Below the pieces are notes generated by a model, which was not told the origin of the DNA, did no database searches, and saw only the letters and a program-made list of their open reading frames with translations. Positions 1 to 64,000 of a DNA stretch of 64,000 nucleotides are shown piece after piece (the first letter of the stretch is position 1; every line of letters begins with the position of its first letter). Made by a program: the position numbers and the translations under genes. The stretch comes from an uncultured Pseudomonadales bacterium (GTDB taxonomy: Bacteria > Patescibacteriota > Microgenomatia > UBA1400 > PJMF01). The DNA is taken from contig CAYUES010000001.1 in the NCBI GenBank assembly GCA_964443885.1, positions 4,949 through 68,948 on the forward strand. Direction: 5' to 3'.

Positions 1-1905
1 GTTCGGGTCTTTGAACGGGGCGAGGATTTTGTTGCCGGCGCTGACGTCTTGGTTGGACTCATATACTGTGCCATGTTCTGGTAAGGTAATTTTAATCGAA
101 AGTGGTACCGTTTGCATAACAGACCAATTTTTAACGCTCAGCTGAATAGGAATCACTACTGTCTGATACGGTAAAATTGCGCGATTAGGCAATCCTTCAT
201 ACTCTATTAATACTTGAGAATCACTGCTTTCAATTTTTGTATCTATATCGTACCATGCCTGAGCAGTTTTGTTGGTAATTTGTAGTAAGTATGCTCCAGG
301 TAAGCCTACTCCCCCTACTTGGCGTGGACTGAATCCAACTTCTAGCTCAGGTTTGATACTTGGAAAGTTATCGGCAAACTCGACTTCCACATCTTTTGAT
401 TCCCCAACAGCCAAGTTATATGCGCCCGCCGGATATGGAGTGGTACTCGAAGCGCCATTAATTGCAAAAACAATGTGACTCAGGTCAAATTGATGAAAAT
501 AATCAACGCCACCGGTGGTATTCTCCCAGGTAGGATCGACTTGTTGCCAGTGATTACTTTCAGCATTGAAGAATTCGGGCCAGGCATGTAAGACGTCGTC
601 GCTCAAAGCAACTGGACGCAACTGTGAATTTTGAGTGTATGCATAGCCTGTTAAGCGGCGAGCTGGAACACCTGCCGCGCGACTCATTGTCACAAATGCA
701 TCGGTAAATTCTTGGCAGACGGCATCGGTGGGCCGAGCAAACGCAGTTTCAGCTCCTAGGCGGGTTGGTGCGACATTTTGCTCGGCAATTGCATATGAAT
801 AAGAAAAACTATCAACGATGTGATTATAAATTGATTCTGGAGTATTAAATTGTTGAGTTTTTTCTTTGATAAGTGAAGAATGTGTATCCCAAAACTTCAT
901 ACCTTTAACATGTTGTGGCGTGGGTTTGATAACGGGTACTGTGGGATCAGCATCGAGCAACAGTTTAACTCCGGTGGTCAAATAAACTGGGAGCTGAGAC
1001 TGGGGCGGGACGGTATACGTTGCAATCCAGTTGCCATCTTCATCAATCTTAATGTTACTCGTTGAAGGCTCAAGTGAGTAGAAATGCATTCGCTGGAACT
1101 GAGTATCTGGCGGCAACGCAATCTGAGCTACGCCAGGGCTAGAACTTTCGTTTTCCAAGTTATAGCGCAGTGTCATTTTGTAGTACTGCTCTGAACCAAA
1201 AAAAGCGGAAATTGAAGTTTGGGTCGGCTGATCAAAGGTGGTTACAAATGAAGTTCCATTAAAAGTGACGGACGTGTATTCGGGCGTAATACGCGTGGCT
1301 CGTCCGAACTTCAAGGGTGTGTTCAAGACAATTTTACGCGAAGTATACTGCTCACTACTAGTAAAGGGTGGAATGTGCACCTCGAGGACTTTGCCAGCAA
1401 TAGCGGCAATATCGGCACTTTGATACGAAATTGAAAAAGTTCGCTTCTTACCTTGGCCTACTACTTCATCAGGAAATGCAATCTTGATTGAAGTAGTGTT
1501 ACTGTCGGTGCTGATTTGAGGATCAATTGTTTCTTTATTATTTTTGACGACAATGTTTTGAATGCTCGTTGAGTGGAGTTGCAAACCATATTCCTTGAGA
1601 AAAGTGGTCGGTGAGTTGTTGGTGACGGTAAAGGTGTTGGTAACCGTCGTCATACCAGAATCAGCCACGTCGTAGCTAGTTTCAAGACTGGTAGAAAATG
1701 GTTTGCTTGGATCAGCGGGTGGTTCTGGAGTGGGCGTCGGGCGGGGTGTTGCTCGGGCGGAACTAGTGGCGGTTCGGACAGCTGGGCGGGCGCTCCCGGT
1801 GGCAGTTTGGGCTAAAACCTGAGCAGAATCCAAGAATATACTTGCAATAGCTACACTCACAGCAAAACTGAGCGCAATAATAACTTTGTATTTACGCGAA
1901 TACAT
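1..1905 (-). CDS. Transglutaminase-like domain protein with N-terminal TM anchor and Pro-rich linker; partial, C-terminus lies beyond the window start
   Basis: Uninterrupted minus-strand frame from ATG at 1905 to position 1 (hand-translated, spot-checked at 1-60, 601-720, 1441-1500). N-terminus MYSRKYKVIIALSFAVSVAIASIF then PTPTPEPP linker. Core motif AVCQEFTDAFVTMSRAAGVPARRLTGYAY matches the transglutaminase-like Cys-protease core. Not in the ORF track because there is no in-window stop. Confidence 0.6.
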   Translation of the reverse strand, partial: MYSRKYKVIIALSFAVSVAIASIFLDSAQVLAQTATGSARPAVRTATSSARATPRPTPTPEPPADPSKPFSTSLETSYDVADSGMTTVTNTFTVTNNSPTTFLKEYGLQLHSTSIQNIVVKNNKETIDPQISTDSNTTSIKIAFPDEVVGQGKKRTFSISYQSADIAAIAGKVLEVHIPPFTSSEQYTSRKIVLNTPLKFGRATRITPEYTSVTFNGTSFVTTFDQPTQTSISAFFGSEQYYKMTLRYNLENESSSPGVAQIALPPDTQFQRMHFYSLEPSTSNIKIDEDGNWIATYTVPPQSQLPVYLTTGVKLLLDADPTVPVIKPTPQHVKGMKFWDTHSSLIKEKTQQFNTPESIYNHIVDSFSYSYAIAEQNVAPTRLGAETAFARPTDAVCQEFTDAFVTMSRAAGVPARRLTGYAYTQNSQLRPVALSDDVLHAWPEFFNAESNHWQQVDPTWENTTGGVDYFHQFDLSHIVFAINGASSTTPYPAGAYNLAVGESKDVEVEFADNFPSIKPELEVGFSPRQVGGVGLPGAYLLQITNKTAQAWYDIDTKIESSDSQVLIEYEGLPNRAILPYQTVVIPIQLSVKNWSVMQTVPLSIKITLPEHGTVYESNQDVSAGNKILAPFKDPN

Positions 1906-1977
1906 GACTTCATTATACCGTTATTTAAGCGATTTATCTTAGTACTACTTTTAGGCTACAATGGAGAAAATTCCAAT

Positions 1978-3120
1978 ATGCATAATTCTGCTCTGCTCTG
2001 CCCTCAATGTGAACTTCAATTGATTGAAGTTCAATCACCAGATAATTATTACTATCACTACTGTCCTCAATGTCAGGGAGTATTGCTAAAACCAAAGAAC
2101 TTGGCAGATCATGCATTCTTTCTCAATCCTGAAAATACTATTGATGATGCAAAAATTGAGATAAACAAGAAAATCATAAAACCTATCTTTGTTAAAACTC
2201 AAAAGAACTGTCCTATTGATGGGACTGCTTTACAGGTTATTAACTATGGATATGATTCCAATATTTTAATTGAGAAGTGTTCAGCCTGTTCGAGCTTATG
2301 GGTTGAACAGGCTGAGTTTTTGGTATTAGCCAGATATTTCAAAGGCAATCCTAAATTAAAAGCACTTGGTGTATCGATTGCTGAAGATATAGAGCGACAA
2401 AACTCAGTTGAAAGTTACTCTCAGTTTAATGGTGCAGTCCTGACAACAGTTCCAATTCCTGTTGGAGATACAGCTGAGACTGTCGGTTTTCCAGGTGTAA
2501 CAATAGGAATTATTGTGCTTTGTTGTCTCTCATTACTTTTTCAAACGCTATTCTTTGCAGATACAGAATTATTTTTTACTGCATTTGGATTGGTTCCTGC
2601 AAAACTCTGGCAAGGACTTGATTTACATGGTCTTTTTACCTATATGTTTGTTCATTTAAATCTTCAACATCTCATTTCTAATATGCTATATCTTTGGATT
2701 TTTGGAGATAATGTTGAGTTGCGGTTAGGACACGCTAAATTTATGCTATTTTTTCTAGCAGCTGGTGTATTTTCAGCTCTAGTTTATTCTCTAAATCCTA
2801 TTAATCCAGAATTTGCTTTAGTGGGTGCAAGTGGGGCTATTTCTGCAGTAATGGGTGGCTATTTATTGCTGTATCCATCCAAAAATATTAGAATTATGCT
2901 TTGGAACAGTTTTTTTAATATACCTACATGGCTGGCAATTACGAGTTGGATAGTTGTACAGATTTTCTCTTTTATGTTGCAATCTTCACTGTCTGAATCA
3001 GTACAAAATACTGCATTTACTGGTCACATCTCAGGATTTATTTTTGGAGTGGTTGTAGTTTGGATATTAAAAAGTATCCGTGGTGGCTTAATTCAAGAAC
3101 TTAACATCTACCAAAGATAG
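1978..3120 (+). CDS. Rhomboid family intramembrane serine protease with two N-terminal zinc-ribbon modules
   Basis: CPQCELQ...YCPQCQG and CPIDG...CSACSS Cys4 pairs at the N-terminus. C-terminal 6-TM core with GASGAISAVMGGY (GxSG catalytic Ser) and AFTGHISGFIFG (catalytic His HxxGxxxG). ATG at 1978. Confidence 0.8.
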   Translation: MHNSALLCPQCELQLIEVQSPDNYYYHYCPQCQGVLLKPKNLADHAFFLNPENTIDDAKIEINKKIIKPIFVKTQKNCPIDGTALQVINYGYDSNILIEKCSACSSLWVEQAEFLVLARYFKGNPKLKALGVSIAEDIERQNSVESYSQFNGAVLTTVPIPVGDTAETVGFPGVTIGIIVLCCLSLLFQTLFFADTELFFTAFGLVPAKLWQGLDLHGLFTYMFVHLNLQHLISNMLYLWIFGDNVELRLGHAKFMLFFLAAGVFSALVYSLNPINPEFALVGASGAISAVMGGYLLLYPSKNIRIMLWNSFFNIPTWLAITSWIVVQIFSFMLQSSLSESVQNTAFTGHISGFIFGVVVVWILKSIRGGLIQELNIYQR

Positions 3121-3133
3121 TTCGAATTGACAG

Positions 3134-6118
3134 CTACTCACTGCGCTTGGCATCTTGGTGCTCAAATTCCTCTTTGAGGAACTTGCCAGTGTGTGACTTC
3201 TCTTCTTGCGACAGCTGACGAGGCGTGCCAGTCGCGATGATCTCGCCGCCACCATTGCCGCCTTCAGGACCAAGATCAATCACCCAGTCAGCATTTTTGA
3301 TAACATCGAGGTTGTGTTCAATCACGATTACCGTGTTGTTTTGGCCAACTAGTTTTTCTAAAACAGTCAGTAGTTTTTGAACGTCTGCAAAGTGCAACCC
3401 GGTGGTTGGTTCATCGAGTAAGTACACCACATGTTCAAAACTACGAGTCGAAAGTTCTTTAGCCAGCTTCACCCGTTGCGCTTCACCACCAGAAAGTGTC
3501 GGCGCTGGTTGGCCGAGTTTAATGTACCCGAGTCCCACAGCTTGGAGCGTTTCTAGTTTTTTGCCCAAGGTACTGTTGCCCTGGAAAAACTCAGCCGCTT
3601 CATCCACGGTCAGATCTAAAATATCACTGACGTTCTTGCCTTTGTACTGCACTTCCAAAGTTTCTTGGTTGTAACGTTTGCCTTTACAGACATCACACGT
3701 TACGTACACATCTGGTAAAAACTGCATCTCAATCTTGATTTGGCCATCGCCTTGGCACGCTTCACAACGGCCACCTTTGACGTTAAAACTGAAGCGACCT
3801 GATAGAAAACCACGGACTTTGGCATCTTGAGTTTGTGTGAAGAGTGTCCGAATGTAGTCAAAAATTTTAGTGTAGGTGGCGGGGTTAGAACGAGGAGTCT
3901 TGCCAATCGGACTTTGATCAATTAAAGTGACTCGACGAACATCGTCAGGCACACTAATGCTGCTGATTTTTGCACCCATCGTGTCGGTTTTCTTGCCAAT
4001 TTTTTCACTCAAATGATGATATAGCGTTTCGTATAAAAGTGTTGATTTACCAGATCCCGACACCCCTGAAATACAAACGAGTTTGTTGAGCGGAAACTCG
4101 ACATCGATGCCTTTGAGGTTGTGATGAGTTGCGCCAGAAATGCGAATTGATTGGGTCAGGCTGGTGTTAACGTCATCAACGTCAACGTACTTTCGTTTAG
4201 TGAGAATTGGGGTCTCACGCACCACATCTTTTTTGCGACTCAAGTACTTGCCCGTTATTGATTTGCTATTTTTCATTAATTCTTCAGGTGTGCCCATCGC
4301 CACGATCCTGCCACCATGTTGGCCAGCACCTGGTCCAAAGTCCAAAACATAGTCGGCAGCCAGCATCACGTCACGGTCGTGTTCGACGACCACGACGGTG
4401 TTGCCTTTTTCTTGCAAGTTTTTAAGCGTTTCGATCAGGCGGCGGTTGTCGCGTTGGTGCAAGCCAATCGTTGGCTCGTCCAAGATGTATAAAACGCCAG
4501 TCAAGCCAGTTCCGATTTGTGAAGCCAAGCGAATGCGTTGAGCCTCACCACCAGCTAGAGTGGATGCTTCGCGATTTAAAGTTAGGTAGTTAAGCCCGAC
4601 TGAAACCAAGAAGTTCAAACGAATTACAATTTCTTTCAAAATCGAGTCAGCAATCTGGGCTTCTTTTTCAGAAATGATATTTTTCTTTTGCAAGTTCTCA
4701 TGCCAGTGTAAACACTCTTCGATTGGCAGTTGTGTAACTTGGGCAATGTTCGATTCATTAATCTTAACAGCCAGTGGCTCATCTTTGAGCCGATCACCAT
4801 TACAGGTTGGACAGATCTGGCGATTCATGTACTGCTCTACTTCAGATCTGATATACGGCGAGTCGGTTTCACTGTAACGGCGCTCTAAGTTGGTAACAAA
4901 ACCTTCAAACTTTTCTTGAATGCTCGTTTCTTTGCCAAAGCGATTCTCACCACTCACGGTATAGACTTTGTCTGAACCATAGAGCAAAAGTTGTTGGGCG
5001 GCTTCTGGCATTTCCTCATAGACAGTACGACGAAAATCAATCTTGAGATCTTCAGCAACTGTTTGGACCAGACGGGTCCACCAAGAATCTCCGCTCAAGA
5101 CCCGAGCAAACGGAATCACCGCACCTTCACTCAAAGTCAAAGCGGGCGCAATCATTTTATTGACGTCAATTTTGAGTAATGATCCCAGTCCGTTGCAAGT
5201 CTCACAAGCACCCTGCGGTGAGTTGAAAGAAAAAAGCCGAGGCTCGAGCTCACTAAAGGAGCGACCACAGTTGCTACAAGCCAATTTTTCACTAAATACT
5301 AAATCCTCAACATCTTCAGGATTCTCTGGAAACGTCATCGTTTGATCGTTCACAAATGAGATAATCGACATTCCTTCAGCCAGTTTTAATGATTCTTCAA
5401 TTGATTGATTTAAGCGACTACGCAAGGTTTTTTGTTCTTGTTCATCTTTGAGCTGCTCTTTGGAAATGACTACCCGATCAATCACCACATCAACGTCGTG
5501 TTTATTGTTCTTTAATAGACTAAAGTTCTGATTTAAGTCAAACATCTCCCCGTCAATCCGAACACGTGAGTACCCTTTTTTCTGTAAGTTTTGGAATAAA
5601 CCTTGGAACTCCCCTTTTCGACCTTGAACGATTGGTGACAAAATAATTAAACGAGCTGGTCGTTCCATTGCTCGCACTTTAGTATCCGAAAGTACCTTCG
5701 AGACGATCTCATCAATTGATTGAGTTGAAACGGGAATATCACAATCGGGACAGTATTGGCGGCCGACCCGAGCAAACAACAAGCGCAGGTAGTCATAAAT
5801 TTCAGTAATCGTGCCGACTGTTGAGCGAGGGTTGTGAGAAGTGGTTTTTTGGTCAATCGAGATCGCAGGCGACAAGCCTTCAATGTGATCGACTTCGGGT
5901 TTCTGCATCACACCCAAAAATTGGCGAGCATACGAAGATAAACTTTCGACGTAGCGACGCTGGCCTTCTGCATACAAGGTATCAAACGCCAAAGAACTTT
6001 TGCCACTGCCCGAAAGACCGGTGAAAACGATCAGTTTATTCTTGGGAATCTCGACTGAAACATTTTTTAAGTTATGTTCACGGGCGCCGGTGATTGTGAT
6101 CGTATCTTGTGTACTCAT
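3134..6118 (-). CDS. uvrA: Excinuclease ABC subunit A (UvrA)
   Basis: MSTQDTITITGAREHNLKNV...GLSGSGKSSLAFDTLYAEGQRRYVESLS, two ABC ATPase modules, zinc-finger CxxC pairs. Track ORF extends to 6148 but that codon is TTG; the ATG at 6116-6118 is the likely start. Confidence 0.9.
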   Translation of the reverse strand: MSTQDTITITGAREHNLKNVSVEIPKNKLIVFTGLSGSGKSSLAFDTLYAEGQRRYVESLSSYARQFLGVMQKPEVDHIEGLSPAISIDQKTTSHNPRSTVGTITEIYDYLRLLFARVGRQYCPDCDIPVSTQSIDEIVSKVLSDTKVRAMERPARLIILSPIVQGRKGEFQGLFQNLQKKGYSRVRIDGEMFDLNQNFSLLKNNKHDVDVVIDRVVISKEQLKDEQEQKTLRSRLNQSIEESLKLAEGMSIISFVNDQTMTFPENPEDVEDLVFSEKLACSNCGRSFSELEPRLFSFNSPQGACETCNGLGSLLKIDVNKMIAPALTLSEGAVIPFARVLSGDSWWTRLVQTVAEDLKIDFRRTVYEEMPEAAQQLLLYGSDKVYTVSGENRFGKETSIQEKFEGFVTNLERRYSETDSPYIRSEVEQYMNRQICPTCNGDRLKDEPLAVKINESNIAQVTQLPIEECLHWHENLQKKNIISEKEAQIADSILKEIVIRLNFLVSVGLNYLTLNREASTLAGGEAQRIRLASQIGTGLTGVLYILDEPTIGLHQRDNRRLIETLKNLQEKGNTVVVVEHDRDVMLAADYVLDFGPGAGQHGGRIVAMGTPEELMKNSKSITGKYLSRKKDVVRETPILTKRKYVDVDDVNTSLTQSIRISGATHHNLKGIDVEFPLNKLVCISGVSGSGKSTLLYETLYHHLSEKIGKKTDTMGAKISSISVPDDVRRVTLIDQSPIGKTPRSNPATYTKIFDYIRTLFTQTQDAKVRGFLSGRFSFNVKGGRCEACQGDGQIKIEMQFLPDVYVTCDVCKGKRYNQETLEVQYKGKNVSDILDLTVDEAAEFFQGNSTLGKKLETLQAVGLGYIKLGQPAPTLSGGEAQRVKLAKELSTRSFEHVVYLLDEPTTGLHFADVQKLLTVLEKLVGQNNTVIVIEHNLDVIKNADWVIDLGPEGGNGGGEIIATGTPRQLSQEEKSHTGKFLKEEFEHQDAKRSE

Positions 6119-6248
6119 AAATATTTGTTTCGTGTGTTTGCGCGCCAAAAAAGTCCTATGAAGCGCAAAGTCGATAGCTTACTAGTATACCGCACCTTCG
6201 GTTAAATTTCGAGTCTAAAAGACTGGGAAAAACAGTATCAATTGCTAT

Positions 6249-6542
6249 GTGTGCTACACTAGTTTTATGAAATTCTTAAAAATTCTAGGTTCAGTTTATG
6301 GTGCCCTCTTACTTTTGTTTGGTGTGATTAACTTGATAAGTTTTCTTGCTGATTATGCATTTACTGGAATTTCCAAGGATGGTCCACAACTCTTCAGCTT
6401 TATTGTCTTACTGTGGCTGTGTTTCTTTGCGTACGCTTTTATTTTTGGTTGGAAGTTACTCAAACAACAGTATCCAAAGAAACTAGTCTTCTGGCTACTC
6501 TTGCCAATTGGCTTGGTTGTTTTAGGAATGATGTTCAATTAA
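6249..6542 (+). CDS. Small hypothetical membrane protein (about 3 TM) between uvrA and uvrB
   Basis: 97-aa ORF with three hydrophobic helices. No recognisable family. Alternative start MKFLKIL at 6267. Confidence 0.4.
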   Translation: MCYTSFMKFLKILGSVYGALLLLFGVINLISFLADYAFTGISKDGPQLFSFIVLLWLCFFAYAFIFGWKLLKQQYPKKLVFWLLLPIGLVVLGMMFN

Positions 6543-6557
6543 ATTACTAGATTCTAA

Positions 6558-8876
6558 TTACTCTAGTTTCCCAATCGTATCACGCAAGATTGCGGCCAGT
6601 TCAAAGTCCATATCATTGGCAGCCTTGAGCATGCGGCGGCGCAGTTTTGAAGTCAGGTGCTGTTTATCACTTGGTGTCAGCTCTTCAGGTTTAATTTGAT
6701 TAATATCAATTTGCTCGAGCTTGTTTAAGTTGACGATCAATGGTTCAGGTTCACCAGCTTTAGCTTTCTTTCTGCCCTTCTCGTCTACCTCATCTTCTGC
6801 TTGTTTCTCGATCATCCGCTCACGAAATGGTTTGTTAATACCAAGTGGGGTAATTCCATGTTTGGCGTTGTGCTCCAGCTGGATAACTCGGCGGCGCTGG
6901 CTTTCCATGATTGCTTCGCGCATTGATTTAGTCAAAACATCAGCATACAAAATTACTTGACCTTCTTGATGCCGCGCCGCCCGTCCCATGGTTTGAATCA
7001 ACGAAGTCCGCGACCGCAAAAAGCCTTCTTTGTCTGCATCTAAGATTGCCACCAGTGAAACTTCAGGTAAGTCCAAACCTTCCCGCAGCAAGTTAATGCC
7101 AACCACAACGTCATATTCACCACGGCGCAAGTCATCTAAGATATCCGAACGCTCTAAAGTTTCGATATCAGAGTGTAAATAAGCCACTTTAGGGTACTGA
7201 AGTGACTCGAGGTCTGTCGGTAATGGAGTGAGGTGTTGGGTGGCGTGCAACCACTCATCAGGAATTTTACCAATCTCCATCGTCTCAACGGGCAGTAAGC
7301 CTTCTAGTAGCTGAATAGTTTCACTGGTATCTTGTTGTTTGGTGTCAGCGACTTGTTCGAGTCGCTCTTTCACGAGTCGTTTGATTTTCTCTGGATCATT
7401 CAAGTACTCGGTCAAGGCTTCAGCCATCCGCTTTGTCAGGGTAGTCACTAGCGCACGTTGGCCAATATTTTTGCGCGCAATCACTTCCACAACCAAGTCT
7501 TCAATCTGGCGCATCGTGGGCCGAATAATAATCGGTGGATCTACCAGACCAGTCGGCCGAATCAACTGTTCAACAGTCTCGCCACCTGCTAGTGAGATCT
7601 CGTACTCGGTTGGCGTGGCCGAAACATAGACCGCCTGGCGAATCCGCTCCATAAACTCATGGGACTTGAGCGGGCGGTTATCCAGCGCACTGGGTAATCT
7701 AAAACCATACTCAATAAGCGTCGTTTTACGTGAAGAGTCACCAGCATGCATACCACGCACTTGAGGTAAAGTGATGTGACTTTCATCAACAAAAGTGAGG
7801 TACTTTCCATTATTAAAGCGTTCAGCACTCGCCACAAAGTGGTCGAGCAAGGTAAATGGAGCCTGGCCAGGTTGGCGGCCATCGAAGTAGCGAGAGTAGT
7901 TTTCAATACCATTCACAAACCCAAGTTCCTTGAGCATATCGATGTCGTGACCGACTTTTTGTTTCAAGCGGTACGCTTCAACGACTTTGCCTTGGTCGGT
8001 TAAGTCTTTAACACGGGAGTTTAAGTCAGCTTCAATTTGCGCAAACTGAGCTGATTGATCACTTTGACTAATAATGTAGTGCTTGGCTGGATACAAAGTA
8101 AAGCGTTTGCGAGTTGGCGCTGGTGTCGTGGTCGTTGCACCGATTGCCGAAGGCGGAACTGCTTCTGAGCGCGGCGGCATCGTCACACTGCCAGTGACTG
8201 GATCGATCCAGTTAATGCTGGTGATTTTGTTTTCGAGAGTTTCGATCTTGAGAGCAATATCTTCATACGCCGGCCAAACTTGAATGATGTCTCCGCGCAG
8301 CCTGAAGGTACCGCGTTTGAGATCTGCATCTGAGCGTTGGTACTGTAAGTTGGAAAGTTGGAGCAGTAACGTCTCGCGGGAAATAACTTCGCCTTCCATC
8401 ATCTCCATCGTGTTTTGACTGTACTGAACTGGGGATCCTAAGTTATAGATACAAGAAACCGAAGCCACCACGATTGTGTCTGGGCGGGTCAATAAGTTAG
8501 CAGTGGTGGCGAGGCGTAGTTTATCAATCTCATCATTAATAGTCGCCTCTTTTTCAATGTAGGTATCGGAACTGGGAATGTAGGCCTCTGGCTGGTAGTA
8601 GTCGTAGTACGAGACAAAGTAACTGACGGCGTTTTTTGGGAAAAAATCACGGAATTCTTGGTAGAGTTGGGCGGCCAGGGTTTTGTTATGGGCGATAATC
8701 AGTGTCGGCATCTGTGTCTGCTCGATCACGTTGGCCATGGTGTACGTTTTACCCGAGCCAGTTACGCCGAGTAAGACTTGATGATCTTTGCCTTCATTCA
8801 GGCCACTGACTAGTTCTTTGATGGCGGCTGGTTGATCGCCGGTAGGCTGGAATGGTGCTTGGAGTTGGAATTTCAT
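6558..8876 (-). CDS. uvrB: Excinuclease ABC subunit B (UvrB), long form with low-complexity insertion and C-terminal UVR domain
   Basis: MKFQLQAPFQPTGDQPAAIKEL...GVTGSGKTYTMANVIEQ...YFVSYYDYYQPEAYIP. C-terminal DFELAAILRDTIGKLE is the UVR motif. Track start 8909 is TTG; ATG at 8876 preferred, with TATAAT 9 nt upstream. Confidence 0.9.
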   Translation of the reverse strand: MKFQLQAPFQPTGDQPAAIKELVSGLNEGKDHQVLLGVTGSGKTYTMANVIEQTQMPTLIIAHNKTLAAQLYQEFRDFFPKNAVSYFVSYYDYYQPEAYIPSSDTYIEKEATINDEIDKLRLATTANLLTRPDTIVVASVSCIYNLGSPVQYSQNTMEMMEGEVISRETLLLQLSNLQYQRSDADLKRGTFRLRGDIIQVWPAYEDIALKIETLENKITSINWIDPVTGSVTMPPRSEAVPPSAIGATTTTPAPTRKRFTLYPAKHYIISQSDQSAQFAQIEADLNSRVKDLTDQGKVVEAYRLKQKVGHDIDMLKELGFVNGIENYSRYFDGRQPGQAPFTLLDHFVASAERFNNGKYLTFVDESHITLPQVRGMHAGDSSRKTTLIEYGFRLPSALDNRPLKSHEFMERIRQAVYVSATPTEYEISLAGGETVEQLIRPTGLVDPPIIIRPTMRQIEDLVVEVIARKNIGQRALVTTLTKRMAEALTEYLNDPEKIKRLVKERLEQVADTKQQDTSETIQLLEGLLPVETMEIGKIPDEWLHATQHLTPLPTDLESLQYPKVAYLHSDIETLERSDILDDLRRGEYDVVVGINLLREGLDLPEVSLVAILDADKEGFLRSRTSLIQTMGRAARHQEGQVILYADVLTKSMREAIMESQRRRVIQLEHNAKHGITPLGINKPFRERMIEKQAEDEVDEKGRKKAKAGEPEPLIVNLNKLEQIDINQIKPEELTPSDKQHLTSKLRRRMLKAANDMDFELAAILRDTIGKLE

Positions 8877-8996
8877 GGAATGGTCTATTATACAAGAAAA
8901 GCACTGCAAAGTCTTGGGGCTGTAATAGGTATCAAGCAGTAATCTTGCTCAACACCCATCACTTTTGATGCTTCTCGCGGTATACTATGTGCCAAG

Positions 8997-9743
8997 ATGA
9001 AAATTACTCCCGTCAAAACACCAATTGTCCACGTCAACGACAACCTATTTGAGATCGTCAAAGCTGCCTTTCCAACTATTCCTGAAAACTCGGTGATTGC
9101 GGTCACGTCCAAGATCGTGGCTTTGTGTGAAGGCAATGTTGCCCCAGTCGTGACTGGCAGCCGTGAAGAAAAACACGCAATTGTTCGTGAAGAAGCCGAT
9201 GCCTATATCGAAGCCAGTAACTCTAAGTACGATGTAATGCTGGCGATCAAAGATCAAGTCTTGGCGGTCAATGCCGGTGTTGATATGTCCAATGCAGATA
9301 ATCAATACGTGAAGTTGCCTAAAGAGTCCTATAAGAGTGCTGCAGACCTGTGGCAGAGCGTGAAAACACACTATAGGCTTAAAAATCTCGGTATTTTAAT
9401 TACTGATAGCAAAACAATTCCTCTCAAATGGGGCACGATCGGAACCGCTCTCGCCCACTCTGGTTTCAAAGGTGTTCGCAATAGAATTGGTGAAAAAGAT
9501 TTATTTGGGTACGAAATGCAGATGACGCAGATTAATATTGCCGAGGCGCTGGCAGTAGCAGCAGTCTTATCGATGGGTGAAGTGGCAGAACAACAGCCAC
9601 TCTGTTTACTCGAGGAAATTCCGCAGATTGAGTTCCAGAATCAACCACCTACCCCAGAAGAAATCAAAAATCTTGAAATTGCTCTGGAAGACGACGTCTA
9701 TGCGCCAATTCTCCAGACAGCACCCTGGAAAAAGAAAGTATAA
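8997..9743 (+). CDS. CofE-like protein (F420-0:gamma-glutamyl ligase family, PF01996-like), function uncertain
   Basis: IAVTSKIVALCEGN motif and about 250 aa length resemble the CofE/FbiB N-domain family. No other F420 genes in the window. Assigned from memory of family motifs. Confidence 0.45.
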   Translation: MKITPVKTPIVHVNDNLFEIVKAAFPTIPENSVIAVTSKIVALCEGNVAPVVTGSREEKHAIVREEADAYIEASNSKYDVMLAIKDQVLAVNAGVDMSNADNQYVKLPKESYKSAADLWQSVKTHYRLKNLGILITDSKTIPLKWGTIGTALAHSGFKGVRNRIGEKDLFGYEMQMTQINIAEALAVAAVLSMGEVAEQQPLCLLEEIPQIEFQNQPPTPEEIKNLEIALEDDVYAPILQTAPWKKKV

Positions 9744-9762
9744 ATGTACTTCTGATTCTGGT

Positions 9763-10758
9763 TTATAGTTGTATCGTAATATCAAAGACTTCTCGCTTGA
9801 CTCCACCCAGGCGATACTTGTACTCTTCTCCACCTCTTAAAAAGTCATAAATTTGTTTGCCATGTTCGATTGCATGCTTAATTGTGTACGCAGTCAAAGT
9901 TGCTCCAGTCCCGACTTCTTTGTACAAGGCAGGATCAAACCCGGAGTTATACAACTCGTACTCGTTGTTGTAGTCAAACAACAACATGCTGGCCACTCGT
10001 TGGCCTTCGATCTTGAGGAAAAATAACTTGAGCCAGCCTGCACGCGCCATTGCTGGTACAAGTTCTCGGAAAAACACCAGATGTGGCTCGTTCCAGAATT
10101 CACGCTTGGCGGCAGAAGAAGTCTTGTGTAGAGCAATGAACTCATCAAGGGCAGTTCGAGCAGCCGTCTCTTCGGTAATAACTTCAAACTGATGATCTAC
10201 TTCGTCGAGACGGCGCCACTTCCGTTTCACTTCGTGGCGCTGTTTGCGCTCTAAACTCGCCAGGTAGTCCTCCCATGTCTTGGGTAAAAGTATGTAGGGC
10301 GCGACATCTTGGACGGTTTCAGTAGCCTGAGGAAATGAGTCCTTCAAAAATGCTCTAGTCTGGCTAGCTTCCGGCAAACTACACAAATATAGCTGATCAG
10401 CCTGGTTTTGGGCGGTTAGATGGGCATATAACGCCTGATACACCTCGGTTGTAGCAGCTTGATGAACGATAATATCCAAAGTATCAGAAACATTGACACA
10501 CCCTATAAAGCATAGCTCGCTTTTTCCCTCAGCATTTTTAGTCAAGTACAACGGTGCTATTCCCTGCATAATTCCCGCAGAGTCACGGACGACTGTAACC
10601 TGGAGCGTGCCGCTTCCCAAGGTTTTCCACCAGGCTGCTAAGAACTGAGGGGTCTGAAAAATTGTATTAGTTGGTGAGTCTTCGAGCAGTGCCAGCCACT
10701 CGGCTTCCAGGCTATTAAAACAAAGTGGATCGGTCTCGACGGTAACGGTTACTGACAT
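9763..10758 (-). CDS. GNAT-fold acetyltransferase, FemAB/CelD(BioF2-like, Acetyltransf_6) family
   Basis: Two-lobed roughly 330-aa protein, C-terminal EFWNEPHLVFFRELV...GKQIYDFLRGGEEYKYRLGG typical of CelD/FemX-like family. Track start 10863 would overlap the divergent gene; ATG at 10758 chosen. Confidence 0.55.
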   Translation of the reverse strand: MSVTVTVETDPLCFNSLEAEWLALLEDSPTNTIFQTPQFLAAWWKTLGSGTLQVTVVRDSAGIMQGIAPLYLTKNAEGKSELCFIGCVNVSDTLDIIVHQAATTEVYQALYAHLTAQNQADQLYLCSLPEASQTRAFLKDSFPQATETVQDVAPYILLPKTWEDYLASLERKQRHEVKRKWRRLDEVDHQFEVITEETAARTALDEFIALHKTSSAAKREFWNEPHLVFFRELVPAMARAGWLKLFFLKIEGQRVASMLLFDYNNEYELYNSGFDPALYKEVGTGATLTAYTIKHAIEHGKQIYDFLRGGEEYKYRLGGVKREVFDITIQL

Positions 10759-10843
10759 ATCTACAAGGTATTGTATACTCAAAGCTAGATTTTGAGAAAA
10801 GTACTTACTTTTTAGGCCAATTACTAGACCTATAACAAGAAAT

Positions 10844-11443
10844 ATGCTAAAACCCACCCTCATTCAGATCTCAACCAAGACCGGTGACACAGGTGAAAGC
10901 GGTTTGGCCAGTGGTCACCGCTTAGCCAAAGATGCCTTGGTTTTTGAGGTGGTCGGAACCCTCGATGAGCTTAATAGCTGGCTGGGAGTGGTCCTTACTC
11001 AGTATGAACCACTGCATATCACGGCTTTGCACGACAAAAATAATAAAAAGTTGATTGAAAACCTTTATCACATCCAAAACACTCTTTTTTACCTCGGAGC
11101 TGAGATTGCAGGCGCGCCCAAGACCAAGCTCGAAAATACAGAATTAAAGTCACTGGAAGCATGGTCTGACGGTCTTCAACAGCACATGGCAGCCAATTGG
11201 ACGACCCAATTTTTGCTTCCCGGCGGTACACAACTGGGTGCATGGTTGGATGTGACTCGAACGGTCTGTCGACGTTGCGAACGTGTGCTAATTTCGTACA
11301 GTCGCGAGGTCGCGGTACGGCCACTACTTTTGCAGTACCTCAATCGCCTTTCTGACTACTTATATGTGATGCGTTGTTATGTCAATCAAGAGCTCTCGTA
11401 TCAAGAGAAACCTTTTAATTCAGCCCAAAAAGTGGTAAAGTAA
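10844..11443 (+). CDS. PduO-type ATP:cob(I)alamin adenosyltransferase family protein (MMAB-like)
   Basis: ISTKTGDTGESGLASGHRLAKDALVFEVVGTLDELNSWLG matches the PF01923 N-terminal signature (TKTGDxGxT...DEL). Confidence 0.75.
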   Translation: MLKPTLIQISTKTGDTGESGLASGHRLAKDALVFEVVGTLDELNSWLGVVLTQYEPLHITALHDKNNKKLIENLYHIQNTLFYLGAEIAGAPKTKLENTELKSLEAWSDGLQQHMAANWTTQFLLPGGTQLGAWLDVTRTVCRRCERVLISYSREVAVRPLLLQYLNRLSDYLYVMRCYVNQELSYQEKPFNSAQKVVK

Positions 11444-11616
11444 TAAGACTTCTCAAGGGGTGACTGATCACTATTGATACTAATTGATAATATTAGATAC
11501 ATTAAATAAGTAGCTAGAATTGTGTTGATATACCAATACAAATTTTTTTTATTCAAAATTAGCAGTGTTTGTCAATCACTGCTAACTCGAGTAAACTGCA
11601 AATAATAATTAAAATA

Positions 11617-12273
11617 ATGCCTAATGCTCAACAAAAAAACTACTGTCGCCTCTACCTGGTTCGCCATGGTGAGAGTGAAGGTAATGTGTTGGGGGTCATT
11701 CAAGGGCATGCAGACTTCCCTCTTACTGAGCGTGGTAAGCAACAAGCAGCCCAATTGGCAAGTGATTTAGAAGGTGTCGAGTTTGCGGCTGTTTTTGCCT
11801 CAGATTTAGTGCGAGCAAGCCAAACAGCGGCGGTTGTGGCCAGTAATCGCAAGCTGGCGGTCACTACAACTGCGTTACTACGTGAGCGTAGCTTCGGAAA
11901 GTATGAAAAGGAGCTTAGCGTTGAGTCCCAACGAGAGCTTCGAGAGCTCTTACAGCAACATGAAGCAGTCGCCACCAAAGAGCTTTTTCACAAAAAATTG
12001 GGCTCAGATATTGAATCTGACGAGGAAGTGGTCGGTCGATTTATCAACTTTTTGCGGGAAGTAGCGGTGGCCTACGCTGCTAGCAACATTTTAGTCGTTT
12101 CCCACTCAGGAATGCTCAAAAGTCTCTTAATTCACTTAGGCTATGCTACCTATCAGGAGCTAAAACACGGTAGTATACCTAATGCCTCTTATATCGTTAT
12201 TGAGTCCGATGGCGTCGATTTCTTCATCCAAGAGACAGTTGGGATCATCAAAACGCCTGTGGAAAATATATAG
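11617..12273 (+). CDS. Histidine phosphatase superfamily (phosphoglycerate mutase-like, branch 1) protein
   Basis: LYLVRHGESEGN (RHGE catalytic His motif). Track start 11569 is TTG; ATG at 11617. Confidence 0.75.
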   Translation: MPNAQQKNYCRLYLVRHGESEGNVLGVIQGHADFPLTERGKQQAAQLASDLEGVEFAAVFASDLVRASQTAAVVASNRKLAVTTTALLRERSFGKYEKELSVESQRELRELLQQHEAVATKELFHKKLGSDIESDEEVVGRFINFLREVAVAYAASNILVVSHSGMLKSLLIHLGYATYQELKHGSIPNASYIVIESDGVDFFIQETVGIIKTPVENI

Positions 12274-12394
12274 GCCAAACAACTTGAATGTTATAGAATC
12301 TTATTCTCGCTGAAGTACTAGCCTATAGCTATGAAAAATCAGTATACATAGTCTCAATAGTATTTCTATATTCTCTACAGTACTGCCCTAAAAT

Positions 12395-13015
12395 CTAATA
12401 CTGAAATTTACGAATCAGTCCGACTACTCTTCCTTGAATTTGAACATTGGTAGCATAGATGGGACTCATCGTTGCGTTAGCAGGTTCCAACCGAACGCGG
12501 GTCATTTCTTTGTAAAATCGTTTCAAAGTTGCTAAGCCGTTATCCAAAAGTGCTACCACGATATCGCCATCGTGAACTTCTTGGGTTTCTTCAATCACCA
12601 CATAATCCCCATCAGCGATATGATCTTCGATCATTGACTCGCCTTTGACTTGTAAAACATACGAGCGACGTTTGCCACTAATCATTTCTGGTGAAACTTT
12701 GAAAGTTGCGTTTGGATCGTGGTGTGGTTCAATCGGTGAACCAGCAGCAATAAAGCCCATCACTGGCAAGTCGATACTTTCGGCCATCTTCAAAAATGTG
12801 CGATCGAGTAACTCAATACCGCGTACTGAGCCTTCATGCTTGCGAATAACTTTTTTTCGTTGGAGAGCTTGCAGATGCTCATGAACTGTCGCCAATGATG
12901 AGACACCAATTGACTCTGCAATTTCTTTGAGCGTTGGTGAGTAGCCATTTTTTTGTAAATACTGCGCAATAAAGTCAACAATCTGTCGTTGTCGTTTGTA
13001 TAGTGTAACTGCCAT
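12395..13015 (-). CDS. lexA: LexA repressor (SOS regulator, S24 peptidase)
   Basis: N-terminal wHTH (YSPTLKEIAESIGVSSLATVHEHLQALQRKKVI). C-terminal S24 domain with VKGESM (catalytic Ser) and GDIVVALLDNGLATLKRF (Lys). Track start 13075 is GTG; ATG at 13015 with GGAAGG upstream. Confidence 0.9.
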   Translation of the reverse strand: MAVTLYKRQRQIVDFIAQYLQKNGYSPTLKEIAESIGVSSLATVHEHLQALQRKKVIRKHEGSVRGIELLDRTFLKMAESIDLPVMGFIAAGSPIEPHHDPNATFKVSPEMISGKRRSYVLQVKGESMIEDHIADGDYVVIEETQEVHDGDIVVALLDNGLATLKRFYKEMTRVRLEPANATMSPIYATNVQIQGRVVGLIRKFQY

Positions 13016-13048
13016 GGGTTCCTTCCGTATAAAAACTGAGTAATTTGT

Positions 13049-13069
13049 TTCGGGCGTATCTTTCCCGAA
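13049..13069. promoter_or_regulatory. Perfect inverted repeat TTCGGG-N9-CCCGAA 34-54 nt upstream of lexA start; candidate LexA operator
   Basis: Sequence TTCGGGCGTATCTTTCCCGAA read directly. Located in the lexA 5' region. Not matched to a known LexA-box consensus. Confidence 0.3.
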
Positions 13070-13238
13070 GTACACTTAGAATAGCCGAACATGAGGCGAA
13101 TCGACAATTAGATCTTAAGCTGTCTAACTGTATCATCTAATATCCAAGAGGGTCAGTTGGGGAGGAAGAAGTTTCGGTTTTTGAAGTCAGCTCTAATTGA
13201 TACATTTCTGAGGTTGCCTTTTCAAGGTGTAATCTCAC

Positions 13239-14978
13239 TTAAACCAGTGCGCGCCCAGTCATGGAAGATGGCTTTTCAATCCCCATTGCTTTCAGAATTG
13301 TGGGTGCGACATCAGCTAAAATGCCGGTCGGCAGCATATTGGGACGAGTAAACTGTTTGCCAATCACAAAAAACGGCACTGGATAAGAAGAATGCTCGGT
13401 ATCGACTTCACCAGTTTGGTTATTAATCATCTCTTCGACATTACCGTGATCAGCAGTGATAAAGACCATACCACCTAGTAATAGGACTTGATTAACGATC
13501 TTGCCTACCACCTCGTCTACCACCTCACAGGCTTTAATAGCTGCTTCTAAGTTGCCTGTATGGCCAACCATGTCCCCATTACAGATGTTGGCAATGACGA
13601 TATCAAAGGTATTTGTTTTGAGATACTTGATCATCTCATCAGCAATTTCATAGGCACTCATTTCTGGGGCTTGGTCGTATGACTTGACACCTTTGGAAGG
13701 GATGATCACCCGTTTTTCACCAGGGAACATATCTTCTTTTTGGCCGTTCATGTAGTAAGTAACAAAACGCTCCTTCTCTGTTTCGGTGATGCGAAGCTGG
13801 CGCAAACTATTGTCGGCGAAAACTTTTCCAAGCGGATTTTTAATATTTTGGGGTGGGAAACCAATATCGACAGGGAGTCCATCCTCATAGTTGGTCATCG
13901 TCACAAAGTATAAATTACCAACAATTTTTTGTCTTTGAAAAGTTTGAGAAGTTATATCCTGTTGAATATTTGTCTTCTCATATTTCTCAGTATATGGGTC
14001 AAAAGCAACATGCTTCACACCTTTTTCAAAGTCGGGCATCACAAATGCTCGTGTTAACTCACGGGGGCGGTCGATACGATAGTTGAAGAAAATTGCAGCA
14101 TCATTATCAGCAATACTACGGTGAGTGCCATCACTATTACAGACACAGATGGGCTCGATAAATTCATCGGTGATGCCTTGATCATACTGGGTCTGCATGG
14201 CTTGGATAGGATCAAGAATACATTGACGACCATCTCCCAAAGTTAAGGCATTGTAGGCTTTTTCAATACGCTCCCAGCGTTTATCCCGATCCATCGCGAA
14301 GTATCTGCCCATTAACGTGGCAATTTCTCCGACACCAATACTCTTACAGTGATCAATGAGTTGTTGCACGTAACTAATACCAGAAGTTGGAGGTGAGTCA
14401 CGGCCATCAGTAAATCCGTGGATGTACACTTTGCTTACTTCTTGTTGCTTACAAAAGTTTAATAATGCGTAGAGATGTTCAATGTTTGAATGTACGCCAC
14501 CAGCACCAATTAAACCCATCAAGTGCAGTGTCGAGTTATGCGCTTTAACATGGTTAACCGCATTCAAAAAAGCAGTATTTGAGTAAAACGATCCATCAGC
14601 AATTGCCATATTAATACGTGGTAAATCTTGATAGACAATGTGGCCAGCACCAATATTTAGATGGCCTGTTTCGGTATTGCCATTTTCTGCTTGTGGTAAG
14701 CCAACGGCTTGGCCACTGGCTTCAAGTTGAGTATGGGGGTAAGATAGCCAAAACTTGTTGATGTTTGGGGTTTTTGCTCGTTTAATTGCATTTCCAGGGT
14801 TGTCAGGACCAATTCCCCAGCCATCAAGTACGAGGAGTACTACTGGGCGTACTCCTTTATAACTTCCGGTTCGGCTCATGGAGTTGAAGGCGAGCTCACT
14901 TACAATGGGCTCGAACGAAGTTCTAGGGACTTCGGGAGTAATAGAGTCGACGGGTGTGGTGGTTTGATTACTATCCAT
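13239..14978 (-). CDS. gpmI: 2,3-bisphosphoglycerate-independent phosphoglycerate mutase (iPGM)
   Basis: VVLLVLDGWGIGPDNPGNAI signature and full-length alkaline-phosphatase-fold homology. ATG at 14978 has AGGAAG upstream. Alternative internal ATG at 14879 would give a conventional N-terminus. Confidence 0.9.
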   Translation of the reverse strand: MDSNQTTTPVDSITPEVPRTSFEPIVSELAFNSMSRTGSYKGVRPVVLLVLDGWGIGPDNPGNAIKRAKTPNINKFWLSYPHTQLEASGQAVGLPQAENGNTETGHLNIGAGHIVYQDLPRINMAIADGSFYSNTAFLNAVNHVKAHNSTLHLMGLIGAGGVHSNIEHLYALLNFCKQQEVSKVYIHGFTDGRDSPPTSGISYVQQLIDHCKSIGVGEIATLMGRYFAMDRDKRWERIEKAYNALTLGDGRQCILDPIQAMQTQYDQGITDEFIEPICVCNSDGTHRSIADNDAAIFFNYRIDRPRELTRAFVMPDFEKGVKHVAFDPYTEKYEKTNIQQDITSQTFQRQKIVGNLYFVTMTNYEDGLPVDIGFPPQNIKNPLGKVFADNSLRQLRITETEKERFVTYYMNGQKEDMFPGEKRVIIPSKGVKSYDQAPEMSAYEIADEMIKYLKTNTFDIVIANICNGDMVGHTGNLEAAIKACEVVDEVVGKIVNQVLLLGGMVFITADHGNVEEMINNQTGEVDTEHSSYPVPFFVIGKQFTRPNMLPTGILADVAPTILKAMGIEKPSSMTGRALV

Positions 14979-15035
14979 ATACTCTTCCTACTATAACTCT
15001 CTTTTTCTATATCTGGCAGAGGCAGTTATACGCAA

Positions 15036-16328
15036 CTATGCAGTTTGGGTTTGTGCAGGTGTTTGCTGTTGATAGTGTTGGGCGATTTCAAAGTTAATCT
15101 GTGCTAGACGATTATACTTTGCGGTGCGTTCACCTCGATTAGTAGGACCAAACTTGGCGTAGTCAGAACCCACCCCCACTGCAAAATCAGCAATGAAGTC
15201 ATCGTTGGTTTCGCCACTCCGGTGTGACATCACGATCTGCCAGTTAGCAGCCTTCGCAACTTTAATCACCTCGATTGTTTCTGTAATCGTACCGACCTGG
15301 TTTGGTTTGACCAGCAGTGTATTACAAAGTTTATTGGCAATGGCATTTTCTAGCTTTGCTTTATTAGTAGCCAGGAAACTATCGCCGACGATCTTGGTAG
15401 TTTCACCAATCTCGGCTGTCACTGCCTTCCACATATTCGTGTCATCTTCCTGGTAGGGGTCTTCTAGGTAGAATACATTGTACATATCGCGCATTTTTTT
15501 ATAGTATGCCAGTAGTTCCTCGCCAGAATACGGTTGTGAACGATCTTTTATCGTATAACGGCCACCTGAATATAACTGTTCAGCCGCGACATCAACACCA
15601 AAGAACAAATCTTGAGTAAAGGTATACGGCGTGGCTTTGATAGTTTCGACCATGATCTCAAAAACGTCACTATTACTATACAGGTTTGGAGTGAAGCCAC
15701 CGACTAGTCCCACCGAGTGAATTGCTCCTTTTAAAATCAACACTTCTTCGAGTTTTTGAAAAATAGTGACAGCCATGTCGAGTGAGCCTTCATAACTCAA
15801 GTGACTAGCAGGAATAACTTGAAACTCTTGGAAGTCTAAGTTATTTGCTCCATGCTCTCCTCCATTTACCACGGTGTAGATACAGGTTGGAATTGTCAGT
15901 GATTGGGTCAGCTGATACTTTTGCATGATGTAGTAGTACAGAGGGACGTTCTGGGAAAGTGCGCCAGCCTTGAGGGTGGCCTGGGAAACAGCGAGGACGG
16001 CGTTTACCCCGAGCTTTGATTTATTTGGTGTGCCATCTAACTGGATTAAAATATTGTCAATTTCTTCTTGATTAGTGGGATCTTTGCCAATAATTTGTGG
16101 CGCAATATAGGTATTAATATAGTTGACGGCCGTCAAGACACCTTTGCCGAGCATGCGGTTGGGATCTTTGTCCCGTAGCTCTAGTGCTTCATACTTTCCA
16201 ATTGAAGTACCAGTGGGAACACTAGTTGCCACAATACCCCCTGTATCAAGCCAAAGTGTGCACTCAATAGTAGGCCAACCTCGAGAGTCGAGGATTTCAC
16301 GCGCGTATATTCCTTGAATGATTGCCAT
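15036..16328 (-). CDS. eno: Enolase (copy 1, in glycolytic operon)
   Basis: MAIIQGIYAREILDSRGWPTIE...SHRSGETNDDFIADFAVG...RGERTAKYNRL. Full-length enolase. Note ETND in place of canonical ETED and RGER in place of RSER. Confidence 0.9.
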   Translation of the reverse strand: MAIIQGIYAREILDSRGWPTIECTLWLDTGGIVATSVPTGTSIGKYEALELRDKDPNRMLGKGVLTAVNYINTYIAPQIIGKDPTNQEEIDNILIQLDGTPNKSKLGVNAVLAVSQATLKAGALSQNVPLYYYIMQKYQLTQSLTIPTCIYTVVNGGEHGANNLDFQEFQVIPASHLSYEGSLDMAVTIFQKLEEVLILKGAIHSVGLVGGFTPNLYSNSDVFEIMVETIKATPYTFTQDLFFGVDVAAEQLYSGGRYTIKDRSQPYSGEELLAYYKKMRDMYNVFYLEDPYQEDDTNMWKAVTAEIGETTKIVGDSFLATNKAKLENAIANKLCNTLLVKPNQVGTITETIEVIKVAKAANWQIVMSHRSGETNDDFIADFAVGVGSDYAKFGPTNRGERTAKYNRLAQINFEIAQHYQQQTPAQTQTA

Positions 16329-16356
16329 AAGTATTCAATAAGTAACAATACGTAGT

Positions 16357-18207
16357 TTATTGTAAATATGCAAGCTGCTTTTCTTCAATTTCTGAAATTG
16401 TAGTATGAGTAATTTGGGCAGCTGCGGGTTTTACTACTACTCCATGATACCCGAGTTTGACGGCCTGTGCTACTAGGTCGTGTGAGTAATCCTCAAGATG
16501 TAGATTGAGTTGCAAGGGCTGCATCAAGGTTCGCAGCTCTTGCAGCTCCAAGACAGTTTGAGCAAGCTGCTCCAGTAGCTTGGAGACCGCAGTTTGATCC
16601 ATCGTGTAGTGTTGGTAGATTTCAGGATTATCAGGATCGATACCAAGTAGTAAGGCATGCAAACTTTTTGCATTGACTGAAAGTCCCGCCAACTTGTGGG
16701 TGGGGTACGAACGCAGGTTCAAGATATTTTCAGGCGTATTAACTTGCATCCAGATCGAGAAATGAGGATTATTGAAAAGCCCTGCTCGCTCTACTTCACT
16801 AATAATGTACTCAAGTTCATGCGGGGTGCGGACAAACGGCACTAAAAATGCCAGTGAGGACTGCGTTTTATGCAAGGCGGTCTTCAAAACTTCAATCTCA
16901 AACTGCAGTAACTGAGGTTGGCGATTGAGTTGTAGCCCACCTCTGTATCCCAAGTATGGATTGGGCTCGGAAGGTTCGTAGTTTTCACTGTAGCGAAGTT
17001 GACGGAGCTCACTGGAAGTAAAGTTTTGTGAACGGTAGATAACTGGCTTGAGCGGTAACGCTGCTTGATACGTATGAATCGTCTCAACAAGCTCTTTGAG
17101 CAACTGCTGTTTTTGTTTGGACTGAATGACGTGGAGCGGATGAATTCCAAACTTGGCTAGCGTGTACTCACTGCGCAATACCCCAATTCCCTCGACAGCG
17201 GGAAAAAGGTGTGGCAAGTGTTTTTGGGGATTGCCAGTCGAAATCAGTAGCTTTGTCATCGTTTTTTTGAGCGGGGCGGTTTTGAGAGCTTCCTCAAGAT
17301 CTTCGGTAATATCAGTAATAAAGATGCCCTCTTTAGTCAGTTCCCAAGCTACAATTTGCTGCGATAAGCGTTTTTGTTTGATCGCAAAGACAATTTGAGC
17401 AATCGCTTGGACTTGTTCTTCCGTTACTGAACCATGTTTTTGGTACTGTTGCGGGACTGGGAAAGAAATTAATTTGTCAGCTTCGCGACGGTACTGTTTG
17501 GTTTTGGTTGCAATCGTTTGATCAACAATTTGCCAACTGCGCACATCCACCGAAAAAGAGTCACTAGCATCGAGTAGTAACTGTTGGTCAGGACTGCCCC
17601 AGATCGCCTGGATTAAAACCTGACTTTTGGTGGCCTTTTTGGGGTGTGCCGTAAACCCCAATCCAGATACGACCGGCTGATGTTGTGCCTGGATAATAAT
17701 GGGTGTTGGTGCCAGGTGAATTTGACGAAGTTGGTGGTGTTTTTCAACGGCTCTAAAAACCAGTTCTGCCCAGGCTGCTAAAAATGACTCAATCAAGTTA
17801 GCTTCGCCTTGAATGTGCATAAAATCACTGCGATCAAAACCTAAGTAGTGGTTGGCAGGAATAATTGCTACAAAGTGTTCCGAAAAACGACGATGATACT
17901 GTGAAAGTAGCTCTTTTAAAAACCAAGTCGGTAGCTTCTGCTCGGTGAGGGTTTTTGTAATGTGTTTTTTTAACTTTTGCAGCTTGGTAGGATCGAGGTC
18001 ATCAGGACTTTGACTGGACTGTGAAAGAACGCTGAAAAGTTTATTTTCTTGAGCAATACGGTATAACGTTTCTGGTGGGATAAGAAGAGTTTCAGGAAGC
18101 GGAATTCCTTCTGCAAATAACTTGCCAAAGATCACACCCTGTGTTCCGACCTGAGAAGGTCCAAAATGTAAAAATTGTTCCACTGGAATCACCACCGGGC
18201 TAGGCAT
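16357..18207 (-). CDS. PEP-utilizing enzyme-like protein: PPDK/PpsA-type N-terminal ATP-grasp domain plus C-terminal PEP-utilizers TIM-barrel domain, no phosphohistidine domain detected
   Basis: N-terminus VSGLGFTAHPKKATKSQVLIQAIWGSPDQQLL resembles PPDK_N (SGVmFTxxP...wGLGE). C-terminus EGIGVLRSEYTL, NPYLGYRGG resemble PEP-utilizers_C (GIGLxRTEF, NPmLGxRG). No GGxTSHAAI-type central domain found by reading. 616 aa versus about 790-880 for PpsA/PPDK. Confidence 0.6.
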   Translation of the reverse strand: MPSPVVIPVEQFLHFGPSQVGTQGVIFGKLFAEGIPLPETLLIPPETLYRIAQENKLFSVLSQSSQSPDDLDPTKLQKLKKHITKTLTEQKLPTWFLKELLSQYHRRFSEHFVAIIPANHYLGFDRSDFMHIQGEANLIESFLAAWAELVFRAVEKHHQLRQIHLAPTPIIIQAQHQPVVSGLGFTAHPKKATKSQVLIQAIWGSPDQQLLLDASDSFSVDVRSWQIVDQTIATKTKQYRREADKLISFPVPQQYQKHGSVTEEQVQAIAQIVFAIKQKRLSQQIVAWELTKEGIFITDITEDLEEALKTAPLKKTMTKLLISTGNPQKHLPHLFPAVEGIGVLRSEYTLAKFGIHPLHVIQSKQKQQLLKELVETIHTYQAALPLKPVIYRSQNFTSSELRQLRYSENYEPSEPNPYLGYRGGLQLNRQPQLLQFEIEVLKTALHKTQSSLAFLVPFVRTPHELEYIISEVERAGLFNNPHFSIWMQVNTPENILNLRSYPTHKLAGLSVNAKSLHALLLGIDPDNPEIYQHYTMDQTAVSKLLEQLAQTVLELQELRTLMQPLQLNLHLEDYSHDLVAQAVKLGYHGVVVKPAAAQITHTTISEIEEKQLAYLQ

Positions 18208-18299
18208 ATATTCATCATACCCTATTTGATGAGGGAAAATAAAGATGCGACTACAGAGTAGTGATGATACAAGAGTTTTGAGTGAATGTACTGCAGCTT

Positions 18300-19382
18300 T
18301 TACCCACGCTTCTTGAGCTGATCTTTAAACCAGTCCACCCAAGGAATTGGAGCTGGATCAAGATTATGAATCATGGCTAAATAGAATGACGTATATGCGC
18401 CAAAGACGAGCAGCTCAAAGGCTTGTTCTAGCTTGGTTTTGGTAGTGAGTGTTAGGCTGCGATGTTCGATTTTGTTCTGCTCTAAAACATCAGACGTCAA
18501 GGTGGCGCGTAAGCGATTGCTTTGTAAGTACAACTCTGATTCGATAATAAAGAAGATGATCGCATCATCAAGATTAACTGGAAACTTCAAGCCTTCCATC
18601 AAGTGATGATTAAGCTCTGGGATCACTCGATACTCAGAATACGTCTTTGCGTTTTCATTGAGTTGGTTGGCCAAGACGTGTGCGACTCCCTCGAGGTGTC
18701 CAGCCGCTGTAATCACCGGGATACGAGTTGAGAACTCAAATGCAAGTAACTTAGAAGGATTAACTTCATCGGCAATATCAACACCAGAGAGCAAGTGAGC
18801 TTTCGCAATTGCCTCAAGAACCGCCGAAACTTCTGCGTCAGTGACGTTGAGCAGGCCAGCTTGTGCGAATAACGCAATTTGACCAAAAATTGAGTAGCCC
18901 AGTCCCATCCGTGGTTGGTTGGACGGGTTGTAGGTTGGCTCGAAGACTAAGACGGGGAAGTTGTGCTCTTTGAGTAGTTCTGCAAGTTTTCCACCAGACG
19001 TAATACCAGTTACTTTTGCACCTTTGTTAATAGCATCTTGAGTTGCGGCCAGCGTTTCTTCGGTTGAACCAGAGTAACTTGAAGCGATCACCAACGTATT
19101 TTCATTGACAAACTCTGGCAACGTGTAGTCAGGTACAATTATGACCGGGACTTTGAGCTCGTCTTTAAAAACAGTTTGAATTACATGAGTACCAAGCACT
19201 GAGCCACCCATACCAGCGACCACAACATTAGTTACTTGGCGATACGAGTCGTCGAAGTGCAGTGATTTTGCAACTTCCCAAACTTGTTGCACCTGGCTGT
19301 TCATTTGCTCAATCGAGCCAAGCACATTATGTTTGTCAATTTCAGCAATCTGTTCACGTGAGTCCAACAACTTGTCTGCCAT
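18300..19382 (-). CDS. pgi: Bifunctional phosphoglucose/phosphomannose isomerase (archaeal-type SIS-domain PGI/PMI)
   Basis: Two SIS-like halves (VVAGMGGSVLGTHVI...IASSYSGSTEET) and about 360 aa length typical of the TIGR02128-like PGI/PMI family. Strong SD AAAAGGAG upstream. Confidence 0.75.
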   Translation of the reverse strand: MADKLLDSREQIAEIDKHNVLGSIEQMNSQVQQVWEVAKSLHFDDSYRQVTNVVVAGMGGSVLGTHVIQTVFKDELKVPVIIVPDYTLPEFVNENTLVIASSYSGSTEETLAATQDAINKGAKVTGITSGGKLAELLKEHNFPVLVFEPTYNPSNQPRMGLGYSIFGQIALFAQAGLLNVTDAEVSAVLEAIAKAHLLSGVDIADEVNPSKLLAFEFSTRIPVITAAGHLEGVAHVLANQLNENAKTYSEYRVIPELNHHLMEGLKFPVNLDDAIIFFIIESELYLQSNRLRATLTSDVLEQNKIEHRSLTLTTKTKLEQAFELLVFGAYTSFYLAMIHNLDPAPIPWVDWFKDQLKKRG

Positions 19383-19561
19383 ACTGCTCCTTTTCTGATT
19401 TTTACTAATTTTCTAGTGTCTCAGTTTACTGCAGGAGACGTTCGCCAATAGCTCACTGCGTAGTCAGACTATACATAATCACTCAAGTTTCCTCCAGTAA
19501 CAATGACGTCTTCCTAAGCCTCCTTACGCAAACAGACACACTAGTTAATTTCAATATCCGA

Positions 19562-20914
19562 TTACTGTCGAATTACTGCTAAAACTTCGTCTCGCTTCTG
19601 CTCCATCATTTCCTTTGAAGTTGCTTCCAAGTTGAGGCGAACTAACGGCTCGGTGTTGGAAGTACGGACATTGAAGTTCCAGTCTGGATAAATCAATGAC
19701 ACTCCATCAACGTGCAAGACTTCTTGAGCTGAAGGGCCATACATTTCTTCGATTCGAGCCAAAACAGCTTTGCCATCGACCCCTTTGGTGTTAATCTCAC
19801 CAGAGATAAAGTACTTTTGTCCGAGTTCGTCGAGCATTTGATCAAGTGTCTGCCCTGTTTTAGTCAAGAGATCCATCAAGAAAAGCATTGGTGCTAACCC
19901 AGAATCACACAAGAAAAAGTCCTTGAAGTAGTAGTGGCCACTGACTTCACCTGCGAAGACCGCGCCTTCATCGAGCATCCGCTTTTTGATAAACGCATGA
20001 CCGACTCGGTTGTAGAGTGGCGTGCCTCCTGCAGCCGTAATAATATCTGGTACCGCGTGTGAAGCACGAATGTCATAGACAATTGGCGCACCTGGATACT
20101 TGATTAAAAAGTACTTGGCTAGAAGTGCTGTCATGAAGTCACCAGACACAAATCTACCCTTGGCATCAATGCAGAAAAACCGATCGCCATCAGGATCACA
20201 CGCAAAACCAAGATCAGCGCCTTCACTAACGACACGCTCCATTAATTCTTTGCGATTTTCTTCGATCAGGGGATCACCACCATGATTGGGGAATGTGCCA
20301 TCTGGTTCAAAGTACATTGGCGTCATCGTGACTTGCGGAATATGTTTGAAGAGTTCCGTTGCTGAAGGGCCGACCATACCGTTGGCGGTATCGATGATAA
20401 CTTTCATTGGCTTGAGTGTTGTCACGTCAACGAGTGAGAGCATTTTCTCGATGAAGCCGTCCATAATGCTCCACTGCTCGACTGTGCCAGGAGTGGCAGC
20501 AGTGGGAGGAAAATCATCATTTTCGATAAGCTGGCGAATATCTTGAATGCCTTCATCACCTGACAACAGGTAGGGAATTTTTTTGACCATCTTGAAGCCG
20601 TTGTACTCAGCCGGGTTATGACTGGCGGTCACCATGATGCCAGGCAGTTCTTTGGTGGCGCATGCGTAGTAGTACATATCAGTTGAAACCATCCCGACAT
20701 CAATCACATTGACTCCGACACTAGTCAGACCAGCAACAACACCGGCATGCAGCTCTGGGCTAGAAATGCGTGCGTCACGTCCGACAATCACAGTTTCAGG
20801 TTTGAGAACTTGCGCAAAGGCTTTACCGATCGCTGGCGCAGTTTCAGCAAAGAGTTGTTTACCAAAGACACCACGGATGTCGTAAGCCTTAAAAATTGAA
20901 GCATCAACTTGCAT
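19562..20914 (-). CDS. Phosphoglucomutase/phosphomannomutase (alpha-D-phosphohexomutase)
   Basis: YDIRGVFGK...GIMVTASHNPAEYNGFK (TASHNP phosphoserine motif). Four-domain length. Confidence 0.9.
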   Translation of the reverse strand: MQVDASIFKAYDIRGVFGKQLFAETAPAIGKAFAQVLKPETVIVGRDARISSPELHAGVVAGLTSVGVNVIDVGMVSTDMYYYACATKELPGIMVTASHNPAEYNGFKMVKKIPYLLSGDEGIQDIRQLIENDDFPPTAATPGTVEQWSIMDGFIEKMLSLVDVTTLKPMKVIIDTANGMVGPSATELFKHIPQVTMTPMYFEPDGTFPNHGGDPLIEENRKELMERVVSEGADLGFACDPDGDRFFCIDAKGRFVSGDFMTALLAKYFLIKYPGAPIVYDIRASHAVPDIITAAGGTPLYNRVGHAFIKKRMLDEGAVFAGEVSGHYYFKDFFLCDSGLAPMLFLMDLLTKTGQTLDQMLDELGQKYFISGEINTKGVDGKAVLARIEEMYGPSAQEVLHVDGVSLIYPDWNFNVRTSNTEPLVRLNLEATSKEMMEQKRDEVLAVIRQ

Positions 20915-20959
20915 ATGTCCCTTTCGTAAAAGTATGACAAAGTATGAACACGACTAACT

Positions 20960-21685
20960 TTACAGCGTGAGAACCAAAAGGTCAAGTTGCTGTTGGAGTG
21001 TCATTCGTGAGCTCGAAGTTTTCTGATTTTGATCGATTTGAAGGAGTTGTGTGTGGAGTTGTAGAAGTTTGTCCTGAGAAAAGGCGGCGGCCTGTTTCTG
21101 CAGTTTGGCGATTATAAACGGCGCACCTTTGAGTTGGCCATCGTCTTTGGCACTCAACAGCAGGCGAACTTGTCGCGCCAACATCGCAAATAAAAATTCC
21201 GCGCCATCTTGGTCGTAAATCTGGTGAAGTTGTTGTAGCTGGTGAGACTTGTCGGTGCTGGTTCCAAACCCATCTAGCCACCTGAACAGCACCGAGCTGG
21301 ACTTAAACTCTTCTGCCGGTGCTTTCCCAAACTTTTTGAGCATCGTGGGTGTGAGTTGGCGTTTTTCCCAGATCACGAGCTTAGGAATACTGGTGCCAGT
21401 GATCGTGCCGCTCCCTTCTGAAAGTAGCTCGGTGACTTGCGCACTCACCATTTGAATCAGCTGATCTTTTTTAGCGGACTTGGGCAAACTGTGCAGTTCT
21501 TCGATCACGATCACTTTTTCGGTCCCGAATAACGAACTGGCGGCAAACGCCTCTTCCAAAACTGCCAGGGTAAGTTCCTTGCCAAGGAGTCGTTTGAGAT
21601 CAAGCTGGGCATCTCGGGCAGCCTGCAATACGCCAGTCAGCCTGGCACGAGATTTGATAGTATTTTCTCCATGAATGATGAGCAT
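20960..21685 (-). CDS. DNA polymerase III delta subunit (HolA)-like, short form
   Basis: MLIIHGENTIKSR...SSLFGTEKVIVIEELH N-terminal pattern and C-terminal helical region resemble HolA. Shorter than typical. Confidence 0.5.
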   Translation of the reverse strand: MLIIHGENTIKSRARLTGVLQAARDAQLDLKRLLGKELTLAVLEEAFAASSLFGTEKVIVIEELHSLPKSAKKDQLIQMVSAQVTELLSEGSGTITGTSIPKLVIWEKRQLTPTMLKKFGKAPAEEFKSSSVLFRWLDGFGTSTDKSHQLQQLHQIYDQDGAEFLFAMLARQVRLLLSAKDDGQLKGAPFIIAKLQKQAAAFSQDKLLQLHTQLLQIDQNQKTSSSRMTLQQQLDLLVLTL

Positions 21686-21737
21686 CTGAGGTCTAGTATA
21701 CCGTAAAAATATTTTGCTGGATTACAGAGATTTACAA

Positions 21738-22469
21738 CTACGACAGCTCATGGCCTTGTCGCTTCAGCCAACCGCGATGGATTTGGTAGTCAGGATCATA
21801 CTGCGCCACCAAGTTCCAGAAATTCCTCGAGTGGTCCATGTGGGTGCGGTGAGCCAGTTCGTGGATAATCACGTAGTCAATAATTGGAGGTGTAGCATGG
21901 ACGAGCCGCCAGTTAAAGTTTAGATTCCCGAGACTACTGCAACTCCCCCACCTACTTGATTGTTCGCGCAAAGTAATGTGGCCATACTGTATCTTCATTT
22001 TCTTGGCTAGTTGCTCGGTGCGAGTGATCACGTAGGCTTGGGCAGTAGACTTGAGAAACCGCTCCAAGGCTTTTTCTTCCTTTGGACCCCAAGCAATTTG
22101 TGATACTTTTTCTGCTGAAAACTCCACCTCAGGTGTATTAAAAACAATACTCTTGCCACTAATTAAAATACCCAACTTTTGTTTGGGTAAGTATTTTTTA
22201 ACCTTGAGATAATCTTTTCCAAAAATCTGGACGACATCGGTATTAGCATCCCGCTTGGTAAACTTGGAAAGTTTCTCGGTAATCCAATCCGTGTGTTTAG
22301 CGACAAATTGATCTACAACCAGTTTGGGAATAAACCTTGGAGTAACAACAATTACTTGCCCTTTCCGGTCAATTTTGATAGTGAGCCTACGGGCTCGATT
22401 GCTGACGGTATGAGTAAACGGAATTGTGCTAGAAGCTGGACTACCAGAGTCGTTCCCAAAGGGCCACAT
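21738..22469 (-). CDS. DUF45/YgjP-like zinc metallohydrolase (M48/WLM-like HExxH)
   Basis: YVIIHELAHRTHMDHSRNFWNLVAQ matches DUF45 signature (HELaHxxxxNHsxxFW). Confidence 0.75.
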   Translation of the reverse strand: MWPFGNDSGSPASSTIPFTHTVSNRARRLTIKIDRKGQVIVVTPRFIPKLVVDQFVAKHTDWITEKLSKFTKRDANTDVVQIFGKDYLKVKKYLPKQKLGILISGKSIVFNTPEVEFSAEKVSQIAWGPKEEKALERFLKSTAQAYVITRTEQLAKKMKIQYGHITLREQSSRWGSCSSLGNLNFNWRLVHATPPIIDYVIIHELAHRTHMDHSRNFWNLVAQYDPDYQIHRGWLKRQGHELS

Positions 22470-22821
22470 AGTTGATTATTGAGAGCCACTCTATCATGGC
22501 ACGATGCCAAACCACAAGACTAGAACCAGTTATAAACTCAATCATTTCTATGAACTTCGAGTGGCCCTTGAAGACACGCACCGCAAAAAACATATTGATA
22601 CAGGAACTGATCGAGCTAGCGATTGCTTCGGTCGTAACTTCCTGAACTTCATTTGTAGAAAGGGTCTCGAGCTGCAAACTTGCTTCGAGTTCTGGGTACG
22701 TCACCAAAAAAAACCGTCCTGCCTCGAAGAGCTCCCAAGCTGCCAACCCTAATAACAGCACAACCAAGAGTTTACGAAGGTACTTGTACGTTATTTCTGC
22801 ATATTCACGAAAATTTTCCAT
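22441..22821 (-). CDS. Hypothetical small membrane protein
   Basis: 126-aa ORF with 1-2 TM helices. Overlaps downstream gene by 29 nt. No family recognised. Confidence 0.35.
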   Translation of the reverse strand: MENFREYAEITYKYLRKLLVVLLLGLAAWELFEAGRFFLVTYPELEASLQLETLSTNEVQEVTTEAIASSISSCINMFFAVRVFKGHSKFIEMIEFITGSSLVVWHRAMIEWLSIINYVALWERLW

Positions 22822-22945
22822 ATGTACTCCACGCTACAAGAGATTTTTTAGAGAAGCAAGCACAAAAAGATAGTGTAAAATAGCATCAGTACCGCTCAAG
22901 CGTCAGTACCAGCAGATGCTGTAGATGCTAAAGCTCTGAGTACAA

Positions 22946-23031
22946 GCCGAGGTGCTGAAATTGGTAGACAGGCTGGACTTAGAATCCAGTGCCCTTCAAA
23001 CGGCGTGCAGGTTCGATTCCTGTCCTCGGCA
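22946..23031 (+). tRNA. tRNA-Leu (anticodon TAG), type II long variable arm, no encoded CCA
   Basis: Acceptor GCCGAGG/CCTCGGC, anticodon stem CTGGA/TCCAG with loop CTTAGAA, variable arm, TTCGATT T-loop. Confidence 0.85.
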
Positions 23032-23050
23032 CAATCTCATTTTAAGCACT

Positions 23051-23073
23051 AAAAAACCCCGCTTGTGGCGGGG
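23051..23073 (-). terminator. Intrinsic terminator (hairpin CCCCGC-TTGTG-GCGGGG plus U-tract on minus strand), probably bidirectional
   Basis: Perfect 6-bp GC stem at 23057-23073. On the minus strand it is followed by TTTTTT (complement of 23051-23056). Lies downstream of minus gene 23188..23886 and of tRNA-Leu. Confidence 0.7.
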
Positions 23074-23187
23074 TGCTTTAAGTTCAGAACGGCATTCCGG
23101 TGAGGAGTGTCCTTCTGAATTACTACTACTATATCAAATTACTATAAGTCTGTCAATAGTGATCATACTAGAACATAAATATGTCAA

Positions 23188-23886
23188 TTATTGATTATTT
23201 TGAGTACTAGGATTTTCCTCGGTAAACTCAAGTAAATCGGCATCGGTTTTGAGTTCTCTCCCGAGTGCTCGGTCATCGTAGCGCATCTCGGCCATCCATT
23301 GATTGACACTAGCTGCCCAACTGCCATTACTTCCAGGCGTATATTTCCGCATGATCTGCTCTGGAGTGACTAATCCAATATCCAGGTAGTTTTTCTTGAG
23401 AATGCCTGCTGCAGCGGTAAAGTTTTCCCGATATGTTTCGAATCCCCAGGTACCGCGCGCGTGAATTCCTAGACCCAAACAGTTGTGCGACTCTGGTGGG
23501 ATAACTTTACACAAGTTGCTCTCTTGCATTGCAATGGCTGGAAGGAGTCGAAAATCAATGCCTTGTTCGTCAGCCAGCGTCACTAAAAACTGGGCAAACT
23601 CAGGATCTTCGTCTAAAATCGGCGAGTTATGACGCTCCAAAAAATTATGAACCAAGATTACGCGGGCATCCCCTACTTCTGGTTGGGCTTCAATCTGTGG
23701 ATTACTGCTCTCGGCCGGCCGAGTTGGGCCATCAGAAAGTACCATTGCACCGCCTTGCGGCCAGGGAATCGAAAACTTGGTTGACATAAAATATCCGGTG
23801 TCCAAGTAAAATGCCATCGCCACACTTGCAAAGATAGTTGCAGTTGTTCCAAAGAGCCATAAAACTGCTGAAAGAAGCTTTTTCAT
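23188..23886 (-). CDS. Membrane-anchored lytic transglycosylase-like (SLT-domain-like) cell-wall hydrolase
   Basis: N-terminal TM. LLPAIAMQESNLCKVIPPESHNCLGLGIHA resembles SLT family 1 catalytic region (ES...GLMQ). Confidence 0.5.
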   Translation of the reverse strand: MKKLLSAVLWLFGTTATIFASVAMAFYLDTGYFMSTKFSIPWPQGGAMVLSDGPTRPAESSNPQIEAQPEVGDARVILVHNFLERHNSPILDEDPEFAQFLVTLADEQGIDFRLLPAIAMQESNLCKVIPPESHNCLGLGIHARGTWGFETYRENFTAAAGILKKNYLDIGLVTPEQIMRKYTPGSNGSWAASVNQWMAEMRYDDRALGRELKTDADLLEFTEENPSTQNNQ

Positions 23887-23958
23887 AATCTAGAATCTAA
23901 TTGTATCAAATCATTATTTTCCTGGACAAACTCGAGGAAAAATGGTATAATTTAAGTA

Positions 23959-24957
23959 ATGAAATACCTGTCCAAAGTATTATTATCGATTTTCCTTTTT
24001 GTGGTTTCCACAAGTTCGGTTTTTGCGGCTGATGTCTCTAAAATTGGCGTTCATATTTTGAATACGAACGAACTATCTGAGGCTAAATCATTAGTCAAGA
24101 TTGGTCAAGAGGACTCTTGGCAGTACGTCACAGTACCCTTTACTGTAGCTGATATTGAGAAGGAAGCCGAGTGGCAAACCTTCTTTAATGATGCCCGCAA
24201 CCAAAAAATTATTCCCCTGGTTCGTCTCACTACTAGTGTGGAAAATACCGCCTGGAAAGTACCTAATCAGATGGAGATCACCCGAATGCTGGCGGTGTTG
24301 AGCCGCCTCGAGTGGCCAACAGCCGAACGTCACATTATTGTTTTCAATGAAGTGAATCACGCTAAAGAATGGGGTGGTACGATTAATCCGCAGGAATATG
24401 CTGAAGTTTTAAGTTTCACCAAGAACTGGGCTAATACAGAAAGCAAAAACTATGTGGTCTTGCCCGCTGCCATGGACTTGGCTGCCCCAAACGGAAGCCA
24501 AACAAAAGAAGCATTCAATTATTTGCAAGCCATGTACGACTACGACAATGAAGTGTTTACTGGCTTAGGTGGTTGGAACTCTCATTCATATCCAAACCCT
24601 GGCTTTAGTTCAGCTCCTCAACGAACTGGCAAAAACTCACTGCGTGGTTTTCACAATGAGTTGGCTTTTTTAGAGGGAAAAACTGAGAAAGACTTGCAAG
24701 TGTATATTACAGAAACTGGCTGGGAAGATAGTACTGCCACGGGACGGTGGTTAACTAGTTACTATGCATACGCTCTACAACATATTTGGTCTGATGAACG
24801 GGTCAAAGCGGTGACGCCATTTATTCTAAAAGGTGAGCCCGGCCCATTTGCTAAGTTTAGCTTCATTAATGGTGATGGCAGTCAAACTCGTCAATATCAC
24901 GCCTTTCAGGCTGCTTTACAGCAGGTTTACGGCAAACCAACTGCCAGTGTGCAGTAG
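23959..24957 (+). CDS. Secreted clan GH-A (TIM-barrel) glycoside hydrolase, GH5/GH113-like
   Basis: Signal peptide MKYLSKVLLSIFLFVVSTSSVFA. IIVFNEVNH (acid/base NE) and VYITETGW (nucleophile E) spaced as in clan GH-A. TATAAT 7 nt upstream of ATG. Confidence 0.65.
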   Translation: MKYLSKVLLSIFLFVVSTSSVFAADVSKIGVHILNTNELSEAKSLVKIGQEDSWQYVTVPFTVADIEKEAEWQTFFNDARNQKIIPLVRLTTSVENTAWKVPNQMEITRMLAVLSRLEWPTAERHIIVFNEVNHAKEWGGTINPQEYAEVLSFTKNWANTESKNYVVLPAAMDLAAPNGSQTKEAFNYLQAMYDYDNEVFTGLGGWNSHSYPNPGFSSAPQRTGKNSLRGFHNELAFLEGKTEKDLQVYITETGWEDSTATGRWLTSYYAYALQHIWSDERVKAVTPFILKGEPGPFAKFSFINGDGSQTRQYHAFQAALQQVYGKPTASVQ

Positions 24958-24958
24958 G

Positions 24959-25348
24959 CTAGTTGAATGAGCTAGTTTCTTCAATACGATTATTCAAGTA
25001 TCGCGCCATTGCTGCTAAAGCAAATATAATTTGCTGGCGCTCACGCGGTTCCATTGCCTTCAAATCCTTATTAAAATGCTGATATCCTCTTTCTTTAAAG
25101 AAAGCAAGATACTGCAGAATTTCTTTAGTAGTCATTTTTATAATAACACTCTCGTGTGGTTCTACATCTGCGGCAGTGAGGCCAGCGTCAGTACTAGTGA
25201 ACTCTGGGAGAGTATTACCTAGAGTAGCAAGCAAAGGTGCGCCATCGACTGTGAATTCTGTATTACTTGGATCAGGATTAATATGGGGTGATTGTACTTC
25301 ATTGGCTTCTGCGCGGTGCATAGTTTCCTTTCTGCCTAATTTTGGCAA
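24959..25348 (-). CDS. Hypothetical protein (disordered N-terminus, helical C-terminus)
   Basis: 129-aa ORF. No family recognised. Confidence 0.35.
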   Translation of the reverse strand: MPKLGRKETMHRAEANEVQSPHINPDPSNTEFTVDGAPLLATLGNTLPEFTSTDAGLTAADVEPHESVIIKMTTKEILQYLAFFKERGYQHFNKDLKAMEPRERQQIIFALAAMARYLNNRIEETSSFN

Positions 25349-25394
25349 ATCTTCTGATTATAGAACGATCGTATCCAGTGTCAAAGCCACTTAA

Positions 25395-26018
25395 TTACTT
25401 TTTAATGTACAAATACACTTCGTTTAGAGATTTTTCACTCTTCCAGTTGGGGAATGGAAAGCTATTGCAGATCACGCGCGCGCCTGGTTTGAGTTCGTTG
25501 AGTAACTTGGCTTCGAGATCTTTCATAATGTAGGTCATGCCAAAGAGTGTCACGATGTCGTAGTCGCCAAAGTTGGTAGTCCACATGTTTGCCCAGTAAA
25601 ACTCTGGGCGTTTTGCAGCCGGCAGTCCTCTACCCTGCCACTTGGACCACAGTACTAGGATTGGATTAATTTCATAGCCGTAGGCGCGTGCTCCAGCTGC
25701 AGCAAGCGCAAACGGAATTCGACCATCACCCGAGCCAATATCGACTGCTTTTTCGCCTTTTTTAATTTTTGCTAACTGCAGAATTGTCTCGATTTGTTTG
25801 TCTGAACTGGGATAGTAGATTGCGCCTTTGACAGTCGGGAGCAAAAACAGTAAATCAATGATAATGACAATGTATGCCAAGATGATGATGCTAATGCCGC
25901 TGAACCTGAAGAATGCTGGCTGTAACTCTGGGGGGAGCAGAAAGTAAATAATCACTTCAAGGGCAATAATCCCAAGGAAAATAGCTAGTGAACCAAGTAA
26001 GATTTTTTTTGGTGGCAT
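25395..26018 (-). CDS. Membrane-anchored class I SAM-dependent methyltransferase
   Basis: Two N-terminal TM helices then VDIGSGDGRIPFALA (motif I) and Rossmann-fold pattern. Confidence 0.65.
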   Translation of the reverse strand: MPPKKILLGSLAIFLGIIALEVIIYFLLPPELQPAFFRFSGISIIILAYIVIIIDLLFLLPTVKGAIYYPSSDKQIETILQLAKIKKGEKAVDIGSGDGRIPFALAAAGARAYGYEINPILVLWSKWQGRGLPAAKRPEFYWANMWTTNFGDYDIVTLFGMTYIMKDLEAKLLNELKPGARVICNSFPFPNWKSEKSLNEVYLYIKK

Positions 26019-26033
26019 TGAATGATTGTAACA

Positions 26034-26073
26034 AAAAAACCAATCCTTGAGTTTTTAATTCCAAGGATTGGTC
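26034..26073 (-). terminator. Intrinsic terminator for gene 26095..26289 (11-bp perfect hairpin plus U7 on minus strand)
   Basis: ACCAATCCTTG (26040-26050) pairs with CAAGGATTGGT (26063-26073). On the minus strand followed by TTTTTTT (26034-26040). Confidence 0.7.
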
Positions 26074-26094
26074 GTTTAAAGAGTTAAGTACTTA

Positions 26095-26289
26095 TTAAGT
26101 TTTTTTTGTTAATGCCCTGATAGTTTCCGCATCTATTGCTGCTTGTTTTTCATCAGTAAAATGAGGGTTGCCATTACTATCTACATGAACGCCAGCATCA
26201 TTTGTAGTTGGAACTGCTCTTGCCTTGTCAGCAGCTTCTTTAAGCTGTTCCTTAGTCATATTTCGAAAATCAACTAATTCTCCTGCCAT
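26095..26289 (-). CDS. Small hypothetical protein (64 aa, hydrophilic)
   Basis: ORF with downstream intrinsic terminator. No family assigned. Confidence 0.4.
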   Translation of the reverse strand: MAGELVDFRNMTKEQLKEAADKARAVPTTNDAGVHVDSNGNPHFTDEKQAAIDAETIRALTKKT

Positions 26290-26355
26290 ATTTTTCCTTT
26301 GTTATTTATTACTATTTTTCACTATAGCATACCAAGAGTTTTTGTAACAATAATT

Positions 26356-26694
26356 TTACTTACTCACCATACTATTTGTCACACTACCAATTATGGAGAG
26401 TGTGATAGCAAACAGTATCGCAGACATCACGCCTTCGAGTTCAAATCCTGGAACTACTGCATCGACCAAGAACAAAATTATCAAGTTGATCACGAACAAG
26501 AATAATCCAAAGGTGAGAATCGTAATCGGCAAGGTCAACAGTGTCAAAATTGGTTTAACAATTGCGTTCATAAAACCTAGCACTACCGTTACTAAGACAG
26601 CGCTCAAAAATGAGTCCACTCGCGCACCCGGAATTAGGTATGCAGCAAGCATAACTGTTATCGCATTGACGATGATTGAAAAAATAAGTGCCAT
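26356..26694 (-). CDS. DUF360 / phage-holin-4_2 family small membrane protein
   Basis: 112 aa, 4 TM. LIPGARVDSFLSAVLVTVVLGFMNAIVKPIL...FGLFLFVINLII matches PF04020 pattern. Confidence 0.6.
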   Translation of the reverse strand: MALIFSIIVNAITVMLAAYLIPGARVDSFLSAVLVTVVLGFMNAIVKPILTLLTLPITILTFGLFLFVINLIILFLVDAVVPGFELEGVMSAILFAITLSIIGSVTNSMVSK

Positions 26695-26795
26695 ATAATC
26701 TTTCTTCTAATTGTATAAATTTGAGTACAATTTAATGTACTGTAAGTATCATAGCTGAACCAGCAAGACAAAGCATGTGAGTTTTGTAAGAAAAA

Positions 26796-28565
26796 TTAGT
26801 AAATCTCGTAGGATGCAAGTAGTTTCTTGTTACCTTCCACCTGGTAGTTCAAAAGATCTTTGTAAATACCACTCTTTTGAGCCAGTTCAGCCGGTGAACC
26901 ATAGTCAACAATTCTGCCAGTATTGAGTACAATAATTTTCTTGACATTTTGGATCGTTGAGAAGCGGTGGGCAATAATAATTACGAGCTTATTTTTCATT
27001 AAGTTTTCTAATGCGTCTTGGACTTCTTTTTCAGACTTGGCATCCAAGCTGCTGGTTGCTTCATCCAAAATCAAAATTGGTGCATTTTTAAGAATGGCAC
27101 GGGCAATTTGAATACGCTGCTTTTGACCACCAGATAGCCGCACTCCTCGCTCGCCGACTTCAGATTCCAAGCCGTGTGGCAACTTCATCACAAAGTCGTA
27201 GGCATTGGCCAGTTTCAAAGCCTTAATGACATCTTCCTCTGAAGCACTTTCTGTTCCATACGCCACATTGTCTTTGATTGTTGAAGAGAACAACTCATTT
27301 TCCTGGAAAACCAAGGCAATGTTATTGCGCACCACGGTTGCATCAAGCTCACTGTAGCTTTTGTCTTTCATCAAAATATCGCCAGTTGTGGGGATGTAAA
27401 ACTTGAGGATCAAGTTGATGATCGTAGATTTTCCTGCACCACTGTGCCCCACCAGCGCGACACTTTCATTTTTCTTAATTGAAAACGAAACACCATCCAA
27501 GACAGTCGCAGATTCATCGTACTTGAATGAAACATTTTTGAACTCCAGCGTTGGATCAAGAAGTCGCTTTTTCTCGACATTTTTTTTGTAGTTTTCAGTA
27601 GAAGCCAGCTTCATTACTTCAAAGAACTCTTTGGAACCAGCTTCAGCAAACTGAATTTGCGTCAAGATATACGACATCGCAAAGAGTGGCATCCGGGCTT
27701 GATTGACGAGCTGCAGAATCAAAACCATCTCACCGATTGTTAAGTTCCCCGTAAACGTATTATAGAAAACTAAAACGTTAATAATAAATAAAATCACTAT
27801 CAAAGAAAGGCCGCGGAAGAAATCAAAGATATGAAATGTTTGACTTTGGCGGGCATAAATTTTGTTGATCTCAGTTAAGCCTTTTGAGACAACATCAAAC
27901 TCTTTTTTCTCGGTGATAAAACTTTTGACTAAGCGAATGTTAGAGATAACTTCTTGGATGCGGCCGCGGGTGCTGTCTTCAATTTTGTTCTTCTTCTCTT
28001 CTTCTTTACCCCAACGCACTGTTGAGTAGTGACTCAGGGTCAAATAGACAGGAAATAATAAAAAAGTACAGATTGCGATCGGCACATCGTAGTACGCCAG
28101 CACCGCAATCGTGAGGATACTCTGCAAAAAGGTCGGAACAATAAAGTTGGAAGAAGTATTTAGGAAACTATAAATTGAAGAAATGCCGCGATTTAATTGA
28201 TTGACGATTTTACCGGAAATTTCAGAGTCAAAGTAAGATTGTGGAAGTGTCAAAACTTTATCATAAAATTTCTCAGTCAAAAACTTACGAATCCGACCTT
28301 GGAAGTGATCACCAAGGCGTTCGCTGACTACTGTAGAAATTAGTCCGAGCAAGTTCATGACCAGTGAAATAATGATAAGAAATATGAGCCGATCCATGTC
28401 GCCACCAGCGCCAGATGTTTGGGCGACGATCTCATCCACGATAAACTTGGAAATCAAAGGAACAGCCAAAGTGAACAGTGATGAAATAATAATCAGTACC
28501 GCCAATGCTGCTACCAAATGATGCAGAGGCTTGGAGATTTTGATGATCTGTAGAATATTTTTCAT
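26796..28565 (-). CDS. ABC transporter, fused permease/ATP-binding protein (type I exporter, MsbA-like)
   Basis: 6-TM N-terminal domain. NBD with GHSGAGKST (Walker A), LSGGQKQRIQIARA (signature), ILILDEATSSLD (Walker B). Confidence 0.9.
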   Translation of the reverse strand: MKNILQIIKISKPLHHLVAALAVLIIISSLFTLAVPLISKFIVDEIVAQTSGAGGDMDRLIFLIIISLVMNLLGLISTVVSERLGDHFQGRIRKFLTEKFYDKVLTLPQSYFDSEISGKIVNQLNRGISSIYSFLNTSSNFIVPTFLQSILTIAVLAYYDVPIAICTFLLFPVYLTLSHYSTVRWGKEEEKKNKIEDSTRGRIQEVISNIRLVKSFITEKKEFDVVSKGLTEINKIYARQSQTFHIFDFFRGLSLIVILFIINVLVFYNTFTGNLTIGEMVLILQLVNQARMPLFAMSYILTQIQFAEAGSKEFFEVMKLASTENYKKNVEKKRLLDPTLEFKNVSFKYDESATVLDGVSFSIKKNESVALVGHSGAGKSTIINLILKFYIPTTGDILMKDKSYSELDATVVRNNIALVFQENELFSSTIKDNVAYGTESASEEDVIKALKLANAYDFVMKLPHGLESEVGERGVRLSGGQKQRIQIARAILKNAPILILDEATSSLDAKSEKEVQDALENLMKNKLVIIIAHRFSTIQNVKKIIVLNTGRIVDYGSPAELAQKSGIYKDLLNYQVEGNKKLLASYEIY

Positions 28566-28646
28566 GAAGACTATATGATAACTTAAATTAGATTAAATGA
28601 GGATACTTGGTATATAAAAAATTGATCTGTACTTTATAATTTAAGT

Positions 28647-29165
28647 ATGAAAAAGAAAGTACTTATTGGTGTGGGTGTTATTTTTATCATCATAGGGGTT
28701 GTCTACGCTAGCATAGCTGCTGGGTTATTGATTGCTTTAAGTCCCCTTTCCACTCTATACAACTTGCATACTGGTAAAAGCATTTCAGGTGTAGTTGTTA
28801 GTTGTGATACTGGATTACCTATTGCTGCTGCTGAAGTAGCAGTTTATGGAGCAGGTTGGGGAATGAGCAATGGAAAATTAATTTGGGATAAGTCGTATGG
28901 TTCAACCACTCAAACAGATAGCTCTGGCCGATATGACCTTACGTATAAGTTAGGGACTTCACTGCAAACAAAAAAAGAAGGATATCTTACTGCTCAAAAT
29001 CATGTAAAGAATGGCGACACAGTTCAGGTAAAACTACGAGAAATCACAGCTGACGTGGATCCAACTGAACTAACTTTTGACTGCCGTTTATCTTCAGAAT
29101 GTTACAAATTACGCGAAGAAGGTGATGTAATAGTAGGTTGGAATGACTGCACCAATCCTAGGTAG
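28647..29165 (+). CDS. Membrane-anchored carboxypeptidase-regulatory-like (CarboxypepD_reg/prealbumin-fold) domain protein
   Basis: N-terminal TM. ISGVVVSCDTGLPIAAAEVAVYG...TDSSGRYDL matches CarboxypepD_reg motif. TATAAT 6 nt upstream of ATG. Confidence 0.55.
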   Translation: MKKKVLIGVGVIFIIIGVVYASIAAGLLIALSPLSTLYNLHTGKSISGVVVSCDTGLPIAAAEVAVYGAGWGMSNGKLIWDKSYGSTTQTDSSGRYDLTYKLGTSLQTKKEGYLTAQNHVKNGDTVQVKLREITADVDPTELTFDCRLSSECYKLREEGDVIVGWNDCTNPR

Positions 29166-29185
29166 ATACTTCTATTCTTCAAGTA

Positions 29186-29653
29186 CTATACTTCAAACGA
29201 CATCTTGGTGTTCACTGACTTAAAACCTTTGCTTTCAAAAAATGAACAAGCGACGCCGTTGTGGTTGAAAACATCAAGTTCAACGTAGGGTATGTTTTGA
29301 TTTTTTGCGCGCGCCTTTACTTCATCAACGAGCTGTGTGCCGATGCCTTTACCTTGAAATTCTTTACTGACAGTAATGTGGCGAATGTACAGCGATTGGT
29401 ACGCAAAGTTTGTAAAGTTTTCATCGTAGGTGCGGACTTCGTAGACCAGATATCCAGTAGCCTGACAGTCTTCTGTTTCGTCAATCAGAATCACGATGTT
29501 ATCGGTATTAAAAAACTCCAAGAATAAGTTTTTGATTTCTTTTTGATTGTACGGTTTGAATTTATCAGGAAAAAGGCGATGATGCAGATCTTGGACATCT
29601 TTATTCAGTTCTGATAAAACAGGAACATCATTGATTGAGGTAGTACGGATCAT
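29186..29653 (-). CDS. GNAT family N-acetyltransferase
   Basis: ITVSKEFQGKGIGTQLV (acetyl-CoA binding Q/RxxGxG/A motif). ATG at 29653 chosen over longer track ORF (29809). Confidence 0.75.
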   Translation of the reverse strand: MIRTTSINDVPVLSELNKDVQDLHHRLFPDKFKPYNQKEIKNLFLEFFNTDNIVILIDETEDCQATGYLVYEVRTYDENFTNFAYQSLYIRHITVSKEFQGKGIGTQLVDEVKARAKNQNIPYVELDVFNHNGVACSFFESKGFKSVNTKMSFEV

Positions 29654-29798
29654 AAAATTTATTATAGCAATATTGTAGTTTAATCTGGTATTTTGGTATA
29701 CCCTGCAGCACGTAGTGCGATCACAATCCTGAGTAAAAGGGTCGAATTCATTTGGGATAGTATGCGTCAAGATAGTTAGCTCTGAGAAGATATAGCTA

Positions 29799-30434
29799 TC
29801 AAAATACAATATTCTTTACTTCGTTGATCATCTTGGCTTTTATCTCTTCCCAACTCACATCTTTGATCATACGTGGCAGAGGCTGTGCTTCTGCATCTTC
29901 AAAATAAACGAGCGATTTTAAAATGTGAGCTTGATTATAATCTACAGCAGAATACTTGGTTTTTGCCTTTTCAAGTAACTCTGGCAAATGATATATACTA
30001 AACAAAAAGAACAAATCCACAAAGTCTTTTTTACTCCCTCTCATGCTGACTGTTTGCAACTTGGTACAGGCAATATCAAGCACAGAACTAAGCTGTATTT
30101 CTTGCCAGTGACCAAGGGGTTCAAGCAATGGGTAGTGATACTCCAAAAACTGCAGTTTGACACCATCAACATAGGTATTTAATGTCCCTGTAGCAAGCTC
30201 AGTGTTGTTAAGTTGTCCTAATCCAGCAACTTCTTTTTCAAGTTGCAGAGGATTAAATTGCTCTGTACAGAAAAAATCCAAATCTTCAGACTCACGATGC
30301 CCTATCTGTAAAGATAGTCCTGTGCCTCCTGACAAATAAAAAGATTTTAGAAACTCAGGCTGTAATTGATGAATTTTTTCAACAAGTTTTGCAGTTTTGC
30401 TGGGTAGTGTTTCGGGGTAAAATGTTGTGCTCAT
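29799..30434 (-). CDS. AbiEii/AbiGii-family nucleotidyltransferase (type IV toxin-antitoxin toxin, DUF1814/PF08843)
   Basis: YLSGGTGLSLQIGHRESEDLDFF matches the AbiEii signature (GGTaLxxxxxHRxSxDlDf). Track start 30452 is TTG; ATG at 30434 overlaps the upstream gene stop as ATGA. Confidence 0.8.
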   Translation of the reverse strand: MSTTFYPETLPSKTAKLVEKIHQLQPEFLKSFYLSGGTGLSLQIGHRESEDLDFFCTEQFNPLQLEKEVAGLGQLNNTELATGTLNTYVDGVKLQFLEYHYPLLEPLGHWQEIQLSSVLDIACTKLQTVSMRGSKKDFVDLFFLFSIYHLPELLEKAKTKYSAVDYNQAHILKSLVYFEDAEAQPLPRMIKDVSWEEIKAKMINEVKNIVF

Positions 30435-30664
30435 GACAGGTAAATCCGCCAAAAATTACTTGATTTAGGTTGTAATTTTAATTGTGGGAGTAAGTTCTGT
30501 AGCTCTACTCTATTGGTCTGCTTAAAAAGCCAGTTTAGTGCTTCAGTATTGCCTTTATCAAGCAGTGTTTGAATGATGTATTTTTTGTGTTTTGACCAAT
30601 CTAGTTCATCTAAATTATCACCCCAAAAATAGGCTTCTAACTGCGTGGGAATCTGTAATTTCAT
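30431..30664 (-). CDS. Small protein translationally coupled to AbiEii toxin gene; candidate antitoxin/partner (not AbiEi-like)
   Basis: 77-aa ORF from ATG 30664 (TATAAT 7 nt upstream). Stop TGA overlaps AbiEii ATG (ATGA at 30431-30434). No wHTH/AbiEi signature seen. Confidence 0.5.
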   Translation of the reverse strand: MKLQIPTQLEAYFWGDNLDELDWSKHKKYIIQTLLDKGNTEALNWLFKQTNRVELQNLLPQLKLQPKSSNFWRIYLS

Positions 30665-30772
30665 TAAGTGTATTATACTAAATTTGGTACAGATTTTCTT
30701 GTTCAAAAGTAATTTTGAGTTCGATACTAGCAGATATAGCTATCAAGTTATAAATAAACTACAATTTCACTC

Positions 30773-31471
30773 ATGAGAAAACAACAGCAGATTTGGCAAA
30801 ACGAACATCTGACAGCCGCTACTCTCCCTTCAGAAATGACTGCATCTTCCATTCAAGAACCATCGAGTTATGTAGTTGCGTTCTGCGATTTTTTGAAAAC
30901 TCAAAATATATGTAGCGGGACACTTATCGATATTGGTGCTGGCAAAGGTAGAAACAGTATTTTCATGGCCAAACAAGGCTTTACCGTGACAGCAATAGAT
31001 TATATTCAAGAAGCAGTTGCATTTATTGATGCAGCTGCAAAAAAAGAAAAATTGGCCAAGCCCCTACAAGCAGTTTGCGCTGCCGCTGACGAAGATTGGC
31101 CATTTGCTGATAACTATTTTGATGTTGCAATCGATTGTTTTGCTTCTATTGATATTGAGACAAGGGCTGGACGAGAAAAATACCGCAGTGAATTACTGCG
31201 TACGCTCAAACCAGGTGGTTTTGCGCTTGTAGTTGTGGTTTCAAGCGATGATGAAATTGAAAAAGAGCTTATTAAAACAAATCCAGGTTTAGAAAAGAAT
31301 AGCAGTATTTGGCAGGTTAATGGAAAGTTTCAAAAAAATTATGATGAAGCAGAATTGAGAGAATTTTATTCTGATTTTAAAATTGTTGAGTTACAAAAAG
31401 TTTCAAAGCAAGCCCGCAAGTTAGGAAAAGATTTTACAGCTTCAAACTTTTGGGTTGTTTTGCAGAAGTAG
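30773..31471 (+). CDS. Class I SAM-dependent methyltransferase, TehB-like
   Basis: LIDIGAGKGRNSIFMA (motif I, cf. TehB DLGCGNGRNS), Rossmann pattern. Confidence 0.65.
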   Translation: MRKQQQIWQNEHLTAATLPSEMTASSIQEPSSYVVAFCDFLKTQNICSGTLIDIGAGKGRNSIFMAKQGFTVTAIDYIQEAVAFIDAAAKKEKLAKPLQAVCAAADEDWPFADNYFDVAIDCFASIDIETRAGREKYRSELLRTLKPGGFALVVVVSSDDEIEKELIKTNPGLEKNSSIWQVNGKFQKNYDEAELREFYSDFKIVELQKVSKQARKLGKDFTASNFWVVLQK

Positions 31472-31610
31472 AAAAAAGTGGGATAAACCTGGACTCCTCG
31501 AACTGATTGCTGCTGTAGAGTTTCAGCGCTTAAAATATTTGAATTGGATAAAAAGTTTAAGCAATAGTAAAGTTAGTAGTAATATTTTATTTTAATAAAA
31601 AAGGATATCT

Positions 31611-32066
31611 ATGAAATATGTTATGTATGCAATTGTAGGAGTTGTCGTATTATTTATTGGCGTTCCTCTTATTGGTGGAATTATTTCTGGTGTAAAACCA
31701 AGTAAATCAATAGAAATGGCTCAACAAAAGCAAGCTGAAAATCGCGAAGTATATGTCCCAGAAGGCTTCACACTTACAAAAAAAGCTGAAGCTACTGAAT
31801 CTGAGTTTGGCACTTTATACGTTACTGAAATGACAAGTTCAGATAATTCTATCCAGATTATCGAATCCACAAGTGCTGCACCAGATTGCAAAGGTGTGAT
31901 CACAGATATGGATGGAGTTTCAACTTGTTATTTTGCAACTGGCACAGTACCAGGAAATCCTAAAGCTCAATTAGTGATGTGGAGTGCAAATGATAAGAGT
32001 TATCAGTTGCAAACTGTAAGTACTCTTATGGAAGCAGAGTTGAAAAAAATTGTAGCAAGTTTGTAA
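31611..32066 (+). CDS. Hypothetical membrane-anchored protein
   Basis: N-terminal TM MKYVMYAIVGVVVLFIGVPLIGGII. SD AAAAGGA upstream. Intrinsic terminator downstream. Confidence 0.45.
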   Translation: MKYVMYAIVGVVVLFIGVPLIGGIISGVKPSKSIEMAQQKQAENREVYVPEGFTLTKKAEATESEFGTLYVTEMTSSDNSIQIIESTSAAPDCKGVITDMDGVSTCYFATGTVPGNPKAQLVMWSANDKSYQLQTVSTLMEAELKKIVASL

Positions 32067-32091
32067 CTTGAAATAGTTTTTGTAAATTAAA

Positions 32092-32120
32092 ACGGGAGCT
32101 AGTTACTCTCGTTTTTTTTT
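32092..32120 (+). terminator. Intrinsic terminator (ACGGGAG-CTAGTTA-CTCTCGT plus T8)
   Basis: 7-bp stem with one G-U, followed by TTTTTTTT at 32113-32120, directly after the stop of 31611..32066. Confidence 0.65.
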
Positions 32121-32122
32121 CG

Positions 32123-32199
32123 TGGTGAGTCGGGAGGGACTCGAACCCTCGACATTTTGCTTAAGAGGCAAACGCTCTAACCAACTGAGCTACCGACCC
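32123..32199 (-). tRNA. tRNA-Lys (anticodon CTT), CCA encoded
   Basis: Reverse complement folds: acceptor GGGTCGG/CCGACTC, D-arm GCTCAGTTGGTTAGAGC, anticodon stem TTTGC/GCAAA with loop CTCTTAA, T-arm GAGGGTTCGAGTCCCTC, then ACCA. Confidence 0.85.
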
Positions 32200-32241
32200 A
32201 TTTTGTTCAACGTGATATTTTACCACGCGATAATTTTACTG

Positions 32242-32313
32242 TGCACCCAGCGGGAATCGAACCCACACAACTTGTTCCGAAGACAAGTGCCCTATCCGTT
32301 AGGCTATGGGTGC
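32242..32313 (-). tRNA. tRNA-Arg (anticodon TCG), no encoded CCA
   Basis: Reverse complement: acceptor GCACCCA/TGGGTGC, anticodon stem CTTGT/ACAAG with loop CTTCGGA, T-loop TTCGATT. Confidence 0.8.
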
Positions 32314-32516
32314 ATAGTCGCCTGCAAATGATATCACATGAGCAAGCTGTAACTATCCTGGATTATACCAACTTTCCTCAAGTATCGCATCACACAGAAC
32401 ACGAGTCGTACCAAAAGTCAAAATCGCACACAGAACCAAGGATTAAAAAGCACGGTGTTTCCAAGTTTTCTCCTACTCCCAAAATTGATCATAAAGGTCT
32501 ATACTCCAGAGGTAAT

Positions 32517-33206
32517 ATGAGTTCCTATTACGAATTAGTCAACAAAACTTTTAATCTTTCCCACCTTCGCGAGTACTTGCACGACAAATTTTCTGTTAAC
32601 GAGCAATCGTTCATTAATCCATTTATCACCGTGGCGCGTGAGCCAGGCAGTGGTGGCGCACCAATCGCCAAGGCTGTTGCCGAGAAGCTCGGCTTTGAGT
32701 TTATCGATGATCAAATTATCGAGGAAATCGCCCGCTCTACCAAACGTCGCAAGGCAGTCATTAAAGAAATTGATGAAAAAAGCCGCACCCGCATCGAAGA
32801 CGTGGTCCACTCGCTGGTGAATATCGAGTATTTAGACGAAGAAACGTATATTTCCGAGTTGGTACGCAGTATTCTCTCGTATGCGCACAAAGGCCGCTGT
32901 GTGATTCTAGGCCGTGGTGCCAACTTTATTACGCCATTTGCCAAAGGGTTGCATGTCAGTATCACCGCTCCGTATGAAGTTCGCGTCGAGCGGGCGATGC
33001 ACTATGAAGGTCTTTCTGAAGAGCAAGCCAAGGAAGTTATCAAAAAAGTTGAGGATGAACGGACAGACTTTGTAAAACAGTACTTTCGCAAAAATTTAAG
33101 TAAACGTAATGTCTTTGACATGACGTTAAACACCCACTACTTTACGGTACCCCAAGCCCGGGACGTGATCGTTGAAGCATTTCATCAAAAATTTGCGTCG
33201 CGGTAA
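32517..33206 (+). CDS. Cytidylate kinase-like family protein (PF13189-like P-loop protein)
   Basis: ITVAREPGSGGAPIAKAVAEKLGFEFIDDQIIEE resembles cytidylate-kinase-like P-loop region. ATG 32517 with GAGGT SD. The track ORF 5' extension (32241) runs through tRNA-Arg and is rejected. Confidence 0.6.
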   Translation: MSSYYELVNKTFNLSHLREYLHDKFSVNEQSFINPFITVAREPGSGGAPIAKAVAEKLGFEFIDDQIIEEIARSTKRRKAVIKEIDEKSRTRIEDVVHSLVNIEYLDEETYISELVRSILSYAHKGRCVILGRGANFITPFAKGLHVSITAPYEVRVERAMHYEGLSEEQAKEVIKKVEDERTDFVKQYFRKNLSKRNVFDMTLNTHYFTVPQARDVIVEAFHQKFASR

Positions 33207-33319
33207 GCCTGCCGTCAATTTTCATAGAAGAAAAGATTACTTAATTTCTCGCTCTACTAGATCTGCCAGAATTCAGTCTTTTGCGGTACAATAAGCCCTT
33301 ACTGTTTCGATGGTAACGT

Positions 33320-33403
33320 GCCGAAATGGCGGAACTGGTAGACGCGCACGCTTCAGGAGCGTGTGGGAGCAATCCCATGGAGGTTCGAGTCCTCTTTTCG
33401 GCA
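33320..33403 (+). tRNA. tRNA-Leu (anticodon CAG), type II
   Basis: Acceptor GCCGAAA/TTTCGGC, anticodon stem CACGC/GCGTG with loop TTCAGGA, long variable arm. Confidence 0.85.
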
Positions 33404-33428
33404 CAGGCTGGTATAATACAGTCGTAAC

Positions 33429-33510
33429 GCCCGGGTGGTGAAATGGTATACACGTACGCTTGAGGTGCGTATGCCGCAAGGTGTGGAGGTTCAACTCCTC
33501 TCCCGGGCAC
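33429..33510 (+). tRNA. tRNA-Leu (anticodon GAG), type II
   Basis: Acceptor GCCCGGG/CCCGGGC, anticodon stem TACGC/GCGTA with loop TTGAGGT, long variable arm. Confidence 0.85.
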
Positions 33511-33557
33511 AAGTAGTACACTGCGGAAAAATAATTCGCAGTTATAATCACTATATT

Positions 33558-33631
33558 GGACGCTTAGCTCAGTTGGTTAGAGCACTGCGTTTACATCGCA
33601 GGTGTCGGGGGTTCGAGTCCCTCAGCGTCCA
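33558..33631 (+). tRNA. tRNA-Val (anticodon TAC)
   Basis: Acceptor GGACGCT/AGCGTCC, D-arm GCTCAGTTGGTTAGAGC, anticodon stem CTGCG/CGCAG with loop TTTACAT. Confidence 0.85.
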
Positions 33632-33670
33632 CAAGTATTTGAAAATACGCTACAATACTGTAGTATTCGA

Positions 33671-33743
33671 GCCAAGCTAGCCAAGTCGGTCACGGCGCAT
33701 GTCTGAAAAACATGAGATTGAGGTTCGATTCCTCAGCTTGGCA
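33671..33743 (+). tRNA. tRNA-Phe (anticodon GAA)
   Basis: Acceptor GCCAAGC/GCTTGGC, anticodon stem CATGT/ACATG with loop CTGAAAA, T-loop TTCGATT. Confidence 0.8.
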
Positions 33744-33775
33744 CATTCAATATAGGTATCCACTACTTGAATGTG

Positions 33776-36643
33776 TTACTTACCCCAAGAAAAAAGATTC
33801 TTAAAAAACTTCATTAGTTTACCAAGTAGTGAAAGCTCCTCGCCATCTGCCGATGTCTCATCGTCTGCAGTTGTTTGAGTATCGGTAGTATCTGATTTTT
33901 TGTTGGTTGTAGATTTGCTATTGGTAGAAGTACGCTCTGTAAGCGTTTCATCATCAGCATCACTACTTTCATCCAGCTCTTCACCAAAACCATCATCTGC
34001 AGAATTTGACTCAGCATACGAAACCAATTGATTGGTGTGCGAAGTCAGTGTACTGCTCCACTCGCCTGGAGCACAGCCATTTCCAGCCCGAATCGCAAAT
34101 CTATAGGTAGCTTGAGGCTCCAAACTTTTGACAGTGAATTCTTGCACACCGTTGCTAGCAGCAGTAAACTCGACTGCATGCTCACCCAGATTTTCTTTGC
34201 CGTATTCAAGTAAGTAGTGGTCGGCATTGTTGTTGACAGGCACAAAGTAAATCGTTGCTTCACTGCCCTTTCGCTCGATAGAAAAAAGGGTCGGCGCGAC
34301 AGCTGGTTTGAAAAACGAGCAGACTGCCTCGGTAATTTTTTGCGAAACTGAAGAACTCGAGCTTTGGGAAGACGCAGCTGGCGTGGCTGTCGGAGTTGGG
34401 GTTGGTGTTGGAGTTGGGCAGTCCCCTTCTGTGGTAACTGTTCTCACCGACGACTCAGCAGTCGCCTCATAGGCATCGGTGCTGACAACTTGATAGTGAT
34501 ACTCTGTACAAGCAGTGAGGCCGCTCAGTTCTACCGTGTGCGAGGTGACGCGTGGAGCGGTATCAGTTTCAGCAGTGGCCGTGCCAAGCGAGCTGGTTAA
34601 GCCGTAGTTTACCTGGCTAGAAGCAGCGCGGGAAGTTGTCCAGGTAAGTTCTACAGTTGTACCCGTTACGGTAGCGTTTATTTCACTCAGTACTGGATCT
34701 TCACCAGTGGAAAGTTGGGTAGTTGCGGTATTAGAAAGTACAGTGTTATCGCGTGCTAGGAGATAACTATAAATTTCTTCGGGTGAAGCCACCCAAATTA
34801 CGTTGGTACCATCTGCTCCATATTCATCATTTGCGTGTTGGGCCACTTGTAAAAGTGCCGCTTCTTTATTGCCATGAGTTAAGGTGTTGTACCAAAAATT
34901 GCGGGTAGTTGTACTATTGGTATTCATCCAGTCAATAATTGCAATTGAGTCGGCTGGATCAACTTCAATGCCGAGGTCACGGCCGATTTTAACGGTATCT
35001 GAGTCTACTGCATCAGCAGATTGTCCAGCTGCCGAGTAGTTGGCAGCACCAGAATTAATAATCATCAAGCCATTGCCCCCAGACTGATTGAACTGGACTT
35101 CAGTCGTGGTATTGGTGCGGTGACTTACAATGAATGGGTCGTAGTCTGCCAAGAAACAAGGTGCTGCAAAACCAATCAGTTTGTATGTGGGTACGCTTGA
35201 TTCAGCAATAATACTTTTTAATCTATTGTACCCATCTAAAATATCAGTTTCCCAGTCGTCTCCCGGTGGGGCGCAGTTTGAGTACCAACCATGATTTCCA
35301 ATCGCCCAACCCATAGCCAGCAACTCCAGAATCCGTGGCTTATCAGCGATCCAGTCTTCTTGGCGAGTATCATTGACTAACTCAGCGATAATATTAACGC
35401 CCCCTGTCCAGCCAAAGCTAGTCATCAGCGCGATTTGTTCATCTAAATAGACGTTGTCATCCATGCTATGACTCCATGCAAATTTTTTGCCGTCTTTGAG
35501 CGGTGCTTTGCCAACAGCAAAACTACCCACATTTTGTGGATTCTTCACCAAGACACGGGCTGTATCGCCGCTGCCAGCAAAATAAACAATGCCCGTGGCA
35601 ATATTATGTGTATATGAAGTGGCAACTCCATCGATGTAGACATTTACTAAGGTTGAACTACCAATAGTGACTTGATAGGTGACGGTTCGCCAATAAATAT
35701 CGGGAATGCCAGAATCATCAATGTCAAAGTCAATCGCGTAGTAAATCGGATTTTCCACGACATTAACGGTGACGGTACCAGTATCGGTGTTAGCGGCAGG
35801 ATCACTAAGGGTGTAGGTAAAGGTGTCACTGCCCACATAGTCAGCTGTTGGAGTGTAGAGAATTTGATTATCTACAACTTGGGCTGTTCCATGGGCGGGC
35901 GTACCTACCCCAGTAACTGTCAGGGCGCCAGACTCAGGATCTGAGTCATTTAGCAAGACATTAAAAGTGGTGGCTGCATTCGTTTCGAAAGAATCATCTA
36001 CAGCGACCGGTGGTAAGTTAATCTCTTCGTAGGTAATAACTAAAGTGGGCTTGGGTTCACCACCACTATAGTCACCAGTGATGAACTGTCGATTGGAAAA
36101 AACTTCTGATCCATTGTCTCCAATCCAGATCATAATGCTGTCGTTGTAGTCCCAATCTGGGTGATCAACGAGTGCTTGAACTAACGCAGTCAGATCTGGT
36201 GAAACGGCAGTTTCGCCAAAGCCTTGATTAGGAACAGAGTTCCAGTCTACGGTAGTCAGAACGAGGTCGCTGGCTCGGGATACAAATTCAGCATAGTTTG
36301 AAGGAGCGGTAACGTCTGGAGAGTCTACCGCTCCAATCGTAACACTCACGGAGTTGCCTCCACTGCCAAAGTACGTTAACTCAAGGCTGGCATTAGAAAT
36401 AGTGGCACCAGGAGCAATTTCTAAACCTGAAAAAAGCAGTAAGTGTTCAACATCTGGACCACCAAAGACCATCAAACTGTCGTCACTATCAAACGTATCA
36501 GGCGCTTCAGCCCAAGTATCGGCAGTACCGGTGCCAACGATGATCTCTGTCGTCGTTTGTGCTTGGACAGTAGAAACAGCAAAATAAGAGAAAAAAATTG
36601 CTAGTAGGAGGTAGCTGAATAATCGGCGCATGACAAAACTCAA
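33776..36643 (-). CDS. Large secreted/surface protein with cadherin-like Ig domain, fibronectin-III-like domain(s), Pro-Thr linker and acidic Ser/Thr-rich C-terminal tail
   Basis: Signal peptide MRRLFSYLLLAIFFSYFAVSTVQA. VAVDDSFETNAATTFNVLLNDSDPESGALTV...DTFTYTLSD (cadherin-like/VCBS pattern). VELTWTTSRAASSQVNYGLTS...CTEYHYQVVSTD (Fn3-like). PTPTPTPTPTATP linker. D/E/S/T-rich tail ending in amphipathic LLGKLMKFFKNLFSWGK. Confidence 0.6.
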   Translation of the reverse strand: MSFVMRRLFSYLLLAIFFSYFAVSTVQAQTTTEIIVGTGTADTWAEAPDTFDSDDSLMVFGGPDVEHLLLFSGLEIAPGATISNASLELTYFGSGGNSVSVTIGAVDSPDVTAPSNYAEFVSRASDLVLTTVDWNSVPNQGFGETAVSPDLTALVQALVDHPDWDYNDSIMIWIGDNGSEVFSNRQFITGDYSGGEPKPTLVITYEEINLPPVAVDDSFETNAATTFNVLLNDSDPESGALTVTGVGTPAHGTAQVVDNQILYTPTADYVGSDTFTYTLSDPAANTDTGTVTVNVVENPIYYAIDFDIDDSGIPDIYWRTVTYQVTIGSSTLVNVYIDGVATSYTHNIATGIVYFAGSGDTARVLVKNPQNVGSFAVGKAPLKDGKKFAWSHSMDDNVYLDEQIALMTSFGWTGGVNIIAELVNDTRQEDWIADKPRILELLAMGWAIGNHGWYSNCAPPGDDWETDILDGYNRLKSIIAESSVPTYKLIGFAAPCFLADYDPFIVSHRTNTTTEVQFNQSGGNGLMIINSGAANYSAAGQSADAVDSDTVKIGRDLGIEVDPADSIAIIDWMNTNSTTTRNFWYNTLTHGNKEAALLQVAQHANDEYGADGTNVIWVASPEEIYSYLLARDNTVLSNTATTQLSTGEDPVLSEINATVTGTTVELTWTTSRAASSQVNYGLTSSLGTATAETDTAPRVTSHTVELSGLTACTEYHYQVVSTDAYEATAESSVRTVTTEGDCPTPTPTPTPTATPAASSQSSSSSVSQKITEAVCSFFKPAVAPTLFSIERKGSEATIYFVPVNNNADHYLLEYGKENLGEHAVEFTAASNGVQEFTVKSLEPQATYRFAIRAGNGCAPGEWSSTLTSHTNQLVSYAESNSADDGFGEELDESSDADDETLTERTSTNSKSTTNKKSDTTDTQTTADDETSADGEELSLLGKLMKFFKNLFSWGK

Positions 36644-36704
36644 AAAAGTATAGTTAATACCTCACTATACTAGACTGTTTGAAGGGAAGAAAGCACCACT
36701 AACT

Positions 36705-36860
36705 TTACTTGCCAATTATCATCTTAAACATCTGTCCAATAAAACCAAAAACGGCCATTATGGAAATAATCAAATACTTAAAGAAAACCTTTACTCCAGA
36801 ATCTGCAGCAGTCGTGCTGATTCTTTTAAATTCATTACTTTGAAAATAATTATTTGACAT
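36705..36860 (-). CDS. Possible unannotated 51-aa single-TM peptide
   Basis: ATG 36860 to TAA 36705. MSNNYFQSNEFKRISTTAADSGVKVFFKYLIISIMAVFGFIGQMFKMIIGK. Below the 60-aa track cutoff. No homology evidence. Confidence 0.2.
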   Translation of the reverse strand: MSNNYFQSNEFKRISTTAADSGVKVFFKYLIISIMAVFGFIGQMFKMIIGK

Positions 36861-36872
36861 ATATACGGTATT

Positions 36873-37889
36873 TTACTCTATAAAATTCTCATAGGTAGCT
36901 TTGGAAATTTCCTCCACCACTTCTGTTAACTCTTCAAAGTCATCACCGCGTGTCATTACACAGATTAAATAAGGAGTTTGCTTTGTATACACAATTCCAC
37001 AGTCATGGAACTGTCTTTGATCATCTGCCAAAAAGTACCGTTCGCCGTACTTATGGGCCACACCAGTACCAGGGGGGACTCCCGCCGCAATTCCTTCAGA
37101 ATAGGTGGCTTTACTCAGGTAGGAAAGAATTTTTTCAGAATGCGGTTTTGATAGGTACGAAGAATTATATAAAATTCTAAAAAATGATGAGTACTCACGA
37201 ACAGAAATAATGTTTCCGGAAGGATTTACCATAAATGAAGGATCGAGGGTCACTCCCAAATCAAGAAAGATACTATTGAGCTGTGCAGGATACTCTTCTC
37301 TCAAGAGTTGGTCCAAAAGTTCAAAGGCTCTATTATTGGAGTAAACCAACATGTACTCGAGCAGTTCTTCGACAGTATACTCGGTTTGGGCAGTTAATAA
37401 TTTATCAGGCATAATATTTTGATCAACACCCAGGTCTTCAGTAGTGTTTAAAATTTTGCGCTGCAAAAACGTTGGATCTACCTCGGCTTGTTTATAAATA
37501 GCAAACGCAATGGGGAGTTTAATCAAGCTCGCAGGTGAAAAGGCCTCCGTTTCATTTACAGCAAACCAGGGCCCGTTGTTGAGATCACGAAAGTAATAAG
37601 AAATAAACTCAGCTTTGCCCTCTTTTTCTAACTGATCAATCAGCGGTGTAATGACATCTTGGAGTTTGGTAATAGTATTGGAGTACTCAAGGTCTACATT
37701 TTCACATTCGAGCAATGGATTAATAAACGTATAACTACCCTTTGAACGAACTTCTTTAAAATCTTCATCGCGGTCATGAAAAATTACAGTACCGACACTG
37801 CCCAGGAGTAAGCCAAACACTATGCTACCACTAACCAAGACAGCTAGTAGCTTCTTTGCCCCATATTTCGCCAAATACTCATCTATCAT
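36873..37889 (-). CDS. Membrane-anchored serine hydrolase of the beta-lactamase/transpeptidase-like superfamily (class A-like motifs)
   Basis: N-terminal TM. SLIK (SxxK), YSNN (SxN), HKYG (KTG-like) in the correct order. Track start 37949; ATG 37889 (MIDEYLAKYG) preferred. Confidence 0.6.
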   Translation of the reverse strand: MIDEYLAKYGAKKLLAVLVSGSIVFGLLLGSVGTVIFHDRDEDFKEVRSKGSYTFINPLLECENVDLEYSNTITKLQDVITPLIDQLEKEGKAEFISYYFRDLNNGPWFAVNETEAFSPASLIKLPIAFAIYKQAEVDPTFLQRKILNTTEDLGVDQNIMPDKLLTAQTEYTVEELLEYMLVYSNNRAFELLDQLLREEYPAQLNSIFLDLGVTLDPSFMVNPSGNIISVREYSSFFRILYNSSYLSKPHSEKILSYLSKATYSEGIAAGVPPGTGVAHKYGERYFLADDQRQFHDCGIVYTKQTPYLICVMTRGDDFEELTEVVEEISKATYENFIE

Positions 37890-38021
37890 AGGTGTATATC
37901 GTAACACGCTATGTAGCAGGTGCGAGAAGCAAGCTCTCGGAGCAGACACGAGATCACTATATGAGGAGCTTGTTCACAAGATGAGACTTTCTGTGTACAA
38001 TACGCTTCGTATCAATCAGAT

Positions 38022-38094
38022 GCGGAAATAGCTCAGTTGGTAGAGCGTCTCCTTGCCAAGGAGAAGGTCGCGGGTCCGAGTCCCGTTTTCCGCT
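38022..38094 (+). tRNA. tRNA-Gly (anticodon GCC)
   Basis: Acceptor GCGGAAA/TTTCCGC, D-arm GCTCAGTTGGTAGAGC, anticodon stem TCTCC/GGAGA with loop TTGCCAA, discriminator T. Confidence 0.85.
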
Positions 38095-38218
38095 CAGTAG
38101 CAAACAATATATCCTTTCTACATATCCCCGTAACATTGTTTATTTAAAGATTGCTTTATATAATAAATATAGGATTAGGTCTTGAAAATCTCTTTGCTGA
38201 GACCTATAATAATAGTAT

Positions 38219-38851
38219 ATGTCTCTTTTACCAGATTTAGCACGGAATCAACAGGCAAGTATTCGTGTTGGAAGTAATAATCACGAAAAAAACGTATCCG
38301 AAAGCGTCACCCGTGAAAAAATCCTTAAATTTCAAAGATTGAAAGATCTCATAGCTATTGTCCTGGTGGGTGGTATTCTAGCTATTGGGCATGACTTAAG
38401 CCAAGAAAACTCTGTAGTAGCCTCCGCTGCCAAGTTGCTCAATACTCAAGGTACGACGCACCTTTTACATCTAGAATCCCCCCCAATTACCTTGGAAGAA
38501 TATCTAAAAGATGCTCAAATTGACCCTGCTAGAACTGAGTTTAATCAAGAACTTCCTCAGGCTATTTTTGGTAAAAATGCTGCTGGTGAACTCTATGAAT
38601 TAAAACCGGGCAAAGTTGTTTTTATTCAGCTGGATAGTAAAAATGCTGAGGGAAAAAATGAAGTAGCAAAACTACAAGTTATTGCAGTCTTTGGTGATGT
38701 ATATCATGGTACCTTAAATGGAAGACCGATTAGCTATAACTATCCTCAAAGAATTCAAGGAAGAAGGGTGGATAATGAGGATCCATATTTTGAAGAACCT
38801 GGCGAATACATGGATGTAGGTGTCGATACAATCATCGGTCACGAAAAATAA
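38219..38851 (+). CDS. Hypothetical membrane-anchored protein
   Basis: 210-aa ORF, single TM (LIAIVLVGGILAIG). TATAAT 8 nt upstream of ATG. No family recognised. Confidence 0.4.
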   Translation: MSLLPDLARNQQASIRVGSNNHEKNVSESVTREKILKFQRLKDLIAIVLVGGILAIGHDLSQENSVVASAAKLLNTQGTTHLLHLESPPITLEEYLKDAQIDPARTEFNQELPQAIFGKNAAGELYELKPGKVVFIQLDSKNAEGKNEVAKLQVIAVFGDVYHGTLNGRPISYNYPQRIQGRRVDNEDPYFEEPGEYMDVGVDTIIGHEK

Positions 38852-38857
38852 TAGTTT

Positions 38858-39202
38858 CTAGTTCTCAAGGTACAGGCCTTCTCTAGGTATCTTTACCACA
38901 CTCTGGGTACACTCGTTGTTGTGAGTCTCAATCAAGACAGTAACTTTGCTCTTTACTCCCAACGGACTGTATAAAAATGCGGTAATGTTGGATTGCTCTT
39001 GGGCTACGATAATGCAGCGAGCTAGCTCCTCGTACATTTCCCTCTTTAATCCGCAAGTATATCGGGCAAATTCTTCCGGTGAAACAGTGGCTTCATCCAA
39101 ACAAATTTGGTAGGCAGCTTGCGCTCCACCAACCATTTTTTGGTAGCCAAAAAAGACTCCTACTACTAAAATAGCTATGACTAGCATTTTCATATATTCC
39201 AC
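38858..39202 (-). CDS. Small secreted Cys-containing hypothetical protein
   Basis: Signal peptide MKMLVIAILVVGVFFGYQ...AQA, four Cys. No family recognised. Confidence 0.4.
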   Translation of the reverse strand: MEYMKMLVIAILVVGVFFGYQKMVGGAQAAYQICLDEATVSPEEFARYTCGLKREMYEELARCIIVAQEQSNITAFLYSPLGVKSKVTVLIETHNNECTQSVVKIPREGLYLEN

Positions 39203-39232
39203 TATAGCATACAGAAGAAAGAAGTAACTTGT

Positions 39233-40279
39233 ATGCAGACTGCTAATTCTCGTTTACCATGGGCAGATTGGATTCGAGTTCTTTCAATTTTTCTAGTAAT
39301 TATTATTCATGTGAACGCGCTGATTGTTATTCCTTGGGAGTATTCTTTTTCCTTTGCTTGGTGGACTGCACATGTATTTAGCTCAATTGCGGTAGTGGCA
39401 GTGCCTTTTTTAGTAATTTTATCTGGGAGTTTATTACTGGGGAAAACAGAGTCAGCCCAGATTTTTTATCGTAAGCGCGCTCGAAAAATTATTTTACCCT
39501 GGATTTTTTGGTTAGCAGTTACATTTGTGCTTGATTACTATGTTTTGCAGGACCCAGGTTTGCGTGGCCGATCATTGGCTTCACTGATAGGTCAATATTT
39601 GATGACAGGCTACTGGTTCATGCCAGTTTTATTTCAACTATACCTGGTGACTCCTCTGCTCCGTCGTTGGATTCCTCAGATTAGTCGTACTACGCTTGCA
39701 GCTGGAGCAGTGGGACTTGTGTCTGTTATTTCGCTGCAGTATACCTTCTGTGCAACGACTCAAACGTGCGCGGTTTGGCCATTACCACTTGGCTTGCAGT
39801 ACCTAGGATACTTTATTTTGGGCTACATCCTCAGAGACTACACTCCCACACAAAAAGCATTTTCACGATGGGCGTTTGGCTGGGGTTTGGGGGTAAGTGC
39901 GGTTTTTTATGCGACACTCGCACTGAGCAAAAATCAGCAAGGTTTTAGTGGCAGCATCTATCACTACATATCACTACCGGTTGCACTATCGAGCATCAGT
40001 GGTTTTGTGTTACTGCAACGTATTTTTAGAAACTTTGCATTTAAAAAACTGCAGTATCGAAGGTGGCTGGAAAGTATAAGTAAAGAAAGTTTTAGTATCT
40101 TTTTTATGCACACTATTATTTTGAGAGCAATTGTATTTTTAGCGCCGCAGCTGATTGTCCAACCGATTTTATTTTTTGCGCCACTTTTTATACTGCTGAT
40201 TTCGATACTGCTTTTTGTTGTTTCCTACGCCATCGTAGTGGGGTTGAGGAAGCTACCACTCTTCAAGTTTGTCGCATAA
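39233..40279 (+). CDS. Acyltransferase family 3 (OatA-like) integral membrane protein
   Basis: WADWIRVLSIFLVIIIHVN N-terminal signature, about 10 TM, 348 aa. Confidence 0.75.
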   Translation: MQTANSRLPWADWIRVLSIFLVIIIHVNALIVIPWEYSFSFAWWTAHVFSSIAVVAVPFLVILSGSLLLGKTESAQIFYRKRARKIILPWIFWLAVTFVLDYYVLQDPGLRGRSLASLIGQYLMTGYWFMPVLFQLYLVTPLLRRWIPQISRTTLAAGAVGLVSVISLQYTFCATTQTCAVWPLPLGLQYLGYFILGYILRDYTPTQKAFSRWAFGWGLGVSAVFYATLALSKNQQGFSGSIYHYISLPVALSSISGFVLLQRIFRNFAFKKLQYRRWLESISKESFSIFFMHTIILRAIVFLAPQLIVQPILFFAPLFILLISILLFVVSYAIVVGLRKLPLFKFVA

Positions 40280-40306
40280 ATTGCATGGTGTTACTGTAAG
40301 GTGGGC

Positions 40307-41731
40307 TTATTTGTACTGCCACTCCAAATCACTGGGTTTGCTTTCTTGAGAATACAGTTTTTGTAAACTCTGATCAGTCAGGTAGTACCAATTATCACCA
40401 AAATCTACAGGTAAGTTTTTTTGTAAAAAAGAACTTTTAGTTTCGTGGCCAAAAATGACGGGCAGGTATTTTGTGTTGGCCACCGCCCGAGAAAAAATAG
40501 AAAGTAGAGCCACAAACACAACCATTGTTAGCGCAATTTTTTGAATACGTGGTACTTTGATGAGTGAAAGTGGGTAGATAATCAGCACAGAAAACGCCGG
40601 CAAGTATGGCAAGATAAATCGGCCGCCACCGGTTCTGGGAGTAATCAGCCAAAAAGCAAAAACGAGTGCGCAGTAGATACTAAGAGTTTTGAAAAGTGTT
40701 TGTTTTTGAGGAGATTGAGTAGAAATGGAAGAAAAATAACTTCTGAAACTAGGTAGAAAAAATATCAGCAGTATGGGAAATACCATCAGGTAGATTGGTG
40801 AGAGCGGATCAGCACTTTGTAACCAAATTGTAAAAAAATCAAAGACAGAGGTGGTTGATGCTAAGTCATATCCTGAAAAAACTGGAAAGACAGGATTGCC
40901 TGTCTGCAACCAATTGAGGAGTAACCAGGAGGCTGGAAGTAGTAGCGCGAGTAGTGATGTGGTAACAGACGCTCTCAAATTTCTTTGATATATCAATAAA
41001 ATAGCTACGGAAGCGACACTGGTGACGGCAATCAACTTGCTCATAACTGCTAAGCCGAGGAGCAGTCCTGCAATGTAGCGCCAGCGGTTTGAGTTTTGTG
41101 TGGTTGCATATAAAATCGCCAGCAATGCTAATGATTCATAAAACGTTCTGCCTAAATCTATGTAGGCAGTGATCGACTGCCAGCCGACTACCAAGTTGGA
41201 GTAAAACACTAGAGTTGCTACAAGTGAGTACTTTCTCGTAGTAAAGAGGCGTGCTGTGCGGTATGTGACCACCAAGCAAAGCACCCCAAAACCCCAATGG
41301 ATGATCTTGGCGACTAGCTCGTTGGAAAGTGCTAGGGCTGCGACGTAAAACATTTCTAGCAGTTTGGGCAACAGAGAGTATGAAAATGGTCCGTTTTCGA
41401 TATAGAATATTTTTTCTTCCAACAACCAGATTCGCGGGATTGTCAGGTGATACCAAACAGCGTCATAAGCAATTTCTGGACCGACAGCGCCGATCAAATT
41501 TATAATCATTTGGATGACTAGCAGTAGTACTAGGCCACGTTCAAAAAAACTGGTGGTTTTGAGGATCTGCCACTGCTTTCGTAAAGAAAAGCAGCGAGTT
41601 ATCTGCCAGTAGCTGTATATCAAAAAAACAGCTGTACCAATCAAAATATATGGATATTCGAGTTTCCCTAGCAGTCCAAGTAAGAATATATAATTAGCGA
41701 AGAGTCCGCTGCTTATTGCCCAAGCAAACAT
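40307..41731 (-). CDS. GT-C superfamily membrane glycosyltransferase (ArnT/PMT_2-like)
   Basis: 474 aa with about 11-13 TM helices and periplasmic loops typical of ArnT/PMT-like dolichyl/undecaprenyl-phosphate-sugar transferases. Family assignment by topology, not motif. Confidence 0.5.
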   Translation of the reverse strand: MFAWAISSGLFANYIFLLGLLGKLEYPYILIGTAVFLIYSYWQITRCFSLRKQWQILKTTSFFERGLVLLLVIQMIINLIGAVGPEIAYDAVWYHLTIPRIWLLEEKIFYIENGPFSYSLLPKLLEMFYVAALALSNELVAKIIHWGFGVLCLVVTYRTARLFTTRKYSLVATLVFYSNLVVGWQSITAYIDLGRTFYESLALLAILYATTQNSNRWRYIAGLLLGLAVMSKLIAVTSVASVAILLIYQRNLRASVTTSLLALLLPASWLLLNWLQTGNPVFPVFSGYDLASTTSVFDFFTIWLQSADPLSPIYLMVFPILLIFFLPSFRSYFSSISTQSPQKQTLFKTLSIYCALVFAFWLITPRTGGGRFILPYLPAFSVLIIYPLSLIKVPRIQKIALTMVVFVALLSIFSRAVANTKYLPVIFGHETKSSFLQKNLPVDFGDNWYYLTDQSLQKLYSQESKPSDLEWQYK

Positions 41732-41840
41732 ACCAGCCCTCCCCTACAAGCCAAAAAAAATAAGTGGTAGACGAAGATTACTCCTACCCAGATTACAAAA
41801 AATATTTGAAAAAAGTTATTTTTCATGCAATAGTACGACT

Positions 41841-42326
41841 ATGAGTTCTCTCACGTACTATACTATAACTTCTTCTCCTGTTGGTGAGATTTTGTTAACG
41901 GCAACAGAGCGAGGTTTATCGGGGTTGTATCTTTCTACAGAAACCAAGCCGCACAGTATTCCACTGGCGGCGGAGCGGGATGATGCGCGATTTACCGAGG
42001 TTGTTGCGCAGCTTGCTGAGTACTTTGCAGGAACCAGAACTAAGTTTAGTGTCACCTTTGATCTACAAGGAACCGAGTTCCAAAAACTAGTTTGGCAGGA
42101 GCTCTATACAATCCCCTTTGGAAAAGTAATTAGTTATAAAGAGTTGGCGCGCAGGATTGGTAAGCCAGTTGCGTTTCGGGCGGTTGGGACTGCAAATGGC
42201 AAAAATCCAATCTCGATTATTATCCCGTGTCACCGAGTGATTGCAGCTGATGGTACGTTGGGTGGCTACGGCTGGGGTTTGCCTTGTAAAGTACAGCTAC
42301 TTCAGTTGGAAAAAGCTGCTTATTAA
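41841..42326 (+). CDS. ogt: Methylated-DNA--protein-cysteine methyltransferase (Ogt/MGMT)
   Basis: IPCHRVIAADGTLGGYGWGL (PCHRV active-site motif). 161 aa. Confidence 0.9.
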   Translation: MSSLTYYTITSSPVGEILLTATERGLSGLYLSTETKPHSIPLAAERDDARFTEVVAQLAEYFAGTRTKFSVTFDLQGTEFQKLVWQELYTIPFGKVISYKELARRIGKPVAFRAVGTANGKNPISIIIPCHRVIAADGTLGGYGWGLPCKVQLLQLEKAAY

Positions 42327-42417
42327 CAATCATCTATACTTCCTAAATTGAGGCAAAAACAACCGCAATAAAACAAAGTCATGATTCAGCCGCTGATATC
42401 ACTGAGTGCTAGTTTTT

Positions 42418-42753
42418 TCACGCTTTCGCTGCAAGTTCTTTTTTGAGAATCTCTAAGTTTTTGGTATGAGCTCTAAAGAAGAAGTCGATAATGTCACCAA
42501 GAATCGGGATACTTCCCACCACATAGTCAATGATAATGTAGCCAACCATTTTCAAGATAATTGAGTGCTCAACCTTGGATATATATGCGACCCAGACCAA
42601 GTACAGCGACATGATCGCGGGGATTAAGTCACCAACAAATGGGAATAGTCCTAGAATTGGATCAAGCCCAAACTTGAATGGGCCAACTTTAAATTTGTTT
42701 TCCAGTAATTCTACTAGGTCTTCAGCACGCTTAATGTGATGGTTTGTCTTCAT
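42418..42753 (-). CDS. DUF4112 family small membrane protein
   Basis: GLDPILGLFPFVGDLIPA...GSIPILGDIIDFFFRAHTKN repeats match the PF13430 pattern. Confidence 0.6.
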   Translation of the reverse strand: MKTNHHIKRAEDLVELLENKFKVGPFKFGLDPILGLFPFVGDLIPAIMSLYLVWVAYISKVEHSIILKMVGYIIIDYVVGSIPILGDIIDFFFRAHTKNLEILKKELAAKA

Positions 42754-42840
42754 GCCGCTACTATAGCAGGCTTGTGTAAAGATACGGTAATATTTTGTGA
42801 GAGATGAATCTTTAGCTGGCGGTTAGGGATATTTCTAGTG

Positions 42841-42911
42841 ATGCCTCGCTTGGATTCGAACCAAGATTAACGGCTTCAAAGGCCGCTGTCCTGCCATTGG
42901 ACGACGAGGCA
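42841..42911 (-). tRNA. tRNA-Gln (anticodon TTG)
   Basis: Reverse complement: acceptor TGCCTCG/CGAGGCA (U1-A72 as in bacterial tRNA-Gln), D-stem GTCC/GGAC, anticodon stem GCGGC/GCCGT with loop CTTTGAA, T-arm CTTGGTTCGAATCCAAG. Confidence 0.8.
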
Positions 42912-42997
42912 ACTCAAAATCAGAAGGAATTTTCCGACCACCTATTGTAACAAATTTCTCCATTTCTCTCTAGTTTGAATTTTGATATGATGATGAG

Positions 42998-43528
42998 ATG
43001 ACAAAAGAACAACGATCTCGCTTGATAAAAGCTTCAGTACTGGGTGCTAACGACGGAATTATCACAACTTTTGCGGTGGTGGCCGGTGTGGTGGGAGCCA
43101 ATCTTTCGCCAAATATCATCTTAATTTTGGGAATTGCCAACATGATCGCTGATGGCATTAGTATGTCAGTTGGCGACTACTTGGGGGAACGCTCCGCAGC
43201 ACAATATGAAAAATCTCAAGGTGCCGAGGAAAGTGCGGTCGTCTGGAAAAGTAGTGTCGCCACGTTCGTGGCTTTTGTTATAGCTGGCTCGCTGCCCTTA
43301 GCGCCGTATGTTTTGCAGTTTTTGGGCGCACCGATTCCTGCTGAAATAACCTTTACGCTCTCGATTATTAGTACGGCGATTGCCCTCTTTTTGGTGGGTA
43401 GTTTAGGTACGATTGTCACCAAGGGTAATTGGCTCAAGAGTGGACTGGAAATGCTCTCAATTGGTGCAGTTGCTGCGGTAGTTGCATATGCGCTTGGGGC
43501 ATTCATTGAACAGTTGATCTCGAAGTAA
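42998..43528 (+). CDS. VIT1/CCC1 family (DUF125) Fe/Mn transporter, short form
   Basis: ASVLGANDGIITTFAVVAGVVGA...ANMIADGISMSVGDYLGERS matches PF01988. Confidence 0.7.
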   Translation: MTKEQRSRLIKASVLGANDGIITTFAVVAGVVGANLSPNIILILGIANMIADGISMSVGDYLGERSAAQYEKSQGAEESAVVWKSSVATFVAFVIAGSLPLAPYVLQFLGAPIPAEITFTLSIISTAIALFLVGSLGTIVTKGNWLKSGLEMLSIGAVAAVVAYALGAFIEQLISK

Positions 43529-43604
43529 TAGTAACTTCAAAATCCACTTGGATGGTGGCTAGCGCATGCTTTTGGCCATTTCGAGAGATGTAAGTGCCGA
43601 TAGA

Positions 43605-45158
43605 TTAGTCGCGCAAATCGCGGTTAATACTCCCAATCAGTTGTGGACCTTGATAAATCATGCCTGTGATAAGTTGAACTAAGTCTGCTCCCAAGGCTAT
43701 TTTTTGGCGCGCGTCTTCGGCAGAGAAAATGCCCCCAGTCCCAATAATCGTAAAGCGATTTTTATAGTGTTTTTTTGTCAAAGCAATCAATCTATTGGAA
43801 CGCTCAAAAGTAGGCTTGCCACTCAAGTTACCCTTGCGTTTTTGCCATTCTTTGGCGTCTTCGGTAGCGACGGCTGGATTAGTTTTGTCTTTTGTGAGGT
43901 TGCCCAAAATCACGCCAGCAGTTTTGTGTTTTGCGATGACCGCGAGCAGTTGCAGGCTTTCTTTTTCTGATTGATCAATCGGCATTTTGACATAGATCGG
44001 CTTGGTGACTTTCAGTTTATCAAGTGCAGTCAGTAGTATTTCCAACCTGTTTGTCGTGGTGAATGGTTCGCCACCAAACGTATTCGGGCAACTAATATTC
44101 AACTCATAGTAAGAATGACCGACTTTTGATTTCTCAAATAATCGAAAACAAGTAATAATGTCGGTAATCTGCTCTTTGTCAGTTTCGTAGGCAGCATTGG
44201 TGCTCCCGATACTAATTCCAACCGGGATTTTGAACTGTAACGGAGTAAGTTTTTTGATAATTTCCTGTGCGCCGATGTTTTTAAGACCTTTATTAACGAG
44301 CAGTGCTTTGGAGTTCGGGAAACGCCCAAGCATTGGCGAAGTATTGCCGTCATAAGAATGCAGTGTCACCGTACCAACGGTGTGCCAACCAAACCCGACC
44401 GAAGGCAGAATTTGTGTTAAGTCGGCGTTGTAGTCAAAGCCCGCTGATAAGCCAACTGGATTAGGAAAAACAATGCCATCACGTTTGGTGGCGAGCGCAG
44501 GGTCATAGTACGCAAAGAGTGCGCTATTGATGGCTTGAGTTATCGAGAAGTTGCCAAAAAATGCACCCAACTTTGTCATCGTATCGTGAACGAGCTCAGG
44601 ATCGAAAAGAAAGAAAATTGGCTTTAAAACAGTGGTGTACAAAAAACTAATCACCGAGTGAAAGACAGTCTTGGTGCTGTATCCAGATTTTTGGCTGTAG
44701 AGCGCAACGTAGGTTTGGGTAGTGATAAATAACAGCGTGCTGACAGCCGCAGAAATTAAACAGTACGAACACCACGCTTTAATCACCACTCCCATTAGAA
44801 ATACTAAGTAAAATGAAAAAAGTAAGCCACCGATCGTAATTAGTTGCAGTAAATCCAGTGGTGAGGTTTTACGAATGAAGGCAGACTTGGAAGTTTTGAA
44901 AAAAGAACTTTTTTTGAAGTCTAGTTCCAGAAAATGCATAACAGCGAGCACAAAAACAGTTAGGTAGTAACCCAAACCGAGTGCTGAAAGTGGAAGCGGT
45001 CCAATCTGGGCGTACGGACTACTTAAAACAGTTTCGCATTGAAAACCTGGCGTACACGGTGGAATCACCCCCGCAACCTTTTCATAGGTTAAGTAACTGG
45101 CATCGGCAATGCCAATCAAAGATAAAACGATCAGCAGCAAAGACATGAAAACATTCAT
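43605..45158 (-). CDS. pyrD: Fusion protein: N-terminal VKOR (vitamin K epoxide reductase) membrane domain (aa 1 to about 160; nt 44679..45158) plus class-2 dihydroorotate dehydrogenase (PyrD; nt 43605..44678)
   Basis: VKOR half: LTYEKVAGVIPPCTPGFQCETVLSSPYAQIGPLPLSALGLGYY (loop Cys pair plus TVLSSPYA motif) and AWCSYCLISA (TM CxxC). DHODH half: FLFDPELVHDTM (class-2 N-terminal helices, cf. E. coli LFQLDPERAHEFT), FPNPVGLSAGFD, GFGWHTVGTVT, NISCPNT, GNLSGKP, IIGTGGIFS, GADLVQLITG. Single uninterrupted ORF from ATG 45158. Confidence 0.8.
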   Translation of the reverse strand: MNVFMSLLLIVLSLIGIADASYLTYEKVAGVIPPCTPGFQCETVLSSPYAQIGPLPLSALGLGYYLTVFVLAVMHFLELDFKKSSFFKTSKSAFIRKTSPLDLLQLITIGGLLFSFYLVFLMGVVIKAWCSYCLISAAVSTLLFITTQTYVALYSQKSGYSTKTVFHSVISFLYTTVLKPIFFLFDPELVHDTMTKLGAFFGNFSITQAINSALFAYYDPALATKRDGIVFPNPVGLSAGFDYNADLTQILPSVGFGWHTVGTVTLHSYDGNTSPMLGRFPNSKALLVNKGLKNIGAQEIIKKLTPLQFKIPVGISIGSTNAAYETDKEQITDIITCFRLFEKSKVGHSYYELNISCPNTFGGEPFTTTNRLEILLTALDKLKVTKPIYVKMPIDQSEKESLQLLAVIAKHKTAGVILGNLTKDKTNPAVATEDAKEWQKRKGNLSGKPTFERSNRLIALTKKHYKNRFTIIGTGGIFSAEDARQKIALGADLVQLITGMIYQGPQLIGSINRDLRD

Positions 45159-45178
45159 ATAGTGAAGGTATCGTACTG

Positions 45179-45988
45179 CTACTCCTTTTGCAATACAAGG
45201 TAGGTATTGGATGTGCCCTCTTTACCATCGGCTTGGTAGGTTTTCAGTTGTTTTAGGCCTGACATGTGAGCTAGCTCCTCGATCTCACTTTGTGTAAATG
45301 AGTGGCAGTAGCGCGCAAGGTTGGTATGCTCTTTCCAGCCCAGTAGGAAGTCATTTTCTTCGAGTTGATCGGTTGCTACTCCAAACTGTGTAGGATCAAG
45401 CGATTTATGGTGGTACCGTTCAAACTCTGCAAAACGCCAAAAACTTACGGCTAGGATTCCGCCAGCGGAAAGTTTGTCTGCACACTTTTTAATACAGAGC
45501 TGGCGAAGTTCTTGTGTTGGAATATGATGCAACACACCAAACGAAGTAATGAGATCAAAATTATTTTCGTCTATTTGAGAAGAAAAAGTATCGTCTAAAA
45601 GTGAGGTGATGAGATCAAAATATAGAACTTTATTCCCCGCACCCTCTACTTTCACAGACTGAAGTAGCACTTCAGCTTCAGAAAGTAAGGCTTGGTTGCT
45701 ATCAGTACCAAGATATGCCAAGTCGAAGTCGGTACTTTCTTGTAGGAAAGTTAAAAATCTGCCGTTGCCGCAGCCAATGTCTAAAACTGCGATTTCTTTC
45801 TTTTGAAGTTCAGCGGTAATAATTGGAGTCAAGACGTTCCAACCTGCCCAGGACTGTTGGCGTGTTTGGCTAAACGACTCACTTACTTGTGTATAAAAAG
45901 CTTGTGTTAGCTGATTTAGTTTTTGAATAAGACTCTGTTGCATTTTCCTATTGTAACCCAGCGATCTTGGTTTTGTTTGGCTCTTCAA
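45179..45988 (-). CDS. Class I SAM-dependent methyltransferase
   Basis: VLDIGCGNGRFLTFL (motif I). Rossmann pattern with acidic residue at end of beta2. Confidence 0.7.
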   Translation of the reverse strand: MKSQTKPRSLGYNRKMQQSLIQKLNQLTQAFYTQVSESFSQTRQQSWAGWNVLTPIITAELQKKEIAVLDIGCGNGRFLTFLQESTDFDLAYLGTDSNQALLSEAEVLLQSVKVEGAGNKVLYFDLITSLLDDTFSSQIDENNFDLITSFGVLHHIPTQELRQLCIKKCADKLSAGGILAVSFWRFAEFERYHHKSLDPTQFGVATDQLEENDFLLGWKEHTNLARYCHSFTQSEIEELAHMSGLKQLKTYQADGKEGTSNTYLVLQKE

Positions 45989-46055
45989 ATAAGTAGTCAG
46001 ACTTTGGAGATACTTTATGCAGTTTTATCTCGATTTCAAGGTATAATAGCTTGCT

Positions 46056-47873
46056 ATGGTACTTGAAGAACCTCGGACAGAAAATCAAAAACGAATGACG
46101 GAACTGCTGCAAAAAATAGATGCAGTAGCCAGTTTGTCACATACAGAGTACGCCAAACTCGTCAAGAAATTTCCTCAAACAGATGGTGATGTCTACTCAA
46201 AAGAAGATATTATTCGTGCCTACCGCGAGTTACAAACCACTGTTGGTTTCAAAAGTACCCCGGCCGAGTTTATTGCTAAAGTCCGCATGAAACCAATGCG
46301 CACGCAATCTGGAGTGGCGCCAATTACTGTTTTGACCAAACCATTCCCCTGCCCTGGCAAGTGTATTTTTTGTCCAAATGACATCAGAATGCCCAAGAGT
46401 TACTTGAGTGATGAACCAGGTGCGCAGCGCGCTGAGCGAAACTACTTTGATCCATACTTGCAAACATATAATCGCCTGCAGGCGCTGCATAATATTGGCC
46501 ATGAAGTTGATAAGGCAGAGATTATAGTTTTGGGTGGCACTTGGTCGTATTATCCTGAAGCGTATCAGATTTGGTTTATTAAGGAATGTTTTAAAGCGCT
46601 TAATGATTTTGGACTGCGTGATGATCGGCTGGTGGTAGAAAGACGGTATGCCGACATGCAAGCGACATTGGAAAAAAACTTTCAGCATGCACCAACCAAC
46701 AGTCCAACCGAGAACGAACACAACTTGGAAAAGCACAAAATTGACGGCACTGTATTAGATAAAAGTTACAACCAAACTGTTTCGCAGTTGTACGTCGCAC
46801 CCGAGCGACTCGGTGGTTTTGATGAGTATCAACAAGCCAGCTGGGATGAACTTATAGCCGAGCAACTAGTAAACGAAACAGCCCAAGTTCGCAACGTGGG
46901 ACTCGTGATTGAAACTCGGCCTGATAATATTTCTGAAGCTGAAGTGTTGCGTGTTCGCCGCCTGGGTTGTACCAAAACGCAGATTGGGATTCAAAGTTTA
47001 CAAGATGAAGTTTTGACCAAAAACAAACGTGGACATGATGTGGCTGCAACTCGTAAAGCTTTTCGATTACTGCGCCGAGCTGGCTTTAAAATTCATGCGC
47101 ACTGGATGGCAAATTTGTATGGTTCTAGTGTTGAGCTAGATAAAAAAGACTTTAGTGAACTTTTCAGTGATCCTGATTTTATGCCAGATGAACTGAAAGT
47201 CTATCCATGTTCATTAATTGGTAGTGCCGAGTTAATGCAGTACTACAAAAAAGGTTTGTGGAAACCGTACTCACACGAGGAACTCTTGGATGTCGTCACT
47301 TTCGCAATCAAAAGTACGCCTGAGTACTGTCGGTTAACACGCATTATTCGTGACATTCCTTCTACTGACATTGTGGTGGGAAATAAAATGACCAACTTCA
47401 GACAAGTCGCTGAAGAAGCCTTGAAAAAAGATGGTGAACACTCCAACGATATTCGTGAACGTGAAATTAGAGATCAAAAATATACGCGTGAGCAGCTGGT
47501 TCTGAAAGAAACTCACTACGCTACTTCAGTTAGTGAAGAGTATTTTTTGCAGTTTGTGATCCCCGAGACGAATCAAATTATTGGGTTCCTACGCTTGAGC
47601 CTGCCTAAAGAGGCGGCTTTCATCCCTGAACTGGCAACTGCAGCTTTAATTCGAGAAGTCCACGTTTATGGTGACTTGGTGAAACTGGGAACTCGCACCT
47701 CAGATACTGCGCAACATCGTGGGCTTGGCTCAGAGTTATTAGTACGAGCACAGGAAATTGCAAAAGAAGCTGAGTTTAAGAAACTTACAGTCATTTCTGC
47801 GATTGGCACGCGCGAGTACTACCGCAAACGCGGCTTTAGTGATGGTGAGTTGTATCAACACCTCGAGCTGTAG
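46056..47873 (+). CDS. Elp3-family radical SAM/GNAT protein (bacterial homolog of Elongator catalytic subunit; tRNA U34 cm5 modification)
   Basis: FPCPGKCIFCPND (Cys cluster), YFDPYLQTYNRLQALHNIGHEVDKAEIIVLGGTWSYYP (Elp3 signature), C-terminal GNAT IREVHVYGDLVKLG...HRGLGSELL...VISAIGTREYYRKRGF. 605 aa. TATAAT 8 nt upstream of ATG. Confidence 0.8.
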   Translation: MVLEEPRTENQKRMTELLQKIDAVASLSHTEYAKLVKKFPQTDGDVYSKEDIIRAYRELQTTVGFKSTPAEFIAKVRMKPMRTQSGVAPITVLTKPFPCPGKCIFCPNDIRMPKSYLSDEPGAQRAERNYFDPYLQTYNRLQALHNIGHEVDKAEIIVLGGTWSYYPEAYQIWFIKECFKALNDFGLRDDRLVVERRYADMQATLEKNFQHAPTNSPTENEHNLEKHKIDGTVLDKSYNQTVSQLYVAPERLGGFDEYQQASWDELIAEQLVNETAQVRNVGLVIETRPDNISEAEVLRVRRLGCTKTQIGIQSLQDEVLTKNKRGHDVAATRKAFRLLRRAGFKIHAHWMANLYGSSVELDKKDFSELFSDPDFMPDELKVYPCSLIGSAELMQYYKKGLWKPYSHEELLDVVTFAIKSTPEYCRLTRIIRDIPSTDIVVGNKMTNFRQVAEEALKKDGEHSNDIREREIRDQKYTREQLVLKETHYATSVSEEYFLQFVIPETNQIIGFLRLSLPKEAAFIPELATAALIREVHVYGDLVKLGTRTSDTAQHRGLGSELLVRAQEIAKEAEFKKLTVISAIGTREYYRKRGFSDGELYQHLEL

Positions 47874-47937
47874 TTAGTGTGTGTGGTTTTTGTGCTCCGC
47901 TGCAATGTGCAGAGCCACTTTAAATTTCCCATAAAAC

Positions 47938-48600
47938 TTGTACTGTAGTAAGGTGACTAAACAACAACTACAATCTTCTGGTTGGTTTACCATTATTACG
48001 CTGCTGGTTTTGGCCTTGAGTATTTTTACTTCCAATAAAGTCACACAAGCTGATCTCTCGACAGTTTCCAAGGCTTTAGAAGAAGCGAGTGAGCTGCTTC
48101 ATCAGACTGAAGTAGCTACTAATTCTAACTCCAACCTTATTGCGCAACCTCAAACAACAGCTACCAGTAGTGGCAAAATAACTCCGCCTACAGCCAGCCA
48201 ATCGGCTCTTGTGACTCGAATAATTGATGGTGATACGTTTGAGTTGGAAAGTGGCGAAACTGTCAGATACATCGGGATTGATACACCTGAAACCAAACAC
48301 CCGCAGAAAGGTGTTGAGTGTTTTGGCAAGGAAGCAGCCGAGAAAAATACAGCACTTCTCTTAGGAAAAGTAGTCAACTTGGAAAAGGACGTCAACGAAA
48401 CGGATCGCTATGGCAGGTTGCTGCGCTATGTCTGGATTGGTGACACTTTACTCAATGAAAGTCTGGTTTTAGATGGATATGCAGTAGCTTCAGCGTATCC
48501 ACCAGATGTTAAGTATCAGAAGTTCTTAGATGAAGCGGAGACTGTAGCACGCGAAAGTAATCAAGGTTTGTGGCGAGGTTGTGATCAAGTGCAGCCGTAG
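47938..48600 (+). CDS. Secreted thermonuclease (SNase/micrococcal nuclease-like)
   Basis: VTRIIDGDTFELESGETVRYIGIDTPETKHP...GRLLRYVWIGDTLLNESLVLDGYA (SNase catalytic core). N-terminal signal/TM. Track start 47938 is TTG; a GTG 15 nt downstream with SD is an alternative. Confidence 0.8.
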   Translation: MYCSKVTKQQLQSSGWFTIITLLVLALSIFTSNKVTQADLSTVSKALEEASELLHQTEVATNSNSNLIAQPQTTATSSGKITPPTASQSALVTRIIDGDTFELESGETVRYIGIDTPETKHPQKGVECFGKEAAEKNTALLLGKVVNLEKDVNETDRYGRLLRYVWIGDTLLNESLVLDGYAVASAYPPDVKYQKFLDEAETVARESNQGLWRGCDQVQP

Positions 48601-48620
48601 CTGAAAGTTTGTGCAAGTTA

Positions 48621-48974
48621 TTACTCAAGCTCGAGGTCTTTGCTTGGATCATCCATCCCAAAGCGTTCTTTAGTAAGCGCAATTTTTCGCTTCATTACTT
48701 CGGTAATATCAATATCGAGTTCAATCGAAAGCAAAATTAACGAACCTAAAACATCTGCAAACTCGTCAGCAATATTTTGTTGAGAGAACTTAGCAATTTT
48801 AGAGTCGCGCTGTAGATTCATACTAGTGAGGATTTCGTCGGAAAGCTCACCCAGTTCTTCCACAATCTTCATCGTTCGTGCAAAAGTACGATGCTCTTTA
48901 TTTTGCAGTGGCCACTTGGTGTTTAAAGTTGTAGAAATTTTTTTGTACTCAGCGAGTAGTTCTTCAATTGTCAT
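48621..48974 (-). CDS. MazG-like nucleoside triphosphate pyrophosphohydrolase domain protein
   Basis: EELGELSDEILT (EExxE) and DEFADVLGSLILLS motifs of the all-alpha NTP-PPase fold. 117 aa. Confidence 0.65.
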   Translation of the reverse strand: MTIEELLAEYKKISTTLNTKWPLQNKEHRTFARTMKIVEELGELSDEILTSMNLQRDSKIAKFSQQNIADEFADVLGSLILLSIELDIDITEVMKRKIALTKERFGMDDPSKDLELE

Positions 48975-48992
48975 GAAACCTTTACATCTGAT

Positions 48993-50495
48993 TTATACTA
49001 TTATTTTATCACTACCTGGCAGAAAATGGGTAAGCCATTGTTGCTGCCAGCCTAACCCAAAGCCAGGCAACTCCCGTAACGCTTCGGGAGTTTGCGGCTG
49101 AAGTGCCGCAAGCATCAGTAACTGCGCATCTGTCAGCACTTCGGCAACTGATGAAAGCTGGAGTTTTTTCTTGAGATTTTTGCGTTGACTGTCCAAGTTT
49201 TTGATTCTGGTATGTTGCTCAACTGTGCAAAATAATCTCGAAAATAAGGTATTTTTTGCAGCGCTTTCAGGTATTAAAGTAAGCTCACAACTATCACAGT
49301 TCTGACAAAGATCTTGGCTTTCTTCATTAAAGTACTGCAAAATTGTGATCATCCGGCAGTTTGTACTCAACGCATAGTTCTGCATTTTCTTAAGTTTCGC
49401 TCTTTTATTTTTCTTGTCTTCTGCTGATGTTATTTGTTCCGCCAGACCCAGATGAATCCGCTCATTTTTACTATTGAACAGTAGGTAGCAGTAGGCCGCC
49501 TCTCCGCCACGGCCACCGCGCCCGATTTCTTGATAGTATGCTTCAAGACTACTTGGATAGTGATAATGAATGACAAAAGAAATATTGCTTTTATCGACGC
49601 CCATGCCAAATGCCGAAGTAGCGACAACTACGTCCAGATGATTCGACATAAATAACTTTTGAATGTACTGGCGTTGTTGCGGTTTGAGATCACCATGATA
49701 ACAACCTACTTTGATTTTTCCGTGCAGATTTTCTTGGAGTAGTTCGCTAAGATACTCGGCTGCTTTGCGTGTACTGACATAAATTATTCCTGCTTCGTTA
49801 GAATGCTTTTCTAGTAAAAAGTACAACATTATTTCTTGAATTTGCCTGCTTTCTGTCTTGAAAATTCGAATATGCAAGTTTGATCTAAAGAATGACTGTC
49901 TGAAAAATACCGGTTTCACTAACTGTAGTGATTTTTGAATATCCACCAGAGTTTTGGTGGTAGCGGTTGCGGTAAAAGCAGCAATGGTTGGTCGTTTCCC
50001 TACGCTCGCAATACTACTTATAAATCTATGAATTGATAGATACGGCGGCCTAAAATCATGCCCCCACTCACTTATACAGTGTGCTTCATCGATCACGATG
50101 AGTGAAATCGTAAGTTTGCGACAAAGTTTGGTGAAGCGTTTTTGTTGCAAGCGTTCTGGTGAGATATACAGTAATTTATACTTGTTGAGCTTTAAAAGTT
50201 GGATTCGCGCATTCACTTCATCTTGCGAAAGTGTGCTAGAAATATACGTGGCATAGATGCCTTTGCGCAACAGTGTGTCTACTTGATCTTGCATTAACGC
50301 AATCAGTGGCGTGACCACTAGAGTTAGACCCGGGAGTAGTAAGGCTGGAAGTTGAAAACAAATCGATTTACCTGCCCCAGTTGGCAGCAAAGCCACTGTG
50401 TCTTTGCCCTCTAAAATCTTGGAAATTATTTCTTTTTGCTGTCCGCGAAACGCAGAATAGCTGAAGTACTTGTACAAGGCCGATTCGAGTTCCAT
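48993..50495 (-). CDS. recQ: ATP-dependent DNA helicase RecQ
   Basis: LLPTGAGKSICFQLPAL (motif I), VVTPLIALMQDQV, DEAHCISEWGHDFRPPY (DEAH plus RecQ aromatic loop), C-terminal Zn-binding Cys cluster. Confidence 0.9.
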   Translation of the reverse strand: MELESALYKYFSYSAFRGQQKEIISKILEGKDTVALLPTGAGKSICFQLPALLLPGLTLVVTPLIALMQDQVDTLLRKGIYATYISSTLSQDEVNARIQLLKLNKYKLLYISPERLQQKRFTKLCRKLTISLIVIDEAHCISEWGHDFRPPYLSIHRFISSIASVGKRPTIAAFTATATTKTLVDIQKSLQLVKPVFFRQSFFRSNLHIRIFKTESRQIQEIMLYFLLEKHSNEAGIIYVSTRKAAEYLSELLQENLHGKIKVGCYHGDLKPQQRQYIQKLFMSNHLDVVVATSAFGMGVDKSNISFVIHYHYPSSLEAYYQEIGRGGRGGEAAYCYLLFNSKNERIHLGLAEQITSAEDKKNKRAKLKKMQNYALSTNCRMITILQYFNEESQDLCQNCDSCELTLIPESAAKNTLFSRLFCTVEQHTRIKNLDSQRKNLKKKLQLSSVAEVLTDAQLLMLAALQPQTPEALRELPGFGLGWQQQWLTHFLPGSDKIIV

Positions 50496-50545
50496 CGAGA
50501 CATACTACAACCAGTAACTTACATAAAGCGTAGCGTCAAAGTGTA

Positions 50546-51811
50546 CTACTCTTCTTTTTCAGCTTCAGAATTTTCTGATTCTGTCAGCTTTGATGGATCT
50601 GACTTGTGAGTCGCAGTAGCCGTTTTGGGAGTAAAGTATTTTTTCTTTTTCAATTTATCAGGTAGTAATGAAGTATTTTCAGGATACATCTCGTAGCCTT
50701 TACCGTACCCCAGATCTTTCATCAAAGAAGTTGGCGCATTGCGTAGCTCCATCGGAATTGGTAAATTACCAAGCCCTTCAACATCGCGCAGTGCTGCAAA
50801 GTATGCATCATAGGCACTGCGATCTTTTTTACAGCGACATAAATACGCAACGCCGTGTGCCAAGTTAATCTGTGCTTCAGGATATCCCACATGATGAACA
50901 GCTTCAAAAATTGTATTAGCTACGACCAGTGCAGTGGGAGCCGCCAAGCCAATATCTTCACTCGCAAAAATCACCATTCTGCGCGCAATAAATAATGGAT
51001 CTTCTCCGGCATGAACCATCCGTGCCAAGTAGTATAAAGCTCCATCCACATTACTAGCACGCATTGACTTGATGAAAGCACTAATCGTGTCGTAGTGCTC
51101 TTCACCTTTTTTGTCGTACTTAATGAAGTTGGATTGGATCGTTGTTTTTAATGTTTCAATGGTAATTGTTTCGTATAAAGTCAAAGTTTGCTCAACCGCA
51201 TTCAACAGTTTGCGGCCATCTCCAGAGGAATAATTGAGTAACCATTCTTTTGCATCATCGGTGACTGTCGGTGTAACACCCGTTTGTTTTTCCCAGAAAA
51301 GCAACGCTTTTGTAAGTAAAAGTTCTAAATCTTCAGTTTGAAGTTGTTTGAGCGTAAAGACTTTAGTTCGCGAAAGTAATGCTGAGATAACTTCAAAACT
51401 TGGGTTTTCAGTGGTCGCGCCAATCAGAAGAATCGCGCCCGTTTCAACATAGGGAAGCAAAAAATCTTGCTGGGCTTTATTGAATCGATGAATTTCATCC
51501 AAGAAAAGTACGGGTGCAAGATCCATGCTTCCAAGTAAAGAATTTTTGCGTGCAGCTGCTTCATTGACGATCTCGCGGATGTCAGCTTTGCCTGCAGAGA
51601 CTGCCGAGAGTTCATAGAACTCACGATTTTGAGTTTTGGCAATAATTCGTGCTAATGAAGTTTTACCGACGCCCGGTGGTCCCCAAAAAATAATCGAAAA
51701 CAACTGATCTTTTTCTAAAGCAACCCGAATTGGTTTACCAGGGCCAATCAAGTGCTGTTGACCGATATAGTCATCAAGAGAGTGTGGGCGTAGATCTGTG
51801 GCAAGCGACAT
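50546..51811 (-). CDS. rarA: Replication-associated recombination protein A (RarA/MgsA AAA+ ATPase)
   Basis: LRPHSLDDYIGQQHL...FWGPPGVGKTSLARIIA...LFLDEIHRFNKAQQD, C-terminal MgsA helical domain. Confidence 0.9.
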   Translation of the reverse strand: MSLATDLRPHSLDDYIGQQHLIGPGKPIRVALEKDQLFSIIFWGPPGVGKTSLARIIAKTQNREFYELSAVSAGKADIREIVNEAAARKNSLLGSMDLAPVLFLDEIHRFNKAQQDFLLPYVETGAILLIGATTENPSFEVISALLSRTKVFTLKQLQTEDLELLLTKALLFWEKQTGVTPTVTDDAKEWLLNYSSGDGRKLLNAVEQTLTLYETITIETLKTTIQSNFIKYDKKGEEHYDTISAFIKSMRASNVDGALYYLARMVHAGEDPLFIARRMVIFASEDIGLAAPTALVVANTIFEAVHHVGYPEAQINLAHGVAYLCRCKKDRSAYDAYFAALRDVEGLGNLPIPMELRNAPTSLMKDLGYGKGYEMYPENTSLLPDKLKKKKYFTPKTATATHKSDPSKLTESENSEAEKEE

Positions 51812-51922
51812 AGCTACACTCTAACAGGTTTTTTTGTTTTGGAAAAGATTCGGGTTTACTGGTGCTGTGGTCTGCAACTCTGAAAGTCGGAAAATCAAAT
51901 GACTTATGTAGTAATTTACTGG

Positions 51923-52867
51923 TTATATATTCTTAAGTACTGAATAAAAATCATTCTTTATGGTTTCGGTGACTAGTACTTCGACGATTCCCACGTCTGG
52001 CTGGCCGTAGTAAATCAAACTACCGAGCGGCAACAATAAAACTGCTGCTACTGCCGCTAGATCTTCTTCACCCATAACCAGAAGGTGCTGCCATTTTTTT
52101 TCTGAAATTTCTTCAATTTTTGCTACCAACTCCACGGTAATTTCACCTGCAGGATTAGTCGCCCTGACTTGAATCAGATCCAGCAGTTTACTGGAAGGCT
52201 GATACTCTACTCGCTTCTTTTTAAAATCAATGATCGCCGCAGTGTACTGCCAATTATTTGCAAAAAATGTCTCAAAAGTTGAGTCACCGACCAAACAGAT
52301 AATTGCAGATGATTGATTTTCTCTTGGCTCTGTCACAATCGTGCCGTGTGGTTTAGAAAAATAACTGCGCTGTCGCTCAGTCAATTTCAAATTCTTTGCA
52401 AAGATATTTTTATAGACGTTTCCCTCGCGATCGATTTGCCCTTTTCTGATTCTTTTACTCGAGATTATTTCGCCGACTTCATCAAATAAAAGTGGCGCTT
52501 TCTCAACATGAAGTGCAGTCAAACTAAGTGAGATTCTTTTATTATTAATAGCTTCTGCACCTGTCACTGTCTCAGGAGTTACACAAAGTGCTTCGATACG
52601 AGCATCAGAAGTAGTCGGTCCATAGACGTCTGTTAAGGCTGTAATCTCACAAGAAATATTCTGATCCTTACAAAAATCAGCGACTGCTTTTTCACGCACA
52701 TCATAAGGCTCCAGCTGATCATACAAATCTTTATGAAGGGTAATCTCTGGCTTAGTCAGACCGATAACCAGCTGCTCCGCCAGACTGGCAGCGTACTTCA
52801 GAAAAGCCCGATGTCCTGCATGAAAATGATCAAATGTGCCCCCAAGTGCTAGTACTGTATACTTCAT
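51923..52867 (-). CDS. Fusion of archaeal-type phosphopantetheine adenylyltransferase (HxGH cytidylyltransferase) with DUF359 (GTP-dependent dephospho-CoA kinase-like) domain
   Basis: N-terminus LALGGTFDHFHAGH (nucleotidyltransferase HxGH). C-terminal half ICLVGDSTFE...RATNPAGEITVEL...LVMGEEDLAAVAAVLLLPLGSLIYYGQPDVGIV, which I recall as DUF359/PF04019 motifs (GEEDL, YGQP). Confidence 0.6.
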   Translation of the reverse strand: MKYTVLALGGTFDHFHAGHRAFLKYAASLAEQLVIGLTKPEITLHKDLYDQLEPYDVREKAVADFCKDQNISCEITALTDVYGPTTSDARIEALCVTPETVTGAEAINNKRISLSLTALHVEKAPLLFDEVGEIISSKRIRKGQIDREGNVYKNIFAKNLKLTERQRSYFSKPHGTIVTEPRENQSSAIICLVGDSTFETFFANNWQYTAAIIDFKKKRVEYQPSSKLLDLIQVRATNPAGEITVELVAKIEEISEKKWQHLLVMGEEDLAAVAAVLLLPLGSLIYYGQPDVGIVEVLVTETIKNDFYSVLKNI

Positions 52868-52891
52868 AAAATTTTAAGATTACTTATTTAT

Positions 52892-53701
52892 TCACTCAGC
52901 TAACGAAATATATCCAGAATCTTGAACGACCAATTTTTCATCTAGTAACTGATCGAGTGCACTCTTAAAATGCTCCGGGTTTGACCGCAATTTTTCTATT
53001 AATTCGCTAGTATGCTGCCTGTTTTCTTGAGTCAGCAACCGAATAATCTCACCTCGTACTTGGCGCAGTGACCCAGTAAACTTACTTTGCTTAGTATACT
53101 GTTTACTTCGCCGATTTTGGTTGGGCAAAATTTTCTTCAGGTAACTACCATAGTCCATCAACGCCCAGTACCACTCTCGAGGATTTTCTTCATCCACGGT
53201 TTCTTGTATGTGTGCCAGCAGTTCTGTATCCGTAATACTCTCTTGGAGTGGAAAAAAGTGATAGAGATAGATTGTTCGGACGTTTGTCTCGATTAAAACC
53301 ACTGGCTGATCATACGCAAACGCACAGATCGCACTGGCTGTGTATGGGCCAATTCCAGGAAGTTCCAAAAGCTCTTGCTCTGTTTGTGGAAAGTGGCCAG
53401 CGTACGTTTCTTCAACCGCTTTAGCACACTGAAGTGCGTACTTTGCGCGACGGTTGTAGCCCAAGCCTTGCCACATAATTAAAACCTCGCTCAAAGGAGC
53501 TGCTGCTAAAACTTTTGTACTTGGAAACTTTTCAATAAATGCAAGATACTTAGGAATCACCCGCTCGACTTGAGTTTGTTGGAGCATCAACTCAGAAACC
53601 AAAATATGGTATGGATCACGAGTCAAACGCCAAGGCAACGTATGTCGCCCATGGTGAAAGTACCAAGATCTGATGAATTTTTGAAATTTTTGAGTATCCA
53701 T
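52892..53701 (-). CDS. HhH-GPD DNA glycosylase, MutY/Nth-like, apparently lacking the 4Fe-4S cluster loop
   Basis: LPWRLTRDPYHILVSELMLQQTQV, RAKYAL, ELPGIGPYTASAI (HhH-GPD), WALMDYGS (catalytic Asp). No Cx6Cx2Cx5C cluster in the C-terminal region. Confidence 0.7.
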   Translation of the reverse strand: MDTQKFQKFIRSWYFHHGRHTLPWRLTRDPYHILVSELMLQQTQVERVIPKYLAFIEKFPSTKVLAAAPLSEVLIMWQGLGYNRRAKYALQCAKAVEETYAGHFPQTEQELLELPGIGPYTASAICAFAYDQPVVLIETNVRTIYLYHFFPLQESITDTELLAHIQETVDEENPREWYWALMDYGSYLKKILPNQNRRSKQYTKQSKFTGSLRQVRGEIIRLLTQENRQHTSELIEKLRSNPEHFKSALDQLLDEKLVVQDSGYISLAE

Positions 53702-53841
53702 TATCTAACTCTTAATCGGCACGGCAATTCCTAGTTTCTGAGTTAACCACGGAGTGATCGGTGGTTCAACCATCAAAGTCATAAAGATTACCCAAAAACC
53801 ACCACGGGCTGCACTACAAACATAATAAGTAAGAAGTTGCA

Positions 53842-54576
53842 TCACTCATTTTTTGGCAAAACAAACCCCAAGGTCAAGTAGACAGTTTTTCCTCTCATTC
53901 TTTCAAATTGAGGGTTTTCTCCTAAAAACTCTTCAGTAGGAGTGATTTCTTGGTAATTTTGTAGTTGTAATCCTGCCTCTATAAATGGCTGTAAGTAACT
54001 ACGAGTTGGTCTAAAATAAAATGGAAACATTTTTCCTGCCATTTCTATTTCACCTTTTACGTCTTCTCCATAGGTAGTGAGCCCAGAGTATCGTGAATTT
54101 GCACGCAACATTTTTTGTAAATATGGATACATGGGATGCACAACTGTAAAAACAAACTTGCCACCGGGTTTGAGAACACGAGCAACTTCTTTTCCTAAAC
54201 CAGACAAATTTTCAACATACATTAAAACAAAGCGAGAAATCGCAATATCAAAAGACTGATCTGCAAAAGGAAGTGGTTCATTCAAATCAACAAGTTGAGT
54301 TGGTAAATCAGGATGTTTTTCTCTAGCTTTTTCTAGTTGGACCTCAGAGCCGTCTACTGCGGTTACAATAGCACCAGCGCTTATAAGTTGTACTGCTACA
54401 AACCCATCTCCACAACCTAAATCTACAACTGTTCTTCCCGCTACTTCATCAATCAACCTCTTAAAAACAGGTAGTTCTGCAGCTTCTTCAAAGGTCAGAT
54501 CAAATTTTTTTGTTTCTTTTGCTTCGTGAAAATTTTGTGCTCCACCATTCCACTTTTCTGCATCTTTTATTGTCAT
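53842..54576 (-). CDS. Class I SAM-dependent methyltransferase
   Basis: VVDLGCGDGFVAVQL (motif I), AISRFVLMYV, Methyltransf_11-like. Confidence 0.7.
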   Translation of the reverse strand: MTIKDAEKWNGGAQNFHEAKETKKFDLTFEEAAELPVFKRLIDEVAGRTVVDLGCGDGFVAVQLISAGAIVTAVDGSEVQLEKAREKHPDLPTQLVDLNEPLPFADQSFDIAISRFVLMYVENLSGLGKEVARVLKPGGKFVFTVVHPMYPYLQKMLRANSRYSGLTTYGEDVKGEIEMAGKMFPFYFRPTRSYLQPFIEAGLQLQNYQEITPTEEFLGENPQFERMRGKTVYLTLGFVLPKNE

Positions 54577-54644
54577 TGAAAGTATTATACAGGATGTAAA
54601 TCACTGTATCTGCTGATGAAAATGGAAAATTGATGATACAAGTG

Positions 54645-54719
54645 TCGGGGAGACAGGACTCGAACCTGCGACCTCACGCTCCCAAAGCGCGCATTCTAGC
54701 CAACTGAACTACTCCCCGA
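54645..54719 (-). tRNA. tRNA-Pro (anticodon TGG)
   Basis: Reverse complement: acceptor CGGGGAG/CTCCCCG, anticodon stem CGCGC/GCGTG with loop TTTGGGA, T-arm GCAGGTTCGAGTCCTGT. Confidence 0.8.
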
Positions 54720-54793
54720 TTGTTACGATATTCTATCCCAAGTATGTGTCTTGAGCCAGTGATGATTATCACTTTTGGAATTATTGAACAACG

Positions 54794-54878
54794 TGCCTCG
54801 AGAGGGAATCGAACCCACACGACTTTTGAGGTCATCAGATTTTAAGTCTGACGCGTCTACCAATTCCGCCATCGAGGC
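54794..54878 (-). tRNA. tRNA-Leu (anticodon TAA), type II
   Basis: Reverse complement: acceptor GCCTCGA/TCGAGGC, anticodon stem TCAGA/TCTGA with loop CTTAAAA, long variable arm, T-loop TTCGATT. Confidence 0.8.
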
Positions 54879-55000
54879 TTGTGCAACTGTTACATTACAA
54901 CGTATGCAATTATAACACTCTCTTCGCGAAAAATAGTATATAATCTAAGGCTTGGGAAAATGCCCAGACACGTAGAGTCGGCTTTCTACAGAAATTAGTT

Positions 55001-56191
55001 ATGAAGATTGATAAATCAAAGAAAACACTCACCTTTTTGGTGGTCTTAATGTTGGTGAATGCGCTTTCGTATGGCACAATCATTCCACTACTTTATCCCT
55101 TTGCGGAGCGATTTGGGATTGGCCCTGTGGGCTTGAGTTTACTTTTTGCCTCATTTTCATTATTCCAATTTATCGCTACCCCGATAATTGGTCGCCTTTC
55201 CGACCAGTACGGCCGCCGTCCACTGCTCTTACTCAGTTTATTTGGGACAGGAATCTCGTTAATTATGTTTGGATTGGCCACTACAGTCTGGCAACTCTTC
55301 GTTGCCCGCATTTTAGACGGTATTACGGGAGGTAATATTTCAGTAGCACAAGCGGTAATTGCTGACACTACATCTGGCAAAGACCGTGCAAAAGCCTTTG
55401 GTATGCTTGGAGCCTCATTTGGTTTTGGTTTCTTAATTGGGCCAGCAATTGGTGGATTTTTAAGTACATATTCACTCAGTGCGCCATTTATTTTTGCGGG
55501 AGTTTTAGCAATCGTAGCTACTGTCTTTGGCTACTTCTACTTAGAAGAAAGTTTACCAGCTCGAATTAGTACGCACGAACGCAAGGAACCAATCTTTAAT
55601 CTTGGAGAAATGATTTCAACACTAAAAAAACCGGTTGTTGGCACGTTTATTATTGCAAGTTTGTTTGTCTCACTCGCCTTCAACTCTTTTATCCTCGGGA
55701 CTCAGGCACTCACCAATGATGTCTTGAATCTGACGACATTCCAGATTGGACTGTTCTTTAGTTTTACTGGATTGCTCGGCATTATTATGCAAGCCTTTGG
55801 GGTGGGGTACTTACTGAAAATCATACAATCCAAGCAAACCATCATTACCTATAGTTTGCTGTTGGCTGCTCTCACTTCGGCAATCCTCTTCTTTGCCCAT
55901 AGTTTCGAGGTCTTTGCAGCACTTTCGTTCCTGTTCTTTATTACAAATGCGCCTGCGATGCCTTTGTTATCAGGTTTGCTCTCAGAGTCGGTAGATGCTG
56001 ATCAACAAGGGGTGATCTTGGGAATTAATCAGTCGTATGTGGCGCTCGGGCAAATTATTGGCCCACTCTTGGCGGGTTTTATCACTGGTTACTCATTCTC
56101 GGGCGTCTTTTTGGCCACGGGATTATTATTTGCTACTGCATTTGCCACGATGTTCAAACACCAACGTCAAATTGCGCGAATTGAAAAGTAG
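55001..56191 (+). CDS. MFS transporter (12 TM, drug/H+ antiporter-like)
   Basis: GRLSDQYGRRPLLLLS (MFS motif A between TM2 and TM3), 396 aa with 12 predicted helices. Confidence 0.85.
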   Translation: MKIDKSKKTLTFLVVLMLVNALSYGTIIPLLYPFAERFGIGPVGLSLLFASFSLFQFIATPIIGRLSDQYGRRPLLLLSLFGTGISLIMFGLATTVWQLFVARILDGITGGNISVAQAVIADTTSGKDRAKAFGMLGASFGFGFLIGPAIGGFLSTYSLSAPFIFAGVLAIVATVFGYFYLEESLPARISTHERKEPIFNLGEMISTLKKPVVGTFIIASLFVSLAFNSFILGTQALTNDVLNLTTFQIGLFFSFTGLLGIIMQAFGVGYLLKIIQSKQTIITYSLLLAALTSAILFFAHSFEVFAALSFLFFITNAPAMPLLSGLLSESVDADQQGVILGINQSYVALGQIIGPLLAGFITGYSFSGVFLATGLLFATAFATMFKHQRQIARIEK

Positions 56192-56217
56192 CAGTAAAAT
56201 ATGGGATACTAACAAGT

Positions 56218-56290
56218 GCGGGTGTAGCTCAATGGTCAGAGCTCCAGTTTTCCAAACTGGTGACGAGGGTTCGATTCCCTTCACCCGCTC
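56218..56290 (+). tRNA. tRNA-Gly (anticodon TCC)
   Basis: Acceptor GCGGGTG/CACCCGC, anticodon stem CCAGT/ACTGG with loop TTTCCAA, T-loop TTCGATT, discriminator T. Confidence 0.85.
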
Positions 56291-56310
56291 ACTTATAGTA
56301 CAATATTTTT

Positions 56311-58089
56311 ATGAATTCCTTTGTTCCCTCGCTTGTTGCTTTCATAAAACAACACAAAAACACATTGCTTTGCCTCGCACTGCTGGCGCTCGTTTCATTT
56401 ATCTACAGCACCCACTTGAGGGCGGTTATGGTTCCGAAAGGGTACGATCTACTTTTTCATCTAGGAAATATCTTTGCACTTCAAATTAAGTTTGGTTTTG
56501 AACATACATCGCTTGCTTCTTTTAGTATTTCACCGCTGATTATGCATGATTATGGATACGGTTCGCATCTTTTTTATCCACCACTCTCGCATTTTATACC
56601 TGCTTTGATTTCTTTTTCGATGGCACAGGTTGGTATAAACTCAACCATTCTTGCGATACGTCTATTTAGTTTTCTCACGATTTTTGGTAGTGGTGCCACG
56701 ATGTTCTACGCTGCAAAGAAAATCAGCAACAACATGGTGTATGCAAGTTTTGCCAGTTTGTTATATCTCTCTGCTCCGTACCTCCAAATGGACTACTACT
56801 GGCGCGGTGGGATGAGCTCAAGTCTGTGTTTTGTTTTCCTGCCGATTTTGTTACTAAGTTTGTACTACTTCACTAAAGAAAAGTTTGCTCCTTTCTTCTT
56901 CACTTTCGTGATTAGCATGACGCTGATTGCTTGGACACACCTCATCACTGCGTTTTTCAGTTTTATTATTTTTATGTTGGCGCTAGCTGTAAACTTCTTT
57001 TTTGTAAAAAAGAAAAAAGCTGCCTTCCTTAGTACGCTAGCAGCAGGCCTTATGATTGGCGTTATGACCAGCCCTTTCTGGAGCTTATTACTCCAGCAAC
57101 AACTGCTACAGACGCACATCATTTATAGTCCAGACTATCCATTCAATATTGAATCTGTGGGCTTTAATACCATTAGTTTCCGAGCGTTATTTGATATTCA
57201 GTTTGCTGTATGGGAGTTCAAGATCCGAAATCTTTTTGCGCTCTTCAATATAGTTAATCTGGTATTTTTTGTGGTGTTTGTTTTGTTGATAAAACCGATC
57301 AGTAAAACCTTAAAGAAACCACAATTTATGTATACATTGATTGGTTTACTTATCTTACTGCTCGGTATGGTGACGATACGAGCATTTTGGATTTATTTAC
57401 CGCATCAATTTGCATATATTCAGTACCCGCATCGACTGCTTTTGGAGGCAACACCAATTGTATCTTTATTAATTGCGCTACCATTTATATTGATACGAAA
57501 AGTAACACGAAAAACCCTAGTTCTACTGTCTGCGTTGGGTATTTTAATTGTTGCGTACACATATAGATTTAATAACTATGAACTCTATGAACTAGGCACA
57601 ATTGACTACACCACCCACTCGATTATTCAAGCAATGGGAGTTGAAAATGAGTACCTCCCAGTGCGCTCCAAAGACAAGTTTTATGAGTTTGATGCTCGCT
57701 CATATAACCTCTTACCACTGACAAATATTGAAACTGCAACTCCTTCAGCTACGATTCAGACCAACGAAACGCCATATTTACTGGCCAAGATTGAAAATAA
57801 TGAGTCGAAGGAAACTGTTTTTGAGTTGCCACGGCTATTTTATGCTGGATATGAACTGATCTGGCAGGCCGAAGGCGCTACTAACCGAGTGTCACTTCCC
57901 TACTCTCAAGGTGAAAACGGTTTGATCACGACTGTTATTCCAGGCAACGGCACACTTGAAGTGCAGTACACTGGCGGCAAGTGGTATCCAATACTTTGCT
58001 TGGGCGCAGTGGTGGCTTTTGGTTATCTAAGTGTGCTGCTCTATAGATACTCTTTTACTAAAAAATCTATCTGGCTCGAAAAAGTATAG
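56311..58089 (+). CDS. Large polytopic membrane protein, putative GT-C-like glycosyltransferase/YfhO-like
   Basis: 592 aa with more than 12 hydrophobic helices plus C-terminal soluble domain and final TM. Assignment by architecture only. Confidence 0.4.
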   Translation: MNSFVPSLVAFIKQHKNTLLCLALLALVSFIYSTHLRAVMVPKGYDLLFHLGNIFALQIKFGFEHTSLASFSISPLIMHDYGYGSHLFYPPLSHFIPALISFSMAQVGINSTILAIRLFSFLTIFGSGATMFYAAKKISNNMVYASFASLLYLSAPYLQMDYYWRGGMSSSLCFVFLPILLLSLYYFTKEKFAPFFFTFVISMTLIAWTHLITAFFSFIIFMLALAVNFFFVKKKKAAFLSTLAAGLMIGVMTSPFWSLLLQQQLLQTHIIYSPDYPFNIESVGFNTISFRALFDIQFAVWEFKIRNLFALFNIVNLVFFVVFVLLIKPISKTLKKPQFMYTLIGLLILLLGMVTIRAFWIYLPHQFAYIQYPHRLLLEATPIVSLLIALPFILIRKVTRKTLVLLSALGILIVAYTYRFNNYELYELGTIDYTTHSIIQAMGVENEYLPVRSKDKFYEFDARSYNLLPLTNIETATPSATIQTNETPYLLAKIENNESKETVFELPRLFYAGYELIWQAEGATNRVSLPYSQGENGLITTVIPGNGTLEVQYTGGKWYPILCLGAVVAFGYLSVLLYRYSFTKKSIWLEKV

Positions 58090-58120
58090 TCCACGGTAGG
58101 CTGTTAAAGCTTGAGATCTC

Positions 58121-59023
58121 TTACTTATCATCGCCTGCTACATACTTCTCCAAAAACTGTAGCACCTGTTCTTCAAACTCAGTTGGATGAAAGTAGTGAA
58201 TGTCATGGCGACTCTCAATTTCCCAGTACTCTTTTGGTTGGTTGGCTAAGTCGTACAAAGTCTTGGCGTCTGCTCCATTCACGACGTCATCTTGAGTAGC
58301 AGCCATCAAAAGTATGGGCACCTCAGACCCAGTTTTTGCAGAAATTTTAGCAATGTTCTTGGCAGCTGTAAATTCTTGATAGTCTTGGCTAATTTCTGTT
58401 TTGGCTGCTTGTTTCATAATCGGCAAAAATATTGTTGGTGTCAAGTTTTCGTGACGCAGTTGTACGCTAAAAAGTGAATCAAAGTTTGAGTATGGCACCG
58501 ATGCAATCACAAAGTCGCCTTTGCCAGTTTGACCAGCGGTAATAATTGAAGAAACTGCGCCCATTGAAACACCGAGAAAGCCAATCTTTTTGTCTTTGTT
58601 TTCTGGCAAACTGCGCAAGTGATCATAGACGGCTTCAATATCTTTCCATTCGTGTACACCCAAACTAATCCGGTTCCCTTCGCTCTCGCCATAGCCACGT
58701 AGATCAAGTAAAGCTGTTGAGTAGCCAGCTTTTTGCAGGTACTCAACTTGATCGATCATAGCGGTCTTTCCGCCTGGATTACTGTAGCCGTGAACCAAAA
58801 TTACTACTGCTTTCGGTTCTGAAGCAGGAACGTACCAATACGCGATTTTTTTATTGTCGCTCGTGGTTACAAACTCAGTTGTGGGTGAAAAGTTTTCCGT
58901 TTTCTCCCACTTAGAGTTATTATGGTGAGTATGTAAATTGAACTGCAATCGATATCGTAAGTACCAAAAACTACCTAAGTAAAACAGACTGGAAAATAGC
59001 AAAAGTATAAATAGAAACTTCAT
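58121..59023 (-). CDS. Membrane-anchored alpha/beta hydrolase
   Basis: N-terminal TM. VVILVHGYS...LDLRGYGESEG...FLGVSMGAVSS (GxSxG nucleophile elbow). Confidence 0.75.
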   Translation of the reverse strand: MKFLFILLLFSSLFYLGSFWYLRYRLQFNLHTHHNNSKWEKTENFSPTTEFVTTSDNKKIAYWYVPASEPKAVVILVHGYSNPGGKTAMIDQVEYLQKAGYSTALLDLRGYGESEGNRISLGVHEWKDIEAVYDHLRSLPENKDKKIGFLGVSMGAVSSIITAGQTGKGDFVIASVPYSNFDSLFSVQLRHENLTPTIFLPIMKQAAKTEISQDYQEFTAAKNIAKISAKTGSEVPILLMAATQDDVVNGADAKTLYDLANQPKEYWEIESRHDIHYFHPTEFEEQVLQFLEKYVAGDDK

Positions 59024-59061
59024 CTACTGCAGTATAGCAAAGTTCTGGATATCTAGTGGAA

Positions 59062-59772
59062 CTACACACTCAAAAAACCAAGCTCTTTGCGCTCGAGTTC
59101 GCGGTACTGCATTTCGTGCAAATCAGCGATCGTAAAGTGTGCAAACTTAACTCGCACCAACTTCACGACTTCATAGCCAATCCGCTCAAACATGCGGCGC
59201 ACTTGGCGGTTGTAGCCCTGGTGAATCGTCATCGAAAGAATAGTTTTGTTACCAACTTCTTCAAGTACTTCAATCGCATCTGGTTTAGTAAAACCTTCTT
59301 TAAGCTTTACACCTGCGCGCATCAGATTAAGCGCTTTGTAGGTTGGTTGACCATTGACGGTTGCTTCGTAGGTTTTAGGAATTCTAAACTTTGGATGAGT
59401 CAATTTGTAGGCATAGTCGCCATCGTTGGTGAGCAGCATTAGGCCTTCACTTTCGAAGTCCAGACGGCCAACTGGATATAAACGCTCGGAAATTTCTGGC
59501 AGAAGTCGTAAAATTGACCGACGACCTAGTTCATCTGAAGTGGTCGAAACATAGCCGGGTGGTTTATAGACTAGGAAGTAGCGTTTGTGCTCAGGTTCTT
59601 TAATTGGTTTGCCATCGACAAAGACATTGTCCTTCTTTGGCTCGATACGTTGGCCAATATGCGCGACTTCACCGTTGACTCGGACTTTGCCAGTTGCGAT
59701 CAAATCTTCACTAGCCCGACGTGATGCGACGCCTGCGTGTGCCATAAAGACATGTAATTTGATTGATGCCAT
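59062..59772 (-). CDS. Pseudouridine synthase, RsuA/RluB family (S4 RNA-binding plus PseudoU_synth_2)
   Basis: N-terminal S4 (HVFMAHAGVASRRASEDLIATGKVRVNG). Catalytic YPVGRLDFESEGLMLLTNDG (GRLD Asp). Confidence 0.85.
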   Translation of the reverse strand: MASIKLHVFMAHAGVASRRASEDLIATGKVRVNGEVAHIGQRIEPKKDNVFVDGKPIKEPEHKRYFLVYKPPGYVSTTSDELGRRSILRLLPEISERLYPVGRLDFESEGLMLLTNDGDYAYKLTHPKFRIPKTYEATVNGQPTYKALNLMRAGVKLKEGFTKPDAIEVLEEVGNKTILSMTIHQGYNRQVRRMFERIGYEVVKLVRVKFAHFTIADLHEMQYRELERKELGFLSV

Positions 59773-59805
59773 AGATCTTTCTCCAAGTCGTATTATAATC
59801 TATAT

Positions 59806-60486
59806 ATGGCAAAACCGACTGGAGCACTTTTTGATTGCAATGGAGTAATTATTGACGACTACTTATTGCAAAAAGAAGTATGGAAAATTCTCTCTCAAAA
59901 AATACGACAAAAGCCGATTACTGATCAAGAAATGGTTGAGCATGTTTTGAGTATTCCAACATTGGAAGTTTTTCACTGGATAACTGAGGGCAAGCTGAGT
60001 GAAGATGAGCTCCGTCAATTAGATGATGAAAAAAGAGCAATTATTATTGAGCTTTCTAAAGACACATCATTATATCGTTTAATGCCTGGTATTGAGTTGT
60101 TTTTTGATGAGCTGCAAGCTCATGGTGTTCCTATGACTATTGTTACTTCAGCACGCGAAAGTAGCGTTATTAGCTACTTTAAAACCTATCCATTTGAGAA
60201 GTGGTTCGAGTTTGAAAAGGTTATTTATAACGATGGAAAGCATAATAATAAACCAGCTCCAGATCCGTACATCCTGGGTGCTAAAAACTTGGGTCTGGCA
60301 GCAAGTGACTGTGCGGTTTTTGAAGATTCTCCATCTGGAGTTATCTCAGGATTTGCGGCCGGCTCGAGAAATATTATTGGAATCTCTAGCAACTTGCCTG
60401 AAGGGTCACTACAAAAATTGCCAGGTGTAGTCAAAGTAGTACAAGACTTCTTTCAGGTCTCTGTTGCAGATATCTTTGTTGTATAA
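59806..60486 (+). CDS. HAD-superfamily hydrolase (beta-phosphoglucomutase-like subfamily IA) with DxN in motif I
   Basis: ALFDCNGVIIDD (motif I with Asn at Asp+2), TSARES (motif II), KPAPDPY (motif III Lys), FEDSPSG (motif IV). TATAAT 6 nt upstream of ATG. Confidence 0.7.
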   Translation: MAKPTGALFDCNGVIIDDYLLQKEVWKILSQKIRQKPITDQEMVEHVLSIPTLEVFHWITEGKLSEDELRQLDDEKRAIIIELSKDTSLYRLMPGIELFFDELQAHGVPMTIVTSARESSVISYFKTYPFEKWFEFEKVIYNDGKHNNKPAPDPYILGAKNLGLAASDCAVFEDSPSGVISGFAAGSRNIIGISSNLPEGSLQKLPGVVKVVQDFFQVSVADIFVV

Positions 60487-60495
60487 TCCCACGTT

Positions 60496-61560
60496 ATGAA
60501 AGACACATCTAAAGCATTCATGCGCGAGTGGGTAAATGATGGCATTCGTGCATTTTTTAAGTTGCGCGGGTTTAGAGAAGTCGAAACGCCTCTTTTTGTA
60601 GCCAATCCAGATCCAGAGCCAACAATTGAACTTTTCAAAACAATTCACAAAGCTAACGATTACTCAGTTACTGGCTACTTAAATGGCAGTCCTGAGTTTA
60701 TGATGAAGAAGTTACTTGCAGCAGGTTCAGGAAATATTTTCCAGATCTGCAAGAGTTTTCGTAATGGCGAACCTGTCAGTTCCAGACATAATCCTGAGTT
60801 TTCAATCCTAGAGTGGTATCGTGTCGAAGCTGACTACCGCGATATCATGACTGACTGTGAAAACTTATTTATCTTCCTCCACACCTATATTACTGCTCTA
60901 CGTGAGAAGAAACTGGCACATGCATATGATGTAGAGGTTCTGCCTGAAAGTGATCTGCAACTGACTTTCAAAGGTACCACCTACGATCTGCGTGGTCCAT
61001 GGGAGCGACTAAGTGTGCCCGAGGCTTTTGAAAAATATGCTCAGGTGAGCAAAGATGAACTGTTAGACGAAGCACTTTTACTAGCGAAAGCAAAAGAAAA
61101 AGGCTACTCAGTTACCGAAACTACTAGCTACGACGATGCGTTTTATCAAATCATGCTCAATGAAATCGAGCCACACCTGGGTGAAACAAAACCTACATTT
61201 TTGTACGACTATCCTGCTAGCCAAGCCGCACTTTCCAAGAAAAAAGCAGAAGATCCACGACTGGCAGAGCGGTTTGAGTTGTACTTGGGTGGCTTAGAAC
61301 TCGGTAACGCCTTTTCTGAACTTGCTGACTGGCAAGAACAGCAAGAACGTTTTACCAATCAACTAGCGACTCGCCGCGCCAATGCTCAAGATGCATGGCA
61401 GATTGATCAGCAGTTTATTGATGCGCTCAAAACAGGCTTCCCGCGCTGTGGTGGGATTGCGGTGGGTGTGGATCGATTAGTAATGCTTTTTGCAGATGCT
61501 TCAGAAATTTCCGAAGTGCTCTTCTTCCCTGCTGATGATATTTTTGAACTAGCCAAGTAG
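60496..61560 (+). CDS. epmA: Elongation factor P--(R)-beta-lysine ligase (EpmA/PoxA/GenX; class II LysRS paralog)
   Basis: RGFREVETP (motif 1), ICKSFRNGEPVSSRHNPEFSILEWY (motif 2 FRNE...HNPEF), C-terminal GGIAVGVDRLVM (motif 3). About 350 aa, no anticodon-binding domain. Confidence 0.8.
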   Translation: MKDTSKAFMREWVNDGIRAFFKLRGFREVETPLFVANPDPEPTIELFKTIHKANDYSVTGYLNGSPEFMMKKLLAAGSGNIFQICKSFRNGEPVSSRHNPEFSILEWYRVEADYRDIMTDCENLFIFLHTYITALREKKLAHAYDVEVLPESDLQLTFKGTTYDLRGPWERLSVPEAFEKYAQVSKDELLDEALLLAKAKEKGYSVTETTSYDDAFYQIMLNEIEPHLGETKPTFLYDYPASQAALSKKKAEDPRLAERFELYLGGLELGNAFSELADWQEQQERFTNQLATRRANAQDAWQIDQQFIDALKTGFPRCGGIAVGVDRLVMLFADASEISEVLFFPADDIFELAK

Positions 61561-61697
61561 TTGATTCTCTATAAAGTATCAATTCAATTTTTTGTAATGC
61601 TTAACGTGCAAGTGGCACAGATAGCCCTAGATATTTAGCTGTTTTGGAATCTATCTCGATCAGGTACAATATCGCTTGCTTCAATTCAAAAGGATCT

Positions 61698-62261
61698 ATG
61701 ACAATTAACGGCGGCAACATCAAAAAAGGTATGTATCTTCTTTTCAAGAATGAACCATACCAAGTTACCAAAACTGACTTTATGAGTCCTGGCAAAGGCT
61801 CTGCGTTTATGCGCGTCAAAATGCGTAATATCAAAACTGGTAACTCGCTTGAATTCACTTTTAAATCTACTGAATCAGTCGAAGAAATCGACGTGATGAA
61901 TACTGAGATGCAGTTTTTGTATGCTGACGATACCGAAGCGGTCTTCATGGATAACCGCAGCTTTGATCAAATGAGTGTCCCGATCGCTTTAGTTGCAGAA
62001 GATATTCAACTCCTTACTCCAGAAGCATCTGTCTATGTAGTAATTTACGATGACAAAGCAATTGGCGTGCGTCTGCCTCCAAAAGTTACGCTGACTATCA
62101 CCTATGCAGAAGAAGCTGTCGCAGGTAACACTGTTGGTAATGCTCGCAAAGAAGCTGAACTTGAGACAGGAATGAAGATCTTGGTGCCTTTATTTGTAAA
62201 AACAGGCGATAAAATTATTATCGACACCGCTACCCACGAGTACGTTTCACGCGCGAACTAG
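61698..62261 (+). CDS. efp: Elongation factor P
   Basis: KKGMYLLFKNEPYQVTKTDFMSPGKGSAFMRVKMRN (KOW domain with conserved loop Lys in PGKGSA), three-domain length. ATG 61698 with AAAGGA SD. Track start 61644 rejected. Confidence 0.9.
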   Translation: MTINGGNIKKGMYLLFKNEPYQVTKTDFMSPGKGSAFMRVKMRNIKTGNSLEFTFKSTESVEEIDVMNTEMQFLYADDTEAVFMDNRSFDQMSVPIALVAEDIQLLTPEASVYVVIYDDKAIGVRLPPKVTLTITYAEEAVAGNTVGNARKEAELETGMKILVPLFVKTGDKIIIDTATHEYVSRAN

Positions 62262-62363
62262 CCAATATTTAGATTGATATATCAAGGAAAGTAGCCGATA
62301 TGCTATATTGGCAGTCAATTAAGATGTCTGCCAATCGCTCTGATAGTGCAATACAGCCGCACT

Positions 62364-63635
62364 TTACCCATGTTTCTGGATGTGTAACTCACGCTCTATC
62401 TCGAGTAGACGGTTGTATTTAGCTACACGCTCGCCTCTTGTTGGCCCCACCTTTATGTAAATGGCACCAACTGCTACGGCTAGATCAACCAGTGCAGTAT
62501 CGTTTGTTTCCCCACCACCACGATGTGACGGAATCGTACTCATGCCATGTTGCTTCGCCAGCATGCAGGTCTCGATAGTTTCAGATACACTACCGATTTG
62601 ATTGAGCTTAATTAGGATACTCGAGATTGCTTGGAGTTCAATAGCTTTCTGTAGTCTCTCCACACTCGTAACGGTGACGTCATCACCAATCAACGGGACG
62701 TGGTGCGCATCGCACATCTGTTTGCAGACTTGCCAGCTTGCCCAGTCATCTTCATGCAGCGGATCTTCTAAAGTCACAATTGGATATTTTTCTAATAATG
62801 TCTGGAAGTACTCAATCACTTCAGTTGGTGAAAGTGTTCGGTTTTCCAAAGCAAAGTGATACATGCCATCTTTGTAAAACTCATTGGCAGCAGCATCAAT
62901 CGAGAAACCCACGTCTACACCAGCCTGATACCCTGCTCTTTCAATTGCCTGGAGCATATATGAAAATGGTGCTTCGTTGGTAGTAATACCGCTTGGTGCA
63001 AAAGCGCCTTCATTCCCAACATTGGTAGATAAGTTATTTTCTTGCAAGATCTTAGCCAACGCATGGTAACATTCCAACATAATTCGTACACTCTCTGTAC
63101 GGTAACCTTGCTTTAATACACTAAAGCAGTATTCTTGCAGATCAGTTGAGTGGTCAGCATGTTTCCCGCCTTCAATTACGACAGCCATTGGTTGGGGTAG
63201 CACTTCAAATGTTGCGCCGGTCTGAAAGGTGTCACGCAGATGCAGGTACAAGGGTTTTTTCTGTGAGTTGGCGGCGGCACGGGCGGTGGCGACCGAGACA
63301 GCTAAGATGGCATTGCCACCCAAGCGTGATTTTTGCGGTGTCCCATCCAACTCAATCATTGTTTTATCGATTAGTTTCTGATTATTGGCATCCAAACCTA
63401 GCAAATGCGGCGCAATTTCTTCGTGGACGTTTCGAATTGCTTGCAGCATGCCTTTGCCGTTGTATCGTGCTTGATCTCCATCTACCAAGACCGATGCCTC
63501 GTGTGAGCCAGCTGAAGCCCCATATGGTACTGATGCGAGGCCAACACTGCCATCTTCAACCGTGACTTTGACTTCAATTGAAGGATACCCTCCCGAAGCA
63601 ATAATTTCGTAACACTGGATAGCGGTAATCTGCAT
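62364..63635 (-). CDS. Enolase (copy 2, divergent paralog)
   Basis: MQITAIQCYEIIASGGYPSIEVKV...SHRGGGETNDTALVDLAVAVGAIYIKVGPTRGERVAKYNRL. Full-length enolase fold. Shares the ETND/RGER variants with copy 1. Confidence 0.8.
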   Translation of the reverse strand: MQITAIQCYEIIASGGYPSIEVKVTVEDGSVGLASVPYGASAGSHEASVLVDGDQARYNGKGMLQAIRNVHEEIAPHLLGLDANNQKLIDKTMIELDGTPQKSRLGGNAILAVSVATARAAANSQKKPLYLHLRDTFQTGATFEVLPQPMAVVIEGGKHADHSTDLQEYCFSVLKQGYRTESVRIMLECYHALAKILQENNLSTNVGNEGAFAPSGITTNEAPFSYMLQAIERAGYQAGVDVGFSIDAAANEFYKDGMYHFALENRTLSPTEVIEYFQTLLEKYPIVTLEDPLHEDDWASWQVCKQMCDAHHVPLIGDDVTVTSVERLQKAIELQAISSILIKLNQIGSVSETIETCMLAKQHGMSTIPSHRGGGETNDTALVDLAVAVGAIYIKVGPTRGERVAKYNRLLEIERELHIQKHG

Positions 63636-63753
63636 AAAAATCCTTCTCTTAATTTGTATACTTGAGTTTCAGGTGCAGTGCAAGAGCCTTTATAATCAAA
63701 AATATTGACAACCTTACTTCTTTAGATCCTTCAGGTATAATACTGACGTATCC

Positions 63754-63825
63754 GCGCCTATAGTTCAACGGATAGAACAGGGGCCTTCTAAGCCTCAAAT
63801 CTGGGTTCGATTCCCCGTGGGCGCA
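63754..63825 (+). tRNA. tRNA-Arg (anticodon TCT)
   Basis: Acceptor GCGCCTA/TGGGCGC (one G-U), D-arm AGTTCAACGGATAGAAC, anticodon stem GGGGC/GCCTC with loop CTTCTAA, T-loop TTCGATT. T-stem pairing imperfect in my hand-fold. Confidence 0.7.
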
Positions 63826-63891
63826 CAGTTGATTGATAGTTTGTTGATAACGGTGCCGAATAAAACAAAATACGGTATAATTGCAACTCTT

Positions 63892-63970
63892 GGTGGTATT
63901 AGCTCAGTTGGTTTAGAGCGCGTCCCTGTGAAGGACGAGGTCGCCGGTTCGAGCCCGGTATACCACCCCA
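63892..63970 (+). tRNA. tRNA-His (anticodon GTG) with encoded G-1 and CCA
   Basis: G-1 at 63892 opposite discriminator C. Acceptor GTGGTAT/ATACCAC, anticodon stem CGTCC/GGACG with loop CTGTGAA, T-arm GCCGGTTCGAGCCCGGT, CCA at 63968-63970. Confidence 0.85.
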
Positions 63971-64000
63971 AAGTTTCTTAAACTACGGAACTAAGCTACT

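What the first reader, a model, noticed from the sequence alone, without database searches (positions are those of the whole stretch)
44088..44090. Class-2-type (membrane) DHODH carrying Cys instead of the catalytic Ser
The catalytic-base position reads NISCPNT (Cys357; codon at 44088-44090 on the minus strand, verified by back-translation). Class-2 quinone-dependent DHODHs have Ser here (E. coli NISSPNT). Cys at this position is the hallmark of cytosolic class-1 enzymes (L. lactis LSCPN). This protein otherwise looks class-2: N-terminal membrane helices and GGLSGRP-like GNLSGKP. It may therefore be a mechanistic hybrid, which is interesting given the fused VKOR thiol-redox domain.
Basis: partly seen in the sequence, partly recalled or inferred. 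Interest (0 to 1): 0.6.

Follow-up and report, generated by a model that had tools for sequence, protein, structure and literature searches.

The report
Cysteine-type membrane DHODH fused to VKOR
The cysteine is really there, at the catalytic-base position of a membrane-type dihydroorotate dehydrogenase fused to a VKOR domain, but it is the normal residue for a large and little-studied branch of these enzymes and is not linked to the VKOR fusion.

Summary
Observation confirmed. ORF 43605..45158 (-) encodes 517 aa: a VKOR domain (aa 1-155) plus a class-2-type DHODH (aa 160-516). Codon 44088..44090 (TGC) is Cys357. It aligns with E. coli Ser175 and with L. lactis class-1 Cys130 and Cys135.

HMM scores, an AlphaFold model (pLDDT 95.5; best PDB match E. 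coli 1f76) and a tree (bootstrap 99 against class 1) all place the domain in class 2. The Cys is not special to this protein or to the fusion:
- All 120 closest fused homologues carry it.
- So do 114 of 125 full-length 50%-identity representatives, most of them unfused.
- So do 49 of the best 80 GTDB loci. These include Patescibacteria, DPANN archaea, Fodinibius, and cultured Flavobacteriaceae such as Olleya and Aurantibacter.
- Cys-type class-II DHODs were reported in fungi in 2021.

The less ordinary part is a CPR/DPANN subfamily that always has Cys and has a remodelled active site (N111V, T247L, Y318I, and a Lys/Tyr swap between positions 243 and 290). It recurs either fused to an intact VKOR or next to a separate VKOR gene.

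Most likely the two domains are independent quinone reducers that have been joined. A redox relay between them remains untested.

The parts
43605..45158 (-). Whole ORF, 517 aa plus stop codon: VKOR-DHODH fusion protein
   Evidence: ORF; Pfam VKOR aa 8-147, DHO_dh aa 222-516; AlphaFold model, mean pLDDT 95.5, pTM 0.92
44694..45158 (-). VKOR domain (aa 1-155) with four transmembrane helices at 2-29, 57-76, 100-126 and 131-154
   Evidence: The Lys/Arg-rich loops (aa 77-99 and 155-171) against the Lys/Arg-free loop (aa 30-56) indicate an N-in topology with the cysteines outside (read directly from the sequence).
45036..45056 (-). VKOR loop cysteine pair, Cys35...Cys41 (CTPGFQC)
   Evidence: Invariant in 120/120 homologues. 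Aligns with Synechococcus VKOR CTGDGGC in 4nv6; these are Cys50/Cys56 in the published numbering, which I give from my own knowledge.
44760..44771 (-). VKOR active-site CXXC, Cys130-Ser-Tyr-Cys133
   Evidence: Invariant in 120/120. Aligns with the Synechococcus VKOR FCMYC motif; coordinates checked.
44517..44681 (-). Class-2 DHODH N-terminal helical domain (aa 160-214), the presumed acceptor (quinone) tunnel. It includes His191, the equivalent of E. coli His19.
   Evidence: aligns with E. coli residues 6-40; helices 160-182, 187-202, 205-214; 346 columns aligned to 1f76, TM-score 0.89 normalised to the target; His is 138/139 in Cys-type and 23/23 in Ser-type sequences.
43611..44495 (-). DHODH FMN-binding barrel (aa 222-516)
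   Evidence: PF01180, E 4.9e-47; TIGR01036 201.1 bits against cutoff 200; NF003652 269.5 bits against cutoff 267.
44079..44099 (-). Active-site loop NISCPNT (aa 354-360), equivalent to E. coli N172-T178
44088..44090 (-). Cys357 codon (TGC), at the catalytic-base column
   Evidence: conserved in 120/120
44322..44324 (-). Arg279, the equivalent of the E. coli Arg102 quinone-site arginine
   Evidence: alignment; invariant in all 162 class-2-type sequences sampled.
44430..44432 (-). Tyr243 at the column of E. coli Lys66. It is paired with Lys290 (44289..44291) in a Lys/Tyr position swap.
   Evidence: members of the CPR/DPANN subfamily have either K243 with Y290 (occasionally A, L or V) or Y243+K290.

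Best explanation
The gene encodes a bifunctional inner-membrane protein of a Patescibacteria (Microgenomates-like) bacterium.

DHODH domain. The C-terminal two thirds is a dihydroorotate dehydrogenase of the class-2 (membrane, quinone-type) lineage. Cys357 replaces the textbook Ser as the base that removes the C5 proton of dihydroorotate while a hydride passes to FMN. The reduced flavin is then re-oxidised by a lipophilic acceptor, most likely a quinone. That acceptor would enter through the N-terminal helical tunnel lined by the invariant His191 and Arg279.

VKOR domain. The N-terminal third is an intact four-helix VKOR. Its outward-facing Cys35/Cys41 and Cys130-x-x-Cys133 oxidise secreted or Trx-fold proteins and also pass the electrons to quinone.

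Why they are fused. The two domains work side by side rather than through each other. The fusion, which in some relatives is a pair of 4-nt-overlapping genes, anchors the DHODH at the membrane and keeps two users of the same scarce quinone together.

The cysteine. It is a lineage trait of a large Cys-type branch of class-2 DHODHs, not an adaptation to VKOR.

Shown here: domain identities, the catalytic-column alignment, conservation, the class-2 fold and class-2 phylogenetic placement, and the distribution of Cys. Inferred: the role of Cys as base (by analogy with class 1 and with the fungal Cys-type enzymes), quinone as the acceptor, the membrane topology, and the reason for the fusion.
For: - Domains.
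- Column identity of Cys357 with E. coli Ser175 and L. lactis Cys130/Cys135.
- Conservation: Cys357 and all four VKOR cysteines are 120/120. The VKOR cysteines align with those of the solved Synechococcus VKOR.
- Class-2 fold, including the N-terminal helices.
- Class-2 clade against class-1 outgroups, bootstrap 99.
- Acceptor-site His and Arg invariant in Cys-type and Ser-type sequences alike.
- Cys occurs in unfused enzymes of Patescibacteria, DPANN, Balneolota and Flavobacteriaceae with no VKOR nearby.
- Thr178 is invariant with Ser (23/23) but free to vary with Cys (T/V/A/L). This is as expected if a Cys base does not need the Ser-water-Thr proton relay.
- A split-gene version exists, with VKOR and DHODH overlapping by 4 nt (L001/L002).
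- A PAP2-DHODH fusion (P0145) shows that non-redox polytopic partners also occur, which favours anchoring or co-localisation over a relay.
- Fungal Cys-type class-II DHODs are functional DHODHs: PMC8520639.
- VKOR is common in CPR bacteria, where it pairs with MdbA-like oxidoreductases: PMC6744442.
Against: - No biochemical data exist for any member of this subfamily.
- CPR bacteria are generally described as lacking electron-transport chains and complete pyrimidine pathways (PMC11974145). That they also lack quinone biosynthesis is my own knowledge; the paper does not mention quinones. Both the acceptor and the pathway context are therefore uncertain.
- No pyr genes and no Trx/DsbA-type partner are found in the 64-kb window.
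- The CPR/DPANN subfamily departs from canonical class 2 at several active-site columns: E. coli N111 to V288, N139 to S316, T247 to L421, Y318 to I497, K66 to Y243. Substrate or acceptor specificity may therefore have shifted.
- The high pTM (0.92) suggests a fixed packing of the two domains, which is also compatible with functional coupling.
- The curated class-2 HMM cutoffs are passed only marginally.
Confidence: 0.6

Rival explanations
1. Redox relay between the two domains through a shared or bound quinone. There are two versions. (a) Dihydroorotate oxidation feeds electrons through quinol to VKOR running in reverse and out to extracytoplasmic disulfides, which gives an organism without a respiratory chain an electron sink for pyrimidine synthesis. 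(b) VKOR-driven disulfide formation outside is drained by the DHODH-like domain acting as a terminal reductase (orotate or fumarate), with Cys357 as the general acid, as in the fumarate half-reaction of class-1A enzymes.
For: - The VKOR-DHODH link recurs as a fusion (more than 120 clusters at 90% identity; L004, L005, L007) and as overlapping genes (L001/L002).
- All redox residues of both domains are invariant.
- The AlphaFold model places the two domains confidently relative to each other (pTM 0.92).
- CPR bacteria are reported to lack respiratory chains, so both enzymes need a sink.
- Two Woesearchaeota loci place a NapH-like Fe-S membrane protein directly upstream of the same DHODH subfamily. 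In L018 this protein also carries a cupredoxin domain.
Against: - Most Cys-type enzymes of the same subfamily have no VKOR within 4 kb.
- A PAP2 (non-redox) fusion exists.
- Thermodynamics, from my own knowledge: menaquinol at about -74 mV to a disulfide at about -120 mV or lower is uphill, and quinol to orotate at -258 mV is strongly uphill. Only fumarate would be a favourable acceptor.
- The VKOR quinone pocket lies near the outer face of the membrane and the DHODH tunnel at the inner face, so a quinone would have to flip across.
- No physiological reverse VKOR reaction is known.
Confidence: 0.15
2. The DHODH-like domain no longer uses quinone, or possibly no longer uses dihydroorotate. Like the fungal ArUra9 enzyme or class-1A enzymes, it would pass electrons to a soluble acceptor (free flavin, fumarate, O2). 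In that case VKOR serves only as a membrane anchor or as a co-expressed passenger.
For: - The fungal Cys-type ArUra9 uses free FMN/FAD, and Cys-type enzymes support respiration-independent growth.
- The subfamily has lost canonical residues next to the FMN, orotate and quinone sites (N111V, T247L, Y318I).
- Its host lineages are reported to lack respiratory chains.
Against: - Unlike ArUra9, this protein keeps the full N-terminal helical domain and the invariant His191/Arg279 acceptor-site pair. ArUra9 is N-terminally truncated and has lost the positive residue.
- The orotate-ring ligands N354, N359 and N420 and the FMN lysine K391 are invariant.
- The Lys/Tyr swap between positions 243 and 290 preserves an active-site Lys.
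Confidence: 0.15
3. Artefact or misclassification: the Cys is a sequencing or assembly error, or the domain is really a class-1 enzyme or a chimera.
For: Ser (TCC or AGC) and Cys (TGC) codons differ by one base. Cys is the class-1 hallmark.
Against: - Cys is present in 120/120 homologues from independent assemblies.
- Class-1 HMMs score 55-59 bits against cutoffs of about 270.
- The class-1 Lys43 column holds Gly262 in the window protein.
- Bootstrap 99 separates the protein from the class-1 outgroups.
- The structural best hits are all class 2.
Confidence: 0.02

Closest known systems
E. coli PyrD and other class-2 quinone-dependent DHODHs (EC 1.3.5.2; PDB 1f76, 7t5k; TIGR01036, NF003652)
   Same: Same fold, including the N-terminal two-helix acceptor domain (TM-score 0.89 over 346 columns). 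About 30% identity. His19/Arg102 equivalents, the N172/N177/N246/K217 equivalents and Thr178 are all present. The class-2 HMMs are passed.
   Different: Cys instead of Ser175. V/S/L/I at the N111/N139/T247/Y318 columns. The Lys66 column holds Tyr, with a Lys at the Met113 column. It is fused to a 4-TM VKOR rather than being a monotopic protein.
Fungal Cys-type class-II DHODs (Schizosaccharomyces japonicus SjUra9, Dekkera bruxellensis DbUra9, Anaeromyces robustus ArUra9; Bouwknegt et al. 2021, PMC8520639)
   Same: A class-II scaffold with Cys at the catalytic-base column, found in organisms from anoxic or respiration-poor niches. They show that such enzymes are functional DHODHs.
   Different: Eukaryotic, and probably of independent origin. 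None has a VKOR fusion. ArUra9 is N-terminally truncated and lacks the acceptor-site positive residue, whereas this protein keeps both. The Cys was neither necessary nor sufficient for anaerobic function.
Class-1A and class-1B DHODHs (L. lactis DHODA 1dor, DHODB 1ep1)
   Same: Cys as catalytic base within an N-x-S-C-P-N motif. A residue other than Thr is tolerated after the motif: Val in the two class-1 enzymes, and T/V/A/L variable among Cys-type class-2 sequences.
   Different: They have no N-terminal helical domain. The class-1 Lys43 column is Gly in the window protein. HMM scores are far below cutoff, and the outgroups separate with bootstrap 99.
Bacterial VKOR homologues (Synechococcus VKOR-Trx fusion 3kp9/4nv6; Actinomyces and Mycobacterium VKOR acting with MdbA/DsbA)
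   Same: A 4-TM bundle with a loop Cys pair and a CXXC motif in register with the solved structure. VKOR is widespread in CPR bacteria.
   Different: The C-terminal partner is a cytoplasmic flavoenzyme rather than a periplasmic thioredoxin-like domain. There is no fifth transmembrane helix.

Membership tests
Class-2 (quinone-dependent) DHODH | DHO_dh FMN barrel that scores above the curated class-2 equivalog cutoffs | tested here: met
   PF01180, E 4.9e-47. TIGR01036 201.1 bits against cutoff 200 and NF003652 269.5 bits against cutoff 267, both passed only marginally. Class-1 models score 55-59 bits against cutoffs of about 270.
Class-2 (quinone-dependent) DHODH | N-terminal helical extension forming the acceptor tunnel, with conserved His (E. 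coli H19) and Arg (E. coli R102) | tested here: met
   Helices at 160-214. Foldseek aligns 346 columns to 1f76, TM-score 0.89. His191 and Arg279 are invariant.
Class-2 (quinone-dependent) DHODH | Serine as catalytic base (E. coli S175) | tested here: not met
   Cys357 occupies this column. However, 139 of 162 sampled class-2-type sequences also have Cys, so the feature defines the characterised enzymes rather than the whole clade.
Class-2 (quinone-dependent) DHODH | Canonical active-site residues K66, N111, N139, T247 and Y318 (E. coli numbering) | tested here: not met
   The window has Y243, V288, S316, L421 and I497. Lys is supplied instead at position 290 through a Lys/Tyr swap.
Class-2 (quinone-dependent) DHODH | Groups with class 2 and not with class 1 in a phylogeny | tested here: met
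   Neighbour-joining tree with 200 bootstraps: the class-2 clade including the window protein has 99% support against the DHODA, DHODB and PreA outgroups. Deeper nodes are unresolved.
Class-2 (quinone-dependent) DHODH | Uses membrane quinone as electron acceptor | not testable with these tools
   Only inferred, from the conserved tunnel residues.
Class-1A/1B DHODH | Cysteine as catalytic base | tested here: met
   Cys357 aligns with L. lactis Cys130 and Cys135.
Class-1A/1B DHODH | No N-terminal helical domain; active-site Lys on strand beta-2 (L. lactis K43); class-1 HMM score above cutoff | tested here: not met
   The N-terminal domain is present. Gly262 sits at the K43 column. TIGR01037 scores 54.8 bits against cutoff 270.
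VKOR family (PF07884) | 4-TM bundle with a loop Cys pair and a CXXC motif at the start of TM4 | tested here: met
   Pfam 88 bits against cutoff 27.5. Four helices in the model. Cys35, Cys41, Cys130 and Cys133 are 120/120 invariant and align with the catalytic cysteines of Synechococcus VKOR.
VKOR family (PF07884) | A thioredoxin-fold redox partner (fused, or encoded nearby) | tested here: inconclusive
   No Trx/DsbA-type Pfam hit among the 60 window ORFs scanned (59 of them 100 aa or longer). The rest of the genome was not available.
Fungal Cys-type class-II DHOD (respiration-independent) | Class-II scaffold with Cys at the base position | tested here: met
   PMC8520639
Fungal Cys-type class-II DHOD (respiration-independent) | Supports pyrimidine synthesis without a respiratory chain | not testable with these tools
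   Needs a complementation experiment.

The most novel reading that the evidence does not exclude
The VKOR-DHODH fusion would be a self-contained transmembrane redox loop for cells without a respiratory chain. A shared quinone would couple the cytoplasmic dihydroorotate/orotate (or fumarate) chemistry at the Cys-type flavin site to thiol/disulfide chemistry on the outer face. Pyrimidine synthesis and extracytoplasmic disulfide metabolism would then serve as each other's electron sink or source. On the same reading, the always-Cys, active-site-remodelled CPR/DPANN branch would be a functionally distinct DHODH class.
Probability: 0.12. Interest if true: 0.75.

Novelty: new variant of a known kind. 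Interest (0 to 1): 0.4.

Why it matters
The textbook rule 'class 2 = Ser, class 1 = Cys' comes from a handful of characterised enzymes. This analysis shows that it fails for a very large part of class-2 sequence space: CPR bacteria, DPANN archaea, Balneolota and some Flavobacteriaceae. The base residue has also switched more than once. This matters for automatic classification and annotation, for inhibitor design against class-2 enzymes, and for understanding how DHODH works in anaerobic or respiration-less organisms.

The CPR/DPANN subfamily, with its remodelled active site and its recurrent linkage to VKOR, is a concrete experimental handle. Experiments on it could show how ultra-small symbionts that are thought to lack quinones and electron-transport chains dispose of the electrons from pyrimidine synthesis and from disulfide-bond formation.

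The specific idea that the Cys is connected to the VKOR thiol chemistry is not supported.

Tried and rejected
- Sequencing error or pseudogene: rejected, because the Cys is conserved in 120/120 homologues.
- Class-1 enzyme or chimera: rejected.
- Cys specific to the VKOR fusion: rejected, because unfused Cys-type enzymes dominate.
- Cys specific to anaerobes or CPR bacteria: rejected, because it is found in cultured Flavobacteriaceae and Balneolaceae. That these organisms are aerobic and contain menaquinone is my own knowledge.
- A dedicated NCBIfam model for the Cys type: none exists. NF003652 hits both Cys-type and Ser-type sequences.
- Conserved neighbours pointing to the pyrimidine pathway or to an acceptor: a Pfam scan of 149 ORFs flanking unfused CPR/DPANN loci found no family in more than 3 ORFs and no pyr genes among the 25 families listed.
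- The methyltransferase immediately upstream looked like a possible quinone methyltransferase. Its best match is the tRNA methyltransferase Trm9, and it pairs with the neighbouring Elp3-like gene.
- Literature on a VKOR+DHODH fusion: the 46 papers that hold both terms are mainly about ferroptosis or vitamin K, judging from the 15 listed. No paper combines DHODH with 'candidate phyla radiation'.
- Sousa et al. 2021 (an analysis of 1500 class-2 sequences) is not in the library.
- The look-up of encoding contigs for the window protein itself: not on record.
- Foldseek against afdb50: the library was unavailable.
- Deep branching order, and hence whether Cys or Ser is ancestral in class 2, could not be resolved with neighbour-joining (bootstraps below 30).
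Full report
**1. The observation.**
The window holds a 517-aa ORF at 43605..45158 on the minus strand. The reverse-strand sequence reads AAT ATT AGT TGC CCG AAT ACG, with TGC at 44090..44088. This gives N-I-S-C-P-N-T with Cys357. Pfam finds VKOR (aa 8-147, 88 bits) and DHO_dh (aa 222-516, 161 bits) in the same ORF.

phmmer against the PDB aligns 'niscpnt' with 'nisspnt' of E. coli DHODH 1f76. I then added three kinds of reference sequence:
- E. coli PyrD and PreA, taken from NC_000913.

In the resulting MAFFT alignment Cys357 shares its column with E. coli Ser175, L. lactis Cys130 and Cys135, and the PreA Cys. It cannot be an error, because all 120 of the closest homologues read NISCPN.

**2. 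What the protein is.**
The DHODH part belongs to the class-2 lineage on four lines of evidence:
- Class-2 equivalog HMMs score 175-284 bits. TIGR01036 reaches 201.1 against a cutoff of 200 and NF003652 reaches 269.5 against 267. The class-1 pyrD equivalog/subfamily models (TIGR01037, NF005574) reach only 55-59 bits against cutoffs of about 270.
- An AlphaFold2 model built on 80 fused homologues is very confident (mean pLDDT 95.5, pTM 0.92). It shows four VKOR transmembrane helices (2-29, 57-76, 100-126, 131-154), then three helices (160-214), then the barrel.
- Foldseek against the PDB returns only class-2 enzymes at the top. E. coli 1f76/7t5k give E about 5e-24 and TM-score 0.89-0.90 normalised to the target, over 346 columns. 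The match therefore includes the N-terminal helical domain.
- In a bootstrapped neighbour-joining tree, the 163 class-2-type sequences including the window protein separate from the three class-1-type outgroups with 99% support.

The VKOR part is intact. Cys35, Cys41, Cys130 and Cys133 are invariant in 120/120 sequences. They align with the catalytic CTGDGGC and FCMYC motifs of the solved Synechococcus VKOR.

The Lys/Arg distribution supports a particular topology. There are six Lys/Arg in loop 77-99, two in 155-171 and none in loop 30-56. Together with the absence of a fifth transmembrane helix, this puts the VKOR cysteines on the outer face and the DHODH in the cytoplasm. This is an inference from the sequence and the model.

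Source names given to homologues (Patescibacteria group, Pacebacteria, Woesebacteria) and the gene content of the window indicate a Patescibacteria genome.

**3. How unusual is the Cys?**
It is not unusual within this lineage.
- A search of 1.84 billion 50%-identity representatives with the DHODH part gave 7437 hits. Of the best 150, 125 are full length. 114 of these have Cys, 10 have Ser, and one probably truncated sequence has Asn. Most of the Cys forms are unfused proteins of 350-380 aa.
- The 119 nearest relatives of one distant unfused member (P0246, 32% identical to the query) all read N[IV]SCPN. They include proteins from Halalkalibaculum roseum, Halalkalibaculum sp., Aliifodinibius and a Gracilimonas MAG, which NCBI names 'quinone-dependent DHODH'.
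- Among the best 80 loci from GTDB species representatives, 49 have Cys and 31 have Ser.
  - Cys occurs in many Patescibacteria classes, in Woese-, Pace- and Nanoarchaeota, in Fodinibius, and in Flavobacteriaceae (Aurantibacter aestuarii, Olleya sediminilitoris, Algibacter, Kordia).
  - Ser occurs in Pedobacter, Mucilaginibacter, Gelidibacter, Chryseobacterium, cyanobacteria and a Thermoplasmata MAG.
- The Flavobacteriaceae Cys clade (bootstrap 100) is sister to a Ser-bearing Bacteroidota clade (bootstraps 66 and 74). The residue has therefore switched more than once.
- NF003652 scores Cys-type and Ser-type proteins alike above its cutoff.
- The literature already describes Cys-type class-II DHODs in fungi. 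These support respiration-independent pyrimidine synthesis. [quoted passage not shown]

**4. Is the Cys linked to VKOR?**
No. Among the 80 GTDB loci, VKOR is fused in three (L004, L005, L007). It is absent within 4 kb of every other Cys-type locus.

The VKOR-DHODH link itself is real and recurrent, however. More than 120 clusters at 90% identity are fused. In L001 and L002 an uncalled 185-aa VKOR ORF overlaps the start of an 'unfused' DHODH gene by 4 nt.

Other fusions of the same subfamily exist. One has a PAP2 membrane phosphatase at the N-terminus (P0145). This shows that a polytopic partner need not be a redox protein.

**5. A distinct subfamily.**
I mapped E. coli residues onto 162 class-2-type sequences. 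The acceptor-site His19 and Arg102 equivalents (His191, Arg279) are conserved throughout (Arg in all 162, His in 161). So are the orotate/FMN ligands N172, N177, N246 and K217 in all but at most one sequence each (N354, N359, N420, K391 in the window).

Two groups emerge:
- A canonical group (K66, N111, N139, T247, Y318) that carries either Ser or Cys.
- A CPR/DPANN group that always carries Cys and has Val or Ile, usually Ser, Leu and usually Ile at the N111, N139, T247 and Y318 columns.

In the second group, the Lys66 column and the Met113 column hold either K with Y (less often A, L or V) or Y with K. The window has Y243 and K290. This is a compensatory position swap, and it argues that the active-site lysine is retained.

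Thr178 is invariant with Ser (23/23) but varies with Cys (T, V, A, L). This fits a Cys base that does not need the Ser-water-Thr proton relay. That last point is an inference from the known class-2 mechanism.

**6. Mechanism.**
Best-supported reading:
- Cys357 is the general base for C5 deprotonation, by analogy with class-1 enzymes and with the functional fungal Cys-type enzymes.
- FMN is re-oxidised by a lipophilic acceptor through the His191/Arg279 tunnel.
- VKOR independently oxidises extracytoplasmic thiols and also reduces quinone, as in Actinomyces, where it acts with MdbA. VKOR is common in CPR bacteria (PMC6744442).
- The fusion tethers the DHODH to the membrane and co-localises two users of one quinone.

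Open problem: CPR bacteria are reported to lack respiratory chains and complete pyrimidine pathways (PMC11974145). The window contains no pyr genes and no Trx-fold partner. A relay between the two domains, or a changed acceptor, therefore cannot be excluded. The thermodynamics (my own knowledge) disfavour a reverse VKOR reaction and orotate reduction, and would allow only fumarate as a sink.

**7. Verdict.**
The finding is a true observation with an over-interpreted meaning. The Cys is the ordinary state of a large branch of class-2 DHODHs that is biochemically uncharacterised in prokaryotes, and it has a published fungal precedent.

The parts worth following up are the always-Cys CPR/DPANN subfamily with its remodelled active site, and its recurrent fusion or operon linkage with VKOR. 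I found no paper describing either. The searches behind that statement were limited.

Interest is moderate (0.4). Novelty: new variant of a known kind.

Noticed in passing
L001 3447..4004 (+) and L002 1496..2053 (+): An uncalled 185-aa VKOR ORF with a loop Cys pair and a CMYC motif overlaps the start of the 'unfused' Cys-type DHODH gene (P0124) by 4 nt. This is a split-gene version of the fusion, and gene callers missed the VKOR ORF.
   Followed up: partly
L018 2409..3959 (+); L032 153..1760 (+): In two Woesearchaeota loci, a polytopic membrane protein of about 517 aa with a NapH/CcoG-like Fer4_5 4Fe-4S domain lies immediately upstream of the Cys-type DHODH gene. In L018 it overlaps that gene and also carries a C-terminal cupredoxin domain. 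This is a second kind of membrane redox module linked to the subfamily.
   Followed up: partly
P0145, P0127, P0158, P0209, P0256, P0220; L081 2594..5062 (+): Other fusions of class-2-type DHODH: PAP2 phosphatase + DHODH (P0145); DHODH + cytidylyltransferase-like domain (P0127); several N- or C-terminal extensions with no Pfam hit; and an 823-aa Thermoplasmata ORF with a Ser-type DHODH at its C-terminus.
   Followed up: partly
window 44430..44432 (Tyr243) and 44289..44291 (Lys290): Within the CPR/DPANN subfamily, a Lys/Tyr pair swaps between the columns of E. coli Lys66 and Met113: sequences have either K...Y or Y...K. This suggests that the two residues touch and that the active-site lysine has moved to the other position.
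   Followed up: partly
window 45179..45988 (-) and 46056..47873 (+): A SAM-dependent methyltransferase whose best PDB match is the tRNA methyltransferase Trm9 (5cm2_Z, E 1e-4) sits back to back with an Elp3-like radical-SAM + GNAT protein. This is probably a bacterial Elp3/Trm9 pair that modifies tRNA U34. The order Elp3 | MTase -> VKOR-DHODH | VIT1 is conserved in relatives (L086-L088).
   Followed up: partly
window 15036..16328 (-) and 62364..63635 (-): Two full-length enolase genes lie in one 64-kb stretch of a small-genome bacterium.
   Followed up: no
L004, L005, L012, L014 (GTDB records CAZBTU01, CAZNKS01, CAZDUE01, CAZYCR01): The record titles say Pseudomonadales, Methanosarcinales or Gammaproteobacteria, but the loci carry CPR/DPANN-type DHODH, and L004 and L005 carry the VKOR fusion. 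The taxonomy labels of these TPA assemblies are probably wrong.
   Followed up: no
window 29799..30452 (-), 26356..26694 (-), 8997..9743 (+): An AbiEii-type toxin gene, a holin-family (Phage_holin_4_2) membrane protein, and an F420-0:gamma-glutamyl ligase-like gene are present in this Patescibacteria window.
   Followed up: no

Follow-up and report, generated by a model that had tools for sequence, protein, structure and literature searches.

What kind of enzyme does the open reading frame at positions 46056 to 47873 encode, and what would it leave on the wobble uridine of tRNA? The original prediction for this window (the whole 64,000-nucleotide stretch of DNA that was analyzed) was an Elp3 homolog with radical SAM and GNAT domains and a role in cm5U-type wobble modification. 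The frame is intact, begins with ATG, and lies on the plus strand, with its stop codon included in these coordinates. Its 605-residue product scores 483.7 bits against TIGR01211, the NCBIfam model of Elp3 (cutoff 350 bits, E 6e-145, model positions 50 to 517 of 522), which is 134 bits above the cutoff. The next model, that of the MnmL/YtqA radical SAM proteins (TIGR01212), covers only the common radical SAM core at residues 280 to 447, and membership in that family was rejected on a score far below its cutoff (51.2 versus 180 bits). Pfam places Radical_SAM, Radical_SAM_C, and GNAT domains in the product, with Acetyltransf_1 at 25.4 bits (cutoff 20.7). Elp3 chains in the PDB match by sequence at E-values of 2e-98 to 1e-75. 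When the AF2 model of the product (pLDDT 83.8) was used in a fold search, the best 11 PDB matches were all Elp3 (TM 0.84 to 0.91, normalized to the target), with the next match at E 2.5e-5. Elp3 models and structures, rather than generic radical SAM or GNAT proteins, therefore rank first. Sequence and predicted fold together confirm that the locus encodes a genuine stand-alone bacterial Elp3 of the tRNA uridine-34 C5-carboxymethylase family. Its close homologs already bear the Elp3 name in public databases, and the enzyme is of a known kind.

The features of the gene discussed below are as follows.

46056 to 47873, plus strand: Elp3 gene, radical SAM and C-terminal KAT/GNAT domains, 605 aa (ORF, TIGR01211, Pfam, PDB, AF2)
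46056 to 46271, plus strand: N-terminal extension, residues 1 to 72, predicted helical (PDB-chain alignments begin at query residue 72 to 79)
46350 to 46373, plus strand: radical SAM [4Fe-4S] motif C99-x3-C103-x2-C106 (CPGKCIFC), aligned to the cluster cysteines of the Min and Dmc enzymes
46608 to 46856, plus strand: subfamily-specific insertion of 83 aa, residues 185 to 267, between helix alpha2 and strand beta3 of the radical SAM barrel (alignment, AF2)
46911 to 46913, plus strand: E286, equivalent to MinElp3 E207, an essential tunnel/active-site residue (6IAD alignment; mutagenesis, PMC13315578)
47196 to 47204, plus strand: K381-V-Y383, equivalent to the essential MinElp3 K302 and Y304 (6IAD alignment; mutagenesis, PMC13315578)
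47442 to 47459, plus strand: degenerate central-linker Zn site S463-N-D465-I-R-E468 (C-x-C-I-R-C in archaeal and Dehalococcoides Elp3)
47712 to 47729, plus strand: acetyl-CoA binding motif of the KAT domain, Q553-H-R-G-L-G558 (aligned to Min, Dmc, and eukaryotic QHxGxG)

The residues expected for catalysis are retained. All motifs quoted in the original prediction were found, with CPGKCIFCP at residues 99 to 107, YFDPYLQTYNRL...HEVDKAEIIVLGGTW at residues 130 to 163, and VISAIGTREYYRKRGF at residues 579 to 594. The three cluster cysteines, whose absence would have counted against the assignment, are invariant in 153 of 153 relatives. In the KAT domain, Q553, H554, G556, G558, and the pair Y588-Y589 do not vary among the relatives aligned. 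E286, K381, and Y383 are invariant in set A1 and kept in nearly all of 150 representatives. In MinElp3, the archaeal enzyme from Methanocaldococcus infernus, mutagenesis has shown that E207, K302, and Y304 are essential (PMC13315578). Because the best matches are to Elp3 itself and the three Fe–S cysteines are present, cm5U-type wobble modification is the best-supported function for this protein. The predicted role is thus upheld to the extent that family membership and conserved residues can speak for it.

The protein departs from the solved Elp3 structures in two ways. The first is the 83-residue insertion, which is helical and net acidic, with a conserved C-terminal half (DKxYNQ..LYVAPERLGGFDxYQxAxWxEL). 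Helices are predicted by AF2 in this region at residues 191 to 207, 217 to 227, 238 to 253, 255 to 258, and 263 to 273. Every clade member has the insertion (gap fraction 0.03), and in the wider subfamily it is between 47 and 325 aa long; the Min, Dmc, yeast, mouse, and human enzymes have just 7 to 12 residues at this site. From its position and acidic charge, it seems likelier that the insertion forms a surface for structure or partner binding than that it takes part in catalysis. The second is the loss of the three-cysteine Zn site, whose three positions are free of Cys in all 153 relatives. The Zn site is not a family-defining feature of Elp3, because eukaryotic Elp3 also lacks it; its loss does define a subfamily. 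All clade members also have the N-terminal extension, for which the AF2 model predicts helices at residues 9 to 23, 29 to 38, 49 to 59, and 69 to 76. A specific affinity to eukaryotic Elp3 was considered because the Zn site is absent and the N-terminal length matches. It was rejected: overall scores favor archaeal Elp3, KAT scores are nearly tied, and Zn-site loss is also found in many bacterial clusters (150 representatives compared).

The Elp3 at 46056 to 47873 is a member of a large, little-discussed bacterial subfamily spanning Patescibacteria and Anaerolineae. In a rough neighbor-joining tree, the Dehalococcoides mccartyi enzyme (DmcElp3) falls outside the 45-cluster clade without the Zn site that holds the query. 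Relatives occur in at least 537 stretches of a collection with one genome per species, and matching protein clusters number more than 8000. The earlier description of Elp3 as sporadic in bacteria consequently understates its presence in this lineage. The leading Elongator laboratory, in its reviews, restricts bacterial Elp3 to Dehalococcoides, and a 2020 review states that xcm5U34 in bacteria has no direct evidence behind it. Literature searches on Elp3 in Patescibacteria, on Elp3 and tRNA in Chloroflexi, and on wobble modification in Patescibacteria returned nothing relevant.

Upstream of the Elp3 gene, and divergent from it, lies a methyltransferase gene. It was missed in the original prediction, though it is the most informative part of the context.

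45179 to 45943, minus strand: Trm9-like class I SAM methyltransferase, 254 aa, ATG at 45943, the divergent partner of Elp3 (NCBI, PDB, AF2)
45944 to 46055, no strand: 112-bp divergent intergenic region between the methyltransferase and Elp3 genes (sequence)

The 254-residue product is identical to a protein called in NCBI and matches the Pfam families Methyltransf_11, 12, 25, and 31. Its best PDB match by phmmer is Trm9 (5CM2_Z, E 1.3e-4). A profile of its family also places 5CM2_Z first in the PDB (52.6 bits, E 3.5e-13), as the sole near-full-length alignment; the runner-up aligns only in part (44.2 bits, E 1.3e-10). An hhalign comparison with Trm9 gives a probability of 99, and 10 of the 21 homologs that carry a JGI name are called TRM9. 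Functional sites of Saccharomyces cerevisiae (Sc) Trm9 were taken from PMC4678810 and counted across 85 family members, and nine of the ten active-site positions are kept in the methyltransferase. D55, the SAM-binding Asp (Sc D72), is present in 85 of 85 members. R28 (83/85), H140 (84/85) with H139 (85/85), W169 (85/85), W203 (W or F in 83/85), R211 (85/85), N246 (85/85), and Y17 (85/85) are equivalent to Sc R29, H116 with H115, W145, W168, R241, N271, and Y18, respectively; the N246–N271 correspondence is positional, as the HMM alignment stops short of it. In yeast Trm9, R29, H116, W145, W168, R241, and N271 are needed, as judged by mutagenesis (PMC4678810).

The pairing of the two genes extends well beyond this genome. 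A divergent, head-to-head methyltransferase gene lies upstream at 66 of 80 related Elp3 loci, and in 56 of these the gap is shorter than 400 bp. It is the only neighbor in the window that is common to Patescibacteria and Chloroflexota loci. The pair was also found in five of five further gene contexts in other lineages, including distant homologs from Coriobacteriia, from Myxococcota, and on a 1.2-Mb contig. The methyltransferase gene also accompanies short-form Elp3s, including that of Ca. Amarolinea, and the methyltransferases there have the same catalytic signature. Across at least four phyla, the pair is kept while every other neighbor differs. This genomic evidence supports a functional link in which the methyltransferase would act on the Elp3 product. 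The intergenic region contains a TATAAT at 46042 to 46047, 8 nt upstream of the Elp3 ATG, and a scan for promoters and terminators gave counts no higher than the shuffled expectation. An Rfam search for regulatory RNA at the pair returned no match at E ≤ 1. Among the ORFs in enlarged methyltransferase–Elp3 gaps, no third conserved partner was detected; these gaps hold only lineage-specific inserts, namely a small membrane protein (Chloroflexota), a sigma factor, and a transposase.

These observations suggest a two-gene, archaeal/eukaryote-type xcm5U pathway in a Patescibacteria (CPR) genome, in which cm5U34 formed by Elp3 is converted by the Trm9-like enzyme to its methyl ester, mcm5U34. This is the reading that we favor, and we consider it likely. 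In the proposed mechanism, a [4Fe-4S] cluster on C99, C103, and C106 would cleave SAM reductively to give a 5'-deoxyadenosyl radical. The KAT domain, with its QHRGLG motif, would bind acetyl-CoA, which would be hydrolyzed upon tRNA binding; both steps are modeled on family membership and conserved residues. The acetyl/acetate unit would move to the radical SAM site, lined by E286, K381, and Y383, where the radical would take a hydrogen atom from it; the unit would then join C5 of the wobble uridine, affording cm5U34. The 254-residue methyltransferase would use a further SAM to form the mcm5U34 methyl ester, a step suggested by the conserved pairing and active-site conservation. This esterification would parallel that by Trm9–Trm112 in eukaryotes and Haloferax. 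A genuine Elp3 and a Trm9-like methyltransferase are encoded head-to-head in several bacterial phyla, and bacteria with the pair are therefore likely to produce mcm5U, the wobble modification of archaea and eukaryotes.

The methyltransferase could instead have another target. The Elp3 would still be genuine and make cm5U34, the pathway would end in cm5U, ncm5U, or a different derivative, and the head-to-head arrangement would reflect co-regulation or chance retention. Consistent with this reading, the methyltransferase reaches no cutoff among the curated NCBIfam models. The one Trm9 active-site position that is not kept is Y243 of the RYYH motif, which is Cys213 in the query, Cys in 80 of 85 family members, and Val in Amarolinea; a yeast Y243A mutant retains about 10% activity (PMC4678810). 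Foldseek with the AF2 model of the methyltransferase (pLDDT 95) ranks Trm9 second, after an uncharacterized Methanosarcina methyltransferase, and does not discriminate among class I members. A phmmer search of all stop-to-stop segments of the window and the 80 loci found no Trm112/YcaR-like ORF, a weak test with an approximate E. coli YcaR query. Where at least 3.6 kb of DNA is available upstream (75 loci), the methyltransferase is missing from 9, and several Chloroflexota Elp3 loci have no copy nearby. Against these points stand the retention of the pair across at least four phyla as other neighbors change, the position of Trm9 as the top solved sequence relative, and the essentially invariant Trm9-specific residues for binding the carboxylate and uridine (R28, H139/H140, W169, R211, and N246). 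Another target for the methyltransferase is accordingly the strongest competitor to mcm5U34 formation and remains unlikely.

A change of substrate for the Elp3 itself is a much fainter prospect. The insertion and the loss of the Zn site are subfamily-specific and could mark an enzyme repurposed to act on a different RNA position or nucleic acid or to acetylate proteins, for example. However, the residues essential for cm5U formation are all invariant, and eukaryotic Elp3, which is a U34 enzyme, likewise lacks the Zn cysteines. By topology, the insertion between alpha2 and beta3 would sit on the face of the radical SAM barrel away from the active site and cluster, and the Trm9-like partner fits a U34 pathway. 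A generic radical SAM/GNAT fusion or a decayed pseudogene, which we give almost no credence, is refuted by the intact frame, the 61 to 77% identity to hundreds of full-length homologs, the TIGR01211 score, and the intact catalytic motifs.

The remainder of the window was examined for the tRNAs and enzymes of wobble modification, and ARAGORN located the following genes.

63754 to 63826, plus strand: tRNA-Arg(UCU), candidate substrate (ARAGORN)
22946 to 23032, 32241 to 32313, 33558 to 33632, 42840 to 42911, 54644 to 54718, 54793 to 54878, and 56218 to 56290: the other seven U34 tRNA genes (ARAGORN)

The eight U34 tRNA genes cited in the original prediction (Leu-TAA, Leu-TAG, Val-TAC, Gln-TTG, Pro-TGG, Gly-TCC, Arg-TCT, and Arg-TCG) are thus all present. 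As an argument for Elp3 function, their number carries no weight because, to our knowledge, every bacterium encodes U34 tRNAs. The tRNA-Arg(UCU) gene encodes a candidate substrate, as MinElp3 acts on tRNA-Arg(UCU) in vitro (PMC13315578). MnmE, MnmG, MnmA, CmoA, and CmoB have no genes within the 64-kb window, a result that speaks for the window and not for the genome. The GC content at the Elp3 locus is 0.43, matching that of the remaining window, which gives no hint of a foreign island. An origin of the locus as a foreign island or phage was rejected on this uniform composition and the housekeeping neighbors.

The locus belongs to a bacterial Elp3 radiation that is much larger than Dehalococcoides and almost always has a Trm9-like methyltransferase partner. 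The pairing predicts mcm5U-type wobble uridines in bacteria, including CPR bacteria with reduced genomes. Both the pairing and the subfamily traits appear to be undescribed in the literature searched. If the prediction is correct, the view of xcm5U as an archaeal/eukaryotic trait and (c)mnm5U as a bacterial one would need revising, and minimal two-protein soluble systems, free of Elongator and Trm112, would be available for mechanistic work. The subfamily is also a natural structural variant for probing the role of the Zn linker, because the insertion is present and the Zn site is absent. A broader proposal can be put forward tentatively. Patescibacteria, Anaerolineae, Coriobacteriia, and Myxococcota may have a complete archaeal/eukaryote-type mcm5(s2)U34 pathway, in which a stand-alone Elp3 and a Trm112-independent Trm9 are encoded head-to-head and possibly replace MnmE/MnmG. 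The Elp3 would then represent an unrecognized subfamily with a helical insertion module in place of the Zn-stabilized linker, maybe a docking surface for the methyltransferase, tRNA, or self-association that does in cis part of the work of the Elongator accessory subunits.

Among characterized systems, MinElp3 (PDB 6IA8, 6IAD, and 6IAZ) matches the query best overall, both in sequence (333 bits) and in fold (TM 0.90 to 0.91). Like the query, it is a stand-alone enzyme of two domains with an N-terminal extension, and it carries the same E/K/Y tunnel residues and KAT motif. It differs in its cluster motif, which is Cx4Cx2C (CPHGKCIFC) rather than Cx3Cx2C, in retaining the three linker cysteines (CRCIRC), and in having about 7 residues at the site of the 83-residue insertion. 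DmcElp3 (PDB 5L7J and 6IA6) is also bacterial and stand-alone, with an identical CPGKCI(F/Y)CP motif and the same fold (TM 0.88), but it lacks the N-terminal extension, binds Zn via three cysteines, and has no insertion. It is the only bacterial Elp3 that has been assayed, and its activity was very weak. Eukaryotic Elp3 (PDB 8PTX, 8AVG, and 6QK7/8ASW) resembles the query in lacking the Zn cysteines and in its middle Asp (CRDVRTRE versus SxDIRARE in the query subfamily). The N-terminal region of mammalian Elp3 has the same length as that of the query, with query residue 72 aligning with chain residue 72, and the query KAT domain scores 85 bits against mammalian Elp3 versus 74 bits against MinElp3. 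Overall similarity to the eukaryotic enzymes is lower (259 to 274 bits). They have 12 residues and no insertion at the insertion site, and they function solely inside the six-subunit Elongator complex, whereas the query is stand-alone.

The neighboring methyltransferase resembles Trm9–Trm112 (yeast and Yarrowia, PDB 5CM2; Haloferax volcanii HvoTrm9–Trm112) in its class I fold, N-terminal Y...TRxxxW, HH motif, two Trp residues, RYxH motif, and terminal Asn. Its gene is clustered with that of Elp3, as are the Elp3 and Trm9 genes of Sulfolobus, and HvoTrm9–Trm112 makes mcm5U in vivo. It differs from Trm9 in its overall identity of about 23 to 25%, the Cys in place of Sc Y243, and roughly 30 additional residues inserted between W169 and W203. 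The usual route to xm5U34 in bacteria, MnmE/MnmG, is a functional analogue that modifies the wobble uridine at C5 in a partly shared set of tRNAs. Its proteins and chemistry are unrelated to those of the Elp3 pathway, relying on a GTPase and an FAD enzyme with glycine and methylene-THF.

The open reading frame at 46056..47873 (+), predicted to encode a bacterial Elp3, was recovered exactly by ORF listing (605 aa, ATG start), and its product contains all three peptide stretches quoted in the original prediction. It scores 483.7 bits against NCBIfam TIGR01211 (curated cut-off, 350), followed by MnmL/YtqA at 51 bits (cut-off, 180), and Pfam reports Radical_SAM and Radical_SAM_C domains with a C-terminal GNAT domain. 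PDB sequence matches are to Elp3 chains only, with 333 bits for the Methanocaldococcus infernus enzyme (MinElp3), 298 bits for that of Dehalococcoides (DmcElp3), and 259-274 bits for the human, mouse, and yeast proteins. The top 11 PDB fold matches of an AlphaFold2 model (pLDDT 83.8, 71 homologs as input) are all Elp3 (TM 0.84-0.91, normalised to target), after which E jumps from 3e-31 to 2.5e-5. By family model, PDB sequence, and fold, the best matches are Elp3 itself rather than generic radical SAM or GNAT proteins. The protein is an Elp3, passing each Elp3 test applied; the original observation is confirmed and its interpretation supported. Two alternatives, a generic rSAM/GNAT fusion and a pseudogene, are excluded. 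As an identification this is not new, because close homologs are already named Elp3 (PGAP, JGI) and the exact protein is present in NCBI.

The cluster-ligating cysteines C99, C103, and C106 align to their counterparts in MinElp3 and DmcElp3, and all three are unchanged in 153/153 relatives. Mutation of E207, K302, or Y304 abolishes MinElp3 activity (PMC13315578); their counterparts, E286, K381, and Y383, are invariant in the alignment, as are the acetyl-CoA motif Q553-H-R-G-L-G558 and the tandem Y588-Y589 among relatives.

Alignments to every solved Elp3 are interrupted between residues 184 and 268, where this protein has 83 residues and archaeal, Dehalococcoides, yeast, mouse, and human Elp3 have 7-12. 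All close relatives share the insertion (gap fraction 0.03), with a variable N-terminal half and a strongly conserved C-terminal half, DKxYNQ..LYVAPERLGGFDxYQxAxWxEL. It is net acidic by direct residue count and is predicted to form a small helical module (pLDDT about 75-92). From (beta/alpha) barrel topology, it would lie between alpha2 and beta3, on the rSAM-barrel face opposite the cluster. The Zn-site cysteines of archaeal and Dehalococcoides Elp3 (C-x-C-I-R-C) correspond to S463, D465, and E468, and Cys occurs at none of these positions in the 153 relatives; eukaryotic Elp3 has C-R-D-V-R-T there. An N-terminal extension of ~72 aa, helical in the model, equals the mammalian Elp3 N-terminus in length and is absent from DmcElp3. 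A eukaryote-like outlier is nevertheless rejected, because overall PDB scores are still highest for archaeal Elp3.

When 1.84 billion 50%-identity representatives were searched exhaustively, 990 Elp3 clusters were obtained at E <= 1e-30.

Insertion length and Zn site in the 132 full-length sequences among the top 150 of 990 Elp3 clusters
Insertion >= 40 aa: no Zn site, 50; Zn site, 10
Insertion < 40 aa: no Zn site, 12; Zn site, 60

Insertion and Zn-site loss co-occur in this set, and a rough NJ tree places the protein inside a clade of 45 clusters that all lack the Zn site, with MinElp3 and DmcElp3 outside. Because of this association and the separate clade, its group is a distinct bacterial Elp3 subfamily, Zn-less and insertion-bearing. 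That this subfamily has switched substrate is very improbable, given the invariant catalytic residues. In some Elp3 representatives the insert between alpha2 and beta3 is much larger, 137-325 aa, or the protein has long terminal extensions (P0228, 850 aa; P0233, 753 aa; P0255, 774 aa; P0261, 900 aa; P0317, 829 aa); in view of these inserts, the alpha2/beta3 junction looks like a domain-insertion hot spot in the subfamily.

Divergent from the Elp3 gene and 112 bp away is a class I methyltransferase gene (Pfam). Its longest ORF has a TTG start at 45988, but the family alignment and the exact NCBI gene call support an ATG start at 45943 (254 aa). Among solved proteins its closest relative is Yarrowia Trm9 (5CM2 chain Z; phmmer single sequence, E 1.3e-4). 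A profile of 85 homologs aligns to that chain at E 3.5e-13, the sole near-full-length alignment, with a partial runner-up at E 1.3e-10; hhalign gives a probability of 99. Ten homologs bear the JGI name "tRNA (uracil-5-)-methyltransferase TRM9". Two results count against a Trm9 assignment: Foldseek ranks Trm9 second only, and no curated NCBIfam cut-off is reached. The Trm9 active site has been mapped through mutagenesis and docking (PMC4678810). At Trm9-equivalent positions the family has Y17, D55, H139, W169, R211, and N246 in 85/85 members, H140 in 84/85, and R28 and W/F203 in 83/85, whereas yeast Trm9 Y243 is Cys in 80/85.

Across 185,579 species, each represented by a single genome, at least 537 stretches code for a relative of this Elp3. 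The best 80 of these belong to Patescibacteria (Pacebacteria, Paceibacterota, Microgenomates, and Peregrinibacteria) and the Chloroflexota class Anaerolineae. In 66 of the 80, the methyltransferase gene is found upstream of Elp3 in divergent orientation, less than 400 bp away in 56 of them; of the other 14, five include next to no upstream sequence. The methyltransferase is the sole window neighbour also present in the Chloroflexota loci of this set, whereas RecQ, MgsA, MazG-like, and DHODH neighbours are common to Patescibacteria loci only. Distant methyltransferase homologs in Coriobacteriia, Myxococcota, and one further 1.2-Mb contig stand head-to-head with 588-625-aa proteins that share 44-50% identity with this Elp3 over its full length. 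Short-form Elp3s adjoin the same divergent methyltransferase, which again bears the same catalytic signature; one of these Elp3s, that of Ca. Amarolinea, has the Zn site and lacks the insertion. Because such insertion-less forms are also paired, the pairing is a general property of bacterial Elp3 loci and is not tied to the insertion. A different substrate for the methyltransferase is unlikely, given the invariance of the Trm9 carboxylate and uridine-binding residues and the cross-phylum linkage to Elp3.

Chloroflexota loci also have a conserved 130-155-aa membrane protein between the two genes, co-directional with Elp3, with motifs "..IKRI.(V/L)GSA.K(V/I)GA" (N-terminal) and "AYNL..W(V/I)GGLEVEL" (C-terminal). 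Patescibacteria loci lack this protein, which may be DUF3566-like.

Inserted membrane protein in Chloroflexota Elp3 loci (+ strand)
L058: 487-885
L066: 5223-5627
L071: 4358-4825
L077: 1317-1778
L079: ~5500-5921

The window is an ordinary stretch of chromosome from a Patescibacteria-type genome, with UvrA, UvrB, LexA, glycolytic genes, RecQ, EF-P, and 14 tRNA genes; the source genome appears small. GC at the Elp3 locus (0.43) equals that of the remainder, and the locus has no mobile-element signature. A perfect TATAAT box in 46042-46055 ends 8 nt ahead of the Elp3 ATG; no matching -35 was found, and a consensus scan did not list the box. Because no Shine-Dalgarno sequence lies between this box and the ATG, the Elp3 transcript may have little or no leader.

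Other features of the window
15036-16328 (-): full-length enolase, 430 aa
62364-63635 (-): full-length enolase paralog, 423 aa
25395-26018 (-), 30773-31471 (+), 53842-54576 (-): three more class I SAM methyltransferases, the last adjoining tRNA-Pro and tRNA-Leu genes
32241-33206 (+): 321-aa cytidylate-kinase-like ORF overlapping tRNA-Arg(tcg), 32241-32313 (-); Pfam match from aa 129, true start probably well downstream
33320-33744 (+): four clustered tRNA genes, Leu-CAG, Leu-GAG, Val-TAC, Phe-GAA
43605-45158 (-): single 517-aa ORF, N-terminal VKOR membrane domain (Pfam, 88 bits) plus class 2 quinone-dependent dihydroorotate dehydrogenase (DHO_dh, 161 bits)
51923-52867 (-): DUF359 fused with a cytidylyltransferase-like (PPAT-type) domain
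60496-62261 (+): shortened class II LysRS-like protein, 354 aa, tRNA-synt_2 only, EpmA/GenX-like

The VKOR-DHODH fusion, with homologs in 26 Patescibacteria loci, would couple a quinone-reducing or disulfide-forming module physically to pyrimidine synthesis. DUF359 is the archaeal GTP-dependent dephospho-CoA kinase family, and its fusion would be an archaeal-style module for the last two CoA steps in a CPR bacterium. The LysRS-like gene directly upstream of EF-P suggests EF-P beta-lysylation.

All eight U34 tRNA genes that the original prediction had linked to cm5U-type modification were confirmed by ARAGORN. Yeast Elongator substrates include Arg-UCU, Gly-UCC, Gln-UUG, Val-UAC, Pro-UGG, and Leu-UAA; the window encodes isoacceptors with all six anticodons, but so would most bacteria. 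The 64-kb window contains no MnmE, MnmG, MnmA, or Cmo genes. Family membership, catalytic-residue conservation, and gene linkage form the basis of a proposed pathway in which Elp3 would convert U34 of such tRNAs to cm5U34 by radical SAM chemistry with acetyl-CoA-derived acetate, as established for MinElp3 (PMC13315578). The Trm9-like enzyme, possibly independent of Trm112, would then methyl-esterify the cm5U34 carboxylate to give mcm5U34.

In the searchable literature, bacterial Elp3 figures as a rarity of Dehalococcoides, and xcm5U34 is described as lacking evidence in bacteria; no paper was found there on Elp3 from CPR or from Chloroflexota other than Dehalococcoides, on bacterial Trm9, or on an insertion-bearing, no-Zn Elp3 subfamily. 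Our analysis adds the conserved pairing of Elp3 with a Trm9-like gene and defines that subfamily. Elp3 and Trm9 genes likewise cluster in Sulfolobus, as noted in 2008, and HvoTrm9-Trm112 was shown in 2018 to make mcm5U in Haloferax.

Follow-up and report, generated by a model that had tools for sequence, protein, structure and literature searches.

A predicted PPAT and dephospho-CoA kinase fusion of archaeal type encoded in CPR bacteria

The window analysed here is a 64,000 nt stretch of contig CAYUES010000001.1. Towards its end it carries a complete gene for a protein of 314 aa, which starts with ATG, lies where the preliminary description had placed it and agrees at its N-terminus with the start of the family consensus (Table 1). 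The gene is found 24 nt downstream of the gene for a MutY-like glycosylase and 111 nt upstream of that for a RarA-like ATPase. UvrA, UvrB, LexA, a DNA polymerase III delta-like protein, RecQ and EF-P are also encoded in the window, along with 14 tRNAs, and the presence of UvrA, UvrB, LexA, the delta-like protein and RecQ identifies the host as a bacterium. The GC content around the fusion gene, ~42%, is the same as elsewhere in the window and thus gives no sign of recent acquisition. Scans detected no terminator-like site between positions 50400 and 54900 and no promoter-like site directly upstream of the gene. Because the 24 nt gap holds neither, the fusion gene is likely to be co-transcribed with the upstream MutY-like gene. 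The surroundings are DNA-repair genes with no CoA-related neighbour, and gene context is neutral with regard to the function considered below.

Table 1 Features of the predicted PPAT-DPCK gene and its upstream gap
Feature	Position	Strand	Basis and details
Predicted bifunctional PPAT-DPCK (archaeal-type 'CoA synthase') gene, complete	51923..52867	-	314 aa; ORF, domains and AlphaFold2 model
PPAT domain, archaeal/COG1019 type, ~residues 3-153	52409..52861	-	NF001985, 3DO8 and conservation; HxGH H16-G18-H19, ISSKRIR 135-141
Linker and DUF359 N-terminal helix, ~residues 154-185, LTERQRSYFSKPHG	52313..52408	-	Model, Foldseek, G175
DUF359 / predicted GTP-dependent DPCK core, ~residues 186-314	51926..52312	-	PF04019, 8JVC_A; D195, D214, N238, G266-E-E-D269-L, Y287-G-Q-P
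AT-rich gap, 24 nt, to upstream MutY-like gene	52868..52891	-	Sequence and promoter/terminator scan

A block of genes comprising the MutY-like gene, the fusion, RarA, RecQ, a 117 aa ORF, a nuclease, Elp3, a methyltransferase and VKOR-DHODH recurs at a dozen or more loci, one of them labelled Candidatus Woesebacteria. This conserved gene order ties the host to Woesebacteria/Microgenomates-type CPR (Patescibacteria) genomes. Elsewhere, loci with the fusion bear the labels Pacebacteria, Roizmanbacteria, Saccharibacteria, Microgenomates, Levyibacteriota or Patescibacteria. MAG titles naming Vitreimonas, Methylococcaceae, Limisphaerales and Pseudomonadales would suggest a spread beyond CPR. We took these labels as errors, since the loci are syntenic with the window and with the locus labelled Woesebacteria, at 50-85% protein identity and a GC content of 37-47%. 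The closest relative of the 314 aa protein in a scan of GTDB representatives is 50-51% identical to it. The conserved synteny, together with the native composition, indicates that the gene is old in its lineage.

The preliminary description had proposed that the protein joins an archaeal-type phosphopantetheine adenylyltransferase (PPAT) to a DUF359 domain resembling GTP-dependent dephospho-CoA kinase (DPCK). Each motif quoted there was located in the protein: GGTFDHFHAGH (HFHAGH at residues 14-19), NPAGE (238-242), GEEDL (266-270) and YGQP (287-290). Against Pfam, residues 8-142 matched CTP_transf_like (PF01467) with 43.8 bits (cutoff 21), and residues 202-313 matched DUF359 (PF04019; arCOG04076) with 80.9 bits (cutoff 25), the second match covering profile positions 6-124 of 126, i.e. 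a complete domain. As both scores exceed the curated thresholds, the matches are far beyond chance. The N-terminal half is indeed of archaeal type: the NCBIfam model for archaeal-type PPAT (NF001985, also PRK00777; COG1019) scored 129.4 bits against a cutoff of 104 over residues 3-153, and the bacterial CoaD model TIGR01510 scored 15.5 bits against a cutoff of 103.3. It is these HMM scores that tell the two types apart at the level of sequence, and not the HxGH motif from which the archaeal type had originally been argued; that motif alone is not diagnostic, because an equivalent T/HxGH motif also occurs in bacterial CoaD.

Weak, sub-threshold matches to FAD_syn, NMNAT, RfaE and TagD models might suggest that the N-terminal domain is instead an FMN/NMN adenylyltransferase or a cytidylyltransferase, with a role in flavin, NAD or cell-envelope metabolism, and in relatives from Roizmanbacteria an additional, true NMNAT-like domain does precede the PPAT domain. 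However, archaeal PPAT was the sole model above its cutoff, with the others falling far below theirs, and the triple fusions carry the NMNAT-like domain separately, in addition to a PPAT domain that still scores 183-189 bits for PPAT. We regard a different nucleotidyltransferase activity as highly improbable. The riboflavin/FAD-related enzyme named as an alternative in the preliminary description finds no support, since the FAD_syn match (PF06574) reached 13.1 bits against a cutoff of 27 and covered residues 4-33 only. For the C-terminal half, the Thermococcales GTP-dependent DPCK equivalog model NF041125 gave 74.5 bits, below its cutoff of 300. This model is clade-specific, and the shortfall limits strict orthology with the Thermococcales enzymes, not family membership.

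We then compared the protein with known structures. A phmmer search against all PDB sequences gave three matches: 8JVC_A, annotated 'GTP-dependent dephospho-CoA kinase' (E 2.1e-17, query residues 189-308); 3DO8_A, a 'phosphopantetheine adenylyltransferase' from Archaeoglobus fulgidus (E 1.1e-15, query residues 6-151); and, marginally, a cytidylyltransferase. No bacterial CoaD structure was matched by sequence in this search. The protein in 8JVC is TK1697 of Thermococcus kodakarensis (EC 2.7.1.237). An AlphaFold2 model, generated from 46 family members, had a mean pLDDT of 95.4 and a pTM of 0.89, and its best fold matches in the PDB by Foldseek were again TK1697 structures (TM 0.72-0.75 on the target) and 3DO8 (TM 0.79-0.85). 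The match to 8JVC (E 5.7e-13, TM 0.72, 168 aligned columns; 8JVG_B, TM 0.74) extends over essentially all 172 residues of the DPCK, and that to 3DO8 (E 1.5e-8) over the PPAT half, with bacterial CoaD structures ranking lower (TM ~0.6, E ~1e-4). The stretch between the two Pfam domains is modelled with a helix (164-170) and a strand (176-178). Since the 8JVC fold alignment covers the whole kinase, residues ~154-185 include the kinase N-terminal helix and are not a free linker. The DUF359 half is predicted to adopt a thiamine pyrophosphokinase (TPK)-like, derived Rossmann fold that matches the TK1697 crystal structure. The C-terminal half is thus DUF359 by Pfam score and by its match to 8JVC in both sequence and predicted fold, and the central claim of the preliminary description, an archaeal-type PPAT and a DPCK-like domain on one polypeptide in a bacterium, is borne out by HMM, PDB and fold evidence together with the bacterial genes of the host.

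TK1697 was shown to be a GTP-dependent DPCK by Shimosaka et al. (2019, mBio; PMC6650551), who found that growth was dramatically reduced when Asp48 or Asp67 was changed to Ala, with a milder effect for Asp125. The local sequences, read from the mutagenesis primers in that paper, are GD48VVTENV, YD67LKTKRKEY and SGEED125LAAIP. The HMMER alignment pairs these three residues with D195, D214 and D269 of the 314 aa protein, each of which is 100% conserved among 123 aligned fused homologues. The same holds for G194, G266, E267, E268, Y287, G288 and Q289 in the kinase half and for H16, G18 and H19 in the PPAT half, where G9, G10, F12, D13, R58, N108, R111, I140 and R141 show almost no variation or none; G175, in the connecting stretch, is 99% conserved. 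The pattern in the PPAT half was also observed in a second, more divergent set of homologues. Conservation of both catalytic centres implies purifying selection on both, which speaks against a decaying or single-function protein. The gene is real and very probably functional.

A bacterial DUF359 domain might nevertheless have acquired a different kinase or pyrophosphokinase activity through divergence, or use another phosphate donor, and no longer be a strict DPCK. Thiamine pyrophosphokinases are distant relatives of DUF359 and have two catalytic Asp residues in common with it (PMC6650551), identity to TK1697 is only ~30-33%, and the score against the NCBIfam equivalog falls under its cutoff. 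Set against this are the conservation of the three tested Asp residues and of the GEEDL, YGQP and NPxG motifs, the identification of DPCK as the best fold match with no TPK among the top fold matches, and the permanent fusion to PPAT, the maker of the DPCK substrate, which has been kept across hundreds of lineages. Such a change of activity is in our judgement improbable. We favour a bifunctional enzyme in which the N-terminal domain would convert 4'-phosphopantetheine and ATP to dephospho-CoA and the C-terminal domain, a homologue of TK1697, would phosphorylate the 3'-OH of dephospho-CoA to yield CoA, probably with GTP as the phosphate donor.

The fusion is not confined to a few genomes. A word-indexed search identified 605 clusters (90% identity) at E <= 1e-3. 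PF01467 and PF04019 were both present in all of the best 120 of these, at lengths of 309-346 aa, and 115 of those 120 carried the GGTFDxxHxGH, GEEDL and YGQP motifs. In an exhaustive HMMER scan, the C-terminal 156 residues were compared with 1.84 billion 50%-identity representatives, yielding 1,716 DUF359 proteins at E <= 1e-3; among the best 150, 119 were fused and 22 standalone (<=200 aa). Far from being rare, the fusion appears from these searches to be a large, conserved family of stable architecture in Patescibacteria, with hundreds of 90%-identity clusters. Most of the public records are named 'pantetheine-phosphate adenylyltransferase', others 'cytidyltransferase-like protein', 'DUF359 domain-containing protein' or 'UPF0218', and none of those for fused proteins names a kinase activity. 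DPCK activity is therefore invisible under current record names, and the CoA capability of CPR may be under-called. We found no paper describing a bacterial PPAT-DUF359 fusion in literature coverage that lacked most subscription papers.

Two related loci (L021 and L022) carry a longer version of the fusion gene, as single ORFs of 500 and 530 aa with a third domain added at the 5' end. Residues 5-157 resemble archaeal-type NMN adenylyltransferase (NF002243; 125.8 bits, just below the cutoff of 127), followed by PPAT (164-317; 182.8 bits) and DPCK (329-499) in NCBIfam searches. A NAD synthase gene lies directly upstream of the triple-fusion gene. In a third locus (L039), the NMNAT-like gene is separate and overlaps the start of the fusion by 4 nt. 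When the triple fusion was used as a query, 117 of the best 120 matches were at least 460 aa long and 116 contained all three motifs; those with names belong to Roizmanbacteria, Patescibacteria or Microgenomates. The NMNAT-PPAT-DPCK architecture thus seems to be common in Roizmanbacteria.

The window protein is a bacterial member of an architecture already published for archaea. [quoted passage not shown] AIF21550.1, group II/III Euryarchaeota) likewise have PPAT first and DUF359 second (Shimosaka et al. 2019; PMC6650551). Their hosts are archaeal, whereas the host here is a CPR bacterium; the PSI-BLAST search in that study returned archaeal members only. Taken singly, each half has standalone archaeal counterparts. 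TK1697 (PDB 8JVC/8JVF/8JVG), with a PDB chain length of 177 residues, is homologous to the window protein over the whole DPCK domain and has the three Asp residues in common with it, but is a free-standing protein, and the fused domain falls under the Thermococcales equivalog cutoff. The archaeal PPATs of COG1019 (Pyrococcus abyssi PPAT, TK2128 and A. fulgidus 3DO8) have the same HxGH and ISSxRIR motifs, and either stand alone or have a C-terminal extension other than DUF359. Three Thermoplasmata loci (L029-L031), for example, encode PPAT with unrelated C-terminal tails.

Eukaryotic COASY catalyses the same consecutive reactions in the same order on one polypeptide (PMC6650551). Its DPCK domain, however, is of the P-loop CoaE type and not homologous to DUF359, in contrast to the thiamine pyrophosphokinase-like Rossmann fold of the window kinase, and the window-type fusion is an independent solution, analogous to COASY. 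Bacterial CoaD and CoaE carry out the same two reactions as proposed here; CoaD is a distant superfamily relative only (15.5 bits; TM ~0.6) and CoaE is unrelated in fold. The fusion also offers a bacterial, mesophilic source of a non-P-loop DPCK for biochemistry.

The inter-domain transfer suggested in the preliminary description stands as the parsimonious reading; the donor, direction and number of events lie beyond what rough neighbour-joining trees can resolve. An archaeal origin of the fusion gene is likely, because neither domain is of the normal bacterial type, DUF359 is nearly universal in archaea, belonging to the pan-archaeal core (arCOG04076; PMC6393860), and DUF359 in bacteria is seen only in CPR-like genomes. 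One neighbour-joining tree was calculated per domain, from sets with no verified archaeal fused sequence, and both trees were poorly resolved. In the PPAT tree, the fused bacterial proteins lie apart from the standalone archaeal PPATs (Bathyarchaeia, Thaumarchaeota, Methanobacterium, Methanomicrobiales, Thermoplasmata and one Asgard locus) and are nested in no single archaeal group. The DUF359 tree places the window protein inside a large fused clade, and a second region unites TK1697, a standalone Thermoplasmatota protein and several fused proteins. The fused proteins clustering near TK1697 (P0372 and P0380) have bacterial neighbours. Bacterial genes (YkuD, VanW, RecA/RecX, RNase Y, HU, FemAB, NusB and RNase III) surround the fusion on all four fused-protein contigs inspected, and every fused protein that could be placed in a genomic context comes from a CPR-like bacterium. 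A single sequence labelled 'Nanoarchaeota' (L027) was considered as an archaeal fused relative and rejected: it derives from a 1 kb binned contig and groups with proteins in bacterial contexts. The label is probably misassigned, since the closest relatives for which long contigs exist (P0128 and P0131) sit among bacterial genes.

Does the fusion act in place of the canonical enzymes? The preliminary description had reported that coaD and coaE were not seen in the window, and our searches agree. A scan of ~50 ORFs of ~110 aa or more against Pfam or NCBIfam models (a few short ORFs were left out), together with six-frame tblastn of the whole window with E. coli CoaE, CoaD, CoaBC and CoaA, identified no other CoA pathway gene. 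The query sequences were validated against Pfam (259, 109, 249 + 109 and 49 bits, respectively). Extending the tblastn search to ~450 kb of fusion-bearing loci from more than 25 genomes likewise revealed no canonical CoaD, CoaE, CoaBC or CoaA. As a positive control, the search did find CoaBC in a Peribacteria locus without the fusion (L038). In L021, L022 and L039, weak CoaD-like matches immediately 5' of the fusion were traced to the archaeal-type NMNAT-like domain and are not CoaD. Users of CoA are present: the window encodes Elp3, two GNAT acetyltransferases and one Acyl_transf_3 protein, and in one related locus an acetyl-CoA synthetase gene lies 8 kb from the fusion.

Two published observations bear on the source of the substrate. 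In Saccharibacteria, the CoA and pantothenate modules are reported not to be complete (PMC11659515). For mycoplasmas with only PPAT and DPCK, scavenging of 4'-phosphopantetheine has been proposed, a compound that E. coli excretes (PMC8721197). Together with the absence of CoA genes at the loci examined, the Saccharibacteria report and the Mycoplasma precedent make conversion of imported 4'-phosphopantetheine to CoA the most likely role. Alternatively, the bifunctional PPAT-DPCK could be the last part of a full pathway, either de novo or by pantetheine salvage, with PanK, CoaBC or the archaeal PoK/PPS encoded elsewhere in the genome. The window is only 64 kb of that genome, and the canonical CoaBC of the Peribacteria locus indicates that some CPR lineages keep upstream steps; yet that locus itself lacks the fusion, no upstream CoA gene was detected in the window or in the ~450 kb around fusions, and the Saccharibacteria report points the same way. 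We consider a full upstream pathway unlikely, though less so than either of the changes of activity discussed above. Very likely, in our view, the protein is a bifunctional enzyme for the last two steps of CoA synthesis that replaces CoaD and CoaE and is probably fed by scavenged 4'-phosphopantetheine. In a Microgenomates-like CPR host the fusion would most likely stand in for both canonical enzymes, with 4'-phosphopantetheine probably taken up from a host or the surrounding community and not made de novo.

More tentatively, and with slightly less than even confidence, we suggest that many CPR bacteria finish their cofactors with an archaeal-derived toolkit: PPAT-DPCK as in the window and, in Roizmanbacteria-like genomes, NMNAT-PPAT-DPCK beside NAD synthase. 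With such a toolkit these episymbionts would make CoA, and also NAD, from late intermediates of their hosts, e.g. 4'-phosphopantetheine and NMN, possibly with GTP and not ATP donating the phosphate. Standard bacterial pathway reconstructions, which search for CoaD and CoaE, would in that case consistently and wrongly score CPR as lacking the ability to make CoA. The main value of the finding would lie in this correction of annotation and in the cofactor scavenging that it implies for CPR. With a PPAT and DPCK module that may stand alone, 4'-phosphopantetheine becomes a likely metabolite of exchange between CPR and host cells, a lead that could be useful for cultivation. In evolutionary terms, an enzyme of the pan-archaeal core is widespread in one bacterial radiation, adding to the archaeal-type genes found in CPR. 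Elp3, another archaeal-type gene in CPR, lies four genes away from the fusion in the same conserved block.

In two related loci (L021 and L022), the PPAT-DPCK fusion is extended by an archaeal-type NMN adenylyltransferase (NMNAT)-like domain, giving a single ORF of 500–530 amino acids that adjoins a NAD synthase gene. This triple fusion is common. A length of at least 460 amino acids was found in 117 of the 120 best homologue clusters, and those among the best 120 that carried a name were Roizmanbacteria, Patescibacteria or Microgenomates. At L039, by contrast with L021 and L022, the NMNAT-like domain has a gene of its own, which shares 4 nt with the start of the PPAT-DPCK fusion. We found no description of an NMNAT-PPAT-DPCK triple fusion in the searchable literature. 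PPAT genes of high-GC Thermoplasmata/Methanobacteriota (L029–L031) carry arginine-rich C-terminal extensions of about 130–150 amino acids, for which tblastn (E ≤ 1e-3) detected no similarity to the DUF359 half of the window protein; the PPAT architecture of these three loci is therefore distinct from that of the window fusion.

Features of the window and of related or comparison loci
Locus	Position	Strand	Feature	Profile
L021	9500-11002	+	NMN adenylyltransferase-like + PPAT + DUF359/DPCK, single ORF	
L022	9422-11014	+	NMN adenylyltransferase-like + PPAT + DUF359/DPCK, single ORF	
L039	9528-10004		NMNAT-like gene	
L039	10001-10990		PPAT-DPCK fusion	
L029	5270-6148		PPAT, C-terminal extension	
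L030	9638-10861		PPAT, C-terminal extension	
L031	9842-10840		PPAT, C-terminal extension	
Window	8997-9743	+	F420-0:gamma-glutamyl ligase-like protein	PF01996
Window	10844-11443	+	PduO-type cobalamin adenosyltransferase	PF01923
Window	15036-16328	-	Enolase, full-length	
Window	29799-30452	-	AbiEii-like toxin nucleotidyltransferase fragment	positions 10-44
Window	32241-32313	-	tRNA-Arg	
Window	32241-33206	+	Mechanically called ORF, 321 aa	
Window	33320-33744	+	Tandem tRNAs, Leu-Leu-Val-Phe	
Window	43605-45158	-	VKOR-like membrane domain + quinone-dependent dihydroorotate dehydrogenase (DHODH), 517 aa	
Window	46056-47873	+	Elp3, radical SAM/GNAT tRNA U34 modification enzyme	TIGR01211
Window	60496-61560	+	Class II aaRS catalytic core, 354 aa	tRNA-synt_2 only
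Window	61644-62261	+	EF-P	
Window	62364-63635	-	Enolase, full-length	

Elp3, an acetyl-CoA-dependent enzyme of archaeal/eukaryotic type, is encoded four genes away from the fusion (483.7 bits; cutoff 350) and keeps this place in at least eight related loci, at 61–77% identity. The VKOR-DHODH protein joins an N-terminal VKOR-like domain (residues 8–143) to a dehydrogenase (residues 173–516; NF003652, 269.5 bits, cutoff 267), an unusual pairing, given that no respiratory quinone pool would be expected in this organism. The PF01996 and PF01923 proteins are additional cofactor ‘finishing’ enzymes, de novo synthesis of those cofactors probably lying beyond the host genome.

The CPR-type syntenic block, at 37–47% GC, is present in public MAGs (L002, L003, L004 and L005–L019) titled Methylococcaceae, Limisphaerales, Vitreimonas sp., ‘uncultured Pseudomonadales’ or ‘Gammaproteobacteria’, labels that look wrong. 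Both enolase paralogues of the window match one stretch at the L003 end, with 38% and 72% identity, and are thus mutually quite divergent.

The aaRS core lacks an anticodon-binding domain, lies directly upstream of EF-P and is probably an EF-P lysyl transferase of the EpmA/PoxA type. Fourteen tRNA genes, the tandem Leu-Leu-Val-Phe cluster included, were counted in the 64 kb; tRNA-Arg overlaps the start of the 321-residue ORF, which is probably not a real gene. The AbiEii-like fragment, whose match is limited to a short part of the profile, sits in a low-GC stretch (26 to 32 kb, 36–38% GC) and may be what is left of a mobile or defence island that has degraded.
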